A DNA stretch of 64,000 bases. Origin: Zoogloea sp. (GTDB taxonomy: Bacteria > Pseudomonadota > Gammaproteobacteria > Burkholderiales > Rhodocyclaceae). The notes under the pieces were generated by a model. It did not search any database, was not told where the DNA came from, and saw only the letters and a program-made list of their open reading frames with translations. A program made the position numbers and the translations under genes. Location: assembly GCF_041915215.1 (NCBI RefSeq), contig NZ_JAYSBV010000012.1; one strand, 5' to 3'. Positions 1 through 64,000 of the stretch are shown here, one piece after another. Position 1 is the first letter of the stretch. Every line of letters starts with the position of its first letter.

Positions 1-1
1 G

Positions 2-667
2 CGCCTGTTCTTCACCCACTCGGTGCTCCACAACCCCACCTCCAGCAATCTGTCGGCAGCCACTGCCTTTCGGGTGCTCCAGCTGGCGGAGCGGCATGAC
101 TTCATGATCGTGGAAGACGATATTTACGGGGATCTGGTGAATGGCAGCGCCACCCGGCTGGCCAGCCTGGATCAGCTCAGCCGGGTGATCTACACCAGCA
201 GCTTCTCCAAGACGATTTCGGGCAATCTGCGGGTTGGGTTTTTGGCCTGTCAGCCGGATCTGGCCCAGGCCCTGACGGACGTGAAGATCGTCTCGATGAT
301 GTCCTCCCCCGAGCTCCCCGAACAGCTGGTGCATCAACTGCTCACCGATGGCCATTACCGCAAGCACCTGGAGCGGGTGCGCGGACGCCTAAGCGAGGCC
401 ACCGCCCGGGGGCTGCGCATGCTGGAACGGGTGGGGCTCAAGGTGGACATGGAGCCCCGGGGCGGGCCCTTCATCTGGGCCCGGGTGCCGGGCCTGCAAG
501 ACACCGCCCAGCTGGCCCGGGATGCAGCCCGGGAAGACATCGTGCTGGCACCGGGGCATGTGTTCCGCCCCCAAAACCAGCCTTCGGGCAATCTGCGCTT
601 CAATGTGGGCCACTGCGACCACCCACGCCTGGAGCGCTACCTGGCCGAAGCCCTAGGCCGGCTCTGA
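2..667 (+). CDS. PLP-dependent aminotransferase (class I/II or MocR-type) C-terminal fragment; 5' end lies outside the window
   Basis: The ORF runs to the window edge. It carries the SFSKTISGNLRVGF pyridoxal-lysine motif typical of class I aminotransferase folds. Confidence 0.6.
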   Translation, partial: RLFFTHSVLHNPTSSNLSAATAFRVLQLAERHDFMIVEDDIYGDLVNGSATRLASLDQLSRVIYTSSFSKTISGNLRVGFLACQPDLAQALTDVKIVSMMSSPELPEQLVHQLLTDGHYRKHLERVRGRLSEATARGLRMLERVGLKVDMEPRGGPFIWARVPGLQDTAQLARDAAREDIVLAPGHVFRPQNQPSGNLRFNVGHCDHPRLERYLAEALGRL

Positions 668-693
668 ATGCCGCCTAGGAGCCAGGGTTCGGC

Positions 694-1212
694 TCAAGGC
701 CAGCGCCGCCAGCCTGGAGCGGGACGCATATAGGGGCCGGGATAAAAGAAGGGATCGGGATACATCCGGTAGGCGTCCATCTCCCGGCGTCGGGCAGCTT
801 CGGCCTCCGCCTTGGCCCGGGCCAGTGCGTCGGCCTGCTCCACTTCCCGCTTGTGCTTGTCGGCGGCGGCCTGATCCCGCAGCCAACGCTCATGGGCATC
901 CACCAGCGCATCCAGCACCGCCGGCTGTACCCCCTTCTGGCGCAGCTCCAGCACCTGGCTGGGGTTCAGGCCGTAGTGGGTGCCGGTTGTGCGGATCTGG
1001 TCGATCAACACTTCGGGGGGCGTGCTACGGGAGCGCGCCACGATCTCATCCAGGCTGAGCGGGCGCAGGGCCGCCTGGGCTGCTTCGATGCGGGCCAGCT
1101 CGGCCGGCTCAAGACGCTGCACCTGAGCCGCCACCGGCTGGGGCGGCGCCACCACGCAGCCCCCCAGCCCCAAAGCCAGCAGGGGTAGCACAACCCAGAC
1201 GGCGGGCCTCAC
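694..1212 (-). CDS. hypothetical lipoprotein (GTG start)
   Basis: Signal peptide with lipobox LALGLGGC. Ala/Glu-rich coiled segment. Overlaps the upstream gene by 4 nt, so probably the same operon. Confidence 0.5.
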   Translation of the reverse strand: MRPAVWVVLPLLALGLGGCVVAPPQPVAAQVQRLEPAELARIEAAQAALRPLSLDEIVARSRSTPPEVLIDQIRTTGTHYGLNPSQVLELRQKGVQPAVLDALVDAHERWLRDQAAADKHKREVEQADALARAKAEAEAARRREMDAYRMYPDPFFYPGPYMRPAPGWRRWP

Positions 1213-1994
1213 GCAGCCACCTTCTCGTACATGCTCACCACCGCATCCATCTGACCCAGGATGCGCTCACTGGTGCTGGCCACATCGGCGGCGGCCTTCT
1301 GCTGCTCCGAAGTCCGGGCACCCAGGGCCGTCTGGAAGAAGAACCACTGCTGCTCCACCAGACCCAGCTCGGACTTGATCTGGGCGGTGTTGAGGGGGCT
1401 GGCCTTGAGCTGGTCATGGGCCTTGGAGAACTCCAGTACCGACTGGGTCAGCATCTCGGTGGCCTGGGGCACGTTCACATTCATCACCCGGAACAAATAG
1501 GCCTTGGCCATGCGCTGGGACAGCATGCGCTGGCGCCCGGCCAGGTTGATGACCTGGGCGGCATGGGCGCCGCTGGCCTGTTCATAGGCCTTGGTCAGCT
1601 GATCTGCGCTCGTCAGCACGGACTCATTGGCCGTCCAGACCGCCTTGGGATCGCTCTGCACCGCCCCCAGCAGAGGACGAAACCGCCCCCACTCCTGCTC
1701 CAGATGCACCAGACGGGACTTCACATCATCATTCGGCACCACCCCACGCAGATCCTGGAGCTGCTGCTCGAACAGGCTCATGGACTGGCCCAGCAGCTGC
1801 TTGCCTTTGTCTGACTGCACCCCTGCAGCCTCCTGCAACCAGGCCTTGGCCAGACGTTGCGACAGCATGCGCTGGCGCCCCGCCTTGTTGATGGCCACAG
1901 GGAGGGAAGCTCCCGGTGCCGGGGCTGCAAACACGTCCCGACCCGCCAAAGTACAGCACACGCCCGCCAGGGCGAGAAAACCACGTCTATCCAT
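1209..1994 (-). CDS. periplasmic protein with two tandem NarX/PilJ-type four-helix sensor domains (P-box motif AGRQRMLSQR)
   Basis: Tat/Sec-like N-terminus RRGFLALAG. Two repeats of about 110 aa, each opening with INKAGRQRMLSQRLAKAWL or INLAGRQRMLSQRMAKAYL. Confidence 0.6.
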   Translation of the reverse strand: MDRRGFLALAGVCCTLAGRDVFAAPAPGASLPVAINKAGRQRMLSQRLAKAWLQEAAGVQSDKGKQLLGQSMSLFEQQLQDLRGVVPNDDVKSRLVHLEQEWGRFRPLLGAVQSDPKAVWTANESVLTSADQLTKAYEQASGAHAAQVINLAGRQRMLSQRMAKAYLFRVMNVNVPQATEMLTQSVLEFSKAHDQLKASPLNTAQIKSELGLVEQQWFFFQTALGARTSEQQKAAADVASTSERILGQMDAVVSMYEKVAA

Positions 1995-1997
1995 TGC

Positions 1998-3455
1998 TCA
2001 AGCTCCAGTACCGCCAACAGTCAAACCATCAATCCGCAGAGTGGGCTGGCCCACCCCCACCGGCACGCTCTGGCCGTCCTTGCCGCAGGTGCCCACCCCC
2101 GGGTCCAGGGCCAGATCGTTGCCGATCATCGAAACCCGGGTCAGGCAGTCCGGGCCGTTACCAATCAGGGTTGCACCCTTCACCGGCCGCGTCACCTTGC
2201 CGTCCTCAATCAGATAGCATTCTGAGGTGGAAAATACAAACTTGCCGGAGGTGATGTCCACTTGGCCGCCACCGAAGTTCACCGCATACAGGCCGTTTTT
2301 AACCGAGGCGATGATTTCGGCGGGATCATGCTGGCCGGGGAGCATGATGGTGTTGGTCATGCGCGGCAGGGGCAGATGGGCGAAGGATTCGCGCCGCCCG
2401 TTGCCGGTAGGCTCCACGCCCATCAGACGGGCGTTGAGGGTGTCCTGCATGTAGCCGGTCAGGATGCCGTCTTCGATCAGCACAGTGCGCCGGGTCGGGT
2501 TGCCCTCGTCGTCGATAGTGAGGGAACCGCGCCGATCCGGCAGGGTGCCGTCATCCACCACCGTCACACCCTTGGCGGCCACCTGCTGGCCGATGCGACC
2601 ACTGAAGGCGGAGCTTTCCTTGCGGTTGAAATCGCCCTCCAGCCCGTGGCCGATGGCCTCGTGGAGCAGGATGCCGGGCCAGCCATTGCCCAGCACCACG
2701 GTCATGCTGCCGGCAGGTGCGGGGCCGGCATCCAGGTTAACGCGGGCCTGGTGCACAGCAGCCCGGGCGAAGCTGGTGAGCACTTCATCGGTGAAATAGC
2801 CGTAGTCGTAGCGCCCGCCGCCGCCACCGGAGCCCTGCTCGCGGCGGCCCTTGTCTTCCATGATCACCGACACCGACACCCGCACCAGGGGGCGCACATC
2901 AGCCGCCAGGTGGCCGTCGCTGCGGGCCACCAGCACCACTTCCCAGCTTCCCACCAGGCTGGCCATGACTTCCTTGACGCGGGGGTCTTCGGCCCGGGCC
3001 AGGCCTTCGAGGCGCTCCAGCAGCTTCACCTTGGCGATGTCATCCAGGGAGCCCTGGGGGTTGTCGGCCCGGTAGAGGGCCAGGGGCGGCTTCTTGGCCG
3101 GCGAAAGGGGCACGCACTTGCGCCGCCCGGCAGCGGCAATCGCCCGGGTCGCATCGGCGGCATCCTTGAGGGCCTTCAGGCTGATGTCGTCGGAGTAGGC
3201 GAAGGCGGTCTTCTCGCCGGTGATGGCCCGCACCCCCACGCCCTGCTCAATGTTGAAGCTGCCGGATTTGACGATGCCTTCTTCCAGGCTCCAGGCCTCG
3301 GAACGGTGGTACTGGAAGTACAGATCGGCGTAGTCGAGCTTGTGGCGGTAGAGCTTGCGGAACACCTTGTCCAGGTCTTCCAGATCCAGGTCATAGGGCT
3401 TCAGCAACAGCTTGCTGGCGGTCTTGAGATGACTACTGGGGGCGTTTTTGCTCAT
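1998..3455 (-). CDS. tldD: metalloprotease TldD
   Basis: [12 protein letters not shown] motif. Full-length similarity to TldD. Start taken at MSKNAPSS by analogy to the E. coli N-terminus; the ORF extends 7 codons further to 3476. Confidence 0.85.
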
Positions 3456-3591
3456 GGTCTTGGGGAAATGTCGCAAGTTGGGCAGAAGGTGAACGCTTCT
3501 TCAACGCTTCTGCCAGTTTGAATCCGGAGGCCGGGCACAGTGCCCGGCCCGCTTGTGCATGTAGGTTCAGACGTTCAGGTTCGGGGCCGGC

Positions 3592-4407
3592 TCACTTCAC
3601 GCGGCGATGCTCCAGGGCGGGCAGGCTGGCCCGGACTTCGGCAATCCGGTTGCGATCCACGTTGCCCCTCACCACCCCGGGCCCTTCGGGCAGGCAACTC
3701 AGCACATCACCCCAGGGGTCGATCAGCATGCTGTGGCCCCAGGTGCGGCGCCCGCTCGGGTGCACGCCCCCCTGGGCGCTGGCCAGCACGTAGCACTGGT
3801 TTTCGATGGCCCGGGCGCGCAACAGGGTTTCCCAATGGGCCCGGCCTGTGGTGTAGGTGAAAGCGGCGGTGAGGATGATCAGATTCACCTCGCCCATCGC
3901 CCGGAACAGCTCGGGGAAGCGCAGGTCGTAACAAATCGACACCCCCACCCGGCCGCAGGGCGCCTCGAAGGTGACGACCTCGTTGCCTGCCTCGATGGTG
4001 GCAGATTCGTCGTAACGCTCGTTGCCCTTCACAAAGCCGAACAGGTGCAGCTTGTCATAAGACGCCACCCGACGCCCCTGATCGTCGAAGATCACGGTGG
4101 TGTTGCGCACCTTGTCGGCCGCCTCGGCCTCCAGGGGCAGGCTGCCGCCCACCACCCAGATCCGGTGCCGGCGGGCCGCATCGGCCAGAAAATTCTGGAT
4201 GGGGCCGCCAGTGCGCAACTCACGAATGCGCACCTTGGCCGACTCGTCGGGGCTGATGAGGGGGAAATACTCAGGCAGGGCCACCAGGCGGGCGCCTTGG
4301 TCGGCGGCCTCGGCAATCAGGCGCTCGGCCTCCTTCAGGTTGGCCTCCACATCGGGGCCGGAGATCATCTGGGCCGCCGCCACCGGCCATACCGGATTCA
4401 TCGTCAT
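3592..4407 (-). CDS. carbon-nitrogen hydrolase (nitrilase superfamily) protein
   Basis: ALPEYF glutamate region and ICYDLRFPE catalytic cysteine region. Overlaps the yhdP start by 4 nt. Confidence 0.8.
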   Translation of the reverse strand: MTMNPVWPVAAAQMISGPDVEANLKEAERLIAEAADQGARLVALPEYFPLISPDESAKVRIRELRTGGPIQNFLADAARRHRIWVVGGSLPLEAEAADKVRNTTVIFDDQGRRVASYDKLHLFGFVKGNERYDESATIEAGNEVVTFEAPCGRVGVSICYDLRFPELFRAMGEVNLIILTAAFTYTTGRAHWETLLRARAIENQCYVLASAQGGVHPSGRRTWGHSMLIDPWGDVLSCLPEGPGVVRGNVDRNRIAEVRASLPALEHRRVK

Positions 4408-7400
4408 GGGGTTTTCCCTTCAGGAACAGCGGAAGGCAGGGCCCGGGCCGACAGTTTATCCACCTTGGGATCGGACCAGCTTCCGGTGATTGCATACTCA
4501 AAACTGAACAACTGCTCGACCGGGTCGCGCAGGGCTTTCTGAACCAGATAGGTGGCCAGGCCCACCGCCGGGTGCACCGCCCCGACTCCGGTGGCCAGCA
4601 CCGAGCCCACCGCCACCGATTCGGTCAAGGTGGGCTGCACCTTGACCTTCAGGTTTTGGGACTCCCGGGCCAGATCCGCATCCCCGGTAATGAACACCCG
4701 GGCCGCAGCACCCGTCAGGGCCAGATCTTCGGTGTGCAGCACACCGCCATTCATCTGGATGCTACCGGAAATGCGGTCGAAGGCGAATCCTTCGGAAAAC
4801 ACATCGCGGAAATCCAGCGTGACCCGGCGCGGCAAGGCCTGCAGGCTCAGCACCCCCAGCAGACGCCCCACCCCGGGCTCCAGGCGGGTGAACTGGCCCT
4901 TGTCCACATGCAGCTGCATATGGCCGTTGAGGCTCGCGAAATCCAGATCCACCGGAGCGCCCTGCCAGCCCAACTCCCCCTCCAGGGTGGTATGGGCCTG
5001 GCGTACCGCTTCCGGGTAACCCAGGCGGGCCAGCATGCGCTCGGGGCTCGCCACATCCAGCCGGACATTGATCCGGGTTTCCTCCCGGCTCCCCGGACGC
5101 CAGCTGCCCTTGCCGCTCAGGCTGCCGTCGGGGTTGCTGATCAGAAACTGATCCAGGCTCCAGACATCGCCCTGGTTGGAAGCCTTCAGCTCCAGTTTGC
5201 CCAGCTGATGCCCCCGAATCACCAGACTATCGGCGCTGATGTCCAGCCCTGGCAACTCGGCCAGTTTTTCCTTGCTCTCCTGGCTCGGGGGCGGCATCCC
5301 GTTCCCGGTGGCACTGCCCAGCACCAGCTGGCGGAAACGGCCTTGCAGGCGGCCCCGGCCCTGATCGCGCCAGATGAACTCGCCGGTGGCCTCCCGGCTT
5401 TGGAGCCGGGCCTGCCAGCCGCCCTGCTCCATCACCGCCCGCAGATTGGCGTCATGCAGATGCTGGCCCAGCAGTTGCAAATCGCTTGCCTTGAGGGCCA
5501 GCCCGGACAAGGGAAAACCGCTCCCAGCGGCTGGCGCATGCTCATGCCCCCCGGCCTGGGCCTGGGGAGGGGGATTACCGGCCAGGGCCTTGCGCCAGGC
5601 ATCCGCATCCAGGGTATCGGCACTCGCCGCAATCATCACCCCCTGGTCGGGGATGCGCAGGGCTTCGTTCAGGGCCAGCCCACCCCGCTGGATGAGGCTG
5701 CGATTGCCCTCCCGCCGGCGAATGAACTGGGCCTGAAAACCGCCCCCCGCACTCAGCTTGAGGGTATCGCCCGGCACGCCCGGCGTAGCCAGCAGCTCAA
5801 AGTGGAAAGGCAGCGGCTGGCTCGCAGTTTTGCCAAAAGGCGGCGGCAGGCTGGCCGTAACCCCCTGCAAGCTACTGTCCAGCACAAACTCCACGCCCCC
5901 CGTATGGGGCACCGTGATCGTGCCCTTCCAGGGCGCGGTGCCGCTCATGTGGTCCAGCAAGGGCAGATCCAGCTCCTTGCGCAGGGCCGCCATGCCCACA
6001 CTGCCCTGGGCATTGAGCAGCACGCCCCCGTCGGGACGGGTGCCGCCACTCACACTGACCGCCTCGCCAAACACCCGGCCCACGCCCTGGCGGATCGTCA
6101 TCTGGCTTTCGGTAAAGCCCACCTTGGCCCCCGCCTCCACAATCACCGGCAAGGCCGGGTCGGGCTGGAAGCGGTTGTGGGCAAACTGAAACTCGCCCTT
6201 GACCCGGGATTTGGGCAGATCGTGCAGGGGCAGGCTCAGGTGCAGATCCAGGCTCCCCGCACCTTCTGAGCGAAACGGATCGGTAAAGTGGCCGATCCAG
6301 CCGCCCACCGGGCTCTCGCCCAGAAAACGCAAAAACTCCTGGGTGGGCCCCTGGGCCTGGCCGTGGATGGCCAGCACCGCATCGTTCTTGAAATCCGGCA
6401 ACACCACGCTCACATCGCGCAGCTCCACCCCCAGGGTCTTGCCGCGTCGGGCCTTGATGTTCATGCCAGCGCCCTCGAACACCAGATCACCCTGAATGTC
6501 TTCGATCCGGGGCCAGCCGGGGGCGTATTCGAGCAGCCCATCCATCACCTTCACATTCACCCGGAACAGCCCATCTGCCGAGTCGCGGAAGGGAAAATGG
6601 GACAGATCACCCTTCAGCACCAGCCGGGCATCGGGCGCCTTGCCGCCCAGCAGGCCGCGCTCCAGCCAGTCCCTGGCGCCCTTGCTCACCACGCCGGGCA
6701 TGTAGCGCCACACGGCGGTGCTGTCCGCATCCTGCAAACGGGCCTGAAGATCAATCACCCCCGGCGTGTCGGGGGTGGCCCGGTAGCGTCCGCTGGCCGT
6801 GCCCCGGGCATCCCGGTTGGCAAAGGTGGCCTTGCTCAGATTGAGTTCCAGCAGGCCTTCGGGGTGAGTCCAGGTACCTTCAGCGGCAAGCGCATCCAGG
6901 GCCAGACGTGGCTCGGGGAAGACCTTGGGCATCACGAGGGCCGCATCCTTGCCCGTCAGCACGAAATGGCCGCCCTTCTCACTGCCCTCGATCCGCCCCG
7001 AGAGGCCCGCAAAGCCTGGCCAGGCTTCCAGAGGCGCAATGCCCAGGCCCGAGAAACGCGCATCCACCGTATAGCTGGCCAGATCGCCCCCGCTATCCAG
7101 CGCCCATTTCAGGCTGAGCGGCCCCACCTGCCCGGTGGGCGCCAGGGTGTCCAGCCGGCTGCGCACGCCCACCGGCAGGGGCAGACGCCCGGCCAGTTCG
7201 GAGAGCACCGCCAGATCCAGCTGGCTGGCCACCAGCTCACCGCGCCCGCCGTGGCTGCCCGCCGGGGCCAACAGGCGCAGGAAGAAATCGGTAGGCGGCA
7301 GCACCAGCCCATCCCGGGTTTCGATGGACAACTGGCGGGCGCTCGCTTCCCGCAACCCGCCCTCATCCCGGTAGCGCAAGCGCCCGGAAGCCCGATTGAA

Positions 7401-8297
7401 GGGGATGTCCTCCAGATCTTTGGCGAGCCGGATGCGTGCATCCTTGAGGGAAAAATCGGCGGTAATGGACTGAACCCGACCATGCCCCAGGCTCAGCCAG
7501 GCCTTGAGCCCACCTGAGCCCTCCGCATCCAGTGGGTAATCCACCCAGGGGCGCCAGGCCCCCAGCTTGGCGTAATCGAGACCCGCAAACAGTTCTCCCC
7601 GCCAGCTGGCGCCATGCTTGAGATCGCTGCCGTGCAGCTCGCCGCGCACATCCAGCATGGTGGCCAGGGCCTCGGGCGGGTGGGCGGTCAGCCCGAAGCG
7701 GTGCAGCGCGCCCCGGTTTTCGAGCCGGAAATCCACCTCATCCAGGGCCAGGGGCGGGGCCTTGCGCAGCCCGTCGCGCCATTCCAGGCGGGCATGGCGG
7801 ATCAACACCTCCCGCTGGCTCAGGAGCCAATCGGCAAAAGCCCCATCGCTTTCGCCGGAGGTTTGCACCGGCAGGCCGGCCACAAACAGTTGCCCGTCCC
7901 CATCGCGCCGGATGCTCAGTTCGGGGGCATCGATCTCCAGCCGGTAGAGCTTGAGGCGCATCAGGGGCAAGGACACCCAGGCCACCTCAGCCTCCACCCG
8001 ATCCAGGGTGAGGGCAGGCAGCCCGGCCTTGTCATGAATCGTGAAGCCTTCGAGGTGCAGGCGCGGACGCCAGCCATCCAGGCTCGCCCCCAGCCCCCGG
8101 ATCTGCACCGGCAGACCAATGGAATGGGCAATCAGGCCCGCAATCTCGCCCCGGTACTCGGGCAGATGGGGCAAGACCAGATGCCGCACCCCAAGAAAGC
8201 TCAGGCCACACAGGAAATACACGCCCCCCCCCACCCACAACAACAGGCGCAGGGTCTTGCGGATTCGCCGGAACACGGAGAGGCGCAACTTAGCCAC
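4404..8297 (-). CDS. yhdP: YhdP/AsmA-family inner-membrane-anchored large periplasmic protein
   Basis: 1297 aa with an N-terminal TM helix and repetitive beta-rich body. Conserved tldD-yhdP neighbourhood, as in enterobacteria. Confidence 0.75.
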   Translation of the reverse strand: MAKLRLSVFRRIRKTLRLLLWVGGGVYFLCGLSFLGVRHLVLPHLPEYRGEIAGLIAHSIGLPVQIRGLGASLDGWRPRLHLEGFTIHDKAGLPALTLDRVEAEVAWVSLPLMRLKLYRLEIDAPELSIRRDGDGQLFVAGLPVQTSGESDGAFADWLLSQREVLIRHARLEWRDGLRKAPPLALDEVDFRLENRGALHRFGLTAHPPEALATMLDVRGELHGSDLKHGASWRGELFAGLDYAKLGAWRPWVDYPLDAEGSGGLKAWLSLGHGRVQSITADFSLKDARIRLAKDLEDIPFNRASGRLRYRDEGGLREASARQLSIETRDGLVLPPTDFFLRLLAPAGSHGGRGELVASQLDLAVLSELAGRLPLPVGVRSRLDTLAPTGQVGPLSLKWALDSGGDLASYTVDARFSGLGIAPLEAWPGFAGLSGRIEGSEKGGHFVLTGKDAALVMPKVFPEPRLALDALAAEGTWTHPEGLLELNLSKATFANRDARGTASGRYRATPDTPGVIDLQARLQDADSTAVWRYMPGVVSKGARDWLERGLLGGKAPDARLVLKGDLSHFPFRDSADGLFRVNVKVMDGLLEYAPGWPRIEDIQGDLVFEGAGMNIKARRGKTLGVELRDVSVVLPDFKNDAVLAIHGQAQGPTQEFLRFLGESPVGGWIGHFTDPFRSEGAGSLDLHLSLPLHDLPKSRVKGEFQFAHNRFQPDPALPVIVEAGAKVGFTESQMTIRQGVGRVFGEAVSVSGGTRPDGGVLLNAQGSVGMAALRKELDLPLLDHMSGTAPWKGTITVPHTGGVEFVLDSSLQGVTASLPPPFGKTASQPLPFHFELLATPGVPGDTLKLSAGGGFQAQFIRRREGNRSLIQRGGLALNEALRIPDQGVMIAASADTLDADAWRKALAGNPPPQAQAGGHEHAPAAGSGFPLSGLALKASDLQLLGQHLHDANLRAVMEQGGWQARLQSREATGEFIWRDQGRGRLQGRFRQLVLGSATGNGMPPPSQESKEKLAELPGLDISADSLVIRGHQLGKLELKASNQGDVWSLDQFLISNPDGSLSGKGSWRPGSREETRINVRLDVASPERMLARLGYPEAVRQAHTTLEGELGWQGAPVDLDFASLNGHMQLHVDKGQFTRLEPGVGRLLGVLSLQALPRRVTLDFRDVFSEGFAFDRISGSIQMNGGVLHTEDLALTGAAARVFITGDADLARESQNLKVKVQPTLTESVAVGSVLATGVGAVHPAVGLATYLVQKALRDPVEQLFSFEYAITGSWSDPKVDKLSARALPSAVPEGKTP

Positions 8298-8380
8298 GGA
8301 AATCAGGCTTGACGAAAATCAGTCCGGCAGACATAACACGAGACCAACATAGAAACGATCATTCTACCAATCGCGCCGCC

Positions 8381-11059
8381 ATGTCCGAAGCCTCCGCTCC
8401 CTTGCCCGCTGCCGTTCAGCATGCCGTTTCCTGCTCCCGTTTCCTGGCCCGCCAGCTCGCCAGCCGTTCCTGGCTGGCCGACGCCCTCGCCCGCAGCATC
8501 GAGCACCCTCTCAGCGCCGCCGCCCTGCGGGATTTCCTGCACGCCGAAAAGGTGGACGAAAATACCCTCAAACCCGCCCTGCGCAAGCTGCGCGCCTGGG
8601 TGATCTGCCACGCGATGGTGCGCGATCTGGCCGGTCTGGCGCCCCTCGCCGAAGTCACCGAGAGCATGACCCTGCTGGCCGATGTCGCCGTCGAGACCGC
8701 CCATGACATCCTGCGCGCCCAGCTGGTGGCACGCCACGGGGAACCCCTTTCTGCCGACGGACGCGAACAGGAGTTCATCATCATCGGCATGGGCAAGCTG
8801 GGCGGGCGGGAGTTGAATGTTTCTTCCGACATCGACCTGATCTTCGTCTACCCGGAAGACGGCGCCACCGCCGGCCCCAAGATCATCGACAACTACGAGT
8901 TCTTCACCAAGCTCGGACGTAGCCTGATCCAGGCCCTCAACGACCTGACCGGCGACGGCCAGGTCTTCCGGGTGGACATGCGCCTGCGCCCCAACGGCGA
9001 CTCCGGCCCCCTGGTGGCGAGCTTCGACATGCTCGAAAACTACTTCATCACCCAGGGCCGGGAGTGGGAGCGCTACGCCTGGATCAAGGCCCGGGTCATG
9101 ACCGGCATCCGGGGCGAGGAGCTGGCCCAGATCGCCCGCCCCTTCATCTTCCGCAAATACCTGGACTTTGGCGCCATCAACGCCATGCGCGACCTGCACG
9201 CCCAGATCCGGCGCGAAGTGGCCCGCAAGGATATGGTGAATAACGTCAAGCTGGGCCCCGGCGGCATCCGCGAGATCGAGTTTCTGGCCCAGGTTTTCCA
9301 GCTGATCCGGGGCGGGCGCGACACCCAGCTCCAGATCAAGCCCACCCTCCAGGTGCTGGCCCGGCTCGCCGAGCGGGGCATCATCACCCCCGAGGCCGAG
9401 CGGGAACTGGCGAGCGCCTATGACTTTCTGCGCCGGCTGGAACACCGGCTCCAGTACCTGGAAGACGCCCAGACCCACACCCTGCCCGGTCGCCCCGAAG
9501 ACCAGGCCATCATCGCCCGGGCCATGGGCTTTGCCAGCTACGCGGCCCTGCTCGAAGAACTGGACGACCACCGCCGGGCGGTGAGCCAGCACTTCAACGG
9601 CGTGTTTGGCGACCCCAACGAAAACGGCCACGACCTGGACAACCTGTGGGCCGGCGCCTGCGACGAAGAACGCAGCCAGGAAGCCTTCCGCAGCCTGGGC
9701 TACCCGGACCCGAGCGCCGCCGCCCGGCGCCTGGCCACCCTGCGCAATGGCAACCGCTACCAGCAGATGCCGCCCAGCATCAAGGTGCGCTTTGATCCGC
9801 TGATTCCCCGGGTAATCGAGGCCGCCGCCGAAACCGGCCACCCGAACGCAACCTTCGACCGGCTGCTCGACCTGCTGGACGCCATCAGCCGGCGCGCCGC
9901 CTATCTGGCCCTGCTCCAGCAATACCCCCAAACCCTGCACAAGGTGGCCGAGCTGGTGGGCGCCTCCGCCTGGGCCGCCCAGTTCCTGAACCGCCACCCC
10001 ATTCTGCTCGACGAAGCCCTGGACCCGCGCATCCTGGACGAGGAGCTGGACCTCAGCGCCTTCCGTACCGAACTTTCCGCCCAGCTGGACGCCGTGGAAC
10101 CCGACATGGAACGCCAGATGGACCTGATGCGCGAGCAGCACCACGCCCAGGTGTTCCGCCTGCTCACCAAGGACATCGCAGGTCGGCTCACCGTGGAGCG
10201 CCACGCCGACTTTCTCTCGGGCCTGGCCGACATCATCGTGGACCTCACCGTGAGCATGTGCTGGCGCAAGATCAAGAACCGCCACCGGGATGACCCGAAG
10301 TTTGCGGTGCTGGCCTACGGCAAGCTGGGCGGCAAGGAACTGGGCTACGCCTCCGACCTGGACATGGTTTACATCCACGACGACGAAGCCCCCGAAGCCG
10401 GCGAGCTCTACACCCGCCTGGGCCAGCGCACCAACACCTGGCTCTCGGCCCAGACTCCGGCAGGCCAGCTGTTTGATACCGACCTGCGCCTGCGCCCCAA
10501 TGGCGACGCGGGGCTCTTGGTGGTGTCCCTCGAATCCTTCCGCCAATACCAGCTCCAGAACGCCTGGGTGTGGGAACACCAGGCCCTCACCCGGGCCCGG
10601 TTCTGCGCCGGCGACCGGGAAATCGGACGCAAGTTTGAAGAAATCCGCATCGAAGTGCTGCGCCAGCCCCGGGATCTGGGCACGCTGCGCACCGAAGTGC
10701 TGGCCATGCGCCAGCGCATGCGCGATGCCCACCCGCCCAAGGCCGGGATCTTCGACCTCAAGCACGACCAGGGCGGCCTGATCGACGTGGAGTTCATGGT
10801 TCAGTACCTGGTGCTCGGCCACGCCCACGCCCACGCGGCCCTCACCGGCAATCTGGGCAACATCGCCCTGCTGCGGATTGCGGGCGAACTGGGGCTGATC
10901 CCCGTCGAGCAGGCCGCCTTCGTGGCCGATGCTTACCGGGAATACCGCCGCCTGCAACACGGCCTGCGCCTCAACACCCAGGAATCCCGCGTTGCCCCCG
11001 CCCAGGTCGAAACCCAGGCCGCCGGCGTGCGCCAGCTGTGGGCCCTGCTGTTCGACTAG
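8381..11059 (+). CDS. glnE: glutamine synthetase adenylyltransferase / adenylyl-removing enzyme GlnE
   Basis: Two nucleotidyltransferase halves (GMGKLGGRELNVSSDIDLIF and LAYGKLGGKELGYASDLDMVYIHD). About 890 aa from the ATG at 8381. Confidence 0.9.
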   Translation: MSEASAPLPAAVQHAVSCSRFLARQLASRSWLADALARSIEHPLSAAALRDFLHAEKVDENTLKPALRKLRAWVICHAMVRDLAGLAPLAEVTESMTLLADVAVETAHDILRAQLVARHGEPLSADGREQEFIIIGMGKLGGRELNVSSDIDLIFVYPEDGATAGPKIIDNYEFFTKLGRSLIQALNDLTGDGQVFRVDMRLRPNGDSGPLVASFDMLENYFITQGREWERYAWIKARVMTGIRGEELAQIARPFIFRKYLDFGAINAMRDLHAQIRREVARKDMVNNVKLGPGGIREIEFLAQVFQLIRGGRDTQLQIKPTLQVLARLAERGIITPEAERELASAYDFLRRLEHRLQYLEDAQTHTLPGRPEDQAIIARAMGFASYAALLEELDDHRRAVSQHFNGVFGDPNENGHDLDNLWAGACDEERSQEAFRSLGYPDPSAAARRLATLRNGNRYQQMPPSIKVRFDPLIPRVIEAAAETGHPNATFDRLLDLLDAISRRAAYLALLQQYPQTLHKVAELVGASAWAAQFLNRHPILLDEALDPRILDEELDLSAFRTELSAQLDAVEPDMERQMDLMREQHHAQVFRLLTKDIAGRLTVERHADFLSGLADIIVDLTVSMCWRKIKNRHRDDPKFAVLAYGKLGGKELGYASDLDMVYIHDDEAPEAGELYTRLGQRTNTWLSAQTPAGQLFDTDLRLRPNGDAGLLVVSLESFRQYQLQNAWVWEHQALTRARFCAGDREIGRKFEEIRIEVLRQPRDLGTLRTEVLAMRQRMRDAHPPKAGIFDLKHDQGGLIDVEFMVQYLVLGHAHAHAALTGNLGNIALLRIAGELGLIPVEQAAFVADAYREYRRLQHGLRLNTQESRVAPAQVETQAAGVRQLWALLFD

Positions 11060-11141
11060 GGCTAAGCGCAACAAAACACCTCGCCGGGCCCAGGTCCGGC
11101 ACCTCACCCCTTCCAGAAAATTTCGCCAAAATCACCCAAGC

Positions 11142-11801
11142 ATGCGCCCCTACACCCACATTCTGTTTGACCTGGACGGCACCCTGATCGACTCGGCCCC
11201 GGCCATTCTCGCCAGCTTCCGAGATGCCTTTGCCCGGGCCGGAATCAGCCCGGTGCGCAGCATCGACGACAGCATCATCGGCCCGCCCCTCACCGAGACC
11301 CTGCAACTGCTCGCCGGCAGCACCGATGCCCCCCTGATCGCCCAACTGGCCGAGCACTTCAAGGCCAGCTACGACACCGAAGGCTACAAGGCCACCAGCG
11401 CCTACCCGGGCATCACCGAGCTCCTGGCCGGCCTGAAGGGCGCCGGGCTGCACCTCTCCATCGCCACCAACAAGCGCATCCACCCCACCCGGCTGATCCT
11501 CGAACACCTGGGCTGGGCGGGCTTTTTCGATCACGTGTATGCGCTGGATCTGTTCACCCCGCGCCTGCCCCACAAGGCCGCGATGATCGAACGCCTGATG
11601 CACGACCAGCAGATCCCCGCCAGCCAGGCGGTCTACATCGGCGACCGCCCCGAAGACGGTCACTCCGCCGACGCCAACGCCCTCCCCTTCATCGCCGCCT
11701 GCTGGGGCTACGGCAGCATCAGCGAAGAAGAACGGGAAGCGGGCTGGGCGGTGTGCCGGAGCGCGGCAGAAATGCTGAAAAAACTGCAGGAAATGCGGTG
11801 A
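11142..11801 (+). CDS. HAD-superfamily phosphatase (phosphoglycolate phosphatase-like)
   Basis: Motif I FDLDGTLIDS and a C-terminal GDRPED motif. Start chosen at MRPYTHILFDLDGTL rather than the long upstream ORF extension. Confidence 0.75.
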   Translation: MRPYTHILFDLDGTLIDSAPAILASFRDAFARAGISPVRSIDDSIIGPPLTETLQLLAGSTDAPLIAQLAEHFKASYDTEGYKATSAYPGITELLAGLKGAGLHLSIATNKRIHPTRLILEHLGWAGFFDHVYALDLFTPRLPHKAAMIERLMHDQQIPASQAVYIGDRPEDGHSADANALPFIAACWGYGSISEEEREAGWAVCRSAAEMLKKLQEMR

Positions 11802-12028
11802 TCCATGCCACCTGACGGCATCAAAAACTGCACATAACACCTACAAAAATAAAAAAACGAAAACCAATCAACATTTACATTTTATGCAGTGATAAGCTCC
11901 AGAAGCCTTGCCAGCAAAAAACAAATGACAAAAGCACTTGTTACGCCCAAGGCCGTAAAAAACCCATCAATGCCAATTACAAGGCTGGCCCGTAAAACCT
12001 GGGCATATCTGGATCTGGAGATGTTGTC

Positions 12029-12796
12029 GTGAACAAATTTGCAACTTCTGGCCTGCTGCTCATGCTGGCCGGAGTGGTTGCAGGCTGTACGCCGCGCTAT
12101 GCGGACGTGCCTGCTCCAACCCGTTTTGAAAACTCAACCCAGCAAAAAATCCAGGCTGCACAACACTGGCAGAAAATCGCTGAGCACATGGCGATCCAGA
12201 TCGGCAGCGACCTCCAAGGGAAACTCAACGGGCGGGCATTGTTCATCCCGCTGCAGGAAGGAGAACAAGCCTTTGTCTCGGGCTTCCGGGAACTGCTGAT
12301 CACATCGCTGGTGCAACAAGGGGTGCCTGTCAGTACCGACAAGCGCAACGCATTGACCGTAGATGTGCGTTACTCCATCTACAAGTTCAATCCCGAGCGT
12401 TCGGCCAATACCTACAAGTACGGCCAAATCACCGCCCTCACAGCCGGACTCTGGAGCGCAGGCGGAATCATTGGGGCGATTGTGGATAGCAGCAGCTCTG
12501 CAGGCGCGACAGCCGCCGCGAGCGTGCTTGCCGTGGGTGCCGCAGAAACCCTGGGATGGGCGCTTAATGAGGCCGGTGAAGCCGGTAAACACGCACCTGG
12601 ATCAGTCCCGCGCTCAGAGATCGTGCTGACGCTCTCCATCAGCGATCAATCACAGATCATCGCCCGCCGCACCCAGATTTATTACGCGACGGACACCGAT
12701 CAGGATCTGTACTGGAAGCGCAGCACCAGCAACGGCTACACCCTCCCGGTGGTAGGCAGTTCCTGTAGCGAAGGAGGTGGCTCATGCGCACGCTAA
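12029..12796 (+). CDS. hypothetical lipoprotein (GTG start)
   Basis: Lipobox LAGVVAGC. Preceded by a roughly 230-nt AT-rich intergenic region. Gene GC is visibly lower than its surroundings. Confidence 0.5.
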   Translation: MNKFATSGLLLMLAGVVAGCTPRYADVPAPTRFENSTQQKIQAAQHWQKIAEHMAIQIGSDLQGKLNGRALFIPLQEGEQAFVSGFRELLITSLVQQGVPVSTDKRNALTVDVRYSIYKFNPERSANTYKYGQITALTAGLWSAGGIIGAIVDSSSSAGATAAASVLAVGAAETLGWALNEAGEAGKHAPGSVPRSEIVLTLSISDQSQIIARRTQIYYATDTDQDLYWKRSTSNGYTLPVVGSSCSEGGGSCAR

Positions 12797-13374
12797 GTCT
12801 CGGATTGATCAGCTGTGCGCTGCTGATGGGATGTGAAACCGCGCCGGTACAGGCCCCCCAGCAGGAACCGACCTACGAGCAAGCCCAGAACAACAACTTT
12901 CAAGCGGCCAACTATGCTGCCGTCACCGAGCTGCTCAAGCGCATGCCAGCCGGGGCTGTCAGTAGCAGTAACAGCTCTAGCAGCAATGATGGAAGCAACT
13001 CTCCTTTCATTGTCGCGACACTGGTCAACATTGACCAGCTGGAACAGTCATCCACGCTGGGACGCCTGATTTCCGAGCAGGTTGCCTCCAAAATGACTCA
13101 GCTTGGGCACAACGTGCTGGAGTTGAAAGTCCGCAACAGCGTCTATCTGAAGCGCAACGAAGGCGAACTACTGCTGACCCGCGAAATCCGCGAAGTTGCC
13201 AACAATCACCGTGCCCAGGCCGTGATTGTGGGCACCTACGCAGAAAGTGCCACCCTCGTGTATGTCAATCTGAAGGTGGTCAATCCGGCCACCAACGTGG
13301 TTCTGGCTGCCCACGACTACGCACTGCCGCTGAACAAGCAAGTGCGCAGCATGCTGCGCAAAACCCCAGGCTAA
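12784..13374 (+). CDS. outer-membrane lipoprotein, possibly FlgO/LpoB-like fold (uncertain)
   Basis: Lipobox LLMGC and a Ser-rich linker, then a compact alpha/beta domain (LGRLISEQVASKMTQLGHNVLE...VIVGTYAESATLVYVNLKVVN). Overlaps the previous gene by 13 nt. Confidence 0.5.
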   Translation: MRTLSLGLISCALLMGCETAPVQAPQQEPTYEQAQNNNFQAANYAAVTELLKRMPAGAVSSSNSSSSNDGSNSPFIVATLVNIDQLEQSSTLGRLISEQVASKMTQLGHNVLELKVRNSVYLKRNEGELLLTREIREVANNHRAQAVIVGTYAESATLVYVNLKVVNPATNVVLAAHDYALPLNKQVRSMLRKTPG

Positions 13375-13393
13375 GAAACGGTCGTTAAAACTC

Positions 13394-13415
13394 CCACCCC
13401 TGGCTGCAGGGGTGG
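13394..13415 (+). terminator. stem-loop (9-bp stem CCACCCCTG/CAGGGGTGG) downstream of the lipoprotein pair
   Basis: Perfect inverted repeat with a 4-nt loop, followed by a GTTT-containing tract. Confidence 0.4.
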
Positions 13416-13477
13416 CAGAGTTTGGCATACACTCGGGCCTTCGTTTTTACTTTCCGACTTGCTGTCCGACCCCTGCC

Positions 13478-13732
13478 ATGTTCCGTCTGCTGACCTGTAT
13501 CGCGCTGCTCGTCCCCACCCTCGCCCTGGCCCAAGTGCAGGTGATGACTGACCGTTCCGCCGCCTCCATCCTGGGGCAAGACAGTACCCGGGGCGGAGCC
13601 AAGGGGAGCGGGAACGAGAATGGCGGCAAGAGCCAGGCGGATGCACCGCCCGCCCCTCAGGATAACTGCGAGTACAAGGCGGTGATGACCGACGAGGATT
13701 ACCGCAAGTGCGGGATCAATCCCGGGCGTTGA
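13478..13732 (+). CDS. small secreted protein (84 aa) with a C-terminal Cys pair
   Basis: Signal peptide MFRLLTCIALLVPTLALAQ. Gly/Ser-rich middle and C-terminal CEYKAVMTDEDYRKC. Start chosen at the signal-peptide Met. Confidence 0.4.
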   Translation: MFRLLTCIALLVPTLALAQVQVMTDRSAASILGQDSTRGGAKGSGNENGGKSQADAPPAPQDNCEYKAVMTDEDYRKCGINPGR

Positions 13733-13757
13733 TGGCGCGCGGCGCCGGGCGCCAGGC

Positions 13758-14729
13758 TCAATCCTCGCGCAGGGATGCGGAGGGCAGTTCGCCGAACATG
13801 CGCCGGTAATCCTGGGCGAACTGGCTCAGGTGGGTGAAGCCCCAGTCGTAGGCCACGCTCGATACCGAGCGCCGCCCCTGCCCGTAGCGCAGCGCCCGCC
13901 GCACCTCGTTGAGGCGCAGGCTGCGGATGTAGGCGAGGGGTGCGAGGCCGGTGATTTCTTCCACACAGTTCTGCAGGGCGCGCCGGCTCAGGTGCAGCCG
14001 GGCACACAGTTCGGTGATGCTGGGCGGGCTTTCCGGGTCGGCCAGCACCAGCTGACGCAGGCGCTCCACCAGTTGCTGGTGCTGGAGCCGGGTACGCGCC
14101 GCCTGGGCTGGCAGGGAATCGGGGCTCACCAGCACCCCGGCCAGGGCGTCAAAGATGCGCTGCTGCAGGCTGGCCGGGCAATCCGGGGTCTGGGGTGCCT
14201 GGGCATCGGCCAGGATGCCATTGAGGGTGGCGCACAAGGATTCCTTGCGCCCGGGGGCCAGATCCCGCACATCGCCCTGGAGCAGCAGCCGGTCAAGATC
14301 CTGGTGCAGGTGCAGCTCCAGGTGTTCGGCCAATGCAGCCCGATCCACCACCACGCCGTACAGATTGAAATCAGGGGCGGTCAGCAGATCGAATTCGGCG
14401 CCCCCGTCCCGCACGCACACGGCCCGGGCGGACAGGGCCTTGCCGCCCATGGACATCATCCCGTCGGCGGCTGCCGGAATGCCGAACCACACCGATTCGG
14501 CCCAGGCCGCACAGGTCTGGCGCAGCTGGCGGTTGGCCTGCTCCACGAAGATCTGGGTCTTGGGCAGCCAGAGCTCGGTCACGCTGCCCTCGAAACTGCC
14601 CGGGGTGAGCTGGTCGTAACGCTGATCCCACTGGGACAGGTTGTGGGCCTGCTCGTCCGCATCCCGCGCCCGGGTCGTCCGGCGCAGGACAGACAGGGAG
14701 GTATAGGGATGCGAAGAAGAGGCGCTCAT
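13758..14729 (-). CDS. AraC-family transcriptional regulator (EutR-like; divergent from the ethanolamine genes)
   Basis: C-terminal AraC HTH (LAYIRSLRLNEVRRAL...GFTHLSQFAQDYRRMFG). Divergently placed relative to eat-eutBC. Confidence 0.75.
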   Translation of the reverse strand: MSASSSHPYTSLSVLRRTTRARDADEQAHNLSQWDQRYDQLTPGSFEGSVTELWLPKTQIFVEQANRQLRQTCAAWAESVWFGIPAAADGMMSMGGKALSARAVCVRDGGAEFDLLTAPDFNLYGVVVDRAALAEHLELHLHQDLDRLLLQGDVRDLAPGRKESLCATLNGILADAQAPQTPDCPASLQQRIFDALAGVLVSPDSLPAQAARTRLQHQQLVERLRQLVLADPESPPSITELCARLHLSRRALQNCVEEITGLAPLAYIRSLRLNEVRRALRYGQGRRSVSSVAYDWGFTHLSQFAQDYRRMFGELPSASLRED

Positions 14730-15094
14730 GGGTTTTTCCTGAACAACGTGCGGTGATTCTGCGAATAGAAGCAAACAACGTACCGCCCGCCCCCATTCTT
14801 GTGCCCCCATCACCCACCCCATGGCGGGCCTACGCAGCCGAACGGGCCATCTTTCGGGCCGTTTTTTTATAAGCTAAAGCCTGTACCTGCTTTTCTGCAA
14901 GGCCCATCGTTGGTGCATTGCAGCAGCGTATTCATTTCTTTTGCACCCCCTTGGTGCGGTTTTGGCGGCATTTTCGCGACACTTGGTTTTTTGTCGGGAA
15001 ATGTGCCAATTCTTGATAGTGGCGTGCCAAAACTTGATACATGTCAAACCCGCCCGTGGGCCACGATGCAGCCATCCAACCCAAGGAGTGAATC

Positions 15095-16480
15095 ATGAGT
15101 ACGCAGTCTGCGCCCCACGGCCTCTCGGCCACCCTGGGCACCTGGCAGTTGTGGGGGATCGCCGTCGGTCTGGTGATTTCTGGCGAATACTTTGGCTGGA
15201 GCTTCGGCTGGGCCTCGGCCGGAACCCTCGGTTTCATGGTCACCACCGTGATGGTGGCCATCATGTACGGCACCTTCATCTTCAGTTTCACCGAGCTGAC
15301 CGCCAGCATTCCCCACGCGGGCGGCCCCTTTGCCTACAGCTACCACGCCTTCGGCCCCCTGGGCGGCTACCTGGCCGGCATGGCCACCCTGATCGAGTTT
15401 GTGTTTGCCCCGCCCGCCATCGCCCTGGCGATTGGCGCCTACCTGAACGTCCAGTATCCGTCCCTGGATCCGAAGATTGCCGCCACCTGTGCTTACGTGG
15501 TGTTCATGGGCCTCAACATCGTGGGGGTGACGATTGCCGCCACCTTCGAGCTGTTCGTGACCCTGCTCGCCATTTTTGAACTGCTGGTGTTCATGGGCGT
15601 GGTCGCCCCCGGCTTTGAAATGGCCAACTTCACCAAGGGCGGCTGGAGCGGTGCGGATGAGTTCTCTGTGGCGGCCCTGCCCGGCATCTTTGCGGCGATT
15701 CCGTTTGCGATCTGGTTCTTCCTCGCCATCGAAGGCGTGGCCATGGCCGCCGAAGAGGCCAAAGACCCGAAGCGCTCCATCCCCATCGCCTACACCTGCG
15801 GCATCCTGACCCTGGTGGTGCTGGCCGTGGGCGTGATGATGTTCGCCGGCGGCGTGGGCGACTGGACCAAACTCGCCAACATCAACGATCCGCTGCCCCA
15901 GGCCATGAAGATCATCGTGGGCGAATCCAGCGGCTGGCTGCACATGCTGGTGTGGCTGGGCCTGTTCGGGCTGGTGGCGTCCTTCCACGGCATCATCCTG
16001 GGCTACTCGCGCCAGATCTACGCCCAAGCCCGGGCCGGCTACCTGCCCCCCTGGTTTGCCCAGGTTCATCCCCGCTTCAAGACCCCGCACCGGGCCATCA
16101 TCGCTGGCGGCGTGGTGGGGATTGCCGCGATCTTCAGCGACGAGCTGCTCTCCTTCGGCGGCCAGAGCCTGACCGCCAACATCGTCACCATCTCGGTGCT
16201 GGGCGCCCTCACCATGTACGCCATGAGCATGGTTGCGCTGTTCAAGCTGCGCGCCACCGAACCGAACCTGGAACGCCCCTACAAGGTGCCCTTCTACCCG
16301 GTGTTCCCCACCATCGCCCTGGCCGGCGCGCTGGTCTGCCTGGCGACCGTGATCTGGTTCAACCCCCTGCTGGCCGGGCTGTATGCAGGCATTCTGGTGG
16401 CGGGCTATGGCTACCACCTGGCCACCCACCATCACCGGGCCGCCCAGCCCATCGCCGCCCTGGCCAGCGAAACCAAGTAA
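15095..16480 (+). CDS. eat: ethanolamine permease (APC family)
   Basis: 12-TM amino-acid/polyamine permease pattern directly upstream of eutBC. RBS AAGGAG. Confidence 0.8.
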   Translation: MSTQSAPHGLSATLGTWQLWGIAVGLVISGEYFGWSFGWASAGTLGFMVTTVMVAIMYGTFIFSFTELTASIPHAGGPFAYSYHAFGPLGGYLAGMATLIEFVFAPPAIALAIGAYLNVQYPSLDPKIAATCAYVVFMGLNIVGVTIAATFELFVTLLAIFELLVFMGVVAPGFEMANFTKGGWSGADEFSVAALPGIFAAIPFAIWFFLAIEGVAMAAEEAKDPKRSIPIAYTCGILTLVVLAVGVMMFAGGVGDWTKLANINDPLPQAMKIIVGESSGWLHMLVWLGLFGLVASFHGIILGYSRQIYAQARAGYLPPWFAQVHPRFKTPHRAIIAGGVVGIAAIFSDELLSFGGQSLTANIVTISVLGALTMYAMSMVALFKLRATEPNLERPYKVPFYPVFPTIALAGALVCLATVIWFNPLLAGLYAGILVAGYGYHLATHHHRAAQPIAALASETK

Positions 16481-16513
16481 GCCGCCCCCCGCCAGCCCCG
16501 GAGCTCCAACGCC

Positions 16514-17896
16514 ATGAACTACAGCTGCAATCTGGGCGTACGCCGCTACGTCTTCCCCGACCTGAAAACGGTACTGGCCAAAGCCAGCCCGGCCCGCTCC
16601 GGCGACATGCTCGCCGGGGTCGCGGCGGCCAGCGAAGAAGAACGGATGGCCGCTCGCCTCGTGCTCGCCGACATCCCCCTGGTGCGCTTTCTGCACGAGG
16701 CGGTGGTGCCCTACGAGCGCGACGAGGTGACCCGGCTGATCATCGACGGTCACGATGCCACCGCCTTCGGGCCGGTGGCGATGCTGAGCGTCGGGGAGTT
16801 CCGGGACTGGCTCTTGTCTGATAACGCCGACAGCATCGCCCTCGCCGCCCTCGCCCCCGGGCTCACCCCCGAAATGGTGGCGGCGGTGAGCAAGCTGATG
16901 CGCAACCAGGATCTGATCCTGGTGGCCGCCAAATGCCAGGTGGTGACCCGCTTCCGCAACACCCTGGGGCTGCCGGGCCGGCTCGCCGTGCGGCTCCAGC
17001 CCAACCACCCCACCGACGACCCCCGGGGCATCGCCGCCTCCATGCTGGACGGGCTGCTCTACGGGGTGGGCGATGCGGTGATCGGCATCAACCCGGCCAC
17101 CGACAGCCTGCCCGCCATCACCACCCTGCTCAAACTGATCGACGATTTCCGCCAGCAGTACGAGGTGCCCACCCAGAGCTGCGTGCTGACCCATGTCACC
17201 AACAGCATCCGGGCCATCGAAAACGGCGCGCCGCTGGATCTGGTGTTCCAATCGATTGGCGGCACCGAAGGCGTCAATCGCAGCTTCGGCGTGACCACGG
17301 CCATTCTGGACGAAGCCTGGGATGCCGCCCTGTCCCTCAAACGCGGCACCGTGGGGCAGAACGTGATGTACTTTGAAACCGGCCAGGGTAGCGCCCTTTC
17401 GGCCAACGCCCACCATGGCGCCGACCAGCAGACCCTGGAAGCCCGGGCCTACGCCCTCGCCCGCCGCTACCAGCCCCTGCTGGTGAATACCGTGGTCGGC
17501 TTCATCGGCCCCGAATACCTCTACGACGGCAAGCAGATCATCCGCGCCGGGCTGGAGGATCACTTCTGCGGCAAGCTGCTGGGCCTGCCCATGGGCTGCG
17601 ACATCTGCTACACCAACCATGCCGAGGCCGACCAGGACGACATGGACACCCTGCTCACCCTGCTCGGGGTGGCGGGCATCAACTTCATCATCGGGGTGCC
17701 GGGGGCGGACGACATCATGCTCAATTACCAGAGCACCTCCTTCCACGACGCCCTCTACCTGCGCCGCATCCTCAACCGCCGGCGGGCCCCCGAGTTCGAA
17801 GACTGGCTCGAACGGATGGGCATCACCGATTACCGGGGCCAGCTCCTGCCCCCGGGCGCCGACCAGCCCCTGCTCGCCCTGGCCGAGCGGATCTGA
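16514..17896 (+). CDS. eutB: ethanolamine ammonia-lyase large subunit
   Basis: 460 aa with full-length EutB similarity (MNYSCNLGVRRYVFPDLKTVLAKASP...). Confidence 0.9.
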   Translation: MNYSCNLGVRRYVFPDLKTVLAKASPARSGDMLAGVAAASEEERMAARLVLADIPLVRFLHEAVVPYERDEVTRLIIDGHDATAFGPVAMLSVGEFRDWLLSDNADSIALAALAPGLTPEMVAAVSKLMRNQDLILVAAKCQVVTRFRNTLGLPGRLAVRLQPNHPTDDPRGIAASMLDGLLYGVGDAVIGINPATDSLPAITTLLKLIDDFRQQYEVPTQSCVLTHVTNSIRAIENGAPLDLVFQSIGGTEGVNRSFGVTTAILDEAWDAALSLKRGTVGQNVMYFETGQGSALSANAHHGADQQTLEARAYALARRYQPLLVNTVVGFIGPEYLYDGKQIIRAGLEDHFCGKLLGLPMGCDICYTNHAEADQDDMDTLLTLLGVAGINFIIGVPGADDIMLNYQSTSFHDALYLRRILNRRRAPEFEDWLERMGITDYRGQLLPPGADQPLLALAERI

Positions 17897-17916
17897 CCAC
17901 TGCCCCCCCACGCCCC

Positions 17917-18738
17917 ATGCCCCAAGGACAGGCCATGAACAAGCCCGCCATCATCACCCCCGACCCCTGGCAGCGCCTGCAAAGCCTCACCCGCGCCCGA
18001 CTCGCCCTGGGCCGGGCCGGGGTCAGCCTGCCCACCCGCGAAGTGCTGCGCTTTGGCACCGCCCACGCCCAGGCCCGGGATGCCGTCCACCAGGCCCTGG
18101 ATGTGGAAGGCCTGCAGCAAGAACTGCGGGCCAGCGGCTTCAAGCCCCTGCACGTGCATAGCCAGGCGCCCGACCGGGTCACCTACCTGCGCCGCCCGGA
18201 CTGGGGGCGCAGCCTGGCGCCCGCGAGTGCCGATACCCTGGGCGCCATCGCCCCCCAGGCCTGGCCCCGCCCTCCGGCACTGGCCATCGTGGTGGCCGAC
18301 GGGCTCTCGTCCCTCGCCACCCGCAGCCACGCCCAACCCCTGCTCCAGGCCCTGCTGCCGTACTTTCCGGATCTGCGCGAGATGCCGGTGGTGATCGCCA
18401 CCCAGGCCCGGGTCGCCCTGGGCGATGAAATCGGCCACCTGCTGCGGGCCGAACACGTGGTGGTGATGATCGGCGAACGCCCCGGGCTCTCATCCCCCGA
18501 CAGTCTGGGCCTCTACCTCACCGCCGCGCCCCGCCCGGGGCTGACCGACGCTTACCGGAACTGCATCTCCAACGTGCGCCCGGAAGGGCTCAACTACCCG
18601 GAAGCCGCCCGCAAGCTGGCCTTTCTGATCGCCGGCGCCCGCCGCCTGGGGCGTACCGGCGTGGATCTGAAGGACGACAGCGACGCCCCCGCCCTGGCTG
18701 CCGACACCCCAGAAACGCCCCTGCTGGCCAGCACCTGA
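17917..18738 (+). CDS. eutC: ethanolamine ammonia-lyase small subunit
   Basis: Follows eutB by 20 nt. Typical EutC length and conserved core (VVIATQARVALGDEIG...VVMIGERPGLSSPDSLG). Confidence 0.85.
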   Translation: MPQGQAMNKPAIITPDPWQRLQSLTRARLALGRAGVSLPTREVLRFGTAHAQARDAVHQALDVEGLQQELRASGFKPLHVHSQAPDRVTYLRRPDWGRSLAPASADTLGAIAPQAWPRPPALAIVVADGLSSLATRSHAQPLLQALLPYFPDLREMPVVIATQARVALGDEIGHLLRAEHVVVMIGERPGLSSPDSLGLYLTAAPRPGLTDAYRNCISNVRPEGLNYPEAARKLAFLIAGARRLGRTGVDLKDDSDAPALAADTPETPLLAST

Positions 18739-18802
18739 CACACCACATTTGCCCCCCTCGCCCGCCTTTTTTGATGCTTTGCCCTTTTTGAAGGAGAACA
18801 CC

Positions 18803-19666
18803 ATGATCCGCCCCGCCCTGCGTCCCCTCTCCGCCCTGATCGCCCTCGCCTGTCTGGGCGCCGCCGGCAGCAGCCGTGCCGCCGACGCCCCCGCCGATGC
18901 GCCCGCATCGGCCTGGACGGTGCCGGTGAGTGTGAGTCTGGTGAGCGATTACATCTTCCGGGGCCAGTCCCAGACCTGGGGCAAGCCGGCCCTGCAGCTG
19001 AGCGTGGAAGCCGACCACGCCTCCGGCGCCTATGTGGGCTTTGCCGCCTCCAATGTCTCCAGCCACTGGCTGCCCGGTGCCACTGTGGAAACCGACTTTT
19101 TCGGCGGCTTCCGGGGCAAACTCTCCGAGCCGGTGGGCTACGACGTGGGCCTGATCTACTACGCCTACCCGGGCGCCGACTGGAAGGATTCCTGGTTTGA
19201 TGGCTACAACAAGGGCAACAGCCTCAACACCGCCGAGGCCTATGTCTCGATCAGCTACGACTGGCTGAGCTTCAAGACCGGCCGCACCCTCACCGAATAC
19301 TTTGGCTGGAGCACCAACAATTCCCCGGTAGCGGGTGGCTTCAACGGCAACCCGGCGGCCGGCGTCACCGGCAGCACCCGGGGTTCGTATTTTTATGAAC
19401 TGAACGCCAGCAAGGACGTGGCCGAAGGCTGGAACCTGAGCGGCCAGATCGGGCGCCAGGTGATTGCCCACGCTACCGGGCTGGACATCACCTATTACAA
19501 GCTGGGCCTCACCCGCGCCCTGCCCGACGGCTGGAGCGCCGGAGCCTTCTACTCCGCCTCCAGCCAGCCCAAGGCTTACGACCGCTTCCTGAGCCTGGAC
19601 AACGGCCACTCGGAATCCAACATCGCCCGCAACAAGGTATTCGTGAGTCTGAGCAAGGCGTTCTGA
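18803..19666 (+). CDS. outer-membrane beta-barrel protein (TIGR02001-like conserved hypothetical porin)
   Basis: Signal peptide MIRPALRPLSALIALACLGAAGSSRA. Alternating amphipathic beta strands and a C-terminal aromatic residue (…KAF). RBS AAGGAGA. Confidence 0.55.
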   Translation: MIRPALRPLSALIALACLGAAGSSRAADAPADAPASAWTVPVSVSLVSDYIFRGQSQTWGKPALQLSVEADHASGAYVGFAASNVSSHWLPGATVETDFFGGFRGKLSEPVGYDVGLIYYAYPGADWKDSWFDGYNKGNSLNTAEAYVSISYDWLSFKTGRTLTEYFGWSTNNSPVAGGFNGNPAAGVTGSTRGSYFYELNASKDVAEGWNLSGQIGRQVIAHATGLDITYYKLGLTRALPDGWSAGAFYSASSQPKAYDRFLSLDNGHSESNIARNKVFVSLSKAF

Positions 19667-19710
19667 GCCACTCAACTCAACTCAACTTAACCCAACCCAG
19701 CTCAGCACCG

Positions 19711-19734
19711 CCACGTACCCCTCGGGGTACGTGG
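19711..19734 (+). terminator. perfect 10-bp-stem hairpin (CCACGTACCC-TCGG-GGGTACGTGG) without a U-tract
   Basis: Directly readable inverted repeat downstream of the outer-membrane protein gene. Confidence 0.4.
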
Positions 19735-20122
19735 CTTAGCAATTCCCCTTCTTGGCCTGACCCGGCGGGCAAAAATCCCCACCACCACGATGGCCCCCGC
19801 TGCCACCTCGGTTCGGGTCCACAATCACGGCGCCACCCGGGGTGTATACCGCGCAGCCCCCCAACAGATTCAAAAAACTCGCCACAGCAGCCAGCATCAG
19901 CACTTTTTTCATTATTTATCCCTCATCGCATTGATTGTGTGGAATGGATCAGACAGCACCCATCCTGCCACGAGTCATTAAAAAGCACATCTCCAAACAC
20001 CGCCATCCAGGGCCAGAGGCAGCGGTCTCCCCACCAAAATACCCCCCTTTCCTCCCCCTGTTCTCCCCTAAGCCCAAGGGCGCCGATATCTAAGATTGCT
20101 GCAACCCTTCCAAGGAGCAGCA

Positions 20123-20893
20123 ATGAAGGCCGTGATCCTCGCGGGTGGCCTGGGCACCCGTCTTAGCGAAGAAACCGTCTCCCGCCCCAAGCCCATGGTG
20201 AACATCGGGGGGCGTCCCATCCTGTGGCACATCATGAAGATCTACTCCAGTCATGGCATCCATGACTTCGTGATCTGCTGCGGCTACATGGGCTACGTGA
20301 TCAAAGAGTATTTCGCCAACTACTTCCTGCACATGTCGGACGTCACCTTCGACATGAGCAACAACCAGATGGAAATCCACGAGCACCACGCCGAGCCGTG
20401 GCGCATCACCCTCGTGGATACCGGCGACCAGACCCAGACCGGCGGCCGCCTGGCCCGGGTGAAGCAGTACGTGAAGAACGAAGAGATGTTCTGCTTCACC
20501 TACGGCGACGGGCTGGCCGACATCGATGTGCGGGCCGAAATCGACTTCCACCGACGCCACGGCAAGCCCGCCACGGTGGCCGCCGTCCAACCCCCGGGGC
20601 GCTTCGGCTCGCTCCAGCTGGACGGGCCCGATGTGAGCGCGTTTGTCGAAAAGCCCCTGGGCGACGGCGGCTTCATCAACGGCGGCTTTTTCGTGCTCAA
20701 CCCCGGAGTGCTGGATCTGATCGACGGCGATCACAGCGTCTGGGAAGGCGACGTGCTCGCCCGCCTGATCGAACGCCACGAGCTGGCCGCCTTCCAGCAC
20801 AACGGCTTCTGGCGCCCCATGGACACCCTGCGGGACAAGTCCTACCTCGAAGAACTCTGGAACACCGGGAGCGCCCCATGGAAAACCTGGTGA
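20123..20893 (+). CDS. rfbF: glucose-1-phosphate cytidylyltransferase
   Basis: MKAVILAGGLGTRLSEET nucleotidyltransferase motif. About 256 aa. RBS AAGGAG. Confidence 0.9.
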   Translation: MKAVILAGGLGTRLSEETVSRPKPMVNIGGRPILWHIMKIYSSHGIHDFVICCGYMGYVIKEYFANYFLHMSDVTFDMSNNQMEIHEHHAEPWRITLVDTGDQTQTGGRLARVKQYVKNEEMFCFTYGDGLADIDVRAEIDFHRRHGKPATVAAVQPPGRFGSLQLDGPDVSAFVEKPLGDGGFINGGFFVLNPGVLDLIDGDHSVWEGDVLARLIERHELAAFQHNGFWRPMDTLRDKSYLEELWNTGSAPWKTW

Positions 20894-22014
20894 CGCCTCT
20901 TGTAGATCCGGGCTTCTGGGCCGGGCGGCGGGTATTTCTCACCGGCCACACCGGCTTCAAGGGCAGCTGGCTCGCCCTGTGGCTGCACCAGATGGGCGCA
21001 GAGGTGCAGGGCTATGCCCTCGCCCCGCCCAACAGCCCCAATCTGTTTGCCCTGGCGGGCATCAGCGAGCTGCTCCACAACCGGATCGGCGATCTGCGCG
21101 ACGGTGCTCACCTGCGGGCCTGCCTCACCAGCTTCGCCCCGGAAGTGGTGCTCCACCTGGGTGCCCAGGCGCTGGTGTCGGAAGGCTATGCCGACCCGGT
21201 GGGCACCTTCGCCACCAATGTCCAGGGCACCGTGAACCTGCTCGAAGCCGTGCGCTACTGCCCCAGCGTGGGTGCCGTGGTGGTGGTGAGCAGCGACAAG
21301 TGCTACGAAAACCGCGAATACACCGCCACCGACCGGGGCTATCACGAAGATGACCCCATGGGCGGCTACGACCCCTATTCGGCCAGCAAGGGCTGCACCG
21401 AACTGGTCGCCTCTGCCTACCGGCGCTCGTTTCTGCTGCAACGGGGCGTGCCCCTGGCCAGCGCCCGGGCCGGCAACGTGATCGGTGGCGGCGACTGGAG
21501 CCCTGCCCGGCTGGTGCCGGACGTGCTCGCTGCCTTCAGCGCCGGCCGCCCGGTGCTGCTGCGCAACCCGGACGGCGTGCGCCCCTGGCAGCACGTGCTC
21601 GAACCCCTGGCCGGCTACCTGGCCCTGGCCCAGCGCCTGCACCAGGAAGGCGCCCCCTGGGCCGAAGGCTGGAACTTTGGCCCCGACCCGGCGGATGCCC
21701 GGAGCGTGGGCTGGGTGGTGGAACACCTGGCCCGGGCCTGGGGCCCGGATGCCTGCTGGGACAAGGGCGATGCCCCCATCCATGAAGCTGGCACCCTGCG
21801 CCTGGATTGCCACAAGGCCCACACCCGCCTGGGCTGGCAGCCCCGCTGGGACACCGCCACCGCCCTCGACCGCAGCCTGGCCTGGTTCCGGGCCTGGCAA
21901 CAGGGCGCCGACATGCGCCAGTACAGCCGCGCCGAGATCGACGCCTACTGCGACGCTCCCGGCCTGGCCCCCACCGCCCCCACCCTCCACGGAGACACAT
22001 CATGCCCGGTCTGA
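20878..22014 (+). CDS. rfbG: CDP-glucose 4,6-dehydratase
   Basis: SDR extended family with [14 protein letters not shown] Rossmann motif. About 378 aa. Overlaps rfbF by 16 nt. Confidence 0.85.
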
Positions 22015-23369
22015 TCCGCTACGCCCTGCGCCCCGACGCGTCTGGCCAATGCCAACTGAACCTGCCCGAACTGGCCGGCCAGGATGTGGAAATCCTGGTG
22101 CGCCCGCGCCAGCCCGACAGCAGCGACACCCCCTGGCGCGCCGGGCGGGACAGCGTGCAGCCCTCGGGCAAGGTAATCGGCGAACCCGAAAAGAACGCCA
22201 TGATCGAAGCCGCCCTGGATGGCTGGCTCACCACCGGGCGCTTCAACGATGCGTTTGAGGAGCGCCTCGCCCGCTTTGTCGGGGTGCCCTACGCCCTCAC
22301 CGTGAATTCCGGCTCCTCGGCCAATCTGGTGGCCTTCACCACCCTGACCTCGCCCCAGCTGGGCGAACGGGCGATCCGCCCGGGGGATGAAGTCATCACC
22401 GTGGCCGCCGGCTTCCCGACCACCGTGTATCCCATCATCCAGAACGGGGCGATCCCGGTGTTCGTGGATGCCCGGCTGCCCGACTACAACATCGACGTGG
22501 CCATGCTGGAAGCGGCCCTCAGCCCCCGCACCAAGGCCATCATGGTGGCCCACACCCTGGGCAACCCCATTGATCTGGACACGATTTGCGCCTTTGCCCA
22601 GGCCCACAAGCTGTGGCTGATCGAAGACTGCTGCGATGCCCTCGGCTCCCGCTGGAAAGGCCGCCGGGTGGGGAGCTTCGGGGATCTGGCCACCCTGTCC
22701 TTCTACCCCGCCCACCACATCACCATGGGCGAAGGGGGCGCGGTGCTGACCGCCAACCCGGAGCTCAAGCGGATTGCCGAATCCTTCCGCGACTGGGGGC
22801 GGGACTGCTGGTGCAAGACCGGCTGCGACAACACCTGCGGCAAGCGCTTTGGCTGGCAGCAGGGCCGCCTGCCCGCCGGCTACGACCACAAATACACCTA
22901 CAGCCATGTGGGCTACAACCTCAAGATCACCGACATGCAGGCCGCCTGCGGGCTGGCCCAGCTGGATCGGCTGGAAGACTTCATCGCCGCCCGCAAGCGC
23001 AACTTCAACCACCTGAAGGCGGCCCTGGCCGATTGCACCGACTTTTTGATCCTGCCCGAAGCCACCCCGGGCAGCGATCCGGCGTGGTTCGGCTTCCCCA
23101 TCACCCTCAAGCCTGAAGCCGGGGTGAACCGGGTGGATCTGGTCCAGTACCTGGATCAGCACAAAATCGGCACCCGGCTGCTGTTTGCCGGCAACCTGAT
23201 CCGCCAGCCGGCCATGGCCGGGCGGGATTACCGGGTGATCGGCACCCTGCCGGTGGCCGACCAGATCATGCGCGACACCTTCTGGATCGGCGTGTGGCCC
23301 GGCCTCAGCCGGGAGCAGCTGGACTATGCCGTGCATCACATCAAGACCTTCCTGGGAGTCGAATTATGA
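22002..23369 (+). CDS. rfbH: CDP-6-deoxy-D-xylo-4-hexulose 3-dehydrase (E1, PMP-dependent, DegT/AHBA family)
   Basis: [10 protein letters not shown]...[12 protein letters not shown]-terminal signature of RfbH/DdhC. Start codon uncertain; the ATG at 22002 gives 455 aa and overlaps rfbG by 13 nt. Confidence 0.8.
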
Positions 23370-24862
23370 GCACCAAGCCCCTCATGGTGTTTGAAATGGC
23401 CAACAACCACATGGGCGACCTGGGCCACGGCCTGGCCACCATCCGCGCCCTGCGCGAGGCCTGCACCGGCTTCGAGGCCGATTTCGACTTCGCCTTCAAG
23501 CTCCAGTACCGGGATCTGGACACCTTCATCCACGCCTCGGTGCGCGGGCGCGAAGACGTGAAGTACGTGAAGCGCTTTGAAGAAACCCGGCTGAGCGACG
23601 CTTCCTTTCAGGAACTGGTGCGGGAAATGCGCGACAACGGCTTTCAAACCGTATGCACACCCTTCGACGAGCCCTCGGTGGACAAGATCGAAGCCCACGC
23701 CATCGAGAGCATCAAGGTCGCCAGCTGCTCCTTCACCGATTGGCCCCTGCTGGAGCGCATCGCCCAGAGCAACAAGCCGGTGATCGCCTCCACCGCCGGC
23801 GCGACGCTGGAAGAGATCGACAACGTGGTGAGCTTCTTCCTGCACCGCCACAAGCAGCTCACCCTGATGCACTGCGTGGCCGAATACCCGACCCCGGACG
23901 CCAGCCTGCAGGTGAATCAGATCGCCCTGCTCCAGGCCCGCTACCCGGACTGCCGGATCGGCTACTCCACCCACGAATCCCCCGACAACACCCTGGCGGT
24001 GGCCCTGGCCGTGGCCAAGGGCGCCCGGGTGTTCGAGAAGCATGTGGTGCTGCCCACCGCCCGCTACCCGGCCAATGCCTACTCGGCCAACCCGGCCCAG
24101 ATCCGGGCCTGGCTGGAAAGTGCGCGCCGGGCCCTGGCCATCTGCGGCAGCGCCGACCGCTACCAGCCCTCCCGCGCCGAAGAAGCCAGCCTGCACAGCC
24201 TGCGCCGGGGGGTGTTTGCCACCCGCCCCATTCCTGCCGGCACCCAGCTGACCCGGGACATGATCGAGTTTGCCTTCCCGCCGGTGGAAGGCCAGCTCAC
24301 CGCCAACGCGTGGTCCAAGTACAGCCAGTTCCGCGCCACCCAGGACATTCCTGCCGGCACCCCGGTGCTGCACATGGATCTGGCCGAAAGCCACCTGCGC
24401 AGCCAGGTGATGGGCATCGTTCAAGACGTGAAGAAGCTGCTCAAGGCCGCCCATGTGGTGATTCCGGGCAAGTCGGAACTGGAGATTTCCCACCACTTCG
24501 GGCTGGAGCGCTTTGACGACTTCGGGCTCACCATGCTCACCGTGGTGAACCGGGAATACTGCAAGAAGCTGCTGGTGCTGCTGCCGGGCCAGACCCACCC
24601 CGAGCAATACCACCTCAAGAAGGAAGAAACCTTTGTGGTGGTGCACGGCGAACTCACCCTGTGGCTCGATGGCGAAGAACGCCTGGCCCACGCCGGCGAC
24701 GTGATCACCGTGAACCGGGGCGTGCGCCACCGCTTTTACACCCGCGTGGGCGCGGTGTTCGAGGAGATTTCCTCCACCCACGAGCCCAACGACTCCTACT
24801 ACACCGACCCGGCCATTGCGCGGAACACCCAGCGCAAGACCTGGCTCACCTACTGGATGTAA
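23366..24862 (+). CDS. NeuB-family (sialic-acid-synthase-like) PEP-condensing enzyme with SAF domain, fused to a C-terminal cupin
   Basis: NeuB signatures [44 protein letters not shown] domain [17 protein letters not shown]. An extra roughly 140-aa cupin ([23 protein letters not shown]). ATGA overlap with rfbH. Confidence 0.65.
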
Positions 24863-24880
24863 GCCCGGAGACTGCCCACC

Positions 24881-26704
24881 ATGCGCCTTGCCGACTGGAT
24901 CATGCAGCGCCTCGCCGCCGAAGGGGTGCGCCACGTTTTCACCCTGCCCGGGGGCGGTGCCATGCATCTGAACGATGCCTTGGCCTGCGAAACCCAGCTT
25001 ACCCCAGTGCCCGGCCACCACGAACAGGCCTGCGCCATTGCTGCCGAGGCCTGCGGGCGCAGCGGCCCCCCGGGCTTTGGCGTGGTGCTGGTGACCACCG
25101 GGCCGGGGGCCACCAATGTGGTGACGCCCGTGGCCGGGGCGTGGATAGACTCGGTGCCCCTGCTGGTGATTTCTGGCCAGGTGAAGCGGGCCGATCTGCT
25201 CAATGGCCGTCCCCTGCGCCAGACCGGCGTGCAGGAGGTGGACATCATCAGCATGGTGCGCGGCATCACCAAATACGCGGTCACCGTCACCGACCCCCTC
25301 ACCATCCGCCAGCACCTGGAACAGGCCCTGTACCGGATGCGCCATGGCCGGCCCGGCCCGGTCTGGCTGGATATTCCGTTGGACGTGCAGGCTGCCCCCA
25401 TCGAACCCGAACAGCTCCCCGGCTGGAGCGCCCCCGAGCTGGACAGCCCCCTGCCCGGTCACACCCTGAGCGCCATTGCCGGGCTGCTCCAGAAATCCCG
25501 CCGCCCGCTGATTCTGGCGGGCCACGGGGTGCGTCTGGCCGGCGCGGCCAAGGACTTCCGGCAACTGGTGGACGCCCTCGGGATTCCCGCCGTCACCACC
25601 TGGAACGCCCTGGACCTGCTCCCCTGGGAACACCCCCTCAACCTGGGCCGCCCCGGCGTGGTGGCCGCCCGGGCCGCCAATTTTGCGGTGCAGAACTGCG
25701 ACCTGCTGATCGCCATTGGCAGCCGGCTGGACCCCATCATCACCGCCTACAACCCCAAGGGCTTTGCCCGGGAGGCACGCAAGGTGGTGGTGGATGTGGA
25801 CCCCCACGAACTGGCCCGCCTCGCCCAGCAAGACATGCCCATCGACCACGCCCTGGCCCTGGATGCGGGCGACTTCATCCGGGGGCTGGAAGTGGCCACT
25901 CGCAGCCTGAACCTGGATCAGCACGAAGCCTGGCGGGTGCGCTGCCGGGGCTGGAAGACCCGCTATCCGCTCAACGAAACCCCGCGCTTCCCCAGCGAAG
26001 GCCCCATCGGCCACGCCCATTTTGTGGCGGCCCTCTCGGAGGCGGCCCCGCCGGATACCCTCATCAGCACCGGCAGTTCGGGGCTGGCGGTGGAGTTTTT
26101 CTATGCGGGCTTCAAGAACAAGGAAGGGCAGCGCTGCTTCCTCACTTCCGGGCTCGGGGCCATGGGCTACGGCCTGCCCGCAGCGATTGGCGCCAGCCTG
26201 GGCCAGGACAAGCAAGCCTCCCTGGCGGTGGAGTCCGATGGGAGCCTGCAGCTCAACCTGCAGGAACTCGCCACCCTGGTGGCCCAACGCCTGCCGGTGT
26301 GCCTGTTCATCATGAACAACGGGGGCTATGCATCGATCCGCAACACCCAGCGCAACTACTTTGCCGGGCGCTATCTGGCGAGCGGCCCCCAATCCGGCCT
26401 GCACATGCCCGAACTGGGCCCCCTCGCCACCGCCTACGGGCTGCCCTACATGCAGATCAGCAACTGCCGAAATCTGGCCCAGCAACTGCGCGAAGCGCAA
26501 AACCTGCCCCGCCCCTGCCTGATCGACGTGCGCCTGATTCCCGATGAAACCCTCGCCCCCAAGTGCGCCGCGATTCCCCGGCCCGACGGTTCGATTGTTT
26601 CCATGCCGCTCGAAGACATGAGCCCCCTGCTGCCCCTGGAAACCCTCCAGCGGGAAATGCTGGTGCCGCTCCTGCCCGCATCGCTGGAAGCCCCCCGTTC
26701 CTGA
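24881..26704 (+). CDS. thiamine-diphosphate-dependent acetolactate-synthase-like enzyme (YerE-type sugar two-carbon branching enzyme candidate)
   Basis: ALS/TPP family architecture, 607 aa, with a GDG-like TPP region. Embedded in the CDP-sugar operon, as yerE is in the yersiniose cluster. Confidence 0.7.
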   Translation: MRLADWIMQRLAAEGVRHVFTLPGGGAMHLNDALACETQLTPVPGHHEQACAIAAEACGRSGPPGFGVVLVTTGPGATNVVTPVAGAWIDSVPLLVISGQVKRADLLNGRPLRQTGVQEVDIISMVRGITKYAVTVTDPLTIRQHLEQALYRMRHGRPGPVWLDIPLDVQAAPIEPEQLPGWSAPELDSPLPGHTLSAIAGLLQKSRRPLILAGHGVRLAGAAKDFRQLVDALGIPAVTTWNALDLLPWEHPLNLGRPGVVAARAANFAVQNCDLLIAIGSRLDPIITAYNPKGFAREARKVVVDVDPHELARLAQQDMPIDHALALDAGDFIRGLEVATRSLNLDQHEAWRVRCRGWKTRYPLNETPRFPSEGPIGHAHFVAALSEAAPPDTLISTGSSGLAVEFFYAGFKNKEGQRCFLTSGLGAMGYGLPAAIGASLGQDKQASLAVESDGSLQLNLQELATLVAQRLPVCLFIMNNGGYASIRNTQRNYFAGRYLASGPQSGLHMPELGPLATAYGLPYMQISNCRNLAQQLREAQNLPRPCLIDVRLIPDETLAPKCAAIPRPDGSIVSMPLEDMSPLLPLETLQREMLVPLLPASLEAPRS

Positions 26705-26727
26705 CTCCGACTGACTGAGGTCTGCCC

Positions 26728-27888
26728 ATGAGCCTCGCCTGCCGGCTGTGTGACCAGCCCCTGTTCCCCGACCCGCTGCTGTGCCAGCACCACATGCCCG
26801 CCGCCGCCCAGGAGCTGCCCACCGCCGCCACCCTGAGCGCCGATGGGGGGGTGAGTCTGGCCCTGCACCAGTGCAGCGCCTGCGGCGTGGTCCAGCTCAC
26901 CAACCCACCGGTGCCCTATTACCGGGACGTGATCCGCGCTGCCGGGCTCTCGGCGGAGATGCGCGCCTTCCGCCTCCAGCAGTTTGGCGCCTGGGTGGCC
27001 GGGCACGACCTCGCCGGCAAGCCGGTGCTGGAAGTGGGCTGCGGCCAGGGGGAATACCTGGCCCTGCTGCGCGAGGCCGGCGTGGATGCGTGGGGCCTGG
27101 AGCACCGGGCCGCCTCGGTGGCCCACTGCCAGACCCAGGGCCTGCAGGTCTTGCAGGGCTTCATGGAAGGCCCTGAAACCCGCTTCGCCGGGCCGGGCAT
27201 CCCGGGCCACTTCGACGGCTTTGCGATTCTCAATTTTCTGGAACACATCCCCGCCGCGCACCGAACCCTGGCCGGCATCGCCGCCCACCTGAGCCCGGGG
27301 GCCAGCGGGCTGGTGGAAGTGCCCAATTTCGACATGATCCTGAAGGCCGGGCTGTTTGCCGAGTTCATCCCGGATCATCTGCACTACTTCACCCAGGCCA
27401 CCCTCACCGGCCTGCTGGAGCGCAGCGGTTTCGAGGTGCTGGAGTGCCGGCCCGAATGGCACGATTACGTGCTCTCGGCCACGGTGCGCAAGCGCCAGCC
27501 CCTGGATCTGTCCAGCCTCAACCAGCGCCAGCACGCCCTGGCCGACGAATTCCGCCGCTTTCTGGCCGGCTTTGCGCCGGGCCGGGTGGCGATCTGGGGC
27601 GCTGGCCACCAGGCCCTGGCCCTCATCAGCCTGATGGACATCGCCCCCCACATCCGCTACGTGCTGGATTCGGCCCCCTTCAAGCAGGGGCGTTACACCC
27701 CGGCCACCCACCTGCCCATCGTGCCCCCCGAGCGGCTGGCCGAGGGCGAGGTGGATGCGGTCATCGTGCTCGCCGCCAGCTATTCGGACGAAGTGTTGCG
27801 CACCCTGCGGGCGCGCCACGGCAGCCGCTTTCGCACCGCTGCCCTGCGTGGCGAGCACCTGGTCTGCGATCCGGAGCCCCAGCCATGA
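26728..27888 (+). CDS. sugar C-methyltransferase (TylC3-like; Zn-ribbon + class I SAM MTase + C-methyltransferase C-terminal domain)
   Basis: N-terminal Cys-rich CRLCDQP...CQHH...CSACG. SAM motif VLEVGCGQGEY. C-terminal Rossmann-like VAIWGAGHQALALISL domain. Confidence 0.7.
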   Translation: MSLACRLCDQPLFPDPLLCQHHMPAAAQELPTAATLSADGGVSLALHQCSACGVVQLTNPPVPYYRDVIRAAGLSAEMRAFRLQQFGAWVAGHDLAGKPVLEVGCGQGEYLALLREAGVDAWGLEHRAASVAHCQTQGLQVLQGFMEGPETRFAGPGIPGHFDGFAILNFLEHIPAAHRTLAGIAAHLSPGASGLVEVPNFDMILKAGLFAEFIPDHLHYFTQATLTGLLERSGFEVLECRPEWHDYVLSATVRKRQPLDLSSLNQRQHALADEFRRFLAGFAPGRVAIWGAGHQALALISLMDIAPHIRYVLDSAPFKQGRYTPATHLPIVPPERLAEGEVDAVIVLAASYSDEVLRTLRARHGSRFRTAALRGEHLVCDPEPQP

Positions 27889-28442
27889 ATGCGCCACCTT
27901 CAAGCCCCGTCACCCCGGACGCCCTGGAGGCCGCCATTGCCACCCTGCAGGCCGCCGTGGGCTCGGCCCAGGCGGGGCTGCCCGAGCCGGTGTTCCAGCT
28001 GGTCAGCAGCCTGACCCCGCTCATCAATGTGGATCTGCTGATCCACGACGAACACGGTCGCTGCCTGCTCACCTGGCGCCACGATGCCTTCTACGGGCCA
28101 GGCTGGCACATTCCGGGGGGCATCATCCGCTTCAAGGAAGCCGCCGCCCAGCGCATTGCCGCCGTGGCCGACCTGGAGCTGGGCTGCTGCGTCACGTTCG
28201 CACCCCTGCCCATCGCCCTGCACGAAATCACCAACCCGAACCGGGACGTGCGCGGCCATTTCATCTCGCTGCTGTACTCCTGCCGCCTGGCCAGCCCCCC
28301 CGACCCGGGCCGGGCCTTTGATCCGGCCAGCCCCCGGGCAGGGGACTGGGCCTGGCACACGGGCAGCCCGGACAACCTGATCCACCAGCAGCACATCTAC
28401 CGCCCCTACATCGACAACCCCCTTGCCGGAGTCTGGTCATGA
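27885..28442 (+). CDS. NUDIX hydrolase, GDP-mannose mannosyl hydrolase (Gmm/NudD)-like NDP-sugar hydrolase
   Basis: Modified Nudix box GGIIRFKEAAAQRIAAVADLELG, alignable to Gmm GGRVQKDETLEAAFERLTMAELG. ATGA overlap with the methyltransferase. Confidence 0.55.
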   Translation: MNAPPSSPVTPDALEAAIATLQAAVGSAQAGLPEPVFQLVSSLTPLINVDLLIHDEHGRCLLTWRHDAFYGPGWHIPGGIIRFKEAAAQRIAAVADLELGCCVTFAPLPIALHEITNPNRDVRGHFISLLYSCRLASPPDPGRAFDPASPRAGDWAWHTGSPDNLIHQQHIYRPYIDNPLAGVWS

Positions 28443-29512
28443 GCGCGCTCGATATTCTGGTCACCACCTACAACGGCGTCGCCCACCTGGGTGACTGCCT
28501 GCAATCCCTCGTCCGGCAACGCTTCACCGACTTTCGGGTGCTGGTGATCGACAACGCCTCCAGCGACGCCACCCCCGCGCTGGTGGAAGAATGGATGGCC
28601 CGGGATGCCCGCATCCACTACCACCGCAACCCCCAGAACATCGGCCACATGCTGTCCGCCGACACGGCCTACCGGATGACCGGGGCCGAATACGTGCTCC
28701 AGATCCACGACGACGACATGCTGCACCCGGACTTCCTCAGCCAGGTGCTGGAACAGGGTCTAATGCAGCATCCGGACTGCCCCTTCGCCTACAGCCTGTT
28801 TTACCGGCTGGTGGACGGTGTCACCCTACCCGGCATCCACCAGTACCGGCCCGAGCTGCCCACCGGCGTGCATGACGTGCTGCCCGCCCTGTGCTTCACC
28901 AACTGGATCCTCCAGTCCTTCACCGTGTTCCGGCGGGCATGGTTTGATGCGGTAGGCGGCTTCCAGCGCCACATCGCCCGGCTCCACCCGGAAGACGCGG
29001 TCAAGCTGCGGGGCGGGTTTGTGGATCACTACATGTGGGCCCGGCTCGCCACCCTGGGGCCCGCCTATGTGGTGGATGAGCCCCTGGGCTATTACCGCAT
29101 CCACGCCAGCAGCCAGTTCAACCAGTCCAGCGGCAGCCGGCGCCTGATCCAGGAAGCGATCCGCACCTACGACTACATCTACGACGATCACGACCTGTTC
29201 GACGACGTGACCCGCTACCTGGTCAAGCTCAACCAGGCGGGCCGGCTGCTGACCCAGTGCGGGCTGATCAAAACCGCCGTCGACATGCTCCAGAGCCCCG
29301 ACACGGGCCCCGAACTGGCGCCCATCCGGCGTGCCTTCCTGCAGGGTCTGCACACCGGGCTGGAGCACATGGTGTTCGATTCCCCCAAGTTTCGGGAGCA
29401 CTTCCGGCTGGAAACGCCGGAAACCCTGGGCATGCTGGCCCAGATCATCCGCGACCTGCCCCCCGACACCACCCTGCGGCCCCGCAACACCCTGCGCGCC
29501 CGCATGTCCTGA
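28439..29512 (+). CDS. glycosyltransferase family 2
   Basis: ILVTTYNG...LVIDNASSD GT2 Rossmann start and a DDD motif. 4-nt overlap with the NUDIX gene. Confidence 0.75.
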   Translation: MSALDILVTTYNGVAHLGDCLQSLVRQRFTDFRVLVIDNASSDATPALVEEWMARDARIHYHRNPQNIGHMLSADTAYRMTGAEYVLQIHDDDMLHPDFLSQVLEQGLMQHPDCPFAYSLFYRLVDGVTLPGIHQYRPELPTGVHDVLPALCFTNWILQSFTVFRRAWFDAVGGFQRHIARLHPEDAVKLRGGFVDHYMWARLATLGPAYVVDEPLGYYRIHASSQFNQSSGSRRLIQEAIRTYDYIYDDHDLFDDVTRYLVKLNQAGRLLTQCGLIKTAVDMLQSPDTGPELAPIRRAFLQGLHTGLEHMVFDSPKFREHFRLETPETLGMLAQIIRDLPPDTTLRPRNTLRARMS

Positions 29513-29527
29513 GCCGCCCCCCGCGCC

Positions 29528-30568
29528 ATGTCCCCCGCCCTGCTTGCCGCCCCACTAAACCCGTTTGCCGACTGGGCCGCCCTGCGTGGCGCCCGGATCT
29601 TCATCACCGGCGGCACCGGCCTGTTCGGCCACTGGCTGCAGCCCCTGCTCTGCCGGGCCAACCAAACCCACGGACTGGGGCTGCAGCTCACGGTACTGAG
29701 CCGCGACCCGGCGCGCTTTCTGGCCGCCCATCCGGAACTGGCCGATGATACGGCGCTCAGCTTCATCGCCGGGGATGTGCGCGACTTTGCCTTCCCGGCA
29801 GGGGAATTCAGCCATGTGATCCACGGGGCGGCCACCGCCGCTGCCGCCACCTTCCACCGCCAGGAAGACGCCCTCACCAAGTTCGACACCACCTATGCCG
29901 GTACCCGCCGGGTGCTGGATTTCGTGGCCGAACGGGGTATCCCGCGCCTGCTGGTGCTGGGCTCGGGCGCTTACTACGGCCCCCTCCAGGCGGGCCACAC
30001 GGCCTACCCGGAGGACTACCCGGTCGCCCCCGAGCCCGGCAATCTGGACGTGGCCATTGGCCATGCCAAGCGGGCGGCGGAGTTCCTGTGCGCGGCCTAC
30101 GCGGCCCGCCACGGGTTTTCGTATTCGGTGGCGCGCTGCTTTTCCTTTGTCGGCCCCCATCTGCCCCTGGATCTGCACTACGCCATCGGCAACTTCATTC
30201 GCGATGCGCTGACGGCGCCCGCCATCATCGTGGGGGGCGACGGCAGCCCGATCCGCTCCTATCTGTATCTGGGCGACCTGATGGTCTGGCTGCTGACCGT
30301 GCTCACCCGGGGCGCCCCGGGGCAGGCCTACAACGTGGGCTCGGATGAAGCGATCAGCATCGGCGAACTGGCCCGGCGGGTGGGCGCGCTGTTGGCGCCC
30401 GGCAAGCCGGTACACATCCTGGGCCAGCCGAACGGGCTGCCTACCCGCAACATCTACGTGCCGGACATCCGCCGCGCCCGGGCGGAACTGGGGCTGGACG
30501 TACTCACCCCGCTGGATGATGCGATCCGCATCACCGCCCGCCATGCCGCGCCCCAAAGGCCGAATTAG
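29528..30568 (+). CDS. NAD-dependent epimerase/dehydratase (SDR) family protein, candidate NDP-4-keto-sugar reductase/epimerase
   Basis: ITGGTGLFGHWL glycine-rich NAD-binding motif. About 346 aa. Confidence 0.7.
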   Translation: MSPALLAAPLNPFADWAALRGARIFITGGTGLFGHWLQPLLCRANQTHGLGLQLTVLSRDPARFLAAHPELADDTALSFIAGDVRDFAFPAGEFSHVIHGAATAAAATFHRQEDALTKFDTTYAGTRRVLDFVAERGIPRLLVLGSGAYYGPLQAGHTAYPEDYPVAPEPGNLDVAIGHAKRAAEFLCAAYAARHGFSYSVARCFSFVGPHLPLDLHYAIGNFIRDALTAPAIIVGGDGSPIRSYLYLGDLMVWLLTVLTRGAPGQAYNVGSDEAISIGELARRVGALLAPGKPVHILGQPNGLPTRNIYVPDIRRARAELGLDVLTPLDDAIRITARHAAPQRPN

Positions 30569-30694
30569 CCCCGGCTGACCGGTCTTTTCCGGCCATGGCC
30601 CGCCCGGGCCTGGTTTCACAATGTGCTCAAAGCCGGATAAGCCAATTACCCGGCTGGCTGCTGTCATTCCCCGACAACCCAGCGAGAGCACACC

Positions 30695-31807
30695 ATGAGC
30701 ATTGCCCTAACCCCTGACGCCGGCCTCAACCCCGGCGAAGCCGCGAAACGCAACGACCTGGCGCAACGCAAGCCCTACATCGCCGCCAAGCTGGCGCGCA
30801 TCACCGAGATGGAGGAACGCGGCGAGATCAGCCCCATCATCCGGCTGGAAAAGAGCTATCTGTGCAACTTCACTTGCACCCATTGCTCTGCCGAGTACTA
30901 CATGGACCGGCACCTTAAAAAGGTTTTCCAGATCGTGGATGAGCGCCGCAAGATTGATCTGGACGACATTCGCCGGATCTCCCGCGAAGCCGACGAACTG
31001 GGCCTTGCCCGCTTCGTGATTACCGGGGGCGAGCCCCTGGTGATGAAGGACTTCGATGAGGTGGTGGCCGCCATCGACCCGGATCGCCATTACGTGATCA
31101 CCGACACCAATGGCTGGTTCCTGGATCTGGCCAAGGCCAAGCACCTGAAATCCATCGGCGTTGAAAAAGTCCAGCTCTCGCTGGACAGCATGGTGGAAGC
31201 CGATCACGACGCCTTCCGCAACAAGCCCGGCTCCTACAAGCGGGTGATGCGCGCCATCGACGCGGCCCGGGAGGCCGGCCTCAACCTGATTCTCTCCACC
31301 GTGCTGGTCAAGGGCCGGGCCAAAACCGACGAGTTCCGCCAGATGTGCGAATTCGCCAAGGCCAAGGGCATCGGGCTGTATGTGTCTTACGCCAAGCCCA
31401 CCGGCTCGTGCACCGAACACCCGGAGTTCGTGATCGAGAAGGAAGACGCCGACATCGTGCGGGAGCTGGAAAAGGAATATCCGGTATTCACCCACATGAC
31501 CCCTTCCTACGGCTCCTTCAAGGGCTGCATCACGGTGAAGGGCATCATCACCATCACCTCCACCGCCGAGGTGACGCCCTGCCCCTACATTGATTTTTCG
31601 CTCGGCAACCTGCGCGAGACGCCCCTCAAGGAAATTCTCGCCCGGGGCATGCGCAATCCCTGGCTCGGCCCCCACCGGCCCGACTGCCTGATCGGCGAAG
31701 ACCCCCAGTTCATCAAGATCCACACCGAACGCACCCAGGGCCGCACCCATCTGCCGGTGCCCTGGGGCCAGGGTTTTTCGGATCACGACAGCCTCCAGGA
31801 CGAGTGA
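30695..31807 (+). CDS. radical SAM enzyme (CX3CX2C; C-terminal Cys-containing auxiliary region)
   Basis: CNFTCTHC cluster motif. GGEPLV SAM-binding motif. C-terminal CPYID...C residues. Confidence 0.75.
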   Translation: MSIALTPDAGLNPGEAAKRNDLAQRKPYIAAKLARITEMEERGEISPIIRLEKSYLCNFTCTHCSAEYYMDRHLKKVFQIVDERRKIDLDDIRRISREADELGLARFVITGGEPLVMKDFDEVVAAIDPDRHYVITDTNGWFLDLAKAKHLKSIGVEKVQLSLDSMVEADHDAFRNKPGSYKRVMRAIDAAREAGLNLILSTVLVKGRAKTDEFRQMCEFAKAKGIGLYVSYAKPTGSCTEHPEFVIEKEDADIVRELEKEYPVFTHMTPSYGSFKGCITVKGIITITSTAEVTPCPYIDFSLGNLRETPLKEILARGMRNPWLGPHRPDCLIGEDPQFIKIHTERTQGRTHLPVPWGQGFSDHDSLQDE

Positions 31808-31876
31808 ACGCACGAGCACGCACGCTCACGCAGCCCCCCACATACACCCCACCTTCCGACCCGGGAGCCAGAGACC

Positions 31877-32683
31877 ATGTTTGCCACCGCCGACACCCTG
31901 CCCGACCTGTCCCTGTTTGATGAAAGTGGCCGCTGCCTGCCCAAGGGCCTGAACGCCCCGGCCCACGCCCGCAGCCGTCGCTACTTCCGCCTCCAGCCGC
32001 CGCGTCTGGACATGCCCAATCTGCACGCCCGGCTGCGCCAGCACCTGGGCGCCGGCCAAGGCATCAGCACCCAGGATTTCTGCACCCGGGTGGACGCCCT
32101 GCGCGCCAACCTGCAGGCAGACCCCCACCTGGCCGCCATTACCCGGGGCATCGGGATTCCCTTCATCCTGCCCCGGCTGGAGCACCCTGATGTGGGTACC
32201 GTACTGGACAAGCGCTACCTGCCGGCCATTGCCAGCGCCTTTGGCCAGCGCTTCCCGGATTACCGCTTCACCAGCCACCACACCCGCCCCCTGGCCGGGC
32301 TGTTGGGGGTACTGGAAGGCAGTCGCCACGAACGCCTGATCGAAGCCAGCCGGGAACGGGAGGTGGTGGGCCTGTACTTCCCTTGCCTCTCGGAATACTC
32401 GGTGCCCGCCGCCCTCGAACAGGTGGCCCGGCTGCCCGACAACTTTGTGCTGGCCGGCGGCTATGACACCAGTGCCGCCCTGGTGGCCTGCCCCGAGCTG
32501 CTGCTGCGCACCGACGGTTACCCGCCCCTGCTGTGGCTTTCGGCCCTGGCCGAAAACGGCAAACCCGGCATTGGCTACCACTACGAAGCCTACGGCTACA
32601 ACCTGACCTTCAACCGGCGCCCCCACCTGGGCATGGCCGCCGAGTACTGGAGCCACGGCCTGAGCGTGCTGGAAACCGTCTGA
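31877..32683 (+). CDS. hypothetical protein
   Basis: Co-directional ORF inside the island with no recognisable motif. Start uncertain. Confidence 0.35.
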   Translation: MFATADTLPDLSLFDESGRCLPKGLNAPAHARSRRYFRLQPPRLDMPNLHARLRQHLGAGQGISTQDFCTRVDALRANLQADPHLAAITRGIGIPFILPRLEHPDVGTVLDKRYLPAIASAFGQRFPDYRFTSHHTRPLAGLLGVLEGSRHERLIEASREREVVGLYFPCLSEYSVPAALEQVARLPDNFVLAGGYDTSAALVACPELLLRTDGYPPLLWLSALAENGKPGIGYHYEAYGYNLTFNRRPHLGMAAEYWSHGLSVLETV

Positions 32684-32725
32684 CCCCCTCTTCTGCACAA
32701 GACTGCAAGACCAAGGAAGGCCCCC

Positions 32726-35700
32726 ATGTCCAGCACGCTCCTGCGTCAGCTCTACGGCGCCCGCCGCCATCCCTATTACGTGATGGCCCCGGACTACCGG
32801 CGCACCTCCGCCGGCATCCGGGTCATGCACCAGCTCTGCCATGCCCTGCGCCTGAGCGGGGAGGAGGCCTGGATCGTGACCCAGCAGACCCACCCGGGCC
32901 TGGACACGCCCCTCCTGACCGATGAAATCCGCGCCGCCCACCAGAAAGCCGGCCTGGTGCCCATCGCCATTTACCCGGAAGTGGTGGGCCGCAACCCGCT
33001 CAACGGACGCGTGGTGGTGCGCTACCTGCTCAACCGCCCGGGCATGCTGGGCGAAACCCCGGCCTACGGCGCCGATGATCTGATTTACGTATACGAACCC
33101 GAGCTGGCCACCCACAGCGAGCGGGTGGATGGGGTGCTGCACATGCCCTCCATCGACACCCGGCTGTTCCATAACCGGGACAACCCGGACGAGGGCCGAC
33201 GCTCGGGATGCTGCATCTACTTTGGGCGCTACACCGGCGGCCCCCAGGAATACGCCGAACTGGCCGCCCGCTGCACCACGATCACCAGCGACTTTCCGGC
33301 CAGCCGGGAAGCACTGGCCGCCCTGCTGCGCCGCTCCGAATGGCTCTACTGCTTCGAAAACACCGCCCTGTCGATGGAAGCCCGCCTGTGCGGCTGCCCG
33401 GTGGTGATCCTGCCCGGCCCCATGTTCCGGGCCGAGAGCTTCTTTGGCCGGGAGCAGGGCTTTGAGCAAGGGGTGGCCTTCTCCGAAGAGCCCGCCGCCC
33501 TCGCCCAGGCCCGGGCCAGCGTGGGGCGCATCCCCGCCCTCTACGCCCGGCTGGAAGAAAAGTTCTGGAGCGGGCTGGACAGCCTGATCGAACAGACCCA
33601 GACCCGGGCCCAGGAAGAAGCCGCCCGCATCGGCGAAGAAGACCCGGCCCACCCCCGGAGCAGCAGCCAGGACCCGGAATACGCCACCTGGCGCGCCCGC
33701 CAGAGCCTGCAGGAAGTGGATGCCGAGGTGCTGGCCGAACGCATGGTGCAGCGCTGGACCCACCGCCCGGGCATCCACCTGATCCTCGAACTGCGCGCCG
33801 GCCAGGAGCCCCTGCTGGCCGACACCCTGGACAGCCTGGCCGCCCAGCTCTACCCCGAGTGGCTGCTGACCGTGGTGACGGTGCTGGACAAGCCCCCGGT
33901 GGCCGATGAGATTCCGAATCTCCAGTGGCTGAGCCTGCGCGACATCACCCACACCGATTACGTCATCGACGAAATGGCCAAGGCCTCCCCGGGCCAGTGG
34001 GTCGCCCGCATCGTGCCCGGCCTGACCCTGGAACCCCAGGCCCTGCAGGTGGCAGCGGATTACATCAATGCCCGCCCGGCCTGGCGCCTGATCTACACCG
34101 ACGAAGACACCCTGGAAGCAGACGGCAGCTACAGCCAACCCCTGTTCAAGCCCGATTTCAACCTGGACCTGCTGCGCGCCCAGGCCTATTTCGGCAGCCT
34201 GGTGCTGGTGGAAAAGCAGGCCCTGGTGGCCGCCGGCAGCTATGGCCCGGGCCAATACCCCTGGGCCGAAAACTATGACCTGAGCCTGCGGGTGCTGGAA
34301 CAGCAGGGCGAGGCGAGCATCGGCCACATCGACCAGATGCTCGTGCACCTGCATCGTCACAGCCCCCTCAGCCTCAACCCGGCCAGCGAAAAGGCCGCCC
34401 TGGAAGCCCATCTGGCCCGTTGCGGGCTGGAAGTGCGGGTACACGACAGCCCCCTGGCCGGCACCCGCCGGCTGGAACACCTGTGGCCCACCACGCCCCT
34501 GGTCAGCCTCATCATCCAGACCCGGGACCGGGAGGAATACCTGCGCCCCCTGCTGGACAGCCTGCGCGAACGCACCCGCTACCCGGCCTGGGAAGTGGTG
34601 CTGGTGGATAACGACAGCAGCGAGCACGACAGCCTCGCCTACCTGGCCGAGCTGCAGGCCGACCCGTTCTGGAGTGCCCGGCTGCGCGTCGTCCCCTGCC
34701 CGGGTGAGTTCAGCTACGCCCGGGGCGCCAACACCGGCGCCCGCCAGGCCCGGGGCGCCTATCTGATGTTCCTGGACAACGACATGCACATCGTTCAGGA
34801 CGAATGGCTGGACCGGCTGATGAGCCACGCCCAGCGCCCCGAGGTACTGATCGTGGGCCCGCGCCTGAGCTACCCGGAAACTGGCAAGGTACAGCAGACC
34901 GGCTGGGTGCTGGGCCTGCGGGGCAGTGCCGGCAGCCCCTGGGACAATGATCTCGAACTGGCCGCCCCCGGCTACATGGGGCGCGGGCTGTGCGATCAGA
35001 ACGTGGGCGCCATTGGCGGCTCGGCCCTGCTGATCCGCCAGACCGAATTTGCCCGGGTGGGCGGGATGGACGAGGTGAATTTCCCCCTCGCCCAAAGCGC
35101 GCTGGATCTGTGCCTGCGCGTTACCGGCGAAGGGGCCCCGGCGGGTGCCAAGATCGTCTGGACCCCCCACGCGATGCTGGTCCATTACGGCAGCGTTTCC
35201 CTCAAGGCCCGCCAGCGCAAGACCGAGGTGGCCCTGGCCGACCTGCTTGAAGCCCAGCGCGCCCACGATCAGGTGGTGGAGCGCTGGCTCCCCCGGCTGG
35301 CCCGGGACCCGGCCTATAACCGCCATCTGAGCTTGGTCAGCCCCTTCAAGCCCGAACATGTGATCCCCATGGACTGGGATCCGAACTTCCACGACCGGCC
35401 CCGCATTCTGGGCGTTCCGCTCACCGGCGGCGCTGGGGAATACCGGCTGCGCGCCCCCCTGCGCGCCCTGGCCCAACGGGGCCTGGCCCAGACCACCATC
35501 TGCGATCCACCCCGGGCCTTTACGGTGCGCATCCTGTCGCCAGTGGAAGTGGCCCGGGCCGCGCCGGACAGCCTGGTGCTGCACCAGCCCCTGGATGATG
35601 CCCAGAGCGACGCCCTCGCGGCCTACGCCCGCTTCGTCCCTGAGGTGAAGCGCATCGTGACCATGGATGACCTGATCACCGCCCTGCCCAAGAAGAACTG

Positions 35701-36394
35701 CTTTTATAAAAGCGGCTTCAAGGACGCCCGGGCCCGGCTGCGCCGCAACCTGGGCCTGGCAGACCGGCTGGTGGTGAGCACCCAGCCCCTGGCCGAGCTG
35801 TGCGCCGGGATGATCGACGATATCCGGGTGATGCCCAACGGGCTGGAAAGCGCACTCTGGCTCCCGGTTCAGCCGCCCCGCAAAGCCCGCCGCAAGCCCC
35901 GGGTGGGCTGGGCCGGCGCCCAACAGCACCAGGGCGACCTGGAACTGATTTACCCGGTGGTGGAAGCCCTGGCCGATGAGGTGGACTGGATTTTCATGGG
36001 CATGTGCCCGGACCCGCTCAAACCCTTCGTACGGGAAGCCCACGGCTTCGAGCTGAATTTCCGGGCCTATCCGGCAGCCCTCGCCCGGCTGGATCTGGAT
36101 CTGGCCATCGCGCCCCTGGAAATCCACGCCTTCAACGAAGCCAAGAGCAACCTGCGCCTGCTGGAATACGGGGCCATGGGCTGGCCCGTGGTGTGCACCG
36201 ACATCTACCCTTACCAGGACGCACCGGTGACCCGACTCCCCAACGATCCACAACGCTGGATCACCACCCTGCGCGAAATGCTGGCCGAACCCGAGGCCCT
36301 GGCCGCTGCGGGTCAGCAGCTACGCCAATGGGTTCTGGATCGTTACCTACTTGAAAACCTGCTGCCAGACTGGCTCTCCGCCTACGGCCCCTGA
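32726..36394 (+). CDS. large multidomain glycosyltransferase (unknown N-terminal region + two GT2 domains + C-terminal GT1/GT4-like domain)
   Basis: LVSLIIQTRD...VVLVDNDSS...FLDNDM (GT2 with DxD). An earlier GT2-like segment (LILELRAG...YTDEDT). C-terminal RVGWAGAQQHQGD...GWPVVCTDIYPY GT1-like segment. Ends 290 nt before fliC. Confidence 0.75.
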   Translation: MSSTLLRQLYGARRHPYYVMAPDYRRTSAGIRVMHQLCHALRLSGEEAWIVTQQTHPGLDTPLLTDEIRAAHQKAGLVPIAIYPEVVGRNPLNGRVVVRYLLNRPGMLGETPAYGADDLIYVYEPELATHSERVDGVLHMPSIDTRLFHNRDNPDEGRRSGCCIYFGRYTGGPQEYAELAARCTTITSDFPASREALAALLRRSEWLYCFENTALSMEARLCGCPVVILPGPMFRAESFFGREQGFEQGVAFSEEPAALAQARASVGRIPALYARLEEKFWSGLDSLIEQTQTRAQEEAARIGEEDPAHPRSSSQDPEYATWRARQSLQEVDAEVLAERMVQRWTHRPGIHLILELRAGQEPLLADTLDSLAAQLYPEWLLTVVTVLDKPPVADEIPNLQWLSLRDITHTDYVIDEMAKASPGQWVARIVPGLTLEPQALQVAADYINARPAWRLIYTDEDTLEADGSYSQPLFKPDFNLDLLRAQAYFGSLVLVEKQALVAAGSYGPGQYPWAENYDLSLRVLEQQGEASIGHIDQMLVHLHRHSPLSLNPASEKAALEAHLARCGLEVRVHDSPLAGTRRLEHLWPTTPLVSLIIQTRDREEYLRPLLDSLRERTRYPAWEVVLVDNDSSEHDSLAYLAELQADPFWSARLRVVPCPGEFSYARGANTGARQARGAYLMFLDNDMHIVQDEWLDRLMSHAQRPEVLIVGPRLSYPETGKVQQTGWVLGLRGSAGSPWDNDLELAAPGYMGRGLCDQNVGAIGGSALLIRQTEFARVGGMDEVNFPLAQSALDLCLRVTGEGAPAGAKIVWTPHAMLVHYGSVSLKARQRKTEVALADLLEAQRAHDQVVERWLPRLARDPAYNRHLSLVSPFKPEHVIPMDWDPNFHDRPRILGVPLTGGAGEYRLRAPLRALAQRGLAQTTICDPPRAFTVRILSPVEVARAAPDSLVLHQPLDDAQSDALAAYARFVPEVKRIVTMDDLITALPKKNCFYKSGFKDARARLRRNLGLADRLVVSTQPLAELCAGMIDDIRVMPNGLESALWLPVQPPRKARRKPRVGWAGAQQHQGDLELIYPVVEALADEVDWIFMGMCPDPLKPFVREAHGFELNFRAYPAALARLDLDLAIAPLEIHAFNEAKSNLRLLEYGAMGWPVVCTDIYPYQDAPVTRLPNDPQRWITTLREMLAEPEALAAAGQQLRQWVLDRYLLENLLPDWLSAYGP

Positions 36395-36417
36395 AAGGGC
36401 AGCCTACCCCAGCCACA

Positions 36418-36446
36418 AAAACCCGGCCTGTTGCGCCGGGTTTTTG
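36418..36446 (+). terminator. Rho-independent terminator (CCCGGC-loop-GCCGGG + TTTTT)
   Basis: Readable hairpin and T-run immediately after the large GT gene. Confidence 0.6.
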
Positions 36447-36565
36447 TGCTTTGCACCCTAAAGACTCGGCCCTCCCAGGCCGCTACCACTGGCAAGCCGG
36501 TAATCCGTCCAGAACTCCAACAAAACACAAAAACAAAAAAGTCAAGAGATTTATAGGGCGTTTTC

Positions 36566-36593
36566 TAAAGTCTTTTCCGGGCTTTCCGTAAAT
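36566..36593 (+). promoter_or_regulatory. candidate sigma-28 (FliA) promoter of fliC: TAAAG-N15-CCGTAAAT
   Basis: Match to the TAAA-N15-GCCGATAA class III flagellar promoter consensus, about 90 nt upstream of fliC. Confidence 0.4.
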
Positions 36594-36681
36594 GAATTCA
36601 ACGGCGGTTGCACAGCACACAACAAAGCTGACGCAAACCAAAGTCGAACACTGCTCATGTACGGAATGAAGGAGAAGCAAA

Positions 36682-37506
36682 ATGGCTGCCACGATCAACA
36701 CCAATTCCATGTCGCTCAACGCACAGCGGAATCTGTCTTCCTCGGCCGGTATCATGGCCAAGTCGGTCCAACGCCTGTCTTCGGGCCTGCGGATCAACGG
36801 CGCATCCGATGATGCAGCCGGCCTGGCGATTGCCGACAAGATGAACTCCCAGGCCAAGGGTTTTGACGTGGCCATCCGCAATGCCAACGACGGCATCTCC
36901 ATGGCCCAGACCGCAGAAAGCGCGATGCAGGCCGTGACCGACAACCTCCAGCGGATGCGCGAACTGGCGGTCCAGTCGGCCAACGGTACCTACACCAGCG
37001 GTGACCAGGCCAACATGGATACGGAATTCCAGCAGCTGCAATCGGAAATCCAGCGGGTTGTGGGGGGCACCACCTTCAACGGTCAGAACGTGCTGAACCT
37101 CAGCTCCAACGTGAATTTCCAGGTGGGTGCCGGTACTGCCACCACGGACACCATCACGGTGCAAAGCAGCGCAGTGACCCTGTCCGGGGTGTCCGCCGCC
37201 GTGACCGGCAGCATCAGCGCCGCCTCGGCTGCCACCGCCGCGATTGCCAACATCGACACCCAGATCAACAACCTGAACACTGCCCGCGCCACGTGGGGCG
37301 CCGTGCAGAACCGGTTCTCCTCGGTGGTCCAGACCCTGCAGGTGGCTTCGGAAAACGCCAAGTCCTCCCGTGGCCGGATCATGGATGCAGACTTCGCCCA
37401 GGAAACCTCCAACATGACCCGCGGCCAGATCCTGCAACAGGCCGGTACCGCGATGGTGGCCCAGGCCAACAGCGCCCCCAACAACGTGCTGTCCCTGCTC
37501 CGCTAA
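36682..37506 (+). CDS. fliC: flagellin (short, 274 aa)
   Basis: Conserved flagellin N-terminus ([16 protein letters not shown]...[20 protein letters not shown]) and C-terminus ([26 protein letters not shown]). RBS AAGGAG. Confidence 0.9.
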
Positions 37507-37532
37507 GCCAAATTGTCCAATGAAACCCGGTG

Positions 37533-37561
37533 GGCGCCGTGATCCCCAGGGACACGGCGCC
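37533..37561 (+). other. stem-loop GGCGCCGTG/CACGGCGCC between fliC and flaG (no U-tract)
   Basis: 9-bp inverted repeat. Possible partial terminator or processing site. Confidence 0.35.
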
Positions 37562-37583
37562 AGCCGCATGAGGGGGAAGCAGC

Positions 37584-38036
37584 ATGAGTATCCAGCCCAT
37601 CGGCGCCAGCACGTCAGCCTACGTGCCACCACAGACCAGTGCCGCACCCAGCGCCGTGCGTCAGGCCGAGGGTCAGTCAGACAGCCAGCGGGCAGAAGTT
37701 GCCAAAGCTGAAGCCGCCAAGGCCGAGGCCAACAAGGCCGCCACCAACACATCCGCAGTTCAGGGCAGCAGCGCCGTCCAGAACCCGAATCAGCCCAACG
37801 CGGCCAAACCCAGCCGAGAAGATTTGGCCCATGCGGTCAAGCAGATCCAGGATGTGGTCAAACCCAGCGCCCAGAACCTGCAGATTTCCATCGATGAAGA
37901 TGTGAACATGACCGTGGTGAAGGTGGTGGATGGCGAATCCAAGAAGGTCATCCGCCAGATTCCATCCGAAGAGGTCATCGAGATCGCCAAAGCCCTGGAT
38001 AAACTCCAAGGGCTGTTCGTCAAGCAACAGGCCTGA
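37584..38036 (+). CDS. flaG: flagellar protein FlaG
   Basis: Position between fliC and fliD. C-terminal VVKVVDGESKKVIRQIPSEEVIEIAKAL typical of FlaG. Confidence 0.7.
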   Translation: MSIQPIGASTSAYVPPQTSAAPSAVRQAEGQSDSQRAEVAKAEAAKAEANKAATNTSAVQGSSAVQNPNQPNAAKPSREDLAHAVKQIQDVVKPSAQNLQISIDEDVNMTVVKVVDGESKKVIRQIPSEEVIEIAKALDKLQGLFVKQQA

Positions 38037-38075
38037 GGGGCCAAACACGCACCAGTTCCTCCTGGCAAGCAATTG

Positions 38076-38100
38076 ACCCACCCTTGCGGTGGGTTTTTTT
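38076..38100 (+). terminator. Rho-independent terminator (ACCCACC-loop-GGTGGGT + T7)
   Basis: Hairpin followed by seven T after flaG. Confidence 0.65.
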
Positions 38101-38270
38101 CGCCCCAACACATGCCAATTCACTAAACAACTCACCAAATGCGGGTAGCGCAAAGGCAGAAAAGCGGGGACAAGCCCCCTCTGCTATGGCTCAAGTTCTG
38201 GGCCCGGAAACCGTAATCTGGCTTATCCGTTTTAACGCTCCCCCATCAGCCAAATATCAGGGGATACCAA

Positions 38271-39644
38271 ATGGCAACGCTTTCTTCCGCCGGCATAGGT
38301 TCGGGACTCAATGTGGAGTCCCTGATTTCAGGCTTGATGCAGATCGAGCGGCAACCGCTGACGAGTCTCCAGACCCAGCAGAGCACCGCCCAATCCAAGA
38401 TTTCGGCCCTCGGGACCATCAAGAGCAATCTGGCTTCGCTCCAGAACGCTGCCAAGGCCCTGACGCCCACCACGCTGCAAACGGCCACCTCGGCCCTGTC
38501 CAACTACACGGCAGCCCTGACCGACACCACCATTGGCAGCGCCAGTGCCACCAGCTCGGCCGTGCCGGGCACCTACAGCATCGAAGTCACCGCCCTCGCC
38601 AACGAGCAGCGCTACCAGCTGGGCAAGTCCTACGCCAGCACCGATGCGGTCATCGATTTCGGTGGCGCGAGCACCAAGACCCTGAGCTTCACCAAAGGCA
38701 GCACCACCGTTAACGTAACCCTGGACACCACCCAGAACACCCTGGGCGGCATCCGTGATGCGATCAACAAGGCCGGCACGGGTCTGAACGCCACCGTGGT
38801 CACCGGCACCGACGGCAAGCAGAACCTCCTGCTTTCGGCCGCCACCGGGGGGACGGCCAACACCGTCAGCATCGGAGGCACGGCCCAGTTCATCGACAGC
38901 AGCAACCCGAGTTCGCCGATTGCCGCCAGCAGTGCCTTCAACCAGACCCAAGCCGCCACCGACGCGGTGGTCAAAGTGCAAGGGGTTTCGATCAGCACTG
39001 CCGGCAACACCATCACCGGCGCGGTGGATGGTGTCACCCTGAACCTCACCAAAACAGGCACCACCACCCTCACCGTGTCCCGGGACACCTCGGCCCTGCA
39101 GACCAAGCTGCAGACCTTGGTGAATTCCTACAACACCCTGAACAGCTCCATCAAAAACCTGAGCGCCTACAACGCCAACACCAAGACCGCAGCCGTCCTG
39201 AACGGCGACTCCACCCTGCGCAGCATCCAGGGCACCCTGCGCAACACCCTGGGCAATGCCTCCGACTCCACCAGCAGCAGCATCAAACAGCTGGCCGATA
39301 TCGGCGTGAGTTTCCAGACCGACGGCAGCCTGAGCCTGGATACTGCCAAGTTCAGCAAGGCCGCTACCACCGATTTTGCCGCGACAGCCAGCGTGATCGC
39401 GTACTACTCCAAGGCCCTCAAGAGTGACGCTACGGCCATGCTGGACACCAATGGCACCCTGACCAACCGAACAACGGGCCTGAACTCCACGGTCAAGAAT
39501 CTGGGCAAGCAGATCGACGCCATGAACACCCGGCTCACCCGCATCGAAAATAACTACCGCAGCCAGTACACAGCCCTGGACAAGGCCATGAGCAGCATGA
39601 GCACCACCAGCAGCTACCTCACCCAACAATTGGCACTGCTCTAA
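38271..39644 (+). CDS. fliD: flagellar filament cap protein FliD (hook-associated protein 2)
   Basis: N-terminal GIGSGLNVESLISGLMQIERQPLTSLQTQQ signature. 457 aa. Confidence 0.85.
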   Translation: MATLSSAGIGSGLNVESLISGLMQIERQPLTSLQTQQSTAQSKISALGTIKSNLASLQNAAKALTPTTLQTATSALSNYTAALTDTTIGSASATSSAVPGTYSIEVTALANEQRYQLGKSYASTDAVIDFGGASTKTLSFTKGSTTVNVTLDTTQNTLGGIRDAINKAGTGLNATVVTGTDGKQNLLLSAATGGTANTVSIGGTAQFIDSSNPSSPIAASSAFNQTQAATDAVVKVQGVSISTAGNTITGAVDGVTLNLTKTGTTTLTVSRDTSALQTKLQTLVNSYNTLNSSIKNLSAYNANTKTAAVLNGDSTLRSIQGTLRNTLGNASDSTSSSIKQLADIGVSFQTDGSLSLDTAKFSKAATTDFAATASVIAYYSKALKSDATAMLDTNGTLTNRTTGLNSTVKNLGKQIDAMNTRLTRIENNYRSQYTALDKAMSSMSTTSSYLTQQLALL

Positions 39645-39669
39645 GCCCTGATCCCGACAGGAGAACACG

Positions 39670-40086
39670 ATGTCCTTTGGCCTAGCCTCCCGCCGCGCAG
39701 CCGCCGCCTATAACGAAGTCAGCGTTGAAACCGGCGTATCCGGTGCAGACCCCCATAAACTCATCCTGATGCTGTTTGAGGGTGCCCTGCTCCAGGTGGG
39801 CAGTGCGGCCATCGCCATGGAAAACCGCGACATCCCGGCCAAGGGCACCGCCATTTCCAAGGCCATCGAGATCATCACCAATGGCCTCAAGATCAGCCTC
39901 GACTTTGAAGCCGGTGGAGAACTGGCCGAACGCCTCGGCGCCCTCTACGATTACATGGCCCAGCGCCTTCTGTACGCCAATCTCCATAACAGCCGGCCCG
40001 CCCTGGACGAGGTCACCCGGCTGCTCACCGATTTGAAAGACGCCTGGGCAGCCATCGGGTCTGCCACGGTGGAGCCCGCCCGCTGA
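39670..40086 (+). CDS. fliS: flagellin-specific chaperone FliS
   Basis: AYNEVSVETGVSGADPHKLILMLFEGAL...LYDYM FliS motifs. Confidence 0.85.
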   Translation: MSFGLASRRAAAAYNEVSVETGVSGADPHKLILMLFEGALLQVGSAAIAMENRDIPAKGTAISKAIEIITNGLKISLDFEAGGELAERLGALYDYMAQRLLYANLHNSRPALDEVTRLLTDLKDAWAAIGSATVEPAR

Positions 40087-40102
40087 ACGTCCGGAGAGTT
40101 GA

Positions 40103-40432
40103 TTGATGAGTTCCCTCGCCTTGCTCAAAGAGATGAGCCAATACTCCCACCAGATGGTGGATGCCGCCCGCGCCAACGACTGGGATCGTCTCAGCCGGCT
40201 GGAGCGTCAGGTGGCTTCCCTGCGGGATCGTCTGGGGGTGGAAGACGCGCTCAATCTTCCCAACCGTAACCGACGCCTGTCCGATGATGAGCGCCAGCAA
40301 CGGGTCAAGCTGATTAACCGTATTCTCGATGACGACAAAGAGGTCCGGGTGCACACCCAACCCTGGCTCGACAACGTTCGTCAGCTGCTTTCAGGTCGCC
40401 GTACGGATACCTCCCCGTCCGGAGACGCCTAA
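40103..40432 (+). CDS. fliT: FliT-like flagellar chaperone/regulator
   Basis: Small helical protein immediately after fliS. Confidence 0.5.
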   Translation: MMSSLALLKEMSQYSHQMVDAARANDWDRLSRLERQVASLRDRLGVEDALNLPNRNRRLSDDERQQRVKLINRILDDDKEVRVHTQPWLDNVRQLLSGRRTDTSPSGDA

Positions 40433-40462
40433 ACCCACGCCCCACCGGCCAGGAGCCACCCC

Positions 40463-41722
40463 ATGATTCCGGGCGATCTGGCCAGCCGCCTGCGCATGCT
40501 GGGCGAGGCAGGCTTCCTCAGCGGGGAGCCCAGCCTCGCACCACTGGCGCGCATCAAGGCCATTTCAGGCCAGCTCCCCGACTTCACCCCCGGGGAGCGC
40601 ATCATTGCCCACCTGGAAGCGCCCCGCCCGGACAACACCGCCCAGGCTCGCATCGACGGGCGGGAGGTGATTCTGGCCCTCTCCCCTGGCGTCAAGGCCG
40701 GGGACGTGCTTGAACTGGTGGTGACCCATGTGAGCCCCCAGGCTGTGCTAGCCCGGCTCGCCACCAATCCGGCACCACTCCCCCCCACCCCCGGGGAAAC
40801 GATCACCACCCCCCAGACGAGCGGCCCCATCCTGAGCCAGGCCGGACGCCTGATCAGCTATCTGCTCGCTGGCCCACCGGGCCAGGCCCCGGAAGTCACC
40901 CTCTCATCCACCGCCCAACTGCTGAGTGCCCGCAACGACAGCGCCCCCCAGGCCGCCAGCAGCAGCGCCCCGCTGCTCGCCACCCCGCCCGGCGCGCCCC
41001 AGGACGTGCCCCGCCTGGCGGGCCAGCTGGCCCAGGCTTTGGGTGAAAGCGGGCTGTTCTACGAGGCCCATCAGGCCCGCTGGCTGGCAGGCCAGACCCA
41101 AGCCAGCCAACTCCTGCAGGAACCCCAGGGCCGGCTCTCGCCCCTGCTCCAGCTGTTTGGTGGCAAGCTGCCCGATGCGGCCACCCTCAACCAGCTGGTA
41201 CAAGACACCATCCCCAAAACCAGCAGCTCCACCCCCTGGATGCCGGGGGACGGGAGCATGCCCGCTGAAGACACACCGCCCCCCCCGGCCCTGCGCTTCG
41301 TATCTGCCAACGAAAGCGGCCCGGCGGGCATTCCCGAACGGCTGGTGCCCCTGGTGCATCAGCAGTTGGACAGCCTCGCCACCCATCAGGTGAGCTGGCA
41401 GGGACAGATCTGGCCTGGGCAGATGATGGAATGGGAGATCGAAGACCCGGAGACTCAGGAGCGCGAAGCTGGCAATCCGGACGAACCCGCCGCCCACTGG
41501 AACTCCACCCTGCGCCTCACCCTACCCGGTCTGGGCCAGATCGAGGCCCGGCTGCAGCTGACACCCCAGGGCGTCGCCCTGCGCCTGGTGAGCGAGGACG
41601 AAAATACCCGCCAGCAACTCCAGCGTAACGCGGCCAGCCTGGAAGAGGCCCTCGCCGCCGCCAACGTGCCCCTCACCGGTCTGGTGGCCGAAGTCCGCCG
41701 CCGGGGGCTGCTGCGCCTATGA
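40463..41722 (+). CDS. fliK: flagellar hook-length control protein FliK-like
   Basis: Pro/Ala/Gln-rich central region. C-terminal FliK-type domain (TLRLTLPGLGQIEARLQLTPQGVALRLVSED). Confidence 0.6.
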   Translation: MIPGDLASRLRMLGEAGFLSGEPSLAPLARIKAISGQLPDFTPGERIIAHLEAPRPDNTAQARIDGREVILALSPGVKAGDVLELVVTHVSPQAVLARLATNPAPLPPTPGETITTPQTSGPILSQAGRLISYLLAGPPGQAPEVTLSSTAQLLSARNDSAPQAASSSAPLLATPPGAPQDVPRLAGQLAQALGESGLFYEAHQARWLAGQTQASQLLQEPQGRLSPLLQLFGGKLPDAATLNQLVQDTIPKTSSSTPWMPGDGSMPAEDTPPPPALRFVSANESGPAGIPERLVPLVHQQLDSLATHQVSWQGQIWPGQMMEWEIEDPETQEREAGNPDEPAAHWNSTLRLTLPGLGQIEARLQLTPQGVALRLVSEDENTRQQLQRNAASLEEALAAANVPLTGLVAEVRRRGLLRL

Positions 41723-42048
41723 ACAAACCCGACCCCCGCGCCGAAGCCGTCGCCCTGGCCTACACCGCCGGCCAAAGTGCGCCCACAGTAGTGGCCAAGG
41801 GGCGCGGGCTGATGGCGGGCCAGATCATCGCCCGGGCCAAGGAGGCGGGGGTGTATGTGCATGAATCCCCCGAGCTGGTGGCCCTGCTGATGCAGGTGGA
41901 TCTGGACGCCCGGATTCCCCCCGCCCTGTATGTGGCGGTGGCCGAGCTGCTGGCCTGGCTCTACCGGATCGAACAGGGCCAGAGCAGCCCGCCCCCTGAA
42001 TTCAAAACCCCGGTGCCGGAGCCCGAACCCGCCAAACCCGAGGCCTGA
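41719..42048 (+). CDS. FlhB C-terminal-domain-like protein (EscU/YscU/HrcU-family export switch domain, stand-alone)
   Basis: VVAKGRGLMAGQIIARAKEAGVYVHESPELV matches the FlhB cytoplasmic C-domain. 4-nt overlap with the fliK-like gene. Confidence 0.6.
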   Translation: MNKPDPRAEAVALAYTAGQSAPTVVAKGRGLMAGQIIARAKEAGVYVHESPELVALLMQVDLDARIPPALYVAVAELLAWLYRIEQGQSSPPPEFKTPVPEPEPAKPEA

Positions 42049-42054
42049 CCCCGC

Positions 42055-42146
42055 CCGCCGTATCAAATCACGCCGTATCAAATCACGCCGAATCAAAGCA
42101 CGCCGAATCAAAGCACGCCGAATCAAAGGCACGCCGAATCAAAGGC
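42055..42146. repeat. six-copy tandem direct repeat of a 15-16-nt unit CGCCG(T/A)ATCAAA(T/G/GG)CA
   Basis: Read directly: two copies with TATCAAATCA, two with AATCAAAGCA, two with AATCAAAGGCA. Confidence 0.85.
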
Positions 42147-42185
42147 ACGGGGCCCCGCCCACCCGAAGGTGAACGGGGCCCCGTG
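42147..42185. terminator. two copies of the GC palindrome CGGGGCCCCG forming a hairpin between convergent genes (flhB-like and yggX)
   Basis: ACGGGGCCCCGCCCACCCGAAGGTGAACGGGGCCCCGTG. Likely a bidirectional terminator. Confidence 0.45.
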
Positions 42186-42239
42186 CAGATCCGGGCACCC
42201 AAAGGCGCCCTGGATCGGATCTTCAGTTCAGATCAGGGC

Positions 42240-42512
42240 TCAGGCCTGGGGCGGCACGTAGCCGCCGATCTGGTCGGCGCCACCGGCAAAGAAGTAACGA
42301 TCCATCTGCTCGGCCAGGTACTTGCGGGCGCGGGGGTCCATCAGGTTGAGCCGGTTTTCGTTGATCAGCATGGTCTGATGCCGGATCCACTGCTGCCAGG
42401 CTTCCTTGGAAACGTTCTCGAACACCTTCTTGCCCAGCTCACCGGGCAGGGGCGGGAGATCCAGACCTTCGGCCTCGCGGCCGAGCTTCACACAATTGAC
42501 CATCCGTGCCAT
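42240..42512 (-). CDS. yggX: Fe(2+)-trafficking / oxidative-damage protection protein YggX
   Basis: 90 aa, [18 protein letters not shown]...[11 protein letters not shown], typical of YggX. Confidence 0.85.
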
Positions 42513-42618
42513 GTATCACCTCTTCTAATGGAATAGCCGCCGGAAGCGGCAGGGCTTCCGAAGCGGTAGCAAGATTCTAGCCCAAAGCCGGAGCGCCCGA
42601 ACGCTCCGTAAAACCGCG

Positions 42619-44019
42619 CTAGGGCAGGGGTTTCATGAAGATCTTGGAGCGCCGGTTCACGTCGTACATTTCCCGCTTCTGGCGCGGCAGACGCTCGGGG
42701 GCGACCTCATTGAAGCCCCGTTCCCGAAACCAGTGGGCGGTGCGGGTGGTGAGCACAAAGAGCTGCTCCACCCCCATCCGGCGCGCCCGACCTTCGATCC
42801 GTTTGAGGAGCATTTCCCCCAATCCGGAGCGCCGATGTTCGGGAACCACCGCAACGCAGGCCATTTCGGCCAGGTGCTCGGCCATGAAAGGGTAAAGGGC
42901 GGCGCAGCCCACCAGCACCCCGTCGTACTCCACCACGGTGAATAATTCGATCTCGGCCTCCAGCCGCTCGCGGCTGCGCCGCACCAGGGTGCCGTCGGCC
43001 TCCATGGGGGCGATCATGGTGGCCAGGGCGCCGATATCTTCCACCGTCGCTTCCCGCAGGCGGAACAGGGGGTCGCGGGTCAGCACCGTGCCCACTCCCT
43101 GGGGGGTGAAGAATTCGAGCAGCAGCCCGCCGTCCTTGTCCCGGTCGATCAGGTGGGCGCGGCCAACGCCCTGGCGCACCGCCCGAATCGCGCAGGGCAG
43201 GTACAAGTCCAAATCTTCGGTAAGCCCCTGACCGGCCTTGAGCATGGATTCGGCGTCGTCGGCGGTGATGGCCTCGATCAGGCCCCCGTCCTCATCCAGC
43301 AAGCCGGGGGCGTCGCACAGGTAGATCAGCTTTTCGGCCTTGAGGGCCACGGCCACCGCCTCGGCCACCCGCTCCATGCTCATGTTGAAGATTTCACCCG
43401 CAGGCGAAACCCCCAGGGGCGACATCAGCACCACATTCTGCTGATCCAGATCGGCGGCGATTTCTTCGGCGATCACCCGGCGTACCGCGCCGGTATAGCC
43501 GTAATCCACCCCATCCACGATGCCCACCGGCTTGGCGGTGATGAAGTTGCCGCTGGTCACCCGCATGAAGCTGCCCGCCATGGGGGTATTGGGCAGGCCC
43601 TGGGACAGCATGGCCTCCACCTCGATGCGGGTGACGGCCATGGCGGCCTTCACGCATTCGAGGGCGGCTGCATCGGTCACGCGCAGGCCCTGGTGGAAAC
43701 GGGGCTGCAAGCCCCGGCGCGCCAGCTCCGCATCAATCTGGGGGCGGGCCCCATGCACCAGCACCAGGCGCACCCCCAGGGCGGCCAGCAGGTTGCAGTC
43801 GTAGGCCAGGGATTCGGCCAGCTTGCCGGCGGCCACCTCGCCCCCGAAGCCGAGCACGAAGGTCTTGCCCCGGAAGGCGTGGATGTAGGGAGCGGCGGCG
43901 CGCACCCAGGCGACAAAACGTTGGGACAGATCCCCCGGCGGCACCGGGGCGGCATTCACTTGTTGAACAGGGTTCACGGCATTCCTTCGGCAGATCCGGG
44001 TACGGGTACGGGTACGCAC
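42619..44019 (-). CDS. argA: amino-acid N-acetyltransferase (N-acetylglutamate synthase, kinase-like + GNAT domains)
   Basis: HAFRGKTFVLGFGGE...VLVHGARPQID matches the ArgA N-terminus. C-terminal GNAT domain. True start probably internal (GTG/ATG) to the 466-aa ORF. Confidence 0.8.
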   Translation of the reverse strand: MRTRTRTRICRRNAVNPVQQVNAAPVPPGDLSQRFVAWVRAAAPYIHAFRGKTFVLGFGGEVAAGKLAESLAYDCNLLAALGVRLVLVHGARPQIDAELARRGLQPRFHQGLRVTDAAALECVKAAMAVTRIEVEAMLSQGLPNTPMAGSFMRVTSGNFITAKPVGIVDGVDYGYTGAVRRVIAEEIAADLDQQNVVLMSPLGVSPAGEIFNMSMERVAEAVAVALKAEKLIYLCDAPGLLDEDGGLIEAITADDAESMLKAGQGLTEDLDLYLPCAIRAVRQGVGRAHLIDRDKDGGLLLEFFTPQGVGTVLTRDPLFRLREATVEDIGALATMIAPMEADGTLVRRSRERLEAEIELFTVVEYDGVLVGCAALYPFMAEHLAEMACVAVVPEHRRSGLGEMLLKRIEGRARRMGVEQLFVLTTRTAHWFRERGFNEVAPERLPRQKREMYDVNRRSKIFMKPLP

Positions 44020-44128
44020 ACCGGATCATCATCGTTGCGCAGCATGACGGGACGACGGGGCGCCGCCATGCATCATCGGGTCAAAGACATGGAGATAAAG
44101 CGACAGACTTCCCGGGCCAGGCCCGGAT

Positions 44129-45631
44129 TCATCGTCGCAAGGCCTGCTCCAACCGTTCGACCAGGGTCGTCATCACCTTGATGCGCGCGTAGTACTTGTT
44201 GTCGGCCTCCACCAGGGTCCAGGGGGCGTTCTCGGTGCTGGTGCGATCCATCATGTCGCACACGGCCTGCTCGTAGGCGGGCCATTTTTCCCGGTTGCGC
44301 CAGTCTTCGGCGGTGATCTTGTAGCGCTTGAAGGCGGCTTCTTCCCGGGCCTTGAAGCGGGCGAGCTGCTCGTCAGCGCTGATCGAGAGCCAGAACTTGA
44401 GCACCAGCCCGCCAGCAGCCACGATCTGATCCTCAAAATCGTTGATCTCAGCATAGGCCCGCATCCAGTCGGCTTCCGAGCAGAAGCCTTCCACCCGCTC
44501 CACCAGCACCCGGCCATACCAGGAGCGATCAAAAATCGCCACCTTGCCCCGGCGCGGCACCTTGCGCCAGAAGCGCCACAGATAGGGCTGGGCACGCTCC
44601 TCCTCGGTGGGCGCGGCGATGGGCATCACATGGTACTGGCGCGCATCCAGGGCCTGGGTCACGCGCCGGATGGTACCGCCCTTGCCTGCAGCATCCATGC
44701 CTTCGAACACCAGCACCAGGCTGCGCTTGGCAAATTCGGGGCTGCGCACCGCCAGGGCGAGGCGTCCCTGGAGCTTTTCCAGCTGGCGCTCGTAGTCTTT
44801 TTTGTCCAGGGGGCGGTTGAGCACCAGCGCATTCAGCAGATTGCGTCCGTCGGCGCTCGGGGCCAGGGGCGCGGCGCTCTGGCGCGGCAGAAAGCCCTTG
44901 CGCTGCTGCTCCAGGCGGCCGTGCAAGGCATCCACCACGGTGCGCGCCACCTGCACCGCCCGGTAACGGGGGTCGGAACCATCCACGATCACCCAGGGGG
45001 CGTGGCCGGTGCTGGTGCGGCGCAGCACATGCTCGGCCACTTTCCGGTAGCGGTCGTAGTTGTGATAGTAGGCCCAGTCTTCGTCCCCCACCCGCCAGCG
45101 GGTGTCCGGGTCGGCCTCCAGGGCCTTGAGGCGCTGCTTCTGGCCATCCCGGGAGAGGTGGAACCACAGCTTGATGAGCACCACTCCTTCGGCGGCCAGC
45201 ATGGCTTCGAAGCGATTGAACTCGGACAGGCGCTGATCCAGCCCGTCCTTGCGCAGCCGCCCTTCGGCCCGCTCGGCGAGGGGGTCGGAATACCAGTTGC
45301 CAAAAAATACCCCGATCTTGCCCCGGGGCGGCAGGGCGTGCCAGAAACGCCACAACAGGGGGCGGGCGCGGGCCTCGTCGGTGGCGCGGTCGAAGGCATG
45401 GACGTCGATATGGCGCGGGTCCATCCACTCGTTGAGCAGATTGACGGTTTCACCCCGCCCGGCGCCGTCGATGCCGTTGATGAGGATCACCGCCGCAAAG
45501 GCACGGTTTTCCAGCAGCTCAAACTGGGCCTCCAGCAGGGCGGTGCGCAGGCCCGGCACCAGGGCTTCGTACTCGGCCTTGGCCAGCTTGTGGCCCAGCT
45601 CGGCAGATTCAAACATCGGCATCCCCCGCAA
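44129..45631 (-). CDS. two-domain polyphosphate kinase 2 (polyphosphate:AMP/ADP phosphotransferase type)
   Basis: Two PPK2 P-loops: GIDGAGRGET and GMDAAGKGGT. About 500 aa. Confidence 0.8.
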   Translation of the reverse strand: MRGMPMFESAELGHKLAKAEYEALVPGLRTALLEAQFELLENRAFAAVILINGIDGAGRGETVNLLNEWMDPRHIDVHAFDRATDEARARPLLWRFWHALPPRGKIGVFFGNWYSDPLAERAEGRLRKDGLDQRLSEFNRFEAMLAAEGVVLIKLWFHLSRDGQKQRLKALEADPDTRWRVGDEDWAYYHNYDRYRKVAEHVLRRTSTGHAPWVIVDGSDPRYRAVQVARTVVDALHGRLEQQRKGFLPRQSAAPLAPSADGRNLLNALVLNRPLDKKDYERQLEKLQGRLALAVRSPEFAKRSLVLVFEGMDAAGKGGTIRRVTQALDARQYHVMPIAAPTEEERAQPYLWRFWRKVPRRGKVAIFDRSWYGRVLVERVEGFCSEADWMRAYAEINDFEDQIVAAGGLVLKFWLSISADEQLARFKAREEAAFKRYKITAEDWRNREKWPAYEQAVCDMMDRTSTENAPWTLVEADNKYYARIKVMTTLVERLEQALRR

Positions 45632-46358
45632 TCCCGGCGTAATCGCCCCACAGGGTTTGCAGGGCCGCCATGGCGGCCAGCCCGGCAGTTTCGGTACGGA
45701 ACACCCGGGGGCCCAGGGCCAGGGGCTCGCAGCCGGCCCGCTCGGCCAAGGCGAGCTCGGCGGGCGACCAGCCCCCTTCGGGCCCGATCAGGATTTCGAC
45801 AGGGCCAGCGGGCGCCTGCTTGCGGGCCAGGGCCCCAGCAGCCCCCGGCGCCAGGATGAAGCGCTTGCCCCGAGCCGGCTGGGCCAGATAGGCGGCCAGG
45901 CTGAGAATCTCGGCCACCTGGGGCACCCGGTTGCGCCCGCTTTGCTCGCAGGCCGATACGACCACCTGCTGCCAGTGGGCCACCCGCTTGGCCGCCCGGT
46001 CGCCGGAGAGGCGCAGCACCGAGCGCTCGGCGGCCACCGGCTGCACACCAGCGGCGCCCAGCTCAACGGCCTTCTGGATCACCCAGTCCATTTTGTCGCC
46101 ACTGGCGAGGGCCTGCACCAGATGGATCTGGAGGGGAGATTCCCGCTCCACCGGCAGACGCGGGCCGAGCCGGGCCACAGGCTGCTTGCCCAGGCTTTGC
46201 AAGGTGGCGGCACATTCGCCGCCCTGGCCATCAAACAACACCACCTCATCCCCCACGCGCAGGCGCAGTACGCGCTCCGCATGGTGGGCCACCGCGTCGG
46301 GGAGAGGCATTTCAGAGTCGGGCACCAGGCCCTCGGGGCAGAAGAAGCGTGGATTCAT
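45609..46358 (-). CDS. rsmE: 16S rRNA (uracil1498-N3)-methyltransferase RsmE
   Basis: 249 aa with an RsmE-type PUA-like N-domain and SPOUT C-domain (ILIGPEGGWSPAE). Confidence 0.75.
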   Translation of the reverse strand: MNPRFFCPEGLVPDSEMPLPDAVAHHAERVLRLRVGDEVVLFDGQGGECAATLQSLGKQPVARLGPRLPVERESPLQIHLVQALASGDKMDWVIQKAVELGAAGVQPVAAERSVLRLSGDRAAKRVAHWQQVVVSACEQSGRNRVPQVAEILSLAAYLAQPARGKRFILAPGAAGALARKQAPAGPVEILIGPEGGWSPAELALAERAGCEPLALGPRVFRTETAGLAAMAALQTLWGDYAGIAGDADV

Positions 46359-46472
46359 CATGCTATTATCCGCAAAACCACGCCTCGAACGGGATCGAAA
46401 CTTGAATCCTGCCCTCGGTTTTTCATTTCCACCCGCCAGCGGCCTGCGCCGTTGCCTGCTTCCTGCACATCC

Positions 46473-47294
46473 ATGGCTCACGAACTGAACACCAGCGCCC
46501 AGCGCCTCACCTGCGCCCGCGCCCTGGCCGACCTGGTCCGGGACATGGCCCGGGACACCATCCTGCCCCTCTACCAGAAGGCCGTGCGCGAACAGAAGGC
46601 CGACGGGACCCTGCTCACCCAGGCTGATCTGGCGTCCCAGGCGGCCCTGGAAATCCGGCTGCCCACCCTGCTCCCGGCCCCCGTGCTGGGCGAAGAGATG
46701 ACCCCGGAGGCCCAGGGCCAGGTCTGGCAGGAAGGGCAAGAGGGCCTGTGGGTGATCGATCCCATCGACGGCACCACCAACTTCGCCAACGGCATCCCCT
46801 TCTTCGGGGTGGCGGTGGCCTATCTGGTCAAGCACAAGACCCAGCTCGGCGTGGTGTACAACCCGGTGACCGACGAGGCCTTCTACGCCGCCCGGGGCGC
46901 CGGGGCCTGGCTCAACGCGGTGCCCCTGCCCCTGCGCAGCCCCGCCACCCAGCTCAAGGATGCCGTCGCGGGCGTGGACTTCAAGCGCATCAGCCACCAT
47001 CTGGGCGATGAACTGGCGGTGCGCCCGCCGTATTACTCCCAACGCAACTTTGGCTCCAGCGCGCTGGAGTGGTGCTACGTGGCGGCGGGCCGGCTGGACG
47101 TATACATCCACGGCGGCCAGATGTTGTGGGACTACGCCGCCGGGCGCCTGATCCTCGAAGAGGCGGGCGGCAGCTACAGCACCCTGGGGGGCACGCCCCT
47201 CACCGCCGGGCCGGCCATCAAGCGCTCGGTGATCGCCGCCGCCAGCCCATCCCTGTTCGAGCAGTGGCGCACCTGGCTGCACGTCCACGCCTGA
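46473..47294 (+). CDS. inositol monophosphatase family protein (SuhB-like)
   Basis: WVIDPIDGTTNF metal-binding motif. 273 aa. Confidence 0.75.
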   Translation: MAHELNTSAQRLTCARALADLVRDMARDTILPLYQKAVREQKADGTLLTQADLASQAALEIRLPTLLPAPVLGEEMTPEAQGQVWQEGQEGLWVIDPIDGTTNFANGIPFFGVAVAYLVKHKTQLGVVYNPVTDEAFYAARGAGAWLNAVPLPLRSPATQLKDAVAGVDFKRISHHLGDELAVRPPYYSQRNFGSSALEWCYVAAGRLDVYIHGGQMLWDYAAGRLILEEAGGSYSTLGGTPLTAGPAIKRSVIAAASPSLFEQWRTWLHVHA

Positions 47295-47326
47295 CCCGCC
47301 GGCCCCCGCGTCCGTCCTTCATTTCA

Positions 47327-47367
47327 AGGCCCACCTGCCACAAATTTGTGGGGTGGGCCTGTTTATT
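47327..47367 (+). terminator. Rho-independent terminator (AGGCCCACC...GGTGGGCCT hairpin + T-rich tail)
   Basis: Long hairpin with an internal CACAAATTTGTG palindrome, followed by GTTTATTGCT. Confidence 0.55.
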
Positions 47368-47474
47368 GCTCGGAAATCTGCAAAAATCAGTGCTGTAACG
47401 TGCGTTCCGAGTGCTTTTGGGCCAGGCCATGGGGCCGTGCCCTGCTCCAAAACTACTCACTTTCGGGAATCATC

Positions 47475-48350
47475 ATGTCCATGAAACACCCCATCATCGT
47501 GGTGACAGGCTCCTCAGGGGCCGGCACCACCACGGTGAAGCACACCTTTGAAGGGATCTTCTGGCGCGAGAAGGTGAATGCGGCGGTCATCGAGGGGGAC
47601 AGCTTTCACCGCTACACCCGCGACGAGATCCGGGATCTGATCGTGGACGCCGAAAGCCGTGGGGAGCGGGGCATCAGCCATTTCGGCCCCGAAGCCAACC
47701 TGCTCGAAGAGCTGGAGCAGCTGTTCCGCTCCTACGGGGAAACCGGCACCGGGCGGCGGCGCCATTACGTGCACACCCCCGAAGAATCCCTTCGGCTGAA
47801 TGTTCCGATGGGCAACTTCGGCCCCTGGGAAAACCTGCCCGAAGACACCGACTGTCTGTTCTACGAGGGCCTGCACGGGGCCGTCATCACCGACAAGACC
47901 AACACCTGTCGCCACGCCGATCTACTGATCGGCGTCGTTCCAATCATCAACCTGGAGTGGATACAAAAGATCCACCGGGACACCAAAACCCGGGGCTATT
48001 CGCTTGAGGCGGTGCAGGAAACCATCCTGCGCCGGATGCACGACTACGTGCATTACATCGTCCCCCAGTTCTCCCACACCCACATCAACTTCCAGCGGGT
48101 GCCGATGGTGGACACCTCCAACCCCTTCATCGCCCGGGACATCCCGTCCCAGGATGAATCCATGGTGATCATCCGCTTCCGCGACCCCCGGGGCGTGGAT
48201 TTTCCCTACCTGCTGCGCATGATCCACGACAGCTTCATGTCCCGCGCCAACACCATCGTGGTGCCGGGCGGCAAGCTGGATCTGGCAATGCAGCTGATCC
48301 TGACGCCCCTCATCTGGAAGCTGATGGAACGCCGCCGCCAGTGGGTGTGA
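47475..48350 (+). CDS. prk: phosphoribulokinase
   Basis: MSMKHPIIVVTGSSGAGTTTVKHTFEGIF P-loop N-terminus and VVPIINLEWIQKIHRD, closely matching PRK/PrkB. Confidence 0.8.
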   Translation: MSMKHPIIVVTGSSGAGTTTVKHTFEGIFWREKVNAAVIEGDSFHRYTRDEIRDLIVDAESRGERGISHFGPEANLLEELEQLFRSYGETGTGRRRHYVHTPEESLRLNVPMGNFGPWENLPEDTDCLFYEGLHGAVITDKTNTCRHADLLIGVVPIINLEWIQKIHRDTKTRGYSLEAVQETILRRMHDYVHYIVPQFSHTHINFQRVPMVDTSNPFIARDIPSQDESMVIIRFRDPRGVDFPYLLRMIHDSFMSRANTIVVPGGKLDLAMQLILTPLIWKLMERRRQWV

Positions 48351-48395
48351 GGGTGACGCCTGGGCCAGGCGCCCCCCGCCGGGCCTCAACTGGCT

Positions 48396-50165
48396 TCAGC
48401 GGGCGCTGATGACCCGGCCACTCTCGGTACGCTGGTCGTCCCGGAACTCGCCTTCCCAGCCATCCCCACCGGGCCAGGTGATGCGCCCCTGGCCGTGCTT
48501 GCGCCCCATCACCCATTCACCTTCGTACAGGTTGCCGTTTTTCCAGAGATAGTTGCCCCGACCGTGGAAGACGCCGCGCACGAAGTCGCCGGTGTAGCGG
48601 TCGCCGCTGGCAAACACCATCACCCCTCGCCCGTGGGGCTGGCCATCCTGCACCGCACCTTCGTAGCGGTTCCCCCCCGGGAACTGGATGGTGCCCTGGC
48701 CCAGGGCTCGACCTTCCTGCCAGTCGCCTTCGTACCACTGGCCCGTGGTCCAGTTGAAGCGCCCGCGCCCTTGGCGCACCCCGTTCACCAAAGTCCCCTG
48801 AAAGCTTTCTCCGTTGGCCCACTCCACCCGCCCGGTGCCACTCACGATGCCACTCACCGGATCGGGGGTAAAGCGCCCGGTATAAGTGGTATCACCCGCC
48901 ACCAGCACACCTTCGGCGGGTGCCTGCGGGGCGGTGGGTGCCACCAACGCAGCACTGCTGGCCGGCGCCTGGGCTCCGCTCCGAGCGGGAGCTGCCGCCG
49001 GGGTCGTTGCAGCCGGCGCTGCACCTGCTACGGCGCTTGATGTAGCACTTGATGTGGTGCTTGCAGGAGCGGCTTGCGCGGCGGTATGTGTGGCCACAGG
49101 CGCTGCAGCTGCCGGCACCGGCCCGGCCTTGCGGCTGGCGTACTGGCTCATGGCCTGGGGTGGCAAGGGTGCACCCCGCTCCCGGGCCAGGGCGTCTGCG
49201 TTATTGCGGGCCTGGCTCTGGGGCGTACCCCGGCACTGGCTGGCAGCCTCGCGCCAGGCCACTTCAGCCCGGATCGAGAGCCCGTCCCGTTCGCTGGCGG
49301 GGGCCGTGACTGCCCCTTTGTAGCGCTGGCTCAGGTCGGTGGCTGCCTCCCACAGGGGGCCGCAGAATTCAGCGTTGTGGGCGTCCACCTGGGTCTGTTC
49401 GGCCTTGCGTTGGGCCTGTTGCTGGCGGGGGCCAGTGCATTTGTCGGCGGCCCCTTCCCAACCCAGCACCGCCTTCCCATACAGGGCCGATGCGTCTTCC
49501 CAGCGCTTTTCGCGCCAGGCACTACGGGCGTAATCCACCAGCGCCCCGGCACTCTTCCAGGCGGCGTCACACGCGGGGCCTGCACTCAACAGCTCGGCAT
49601 TGGCGGCCCGCTGGCGAATGGTGGCGGCCAGATTGCGTTCGGCCTTCTCCCGATTGGGGGGCAGGCACAGACTGGAAGCCTCCCGCCACAGGGTTTCCAC
49701 CTCGGCAAACAGGCGCTCCAGGGCGGCCGGTTCGGCCTGCTCGGCCCGGGCTGCAGCCACCCGCACCTCCAGCTCCAGGGCTTTGTCGAGGCGGGGTTGG
49801 CATTCGGTCTGGTGGGTGACCTGGGCTTCGGCCTGACGCAGCGCCTGCAGCACCTGTTCACCCTGGCGCTGGGCCTGGGGCGCTTGGGCGGCGCATTCGG
49901 CCCCCACCCGGCCAAACTGGCGGGAGGCTTCCCGCAGCAGGGGCAAGGCATCTTTCCAGCGCCGGACGGCGAGGAGTTCGCGCCCCCGTTCGCCCCCCGC
50001 CTCGGCCTCCTGGAGCAGTACCGGACAATCGGCCCCCGCACCGCCCGAAGACTCGGGGAGCAGCGCATCCCCCTGGGCCGCCACCGGCAGGGCGCAGCCC
50101 AGCAGCAGGGCGGAAAAACAGGCATCAAGCCGGAACATGGGCATCTTGGGTCGCATCATCATCAA
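48396..50165 (-). CDS. lipoprotein with C-terminal MORN repeats
   Basis: Lipobox ALLLGCA. Ala/Gln/Glu-rich helical middle. At least 6 MORN-type repeats (YEGDWQEGRALGQG, YTGDFVRGVFHGRG, YEGEWVMGRKHGQG). Confidence 0.6.
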   Translation of the reverse strand: MMMMRPKMPMFRLDACFSALLLGCALPVAAQGDALLPESSGGAGADCPVLLQEAEAGGERGRELLAVRRWKDALPLLREASRQFGRVGAECAAQAPQAQRQGEQVLQALRQAEAQVTHQTECQPRLDKALELEVRVAAARAEQAEPAALERLFAEVETLWREASSLCLPPNREKAERNLAATIRQRAANAELLSAGPACDAAWKSAGALVDYARSAWREKRWEDASALYGKAVLGWEGAADKCTGPRQQQAQRKAEQTQVDAHNAEFCGPLWEAATDLSQRYKGAVTAPASERDGLSIRAEVAWREAASQCRGTPQSQARNNADALARERGAPLPPQAMSQYASRKAGPVPAAAAPVATHTAAQAAPASTTSSATSSAVAGAAPAATTPAAAPARSGAQAPASSAALVAPTAPQAPAEGVLVAGDTTYTGRFTPDPVSGIVSGTGRVEWANGESFQGTLVNGVRQGRGRFNWTTGQWYEGDWQEGRALGQGTIQFPGGNRYEGAVQDGQPHGRGVMVFASGDRYTGDFVRGVFHGRGNYLWKNGNLYEGEWVMGRKHGQGRITWPGGDGWEGEFRDDQRTESGRVISAR

Positions 50166-51550
50166 TCGGCAGATTCGAGGGGCATGTGCAGCAGGGCATC
50201 CACCAGGCCGCCCCCTGGCGATCCAGCAGGACGCCCCTCATCAGCGTCGGAAGCCAAGGCCATGCCGGCCTGGCTGGTTTCTTCCATCTGGCTGGGCAAA
50301 TCGCCCAACTGGAGGGAAAACGCTTCCAGGGATTCACCCTTGAGCAGGGCAGTAAACAGATCCCGGCGCTGGGCCTGGGTGGCCAGACCGCCGTAATGCT
50401 GCAGGCGCTCCGGGTCGAGTACAAACACGTTGCTGACCTTGCCCAGATCCAGCAGTTTCTGGTGCAGGCTGGCTCCGGCCAAAGGGTCGCGCCCCAGACG
50501 CAGCATGCGGTCGAAGGCCCAACGATCTGCATCGTCAAAAGCGGTGGTCGCCACCCATGAAAGACTGGAGACTGACATCCCAACGCGTCCCATGAAGGTC
50601 GTGGTGAGCGCATTGGTTGCCTGACGTCCAACCGCTTTGGCCACCTCCTGCCCCACCCGCTGGGCGTAATCCTGGGCCGCCTGTTCGGCGATCTGACGCG
50701 CTGCTTCCTGAAGCGCCTGCTTGGCAGCCGCTTCGCTGGCAGACTTGGCCGCCGCCGCTGCAGCCGTCTGGGCCGCCTGGTTCACAGCCACCTTGGCCGC
50801 CTGGGCAGCCGCGTTAAGGCCCGTGGCCAGGGTGGCCAACTCGAACAGGGTGGACACGACCTCCTTGGTGTAGTGGAAGGTCTTCATGCGCCCGCCCCCT
50901 TCCTCGGACAGGCCTTGGCTCCAGAGCACCACCCACAGGGCTTCATCCTCACTCAGGCGGGGCTCGAACACCTCCAGGGGCTGCACGCTCATCAACCAGT
51001 GAAAATCCTGGTAGCCCGGGGTGAGGGGCGGGGCCAGACGGGTATAGCCCCGGCACACCTGCAGGGGGGTAATGGGCACCTGGCGCCCGCTGGCTGTGCG
51101 TACGGTGAAGGGTTTGCCGTTATCGCGCAGCTCGGCCAATTCGAGCAGCATCTTGTTGGCGTTATCCCGCCGGTAGCCGTTAAGCTCCACCAGCTTGTCG
51201 CCGGGCTCCAGCGCCAGCCCGGGGCTGGTCGCCACCACGGTCAGGCGCTCGTCCACCTGAAGCGCCCGCACCCAGGCCACTCGATCATTCTCGGGCCATT
51301 CATAGCTGGTGGCCACGCTGAAGGGTAGATCCCACTGCTGGCTGCAATCGGGATCCTTGAGCTGGGCGGCCCGCACAATGGCCGGCCGCAGGGCCCGTTC
51401 TCCGTGGCCCAACAGGCGCAGATTGGCGAGCAGAGCCTCGTCCACCTTGCGTCCGTCATCAACGGTATATTTCATCGAACTGCAAGCACTCAGCAGCAAG
51501 GCCAGCACACCGGCCAGCACGCGCCCTCCCTTGCACAGACCTCCCCCCAT
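50162..51550 (-). CDS. hypothetical lipoprotein (operon partner of the MORN lipoprotein)
   Basis: Lipobox LLLSAC. Ala-rich low-complexity block (AAQAAKVAVNQAAQTAAAAAAKSASEAAAKQ). 4-nt overlap with the downstream gene. Confidence 0.5.
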   Translation of the reverse strand: MGGGLCKGGRVLAGVLALLLSACSSMKYTVDDGRKVDEALLANLRLLGHGERALRPAIVRAAQLKDPDCSQQWDLPFSVATSYEWPENDRVAWVRALQVDERLTVVATSPGLALEPGDKLVELNGYRRDNANKMLLELAELRDNGKPFTVRTASGRQVPITPLQVCRGYTRLAPPLTPGYQDFHWLMSVQPLEVFEPRLSEDEALWVVLWSQGLSEEGGGRMKTFHYTKEVVSTLFELATLATGLNAAAQAAKVAVNQAAQTAAAAAAKSASEAAAKQALQEAARQIAEQAAQDYAQRVGQEVAKAVGRQATNALTTTFMGRVGMSVSSLSWVATTAFDDADRWAFDRMLRLGRDPLAGASLHQKLLDLGKVSNVFVLDPERLQHYGGLATQAQRRDLFTALLKGESLEAFSLQLGDLPSQMEETSQAGMALASDADEGRPAGSPGGGLVDALLHMPLESAD

Positions 51551-51725
51551 CGCAGTCTCCCCAAACCGGCATATGCTTTCGAATTTGTAAGATTATGCCG
51601 CAAGCGCAGGCCCACCCGCATATCCGGTGAAATGGGGGCCGTTTTCCTGCAGCGCTACCCAAGTACCGGAAAATCAACGATAATCACGGTCTTTGCGTGC
51701 CGTTCTCCGGCCCAAGGTTCTTGCG

Positions 51726-53759
51726 ATGTCTTCTACGCGTAACGTCAAGCTGCCTGTCTTCAATCCTCTGACTGGCGCTATCCGCGCGCTGGCCATGGAC
51801 GCCGTCCAAAAGGCCAATTCCGGTCACCCCGGTGCTCCCCTCGGCATGGCCGAAATCGCTGAAGTGCTGTGGCGCCGTCATCTGCGCCACAACCCGGCCA
51901 ACCCGCAATGGGCCGACCGGGACCGCTTCGTGCAATCCAACGGCCACGGCTCCATGCTGATCTACAGCCTGCTGCACCTGACCGGCTACGATCTGTCCAT
52001 CGACGACCTCAAGAACTTCCGCCAGCTGCACAGCAAGACCCCGGGCCACCCCGAAGTGGGCTACACCCCCGGCGTCGAAACCACCACCGGCCCCCTGGGC
52101 CAGGGCATCACCAACGCCGTGGGCATGGCCCTGGCTGAAAAGATTCTGGCCGACAGTTTCAACCGCCCCGGCCACGACATCGTCAACCACTACACCTACG
52201 TGTTCCTGGGTGATGGCTGCCTGATGGAAGGCGTGTCCCACGAAGCCTGCTCCCTGGCCGGCACTTGGGGCCTGGGCAAGCTGATCGCTTTCTACGACGA
52301 CAACAACATCTCCATCGACGGCCACGTCGAAGGCTGGTTCACCGACGACACCCCCAAGCGCTTCGAAGCCTACGGCTGGCATGTGGTGCGGGACGTGCAA
52401 GGCCACGATCCGGTCGAGATCGAAGCCGCCCTGAAGGCCGCCCAGGCTGAAACCGGCAAGCCCACCCTGATCTGCTGCAAGACCGTGATCGGTGCCGGCT
52501 CCCCCAACAAACAGGACAGCCACGACGTGCACGGCGCCCCCCTGGGTGCTGCCGAAATCGAAGCGGCCCGCGCCTACATCGGCTGGACCCACGCCCCCTT
52601 CGAAATCCCCGCTGACGTTTACGCCGCCTGGGATGCGCGTGAAAAGGGTGCCGCTGCCGAAGCAGAATGGAATACCCGCTTCGACGCCTACGCCGCCGAG
52701 TTCCCCGAACTGGCCGCCGAATTCAAGCGTCGCATGGCCGGCGAGCTGCCCGCCGACTGGGCAGCCCACGTCGAGAGCGTGATTGGCCAGGTCACTGCCA
52801 AGGGCGAAACCATCGCCACCCGCAAGGCCAGCCAGAACGCCATTCAGGCCTTCGCCCCCAAGCTGCCCGAACTGCTGGGCGGCTCCGCCGACCTGGCCGG
52901 CTCCAACCTGACCCTGTGGTCCGGCGCCAAGGGCGTGAGCCGTGAAACCGGCGGCAACTACGTGTATTACGGCGTGCGCGAGTTCGGCATGGCAGCCATT
53001 GCCAACGGCGCGGCCCTGCACGGCGGCCTGATCCCCTACACCGCCACTTTCCTGATGTTCTCCGAGTACGCCCGCAATGCCCTGCGCATGGCGGCGCTGA
53101 TGAAGGTGCGTCAGGTGTTCGTGTTCACCCACGACTCCATCGGCCTGGGCGAAGATGGCCCCACCCACCAGCCGGTCGAACAAATCGCCACCCTGCGCCT
53201 GATCCCCAACATGGACGTGTGGCGCCCCTGCGACACCACCGAATCCGCAGTGGCTTGGGCCGCCTCCATCGAACGCAAAGATGGCCCCTCTTCCCTTGCC
53301 TTCTCCCGCCAGAACCTCCCGTTCGTGACCCGGGATGGCGAGCAAGTGGCCAATATCCGGCGCGGCGGCTATGTTCTGAGCGAAGCGGCGGGCAATGATT
53401 CACAGTCTGTAACCGCACAAGCCGTTATCATTGCGACCGGCTCCGAAGTCGCGCTGGCGCTGGCCGCGCAGCAACAGCTCGCCCAAGAAGGCATTGCCAC
53501 CCGCGTGGTGTCCATGCCCAACACCAACGCCTTCGACCGGCAGGATGCAGCCTACAAGGCCAGCGTGCTGCCTAAGGGTCTGCCGCGGGTTGCGGTGGAA
53601 GCCGGTGTTACCGACATCTGGCGCAAGTATGTGGGCCTGGAAGGTGAAGTGATCGGGATCGACCGCTTCGGCGAATCCGCCCCGGCCGGCGAGCTGTTCA
53701 AGTATTTCGGCATCACCACCGACGCCGTTGTGGCTGCGGTGAAGAAGGTTCTGGCCTGA
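51726..53759 (+). CDS. tkt: transketolase
   Basis: [33 protein letters not shown]-terminus. About 677 aa. Confidence 0.9.
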
Positions 53760-53870
53760 TCCTGCGGGGTCGGGTCCGGCCCCCCAAAAAGCTTTCCGGC
53801 GCTGCCCCGAGGCGGCGCCGAACTGAATCCGGTTTCAAGTGCATTTAGATTTGTCTAGGGAGAAGAATCG

Positions 53871-54899
53871 ATGAGCATCAAGGTCGCCATCAACGGTTTC
53901 GGTCGTATCGGTCGCTGCACGCTGCGCGCCATCTACGAGCAAGGTCTGCAAAACGAATTTGAAGTGGTCGCCATCAACGCCTCCGGCGATCTGGCCACCA
54001 ACGCCCACCTGCTGAAGTACGACACCACCCACGGTCGCTTCGCTACCTCCGTGGAAACCGAAGGCGAAAACACCATCATCATCGATGGCAAGAAGATCCC
54101 CTTCTACTCCACCAAAGATCCCAAGGGCGTGAACTGGGGCAGCCACGGCGTGGACGTGCTGCTCGAATGTACCGGCGCCTACACCACCAAGGCCAAGGCC
54201 CAAGCCCTGCTGGAGCAAGGTGCCAAGCGCGTGCTGATCTCCGCCCCCGGCGGTGATGACGTGGACACCACCATCGTCATGGGCGTGAACGAAGGCGACC
54301 TGAAGGGCGAATTCACCGTCGTCTCCAACGCCTCCTGCACCACCAACTGCCTGGCCCCCGTGGCCAAGATCCTGGCTGACAGCGTTGGCATCAAGCAAGG
54401 CCTGATGACCACCATCCACGCCTACACCAACGACCAGGTCACCGTGGACGTGCGCCACAAGGATCTGCGCCGCGCCCGCGCCGCTGCCGCCAACATCATC
54501 CCCACCAAGACCGGCGCCGCCAAGGCCGTGGGTCTGGTGCTGCCCCAACTGAAGGGCAAGGTGGATGGTTTCGCCCTGCGCGTGCCGACCATCAACGTCT
54601 CCCTGGTGGATCTGACCTTCACCGCCGAGCGCGCCACCACCAAGGAAGAAATCAACGAGCTGATGACCGCCGCCGCCAATGGCCCCCTGAAGGGCATCCT
54701 GGCTGTGAACACCGATCCGCTGGTTTCCTCCGACTTCAACCACACCACCGTGTCCTCCACCTTCGACGCCACCCAAACCCGCGTCATCAAGGGTGAAGAC
54801 GGTTCCACCCTGGTCAAGGTGCTGGCCTGGTACGACAACGAGTGGGGCTACTCCTGCCGCATGCTGGACGCTGCCCGCGCCTTCGTGAACGCCAAGTAA
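53871..54899 (+). CDS. gap: glyceraldehyde-3-phosphate dehydrogenase (type I; could be an Epd-like paralogue)
   Basis: [12 protein letters not shown] motif and [12 protein letters not shown] catalytic Cys motif. Confidence 0.9.
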
Positions 54900-54911
54900 G
54901 CAGCAAGAATC

Positions 54912-54942
54912 GGCGGGGAGCCTGGCTCCCCGCCCTTTTTTT
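54912..54942 (+). terminator. Rho-independent terminator (GGCGGGGAGC-CTG-GCTCCCCGCC + T7)
   Basis: Perfect 10-bp stem followed by a T-run after gap. Confidence 0.65.
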
Positions 54943-54995
54943 GCCCATTGTTTGCCCTCACCCCACTCCTTTTCGGAACACCACGGAACACGATC

Positions 54996-56180
54996 ATGCA
55001 AGTCAAGAAACTCACCGACCTCGACGTCAACGGCAAGCGCGTCTTCATCCGCGCTGACCTGAACGTGCCCCAGGACGACGCCGGCAACATCACCGAAGAC
55101 ACCCGCATCCGCGCCTCCATTCCCTCCATCAAGTACGCCCTGGACGGCGGCGCTGCCGTGATGGTCACCTCCCACCTGGGTCGCCCCACCGAAGGCGAAC
55201 TCAAGGCCGACGACACCCTGGCCCCCGTGGCCGTGCGTCTGGGCCAGCTGCTGGGCAAGCCCGTGCGCCTGATCCAGAACTGGGTTGACGGTGGCTTTGA
55301 AGTGGCCCCGGGCGAAGTGGTGCTGCTCGAAAACTGCCGCTGCAACAAGGGCGAAAAGAAGGACAACGAAGAGCTGGCCAAGAAAATGGCCGCCCTGTGC
55401 GATGTCTACGTGAACGATGCCTTCGGTACCGCCCACCGGGCCGAAGCCACCACCCACGGCATCGCCCGCTTCGCCCCCGTGGCCTGCGCCGGCATCCTGA
55501 TGGGCGCCGAAATCGACGCCCTGGGCAAGGCCCTGCACGCCCCGGCCCGCCCCCTGGTGGCCATCGTGGGTGGTTCCAAGGTCTCTTCCAAGCTGACCAT
55601 CCTCAAGTCCCTGGCCGACAAGGTGGACCAACTGATCGTCGGTGGCGGCATCGCCAACACTTTCCTGCTGGCCTCCGGCAAGCGCATCGGCGAATCCCTG
55701 GCCGAGCCCGAGCTGGTCAAGGAAGCCCAGGCCATCATCGACATGATGAAGGCCCGTGGCGCCGAAGTGCCCCTGCCCGTCGACGTGGTGGTGGCGGATG
55801 AAGTCTCCGCCATGGCCCGCGCCAACAAGGTGTCGGTGGATGACGTCGGCCCCCACGACCGCATTCTGGACGTGGGCCCCAAGACCGCTGCCAAGCTGTC
55901 TGACATCATCGCCCACGCAGGCACCATCGTCTGGAACGGCCCGGTGGGCGTGTTCGAACTGCCCCAGTTTGCTGGCGGCACCAAGATGATGGCTTCCGCC
56001 ATTGCCCACTCCGAGGCTTTCTCGATTGCCGGTGGTGGCGACACCCTGGCCGCCATCGCCAAGTTCGACATCGCGGGCGATGTGGGTTACATCTCCACCG
56101 GCGGCGGCGCCTTCCTCGAGTTCCTGGAAGGCAAGACCCTGCCCGCCATCGCAGCCCTGGAAGAACGCTTCAAGGACTGA
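54996..56180 (+). CDS. pgk: phosphoglycerate kinase
   Basis: [26 protein letters not shown]-terminus. 394 aa. Confidence 0.9.
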
Positions 56181-56226
56181 ACGCCGCCAAGCTGCCGTTA
56201 GCACACCGACGGCATCCAACGGCCAT

Positions 56227-56251
56227 GCGACCCTGCGGGGTCGCATTTTTT
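56227..56251 (+). terminator. Rho-independent terminator (GCGACCC-TGCG-GGGTCGC + T6)
   Basis: Hairpin and T-run after pgk. Confidence 0.65.
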
Positions 56252-56326
56252 GTACACGACATTTCCAACAGCACGCACAATTGCGGGAATCCCTAAACTT
56301 GCCTTGTCTGCGTTGGCCCCTCCTTC

Positions 56327-57520
56327 ATGCGTGATTCGGTTCCAGGCCTTGCTTATCCCTCCAACCGTCTGCTGGGCGCCGTACTTCTGTTCCTGATCCT
56401 GGATCTAAGCGTTTTGCTGATCAATCTATGGATTGCGAACGAGGTCGCCTGCAATGCGGTCGCCATCAACCTGGCGGGCCGCCAGCGCATGCTTTCCCAA
56501 CAAATCAGCAAGAATCTACTCCTGCTGACCCAAACCGACCCCCAGCAAGTCCCACCGGGCACCCGCCAGGAACTCAACCAGGGCTTGTACCTCTTCCAGC
56601 AAACCTTGAGCGCCTTTGCCGAAGGCAGCACCGCCACCGACACCACCCTCCAGCCGGTAGCCCTACGCGCCGTCGAGGGCGAAGCGGCGCTCCTGGTGAG
56701 TCGCACCCGCCTCCTGATTCAACCCCTCACCCGCCTGCTCCACAGCGCTCATCCAGGGCCCACCTCAGACCCCAGCGTACTGCAGCCCGCCAACCGCTAT
56801 ATGGTGGAACATAATCGGGAAATCCTCGATCTCATGAACCGCCTGACCTGGCGCTTGGAAGAGGATGCCCGCCAGCGCACCCGAACCCTCCAGATCGTGC
56901 AGGTGTGTGCTTTCACCCTGGCTATTGGCAATTTCGCAGCCATCATGATCTGCATGCTCAGACGCATGCGCCAAGCCGAACGCCAACGGCGCGAATGGCA
57001 AGATGCGGCTTACCACGATCCGCTCACCGGCCTCCTCAATCGCCATGGCCTCGAAACCAAGGCCCGTCACCTGCTCGCCGATGGGCACACCCAGGGCACC
57101 CTGTTGCTGCTGGATCTGGACGGCTTCAAACCCATCAACGATCTCCACGGCCACCCCACCGGGGATCTGGTATTGAAATACGTGGCCCAGGCCCTCCGGC
57201 AGGTGGCACGCAATACCGACCTGCTCGCCCGCATGGGCGGCGATGAATTCGTCCTCATTTGCCCTCGCATCGACCAAGCCGATGCGGTGCAGCATCTATG
57301 CAACCGGCTGCTGGATGCCATTGCCCGAGTCAGCCTGCCCGATCACCCCATTCATCTGCGGGTCAGCATTGGCGCAGCCTTCTTTCCTCGCCAAGCCGCC
57401 CACTTGCCCGAATTGATCAGAATCGCCGATCAGGCCATGTATCTTTCCAAACGGGACGGGGGGCAACGCTGGAGCCTGGCCCCCCAGAGCGCCCCTGTCG
57501 CAAACCCGACAGCCCGCTAA
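56327..57520 (+). CDS. membrane sensor diguanylate cyclase (NarX/PilJ-type P-box sensor domain + GGDEF)
   Basis: AINLAGRQRMLSQQISKNLLLL sensor motif between two TM segments. GGDEF motif RMGGDEFVLI. Confidence 0.8.
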   Translation: MRDSVPGLAYPSNRLLGAVLLFLILDLSVLLINLWIANEVACNAVAINLAGRQRMLSQQISKNLLLLTQTDPQQVPPGTRQELNQGLYLFQQTLSAFAEGSTATDTTLQPVALRAVEGEAALLVSRTRLLIQPLTRLLHSAHPGPTSDPSVLQPANRYMVEHNREILDLMNRLTWRLEEDARQRTRTLQIVQVCAFTLAIGNFAAIMICMLRRMRQAERQRREWQDAAYHDPLTGLLNRHGLETKARHLLADGHTQGTLLLLDLDGFKPINDLHGHPTGDLVLKYVAQALRQVARNTDLLARMGGDEFVLICPRIDQADAVQHLCNRLLDAIARVSLPDHPIHLRVSIGAAFFPRQAAHLPELIRIADQAMYLSKRDGGQRWSLAPQSAPVANPTAR

Positions 57521-57589
57521 GCCTCTCGCCTGCATCCTCCGCGTCAATACTCGGGTTTTGCCTGCAAAACCACATGGCACCCCGCTTGC

Positions 57590-58981
57590 TTGGCTCTCCA
57601 TCTCTGGAGAGCCCCCATGAAACATCACCTCGATTGGTCGTCCTATGAAACCGCCGGGCAGGGCGATGCCTATGCCGGCATCCCTGCCACTGGCGGCGAT
57701 TTTGCCCGGGCGGTGGCGGTCTGCATCAGCGACCGCCAGTGCCAGCGCAGCCCCAAGGGGGTCATGTGCCCCAGCTTTCGCGCCACCCAAGACCCGGTTC
57801 AATCGCCCGGCGGGCGGGTGGTGCTGCTCAAGGCCGCCCTGAACGGGGAGCTGGGGCTCACGCCCTTCACCCACCCCGAGCTCGCCGCCGCGATGGATCT
57901 GTGCGTGGGCTGCAAGGGCTGCAAGCGGGAATGCGCCAACCAGGTGGACATGGCCGCCCTCAAGATCGAATACCAAGCCCAGCGCAACGCCCTGAACGGC
58001 GTGCGCCTGCGGGATCGGCTGTTTGCCGCCATGCCCCGCCTGCTGGCCCGCCACCCGGGCAGCGTGCGCAACCTGATCAAGCTGCGGGATCGCGTCCCCG
58101 GAGCAGCCCAGCTGGCCGAGCGCCTGGTGGGGATTGCCGCCCAACGCCAACTCCCCCTGCCCGCCCCCCAGCCCTTTGTAGCGCCCGAGCCCCAGGGAGA
58201 AGGACGCACGGTGATCCTGTTTGTGGACACCTTTGCCCGCCATTTTTCCCCCAGCATCGCCGATGCAGCCTGCCAGGTGCTGACGCGGGGCGGCTATCGG
58301 GTGCAGGTGCTCGAACCCGCCCCGGATGATGCAGAAGCCGACCGCCCCCTGTGCTGCGGACGCACCTATCTTTCCCTGGGCCAGGTCGAGGCCGCCCGCC
58401 ACGAAGCCCAGCGCATGCAGCGAGCCCTGCGCCCGGCCCTGGCCAGTGGGCATCCCATCATCGGGCTGGAACCCTCCTGCATCCTCTCGCTGCGGGACGA
58501 TCACCTCAAGCTGGGGCTGGGCCCGGAAGCCGAAGCCCTGGCCCGCCAGGTTCATTTGCTTGAAGAATTCATCGCCCGGGAACACGACCGCAAGCAGCTC
58601 CAACTACCGCTTCAACCTCTGCCGGGCCCCCGGTTGCTGGTGCATGGCCACTGCCACCAGAAAGCCGTGGGGGCCATGAAATCCATGCGCAAGGTGCTAC
58701 GCCTGATCCCGGCTCTGGACTTCGAATTCATCGAAAGCAGCTGCTGCGGGATGGGGGGCAGCTTCGGGCTGGAGGCCGAGCACGCGGCCCTGGCCGATGC
58801 CATGGGCGAGCTGGCCCTGTTTCCGGCGATCAGGAACGCGCCCACTTCGCCTCTGCTCGCCAACGGCTTTTCCTGTCGTGGCCACTGTGAAGAAGCCACC
58901 GGGCGTCGGGGGCTGCATGTGGCCGAAATCCTGCTCCACAGCCTGGACGGCACCGCCCTCAGCCCGACCGAAGTGGCTTGA
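57590..58981 (+). CDS. (Fe-S)-binding protein with CCG cysteine-rich domains (GlcF/GlpC-like), stand-alone
   Basis: CVGCKGCKRECAN ferredoxin-like cluster motif and C-terminal CCG motifs (HGHCHQKA..., SSCCGMGGSF). No adjacent FAD-binding partner. Confidence 0.55.
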   Translation: MALHLWRAPMKHHLDWSSYETAGQGDAYAGIPATGGDFARAVAVCISDRQCQRSPKGVMCPSFRATQDPVQSPGGRVVLLKAALNGELGLTPFTHPELAAAMDLCVGCKGCKRECANQVDMAALKIEYQAQRNALNGVRLRDRLFAAMPRLLARHPGSVRNLIKLRDRVPGAAQLAERLVGIAAQRQLPLPAPQPFVAPEPQGEGRTVILFVDTFARHFSPSIADAACQVLTRGGYRVQVLEPAPDDAEADRPLCCGRTYLSLGQVEAARHEAQRMQRALRPALASGHPIIGLEPSCILSLRDDHLKLGLGPEAEALARQVHLLEEFIAREHDRKQLQLPLQPLPGPRLLVHGHCHQKAVGAMKSMRKVLRLIPALDFEFIESSCCGMGGSFGLEAEHAALADAMGELALFPAIRNAPTSPLLANGFSCRGHCEEATGRRGLHVAEILLHSLDGTALSPTEVA

Positions 58982-60659
58982 TCTGCCCGATCTGCTCAAA
59001 ACTCAAGCCAAAGCGGGCCAGATACTTGCGCAGGCGGTCTGCATCATTGGGCTGCTTGCGCCCCTGCCGGGATACCGCAAACAAGTGGCGCCCGGCCTCC
59101 GAGAGGCTGGATGCCCGGGCGCAGACCTCCACCACCGCCCGCAGCTGGACTTGATCGAACACATCCAGCGCCGCCCAGCCCCTTTCCCCCAGCAGCGCAA
59201 TCATGGGATCGACGGCGCCCCCATCGACATCGAGAACCTTCTCCCCTTCTCCGCAGGCTGCAGGGTGCCACGTGGCCTGGAGCCGCCCAATCTCTTCTTC
59301 CACCCCGGCCTCGGTGATCCGCCCGGCGTTCGCCAGGGTCGCCATGCGGGTAAGCGAGGCGCCCAGCTCCCGGAAGTTACCCCGCCAGCAGGCCTCCGGC
59401 CCGGTGGCAAACGCCAAGTAGCGGCGCCGGGCTTCGGCGTTAAAGCGCACCTGCTCGCCGTACTCCCGGGCATGGCGGGCCAGTTCAAAATCCAGATTCG
59501 GCTCGATGTCCTCACGCCGCCCGGCCAAACCCGGGAGTTGGAAAGTCCAGAGGTTGATGCGCGCAAACAGATCTTCCCGAAACAGCCCTTCACTCACCCG
59601 CTGCCGCAAATCCCGATGGGTGCCGGCGATCAGCTGAAAATCGCTCTCCACCTCCCGATCTGAACCAAAGGGGAAGAAACGTTTCTCCTCGATGGCCTTG
59701 AGCAACATGGCCTGCTCATCCAGCCCCAGTTCGCCGATTTCATCCAGAAAGAGCACGCCCCCATGGGCCGCCCGCAGCAGCCCGGCCCGCTCCCCAAGGG
59801 CCCCCGTAAAAGCCCCCTTCACATGGCCAAACAGGGTGGACATGGCGGCATCGCCCCGCAGGGTGGCGCAATTCACCTCCACAAAACGCCCTTCCAGGCG
59901 CTGATGCTGGGCCTTGAGCGTGTGGATGCGTCGGGCCAGAAAAGACTTGCCCGCGCCCGTCGGCCCCACCAACAGCATGGGCGCCCGGGAACGCCCTGCC
60001 ACCCGCTCAATCTGCTCGATCATCCGGTTAAAGGGCTCGTTTCGGGTCGCGATGCCCGCCTTCAGGAAGCTCAGGTTATCGGCCTGCTCCCGGGCAAAAC
60101 GCTGGGCGATCTGGTCGTAGCGCGACAAATCCAGGTCGATGATGGCATGCCCACCCACGGTTTTGGAGACCTCCTCCTGACGTGGCGGGAAAGTCTGGAT
60201 CAGACGCGCCGGCAGATAACGGGCCTCCGTCAGCAAAAACCAGCAGATCTGGGCCACATGGGTGCCGGTGGTGATGTGCACCAGATAATCCTCGGCCTCG
60301 GGCGCAAAGGAATAGGCCCGGGTGAAATCATGCAGCCGGGTGTAAACCTCTTCAAAATCCCAGGGGTCATGCAGATCCAGGGCATGGAGCACCACCTCCA
60401 CATGGGGTGCCAGCAGCGCAATATCCGCCCGCACCCGCGCCGCCAGCCCCAGGCTGGCCGGAGCATGGATCAAATCCAGTCGATCCACCGGCAAATCCGG
60501 CTGCAGGCAAAGCCCCACCGTAGGACGCCACTTGCCAAAGCGCCTCCCCTTGCGCCCCATGAAATCCAACTGGGTGCCCACAAAGCCGATAACCACCCGC
60601 TTCTTGCCCCCAGCCGGGATCAGCCGCCCATCCACGTCCATGTCCATGCTCACACTCAT
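58959..60659 (-). CDS. rtcR: sigma-54-dependent transcriptional regulator RtcR (CARF + AAA+ sigma-54 activator)
   Basis: Near-colinear match to E. coli RtcR (FGFVGT...KWRP, HNPWDFEEVY, IHITTGTHVAQICWFLL, GAFVEVNCATLRGD, FLDEIGELG, DADRLRKYLARFGL). Confidence 0.9.
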   Translation of the reverse strand: MSVSMDMDVDGRLIPAGGKKRVVIGFVGTQLDFMGRKGRRFGKWRPTVGLCLQPDLPVDRLDLIHAPASLGLAARVRADIALLAPHVEVVLHALDLHDPWDFEEVYTRLHDFTRAYSFAPEAEDYLVHITTGTHVAQICWFLLTEARYLPARLIQTFPPRQEEVSKTVGGHAIIDLDLSRYDQIAQRFAREQADNLSFLKAGIATRNEPFNRMIEQIERVAGRSRAPMLLVGPTGAGKSFLARRIHTLKAQHQRLEGRFVEVNCATLRGDAAMSTLFGHVKGAFTGALGERAGLLRAAHGGVLFLDEIGELGLDEQAMLLKAIEEKRFFPFGSDREVESDFQLIAGTHRDLRQRVSEGLFREDLFARINLWTFQLPGLAGRREDIEPNLDFELARHAREYGEQVRFNAEARRRYLAFATGPEACWRGNFRELGASLTRMATLANAGRITEAGVEEEIGRLQATWHPAACGEGEKVLDVDGGAVDPMIALLGERGWAALDVFDQVQLRAVVEVCARASSLSEAGRHLFAVSRQGRKQPNDADRLRKYLARFGLSFEQIGQIKPLRSG

Positions 60660-60859
60660 CGCTCGGTCTACGTCTATGCACGTTTGTGACTATCGCAGAC
60701 AGCTTAGCTAAATTTATAAACACTGCTCAAGTTTGTTATCTATTTGTATAAAAAACCCACTTTGCGCCAGCCTCAAAGCCTCCGCGTAGGCACCTATCAA
60801 AAAATAAAATCATTTAAAAACATACAGATAAAAACAAAACCAGGCCCAAGCAAGCATTC

Positions 60860-60875
60860 TGGCACGCTCTTCGCA
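60860..60875 (+). promoter_or_regulatory. candidate sigma-54 (-24/-12) promoter TGGCACGCTCTTCGCA
   Basis: GG and GC elements at consensus spacing (TGGCACG-N4-TTGCW, 14/16 match). Preceded by a 200-nt AT-rich region. Lies divergent to rtcR, where the RtcR-activated promoter is expected. Confidence 0.5.
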
Positions 60876-60887
60876 ATAGCATGCGGG

Positions 60888-61170
60888 ACGGTATCCAACC
60901 GCCAGCCTACGGACAGGGCTTTCCCGCCCGTCGGTACGCCACTGCCAGGGTCTCAAAGCTGAGTTGCAGGGGCGCATGCCGCACCGGTTGGAACCGCCAC
61001 GTCAGCACGCCCGTTGGGGGTGATCGGGTTCGATTCCCGACGTGCAGCTTGCAGCACTCTCGGTAGATCAGGCCTTACCGGCCTGAGCGGGTTCGACTCC
61101 CGCTTTAGCGCTGTGTCCCAGCGCCTTCAGTGCAGTACCCCACCGGTTGTGGCTAGACCTCGGTCTGCCC
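60888..61170 (+). ncRNA. candidate structured RNA / long leader with two tRNA-like T-arm modules (possible Y-RNA-like tRNA mimic)
   Basis: TCGGGTTCGATTCCCGA at 61024-61040 and GCGGGTTCGACTCCCGC at 61087-61103 (5-bp stems with 7-nt TTCGAYT loops). D-loop-like CTCGGTAGATCAG at 61058-61070. Hairpin AGGCC-TTACC-GGCCT at 61070-61084. No credible ORF; no canonical acceptor stem. Confidence 0.3.
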
Positions 61171-61344
61171 CCCGGGCTGAGCCGGTCTCCGCGTCTCCTC
61201 CGATGGCCGGATGCCCTCCGCCTATGCCGTGCCCACTCGGGCGGCCTGGGCCCAGAGCATCCACCCATCCGCGGCACGCCCCACCCGCCCAGCCCGGGCC
61301 CCACCGGCCAGCCCCAATTCGCCCTGTTCCTTTGGAGAACCCTG

Positions 61345-62490
61345 ATGTGGCAAAGCTTTCTAATCAAGAAAAATGAATACGCTATCCTGTTCCAGAGCGG
61401 AGACTTCAAGGCCATTCTGACGCCCGGCCATTATCGTTTCATCGATCCCTTACGGCGCCTGACCCTCCAGACTTGGCAAGCGGGCTGCCTGATGGATAAC
61501 GAAGACTGGATGGATTGGCTGCGCGAACATCACCCCGAAGAAGTCGCACGCCATTTCGATGATCTGAGCCTCGGCGAACACGAAGCCGGACTGCTCTACG
61601 TGGATGATCTGCTGGTTGAAATACTTCCCCCAGGCCAACGCGTGGCGTTCTGGAAAGGCTCCCGCCAACGCCGACTACTGTCTGTGGATCTGCGCGACCA
61701 ACTCAGCCTGCCCAGCGAGCTGGCACTCCAGCTCCAGCAACCCGCCCTGCGTCATCAAGCCCTCCGGGGGCAAAATTCAGTGCTCATGGCCCAGATCCCG
61801 GCTTACCACCAGGGCATTCTGAAAGTGGATGGGCAGGTGCAACGCTTGCTGCCACCTGGCATCGAATATTTCTGGCGCTTGCGTCACGAGGTACAGGTGG
61901 AACTGGTGGACACCCGATTGCAAAGCATGGAGGTCAGCGGCCAGGAAATCCTGACCCGAGACAAGGTAAACCTGCGGATTAACTTGGCCGCCAACTGGCA
62001 ATACACCGACGTGCTCCAAGCTCATGCAGCCCTCAGCCGACCGACAGACTTCATATATCGCGAACTCCAGTTCGGCCTGCGAGCAGCCGTGGGCACCCGC
62101 AGTCTGGATGAGCTGCTCGAAAACAAGCAGATCCTTGATGAGCTTATTAGTCAGCACATGGCTCGCCAACTGAACGGTCTGGGCCTGGTCGTGGGGAGCC
62201 TGGGGGTGAAAGACATCATTCTCCCCGGAGAAATGAAAACCATCCTGAGCCAGGTCGTGGAAGCTCAAAAAGCCGCCGAAGCCAATGTGGTACGACGCCG
62301 GGAAGAAACCGCCGCCACCCGGGCCCTGCTCAATACTGCCAAGGTGATGGAAGACAACCCCATCGCCCTGCGCTTGAAAGAACTCGAAACCCTGGAGCGG
62401 GTGGCCGAAAGAATCGACCGAATTTCAGTTTTCGGAGGACTGGATCAAGTGCTGAATGGTTTGATCCACATTCCCACCCGCCAAGGCTAA
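61345..62490 (+). CDS. SPFH/band-7 (slipin-like) domain protein
   Basis: Band-7 core (KVNLRINLAANWQY...ILPGEMKTILSQVVEAQKAAEANVVRRREETAA). RBS GGAGAA. Sits between the structured leader and rtcB. Confidence 0.75.
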   Translation: MWQSFLIKKNEYAILFQSGDFKAILTPGHYRFIDPLRRLTLQTWQAGCLMDNEDWMDWLREHHPEEVARHFDDLSLGEHEAGLLYVDDLLVEILPPGQRVAFWKGSRQRRLLSVDLRDQLSLPSELALQLQQPALRHQALRGQNSVLMAQIPAYHQGILKVDGQVQRLLPPGIEYFWRLRHEVQVELVDTRLQSMEVSGQEILTRDKVNLRINLAANWQYTDVLQAHAALSRPTDFIYRELQFGLRAAVGTRSLDELLENKQILDELISQHMARQLNGLGLVVGSLGVKDIILPGEMKTILSQVVEAQKAAEANVVRRREETAATRALLNTAKVMEDNPIALRLKELETLERVAERIDRISVFGGLDQVLNGLIHIPTRQG

Positions 62491-62533
62491 GCGCCAGGCC
62501 CATCCATAACAACAAGGAAAAAGGACAATACCC

Positions 62534-63751
62534 ATGGATCACGATTTGCTCCACGCCCCAGGCGCCCATCCCATCAAACTATGGACCCACGGCGTTCCGG
62601 TCGAGGAAGATGCCCGCAAGCAACTTATCAACACCGCCCGCATGCCTTTCATCTTCAAGCACCTGGCGGTGATGCCGGATGTGCATCTGGGAAAGGGATC
62701 AACCATCGGTAGCGTGATTCCCACCCAGGGCGCCATCATTCCGGCGGCGGTTGGCGTGGATATCGGCTGCGGCATGATGGCCGCCCGTACCAGCCTCAAG
62801 GCGGCTGATCTGCCAGACCATCTGTTCGGGCTACGCACCGCCATTGAGGCGGCTGTTCCCCACGGACGTACTGCCCAGCGCGGAATCCGCGACAAGGGCG
62901 CCTGGGGAGAAGCGCCCCATGAAGTGGATCAAATGTGGGCGCACTTAGAACCGGGCTTCAAGCGCATCACCGAGAAATATCCCCGGCTCGAAAAGACCAA
63001 CAACCACCTGCATCTGGGAACCCTGGGCACCGGGAACCATTTCATCGAGGTCTGCTTGGATGAAGGCGAAAACGTGTGGTTCATGCTGCACTCCGGCTCC
63101 CGGGGGGTGGGAAACGCCATCGGAACCCTATTCATCGAACTCGCCCAACAAGACATGCGTCAGCATATGGCCCAGCTACCGGACAAGGATCTGGCGTATT
63201 TCACCGAAGGTAGCCAGCACTTTGAAGATTACGTGGAGGCCGTCGGCTGGGCTCAGGATTACGCCCGCCGTAACCGGCAGGTGATGATGGCGCGCGTGGT
63301 GGCCGCCGCTCGCAGCATCATTGCCAAACCTTTCGATGCACAAGTGGAGGCCGTCAATTGCCACCACAACTACGTGCAGCAAGAAACCCACTTCGGCGCC
63401 CAGGTATTGGTCACCCGCAAAGGAGCCGTTTCAGCCCATAAAGGTGAACTGGGTATCATCCCCGGCTCCATGGGGGCTCGCAGCTACATCGTGCGGGGGC
63501 TGGGAAATGAGGAAAGTTTCTGCTCCTGCAGCCACGGTGCAGGCCGCGTGATGAGCCGCAACGAAGCACGCCGCCGCTTCAGCATCGCCGATCAGGAACA
63601 GGCCACCGCCCACGTGGAATGCCGCAAGGACAGCGAGGTGATCGACGAAATCCCGATGGCCTACAAAGACATCGACGCGGTCATGGCCGCCCAACGGAGC
63701 CTGGTGGAAGTCGTCCATACCCTGCGCCAGGTGATCTGCGTGAAGGGGTAA
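62534..63751 (+). CDS. rtcB: RNA-splicing ligase RtcB
   Basis: 405 aa with MPDVHLGKGSTIGSV, GVDIGCGM, NHFIE, HSGSRG and CNHN motifs of RtcB (3'-phosphate/5'-OH RNA ligase). Confidence 0.9.
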   Translation: MDHDLLHAPGAHPIKLWTHGVPVEEDARKQLINTARMPFIFKHLAVMPDVHLGKGSTIGSVIPTQGAIIPAAVGVDIGCGMMAARTSLKAADLPDHLFGLRTAIEAAVPHGRTAQRGIRDKGAWGEAPHEVDQMWAHLEPGFKRITEKYPRLEKTNNHLHLGTLGTGNHFIEVCLDEGENVWFMLHSGSRGVGNAIGTLFIELAQQDMRQHMAQLPDKDLAYFTEGSQHFEDYVEAVGWAQDYARRNRQVMMARVVAAARSIIAKPFDAQVEAVNCHHNYVQQETHFGAQVLVTRKGAVSAHKGELGIIPGSMGARSYIVRGLGNEESFCSCSHGAGRVMSRNEARRRFSIADQEQATAHVECRKDSEVIDEIPMAYKDIDAVMAAQRSLVEVVHTLRQVICVKG

Positions 63752-63880
63752 ACGCATAGAACCCACATAAAGCCGGCATCGAGCATCAGCTAAAAATCAG
63801 CTATTTTCAATGCCGGCTTTTTCGTACATCAGATTTTTGCACCGTAATCTAAACGCCAAATATCTAAACGCCCAACGCAA

Positions 63881-63912
63881 AAAACCCCACTGCCATTTGG
63901 CAGCGGGGTTTT
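63881..63912. terminator. bidirectional Rho-independent terminator (AAAA-CCCCACTGCC-ATTT-GGCAGCGGGG-TTTT) shared by rtcB and the convergent rrn operon
   Basis: 10-bp stem flanked by an A-run and a T-run, so a U-tract is available on either strand. Confidence 0.55.
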
Positions 63913-63921
63913 GCATGGGGT

Positions 63922-64000
63922 AGCCTGACGATGACCTACTTTCACGCACGCGTGTGCACTATCATCGGCGCGGTCTCGTTTCACGGTCCTGTTCGGGATG
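63922..64000 (-). rRNA. rrf: 5S rRNA, 3' portion (the gene continues beyond the window end)
   Basis: The reverse complement reads ...CCCGAACAGGACCGTGAAACGAGACCGCGCCGATGATAGTGCACACGCGTGCGTGAAAGTAGGTCATCGTCAGGCT. This matches the conserved proteobacterial 5S core (CCGAAC...GTGAAACG...GCCGATGGTAGTG...AGTAGG...CAGGC). Confidence 0.7.

Follow-up and report, generated by a model that had tools for sequence, protein, structure and literature searches.

Operons that include the gene of the RNA ligase RtcB are widespread. YrlA (Rfam RF02553), an RNA of rsr-yrlBA-rtcBA operons, works with the Ro protein Rsr. A tRNA-like small RNA of another kind, mascRNA, is cut from MALAT1 by RNase P. Closest to the locus analyzed here is b7a-tRNA, predicted by Burroughs and Aravind (2016). 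As summarised in Wang et al. 2018 (bioRxiv 10.1101/312249), b7a-tRNA is a computational prediction, adjoins the genes of a band-7 protein and of RtcB, resembles authentic tRNA, and is regarded as the functional counterpart of YrlA, the two RNAs occasionally swapping their protein partners. In full-text searching of the literature, b7a-tRNA was found in Wang et al. 2018 only. In Pseudomonas aeruginosa, PA4581.1, designated 'tRNA-Arg4', is located between rtcR and a band-7-rtcB-rtcA cluster, has no CCA and features an atypical D-loop; according to qRT-PCR data it is about half as abundant as canonical tRNAs, and induction of the Rtc proteins leaves its level unchanged (PMC13637947). PA14_60630 is an SPFH protein encoded within the rtc locus. 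In Salmonella, the regulator RtcR is activated by tRNA fragments with cyclic-phosphate ends, and YrlA fragments were not seen under inducing conditions (PMC7790460). In E. coli, tmRNA, which bears a tRNA-like domain (TLD), is the most frequent RtcB target (PMC9650030).

An rtcR-band-7-rtcB locus has been analyzed in a stretch of 64,000 nucleotides from Zoogloea sp. (contig NZ_JAYSBV010000012.1), referred to as the window. Two T-arm motifs found upstream of the band-7 gene each form the core of a tRNA-like module; the two modules are arranged in tandem, and reside in a conserved, structured leader of ~460 nt. Across the family the modules are conserved, with covariation, and they are linked to this type of operon. 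The pair found in the window is very probably an ortholog of the band-7-associated tRNA-like RNA. The class is one already predicted as b7a-tRNA, and the window copy is a new, reduced member of it; the equation with b7a-tRNA is drawn from the second-hand description cited above. The locus bears on which RNAs are repaired by bacterial RtcB, and on how its accessory factors work.

Organization of the locus

The features of the locus are reported in Table 1. The gene order, with rtcR diverging from the leader, the band-7 gene and rtcB, is the same in nearly all of the 80 related loci described below. The product of rtcR is a sigma-54 enhancer-binding activator, with the RtcR/CARF domain at the N-terminus (Pfam). 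An AT-rich spacer separates rtcR from a sigma-54-type promoter, and transcription is predicted to start near 60886. The ~460-nt leader between the promoter and the ATG of the band-7 gene hosts no credible gene, and the two T-arms lie ~140 and ~200 nt downstream of the promoter. Neither sigma-70 promoters nor intrinsic terminators were detected by a simple promoter/terminator scan of the 60500-61500 interval. The operon is made by the band-7 gene and rtcB only; neither rtcA nor rsr was found in it. A homologue search with the band-7 protein retrieved a Zoogloea sp. protein of 100% identity. A first-pass annotation of the sequence had placed the motifs in an rtcR-controlled leader of an RtcB RNA-repair operon; both assignments hold, as the motifs are downstream of the sigma-54-type promoter divergent from rtcR, and rtcB is identified by Pfam.

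Table 1. Features of the rtcR-band-7-rtcB locus in the window
Feature	Position	Strand	Basis and remarks
rtcR	58959..60659	-	Pfam RtcR 5.5e-80, Sigma54_activat 6.3e-50; divergent from the band-7/rtcB operon
Sigma-54-type promoter TGGCACGctcttCGCA	60860..60875	+	-24 GG / -12 GC; by eye from the letters
Hairpin P1, GAC-A-GGGC / GCCC-GTC	60912..60932	+	RNAalifold, 38 leaders; compensatory changes
Hairpin P2, conserved GGTRCGC (GGTGCGC) strand paired with GCGYATGCC	60933..60980	+	RNAalifold, 38 leaders
tRNA-like unit 1, without anticodon arm	61003..61047	+	Layout as in 40 betaproteobacterial-type loci
tRNA-like unit 2, reduced	61049..61108	+	Covariance model R1
Hairpin H3, GCGCTG-TGTCC-CAGCGC	61108..61124	+	Directly 3' of unit 2; also in the single-sequence fold
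Motif GCAGTACCCCACCGG, then small hairpin CCAC-CGGTT-GTGG	61132..61152	+	Comparison with relatives
GC-rich 3' domain of the leader	61153..61344	+	Recurring length and motifs; RBS GGAGAA at 61334-61339
Band-7/SPFH (slipin-family) gene, 381 aa	61345..62490	+	Pfam Band_7 3e-26
rtcB, RNA ligase, last gene of the operon	62534..63751	+	Pfam RtcB 2.5e-131
Terminator-like hairpin with T-run, after rtcB	~63770-63825		By eye from the letters

T-arm motifs and tRNA searches

The two T-arms, TCGGG-TTCGATT-CCCGA (61024-61040) and GCGGG-TTCGACT-CCCGC (61087-61103), feature perfect 5-bp stems and 7-nt loops, as the first-pass annotation had reported. The sequence in between includes GGTAGA (61062-61067) and the hairpin AGGCC-TTACC-GGCCT (61070-61084), which may be extended to a 7-bp stem (UCAGGCC/GGCCUGA); the latter had been described as resembling an anticodon arm, and is present as described. 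The abundance of T-arms was assessed by searching 5-bp Watson-Crick stems flanking a TTCRANN loop on both strands of the window. Only 2 sites were found, corresponding exactly to T-arms 1 and 2, vs a mean of 0.24 sites per 64 kb in 100 dinucleotide-preserving shuffles. ARAGORN identified 0 tRNA genes in the window, and no match was obtained with Rfam at the gathering threshold. Lowering the Rfam threshold to E<=10 in the 60600-61450 interval revealed weak matches to tRNA-Sec (20.1 bits, the gathering score being 47) and to mascRNA (18.6 bits), both far under the gathering scores. The excess of T-arms, along with the lack of ARAGORN and Rfam calls, denotes that the motifs are real and non-random, and not callable as tRNA genes. 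Real tRNA genes, already denied in the first-pass annotation, have been rejected on these data, and on the 5-nt loop of the anticodon-like arm.

Folding of single sequences was of limited help. The 60990-61130 segment folds in a manner indistinguishable from shuffled sequences (z -1.4), the whole leader better than its own shuffles (z -3.2). Neither fold could decide the structure, and comparative data were therefore needed.

Distribution in related loci

Alignment of band-7 homologues led to 529 genome-scan matches, 80 of which were fetched as loci for comparison. They belong to Beta- and Gammaproteobacteria, and include members of Accumulibacter, Thiobacillus, Dechloromonas, Burkholderia, Ralstonia, Pseudomonas, and Erwinia. 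A leader featuring two tRNA-like units at the same place was found in ~70 of the 80 rtcR–band-7–rtcB loci. In 66 of the 80 loci, the distance between the motif GGCACG-N5-TCGCW and the downstream band-7 ATG is 450-575 nt. A spacing of 68-83 nt separates the two T-arms in most loci, where they precede the band-7 gene by roughly 280 and 350 nt, and their stems feature alternative complementary residues (TCGGG/CCCGA, CCGGG/CCCGG, GCAGG/CCTGC, GTGGG/CCCAC).

Reduced copies, similar to the one found in the window, occur independently in two loci, L023 and L041. Three Pseudomonas loci (L040, L046, L055) have plain hairpins in the place of both units, within a leader that is otherwise retained. Erwinia has no more than a remnant resembling a T-arm, with a 15-nt match in L075 and none in L071. 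Loss of the units in these Pseudomonas and Erwinia loci denotes that tRNA-likeness is dispensable in some lineages.

Structure of unit 2

In the orthologs, unit 2 conforms to the consensus TTGGA-TA-GCTC-A..GG.TA-GAGC-A-[5-bp stem, variable loop]-..GTC-GCGGG-TTCGA.T-CCCGC-TCCAA. When 61 sequences were arranged according to this cloverleaf, 97% of the cells were paired, vs 35-47% with slid partners. Compensatory changes were observed at 11 of the 19 pairs, and the observed covariation score was reached by 0 of 500 shuffles. The nucleotides which form the elbow in D-loop and T-loop are invariant in the 61 loci. Covariation in orthologous loci was the check proposed for the motifs in the first-pass annotation, and the unit 2 family passed it strongly.

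Unit 2 of the relatives is regarded as a tRNA by ARAGORN, which assigns to it identities that contradict each other (Met, Ile, Val, Thr, Arg, Asn, Lys), or impossible 'anticodons' of 2 nt. In Pseudomonas orthologs the 'anticodon' is ACG. Positions 3-68 of the Rfam tRNA model match the units of the relatives, with scores of 44-56 bits. Both the size and the sequence of the anticodon-like loop are hypervariable, UUCG and GNRA tetraloops being frequent; the acceptor measures 5 bp only, and is not followed by CCA. On the grounds of the frequent tetraloops, the short acceptor and the lack of CCA, the units should be viewed as tRNA mimics, not as decoders.

Unit 2 of the window is a reduced version of this structure. 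The covariance model R1, built from the 61 orthologous cloverleafs and excluding the window, matches residues 61047-61113 (23.6 bits, E 5e-5), with deletions at the D-arm and variable-loop positions; the orthologs, most of which are the training sequences themselves, score 68-96 bits. Elsewhere in the 64 kb R1 detected only T-arm 1 (E 0.025). The anticodon-like arm (61068-61086) has a 5-nt loop, the variable loop is absent, and the T-arm immediately follows (61087-61103). The D-arm is eroded (ACTC-TCGGTA-GATC), and retains 2 of 4 pairs. The sequence CTC-TCGGTAGA-TC corresponds, by sequence homology, to the invariant CTCA..GGTAGAGC of the orthologs, and the previous description of GGTAGA as D-loop-like is therefore correct. 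The acceptor is weak, either in the form suggested by homology (TTGCA/TTTAG) or in that suggested by the model alignment (CUCGG/UUUAG). An alternative 7-bp acceptor, formed by CAGCACT (61053-59) and AGCGCTG (61107-13), was considered and rejected, as it would destroy hairpin H3, which is conserved in the relatives. Lacking CCA, and having a weak unit 2 acceptor and an eroded D-stem, the window copy may be a poor substrate of RNase P.

Structure of unit 1

In loci of the betaproteobacterial type, unit 1 is made by a 7-bp acceptor, a 3-4-bp hairpin, a short linker and the T-arm, and the anticodon arm is absent. The same layout is found in the window, where the acceptor-like stem CAGCACG (61003-61009) / CGTGCAG (61041-61047), having 6 of 7 residues paired, encloses the hairpin CCC-GTTGG-GGG (61010-61020), the linker TGA, and T-arm 1. 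The weak mascRNA match found with Rfam spans precisely this unit (61003-61047). At least 6 of 7 acceptor pairs are formed in 35 of 40 loci of this type, vs 34% when the 3' strands are shuffled; acceptor sequences vary widely across the 40 loci, though pairing is kept. According to the first-pass annotation no acceptor stem closes either unit. This is wrong for unit 1, given the CAGCACG/CGTGCAG stem and the maintenance of its position in the relatives, and holds for unit 2, where pairing is weak (4 of 5).

The trinucleotide CCA, preceded by one residue (N-CCA), is found exactly after the unit 1 stem, right before unit 2, in 12 of 40 relatives, vs a CCA background of 1.5% per position. In the window CCA is missing, and the acceptor stem is followed by CTTG. 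In Pseudomonas, unit 1 is a second full cloverleaf, according to both ARAGORN and Rfam.

Other elements of the leader

The promoter, P1 and P2, and the motifs flanking the units occur in the same order in the window and in the relatives. Analysis of 38 leaders by RNAalifold showed compensatory changes in 13 of the 19 pairs predicted for P1 and P2, and the sequence ATGCCGC of P2 is nearly invariant in the set. Hairpins with different stems (CTGTCC/GACAG, CTGCCC/GGCAG, AGCCC/GGCTT) were recognized by eye as counterparts of H3 in the relatives. The sequence GCAGTACCCGCCGG, at 61132-46 in the window, was found in most loci. The small hairpin that follows has complementary changes, CCGC/GCGG in relatives corresponding to CCAC/GTGG in the window, and alternative pairings may be formed around CCCGCCGG...GCGG. 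In the GC-rich 3' domain, length and GCCCGG-type motifs recur in the relatives; this domain was poorly aligned by MAFFT when full-length leaders were compared.

Constraint in Zoogloea

Six metagenomic contigs from the same Zoogloea species make a small sample, picked for an identical band-7 protein. Being ~99% identical, they are useless for covariation, and served as a test of constraint at the population level. Variable sites are 10 in the band-7 gene, which has 276 synonymous sites, and 15 in rtcB (11 at third codon positions), which has 280 synonymous sites in the aligned contigs. Changes were also observed at both ends of the leader region, at 4 of 80 positions in the 60860-60939 interval and at 2 of 44 in the 61301-61344 interval. 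None of the 361 positions from 60940 to 61300 is variable, vs ~13 variable sites expected at the band-7 synonymous rate (Poisson P ~2e-6). The reduced copy of the window is under purifying selection, and is not a relic.

The band-7 protein

The band-7 protein was modelled with AF2 (mean pLDDT 79), and the model features two beta domains at the N-terminus, along with an SPFH domain and a long helix. At E values from 3e-14 to 1e-9, Foldseek retrieved prohibitin and erlin besides stomatin and HflK/C, the latter two at 3e-14. The longest alignments, which include the N-terminal domains, are those with the major vault protein (~420 columns, E 3e-10). No obvious hydrophobic segment was seen by eye at the N-terminus, and the protein is apparently soluble. 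The predicted fold supports the notion that it may be a cage or ring scaffold.

Possible functions of the tRNA-like units

The reading that best accounts for the whole of the data is that the units are the Zoogloea version of b7a-tRNA, and are processed into mimics acting in trans (probability about 0.55). Upon switching on of the operon by RtcR, the leader would be cut by tRNA-processing enzymes. RNase P would generate the 5' ends of the acceptor/T-arm minihelices, and an endonuclease or exonuclease their 3' ends, with release of small stable tRNA mimics. Working in trans, the mimics would provide an RNA partner to RtcB and to the vault-like band-7 protein encoded by the same operon, in a parallel to YrlA and Ro in rsr-rtcB operons. 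This combination of processing and cofactor function is proposed tentatively, at clearly less than even odds. The minihelices, the N-CCA ends in the relatives and the near-tRNA abundance of the P. aeruginosa RNA favour discrete processed RNAs. Simple co-transcription with the operon fits poorly, because the P. aeruginosa tRNA-like RNA is not raised on Rtc induction. Predictions made by this reading are the processing by RNase P, a ribonucleoprotein made by the RNA and the band-7 protein, and the parallel with Ro and YrlA.

The main rival is a leader acting purely in cis. According to it the modules would be processing or structural signals, a sort of 'tRNA punctuation', the resulting fragments would be functionless by themselves, and the larger structured 5' UTR would set stability or translation of the band-7-rtcB mRNA. 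Conservation of the entire leader, with compensatory changes in P1 and P2 and recurrence of 3' motifs and hairpins, is consistent with this function, as is the lack of variation in the Zoogloea population throughout 60940-61300, rather than in the units only. The most persistent part of the units is the acceptor/T-arm minihelix, which is the minimal RNase P substrate, anticodon and D arms have been repeatedly lost across lineages, and plain hairpins take the place of the units in some. The invariance of the unit 2 elbow nucleotides in 61 loci, however, goes beyond the needs of a cleavage signal, the N-CCA that follows unit 1 in 12 of 40 loci hints at the mature end of a tRNA-like RNA, and the P. 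aeruginosa counterpart approaches tRNA levels without induction of the operon (PMC13637947); a function confined to cis is on balance rather improbable, and trans-acting mimics are preferred. Decay offers a further way to explain the reduced state of the window copy, which could be a remnant of tRNA genes, or a chance or integration-site relic, functionless in the Zoogloea genome. Unit 2 has indeed lost D-stem and acceptor pairing, scores 23.6 bits vs the 68-96 of the orthologs, and eludes tRNA finders. Relics would hardly show 0 variable positions out of 361 where ~13 are expected at the synonymous rate of neighbouring genes, nor keep covariation and a fixed position between promoter and band-7 gene in two proteobacterial classes, nor occur independently in similar reduced forms in L023 and L041, and this origin is very improbable.

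Two additional hypotheses assign the RNA to the regulatory or repair circuits known for other rtc operons. The units might be a feedback ligand, putatively of the RtcR CARF domain, or a substrate, this being the second idea of the first-pass annotation; alternatively they might be a decoy or substrate for tRNA-cleaving nucleases and RtcB. Activation of RtcR by cyclic-phosphate tRNA fragments in Salmonella (PMC7790460) and the targeting of tmRNA by E. coli RtcB (PMC9650030) lend plausibility to such a role, and the anatomy of unit 1 is reminiscent of the tmRNA TLD. Since the anticodon-like loop is hypervariable, and often a UUCG or GNRA tetraloop, a target of anticodon nucleases is unlikely; moreover, YrlA fragments did not appear in Salmonella under inducing conditions (PMC7790460). 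The hypothesis is unlikely as a whole. The other possibility is a Y RNA of the YrlA type, working with Ro/Rsr, as surmised in the first-pass annotation. A partial tRNA mimic is encoded beside rtcB in both cases, and, in the summary given by Wang et al., b7a-tRNA and YrlA may exchange partners (bioRxiv 10.1101/312249). In the 60600-61450 interval RF02553 gave no match at E<=10, though, the operon has no rsr, the associated protein is of the band-7 family, and a 5'/3' closing helix of the Ro-binding type was not seen in single-sequence folds. Membership in the YrlA family is hence extremely improbable. The parallel with YrlA drawn in the same annotation survives as an analogy, the RNA being a partial tRNA mimic described in the literature as a YrlA counterpart.

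Finally, the units may be exchangeable modules of a larger, previously undescribed structured RNA of ~450-560 nt, transcribed from the RtcR/sigma-54 promoter. This is possible, though doubtful. Such RNA would be composed of P1, P2, the ATGCCGCC motif, two tRNA-like slots, H3, the GCAGUACCCGCCGG motif, and the GC-rich 3' domain. The slots would accommodate a cloverleaf, a minihelix, a tRNA with an eroded D-arm, or a plain hairpin, the frame being kept. If this is true, the larger RNA would be the organizing scaffold, or the regulator, of a repair particle containing the vault-like band-7 protein and RtcB.

Relationship to known tRNA-like RNAs

In the available summary b7a-tRNA is a tRNA-like non-coding RNA adjoining a band-7/SPFH gene and rtcB. 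The units of the window (61003-61108) adjoin both genes, their homology with the class is supported by R1 (E 5e-5) and by synteny, and unit 2 is strongly tRNA-like in the orthologs. Resemblance to tRNA is limited in the window to the T-arms, the anticodon-like arm, the GG of the D-loop, and one acceptor, which elicit neither ARAGORN nor Rfam calls. Compared with b7a-tRNA as summarised, the window copy is reduced, tandem, and embedded in a ~460-nt sigma-54 leader. The previous prediction of this RNA class was overlooked in the first-pass annotation.

PA4581.1 probably belongs to the same class, as suggested by its reported position between rtcR and the band-7 cluster, and by its ACG anticodon, ACG being found also in unit 2 of Pseudomonas orthologs. 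It differs in being a full cloverleaf, annotated as a tRNA gene, whereas the window units are not callable as tRNA. Bona fide tRNA genes are set apart by the 5-nt loop of unit 2 in the window, and by the 5-bp unit 2 acceptor of the family as a whole. YrlA is a proposed functional analogue, being similarly a tRNA mimic in an RtcR-controlled RtcB operon, associated with a scaffold protein able to form rings or cages; the RNA of the window has neither RF02553 similarity nor a Ro-binding helix, rsr is missing from the operon, and the protein partner is of another family.

Like the tmRNA TLD and mascRNA, unit 1 of the window is composed of an acceptor, a T-arm and a rudimentary D element, the anticodon arm being absent. 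As is the case for mascRNA, the unit is part of a longer transcript, and RNase P could, by analogy, release it. It differs from the tmRNA TLD as it has no G3:U70 pair (G61005-C61045 is at position 3) and no CCA, and nothing points to its aminoacylation. Similarity to vault particles is found in the alignment of the band-7 model with the beta repeats, the SPFH shoulder and the long helix of the major vault protein, and in the co-occurrence of a small structured RNA and a cage-type protein; this resemblance rests on the predicted fold of a band-7 monomer.

The band-7-associated tRNA-like RNA has been, according to the same summary, a computational prediction since 2016. The present data add that the RNA occurs as a tandem pair in a long, conserved leader driven by sigma-54; that the tRNA shape may be reduced to an acceptor/T-arm minihelix, and yet be strongly constrained; that N-CCA ends in the relatives point toward tRNA-type processing; and that the partner protein, as modelled, resembles a soluble vault/SPFH cage former. 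Reduced members of the class escape both tRNA finders and Rfam, and fuller ones risk being annotated as ordinary tRNAs.

Conserved elements between band-7 and rtcB

The spacer between band-7 and rtcB hosts, in some relatives, a conserved non-coding element with a tmRNA-like topology. The acceptor stem (7 bp) occurs in compensatory variants (GGGCACG/CGTGTCC, GGGCGTG/CACGTCC, GGGCATG/CATGCCC) and, together with a T-arm (GCGGG-TTCGAGT-CCCGC) and a 3' tail (ACCA/GCCA), encloses a multi-helix insert of ~190 nt. Compensatory changes were found at 15 of the 55 predicted pairs, as counted in 4 sequences only. The element was not called by ARAGORN, and nothing was reported by Rfam at the gathering threshold, the sole signal being a weak match to the tmRNA 3' end (16.8 bits). 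Only the 3' part is retained in locus L002, and the element is absent from the 43-nt spacer of the window (62491-62533).

In many loci, a further small ORF lies between the two genes. Its product is rich in Cys and in basic residues, features the motif SGKQRR...NSYG.P.F..RGYY.D..FRC.DCG....WTA..Q.WWYE....RC..CR, and resembles a zinc ribbon. No such Cys-rich small ORF is found in the window operon.

Features of the window and of related rtcR/band-7/rtcB loci (L-numbers; coordinates of each locus)
Feature	Location
tmRNA-like element, ~220 nt	L020:4695-4905; L028:4655-4873; L012:4670-4890; L034:2770-2985
Small ORF, 120-160 aa	L001:4632-5116; L002:4629-5176; also L004, L009, L013, L060, L070
Leaders with plain hairpins in both tRNA-like slots, some Pseudomonas species	L040:3036-3503; L046:3050-3503; L055:3050-3503
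CAGCAC, unit 1 acceptor 5' strand	window 61002-61009
CAGCAC, unit 2 start	window 61052-61059
CGTGCAG	window 61041-61047
AGCGCTG	window 61107-61113
tRNA gene array, Roseateles sp. NT4	L079:1198-2368
Partial 5S rRNA-like sequence, minus strand	window 63920-64000

Leaders without tRNA-like units, and alternative pairings

The Pseudomonas leaders in which hairpins replace both tRNA-like units retain the promoter, the P1 and P2 hairpins near the 5' end, and the 3' domain, together with two conserved motifs, ATGCCGCC and ACCCGCCGG. The Erwinia loci L071 and L075 hold at most a T-arm-like remnant of the units, measured as a 15-nt match in L075 and none in L071.

Because CAGCAC is duplicated in the window, CGTGCAG and AGCGCTG have two possible partners each, and some of the alternative pairings appear in the MFE fold. 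The duplication was not seen in the relatives examined. In these, the GCGG located 3' of ACCCGCCGG (window equivalent 61132-61152) could form a helix either with the CCGC on its upstream side or with a CCCGC located downstream, the latter helix spanning a GCAA-capped hairpin. The two helices are mutually exclusive, and could constitute a switch.

Neighbourhood of the loci

The array in L079, made by at least 8 genuine tRNA genes (48-64 bits with the Rfam tRNA model), lies directly upstream of the band-7 leader; rtcR was not detected within this locus. One end of the window looks like a 5S rRNA gene cut by the window edge, and no 5S rRNA was reported there by Rfam. If this reading is true, the rtc operon adjoins a ribosomal RNA operon.
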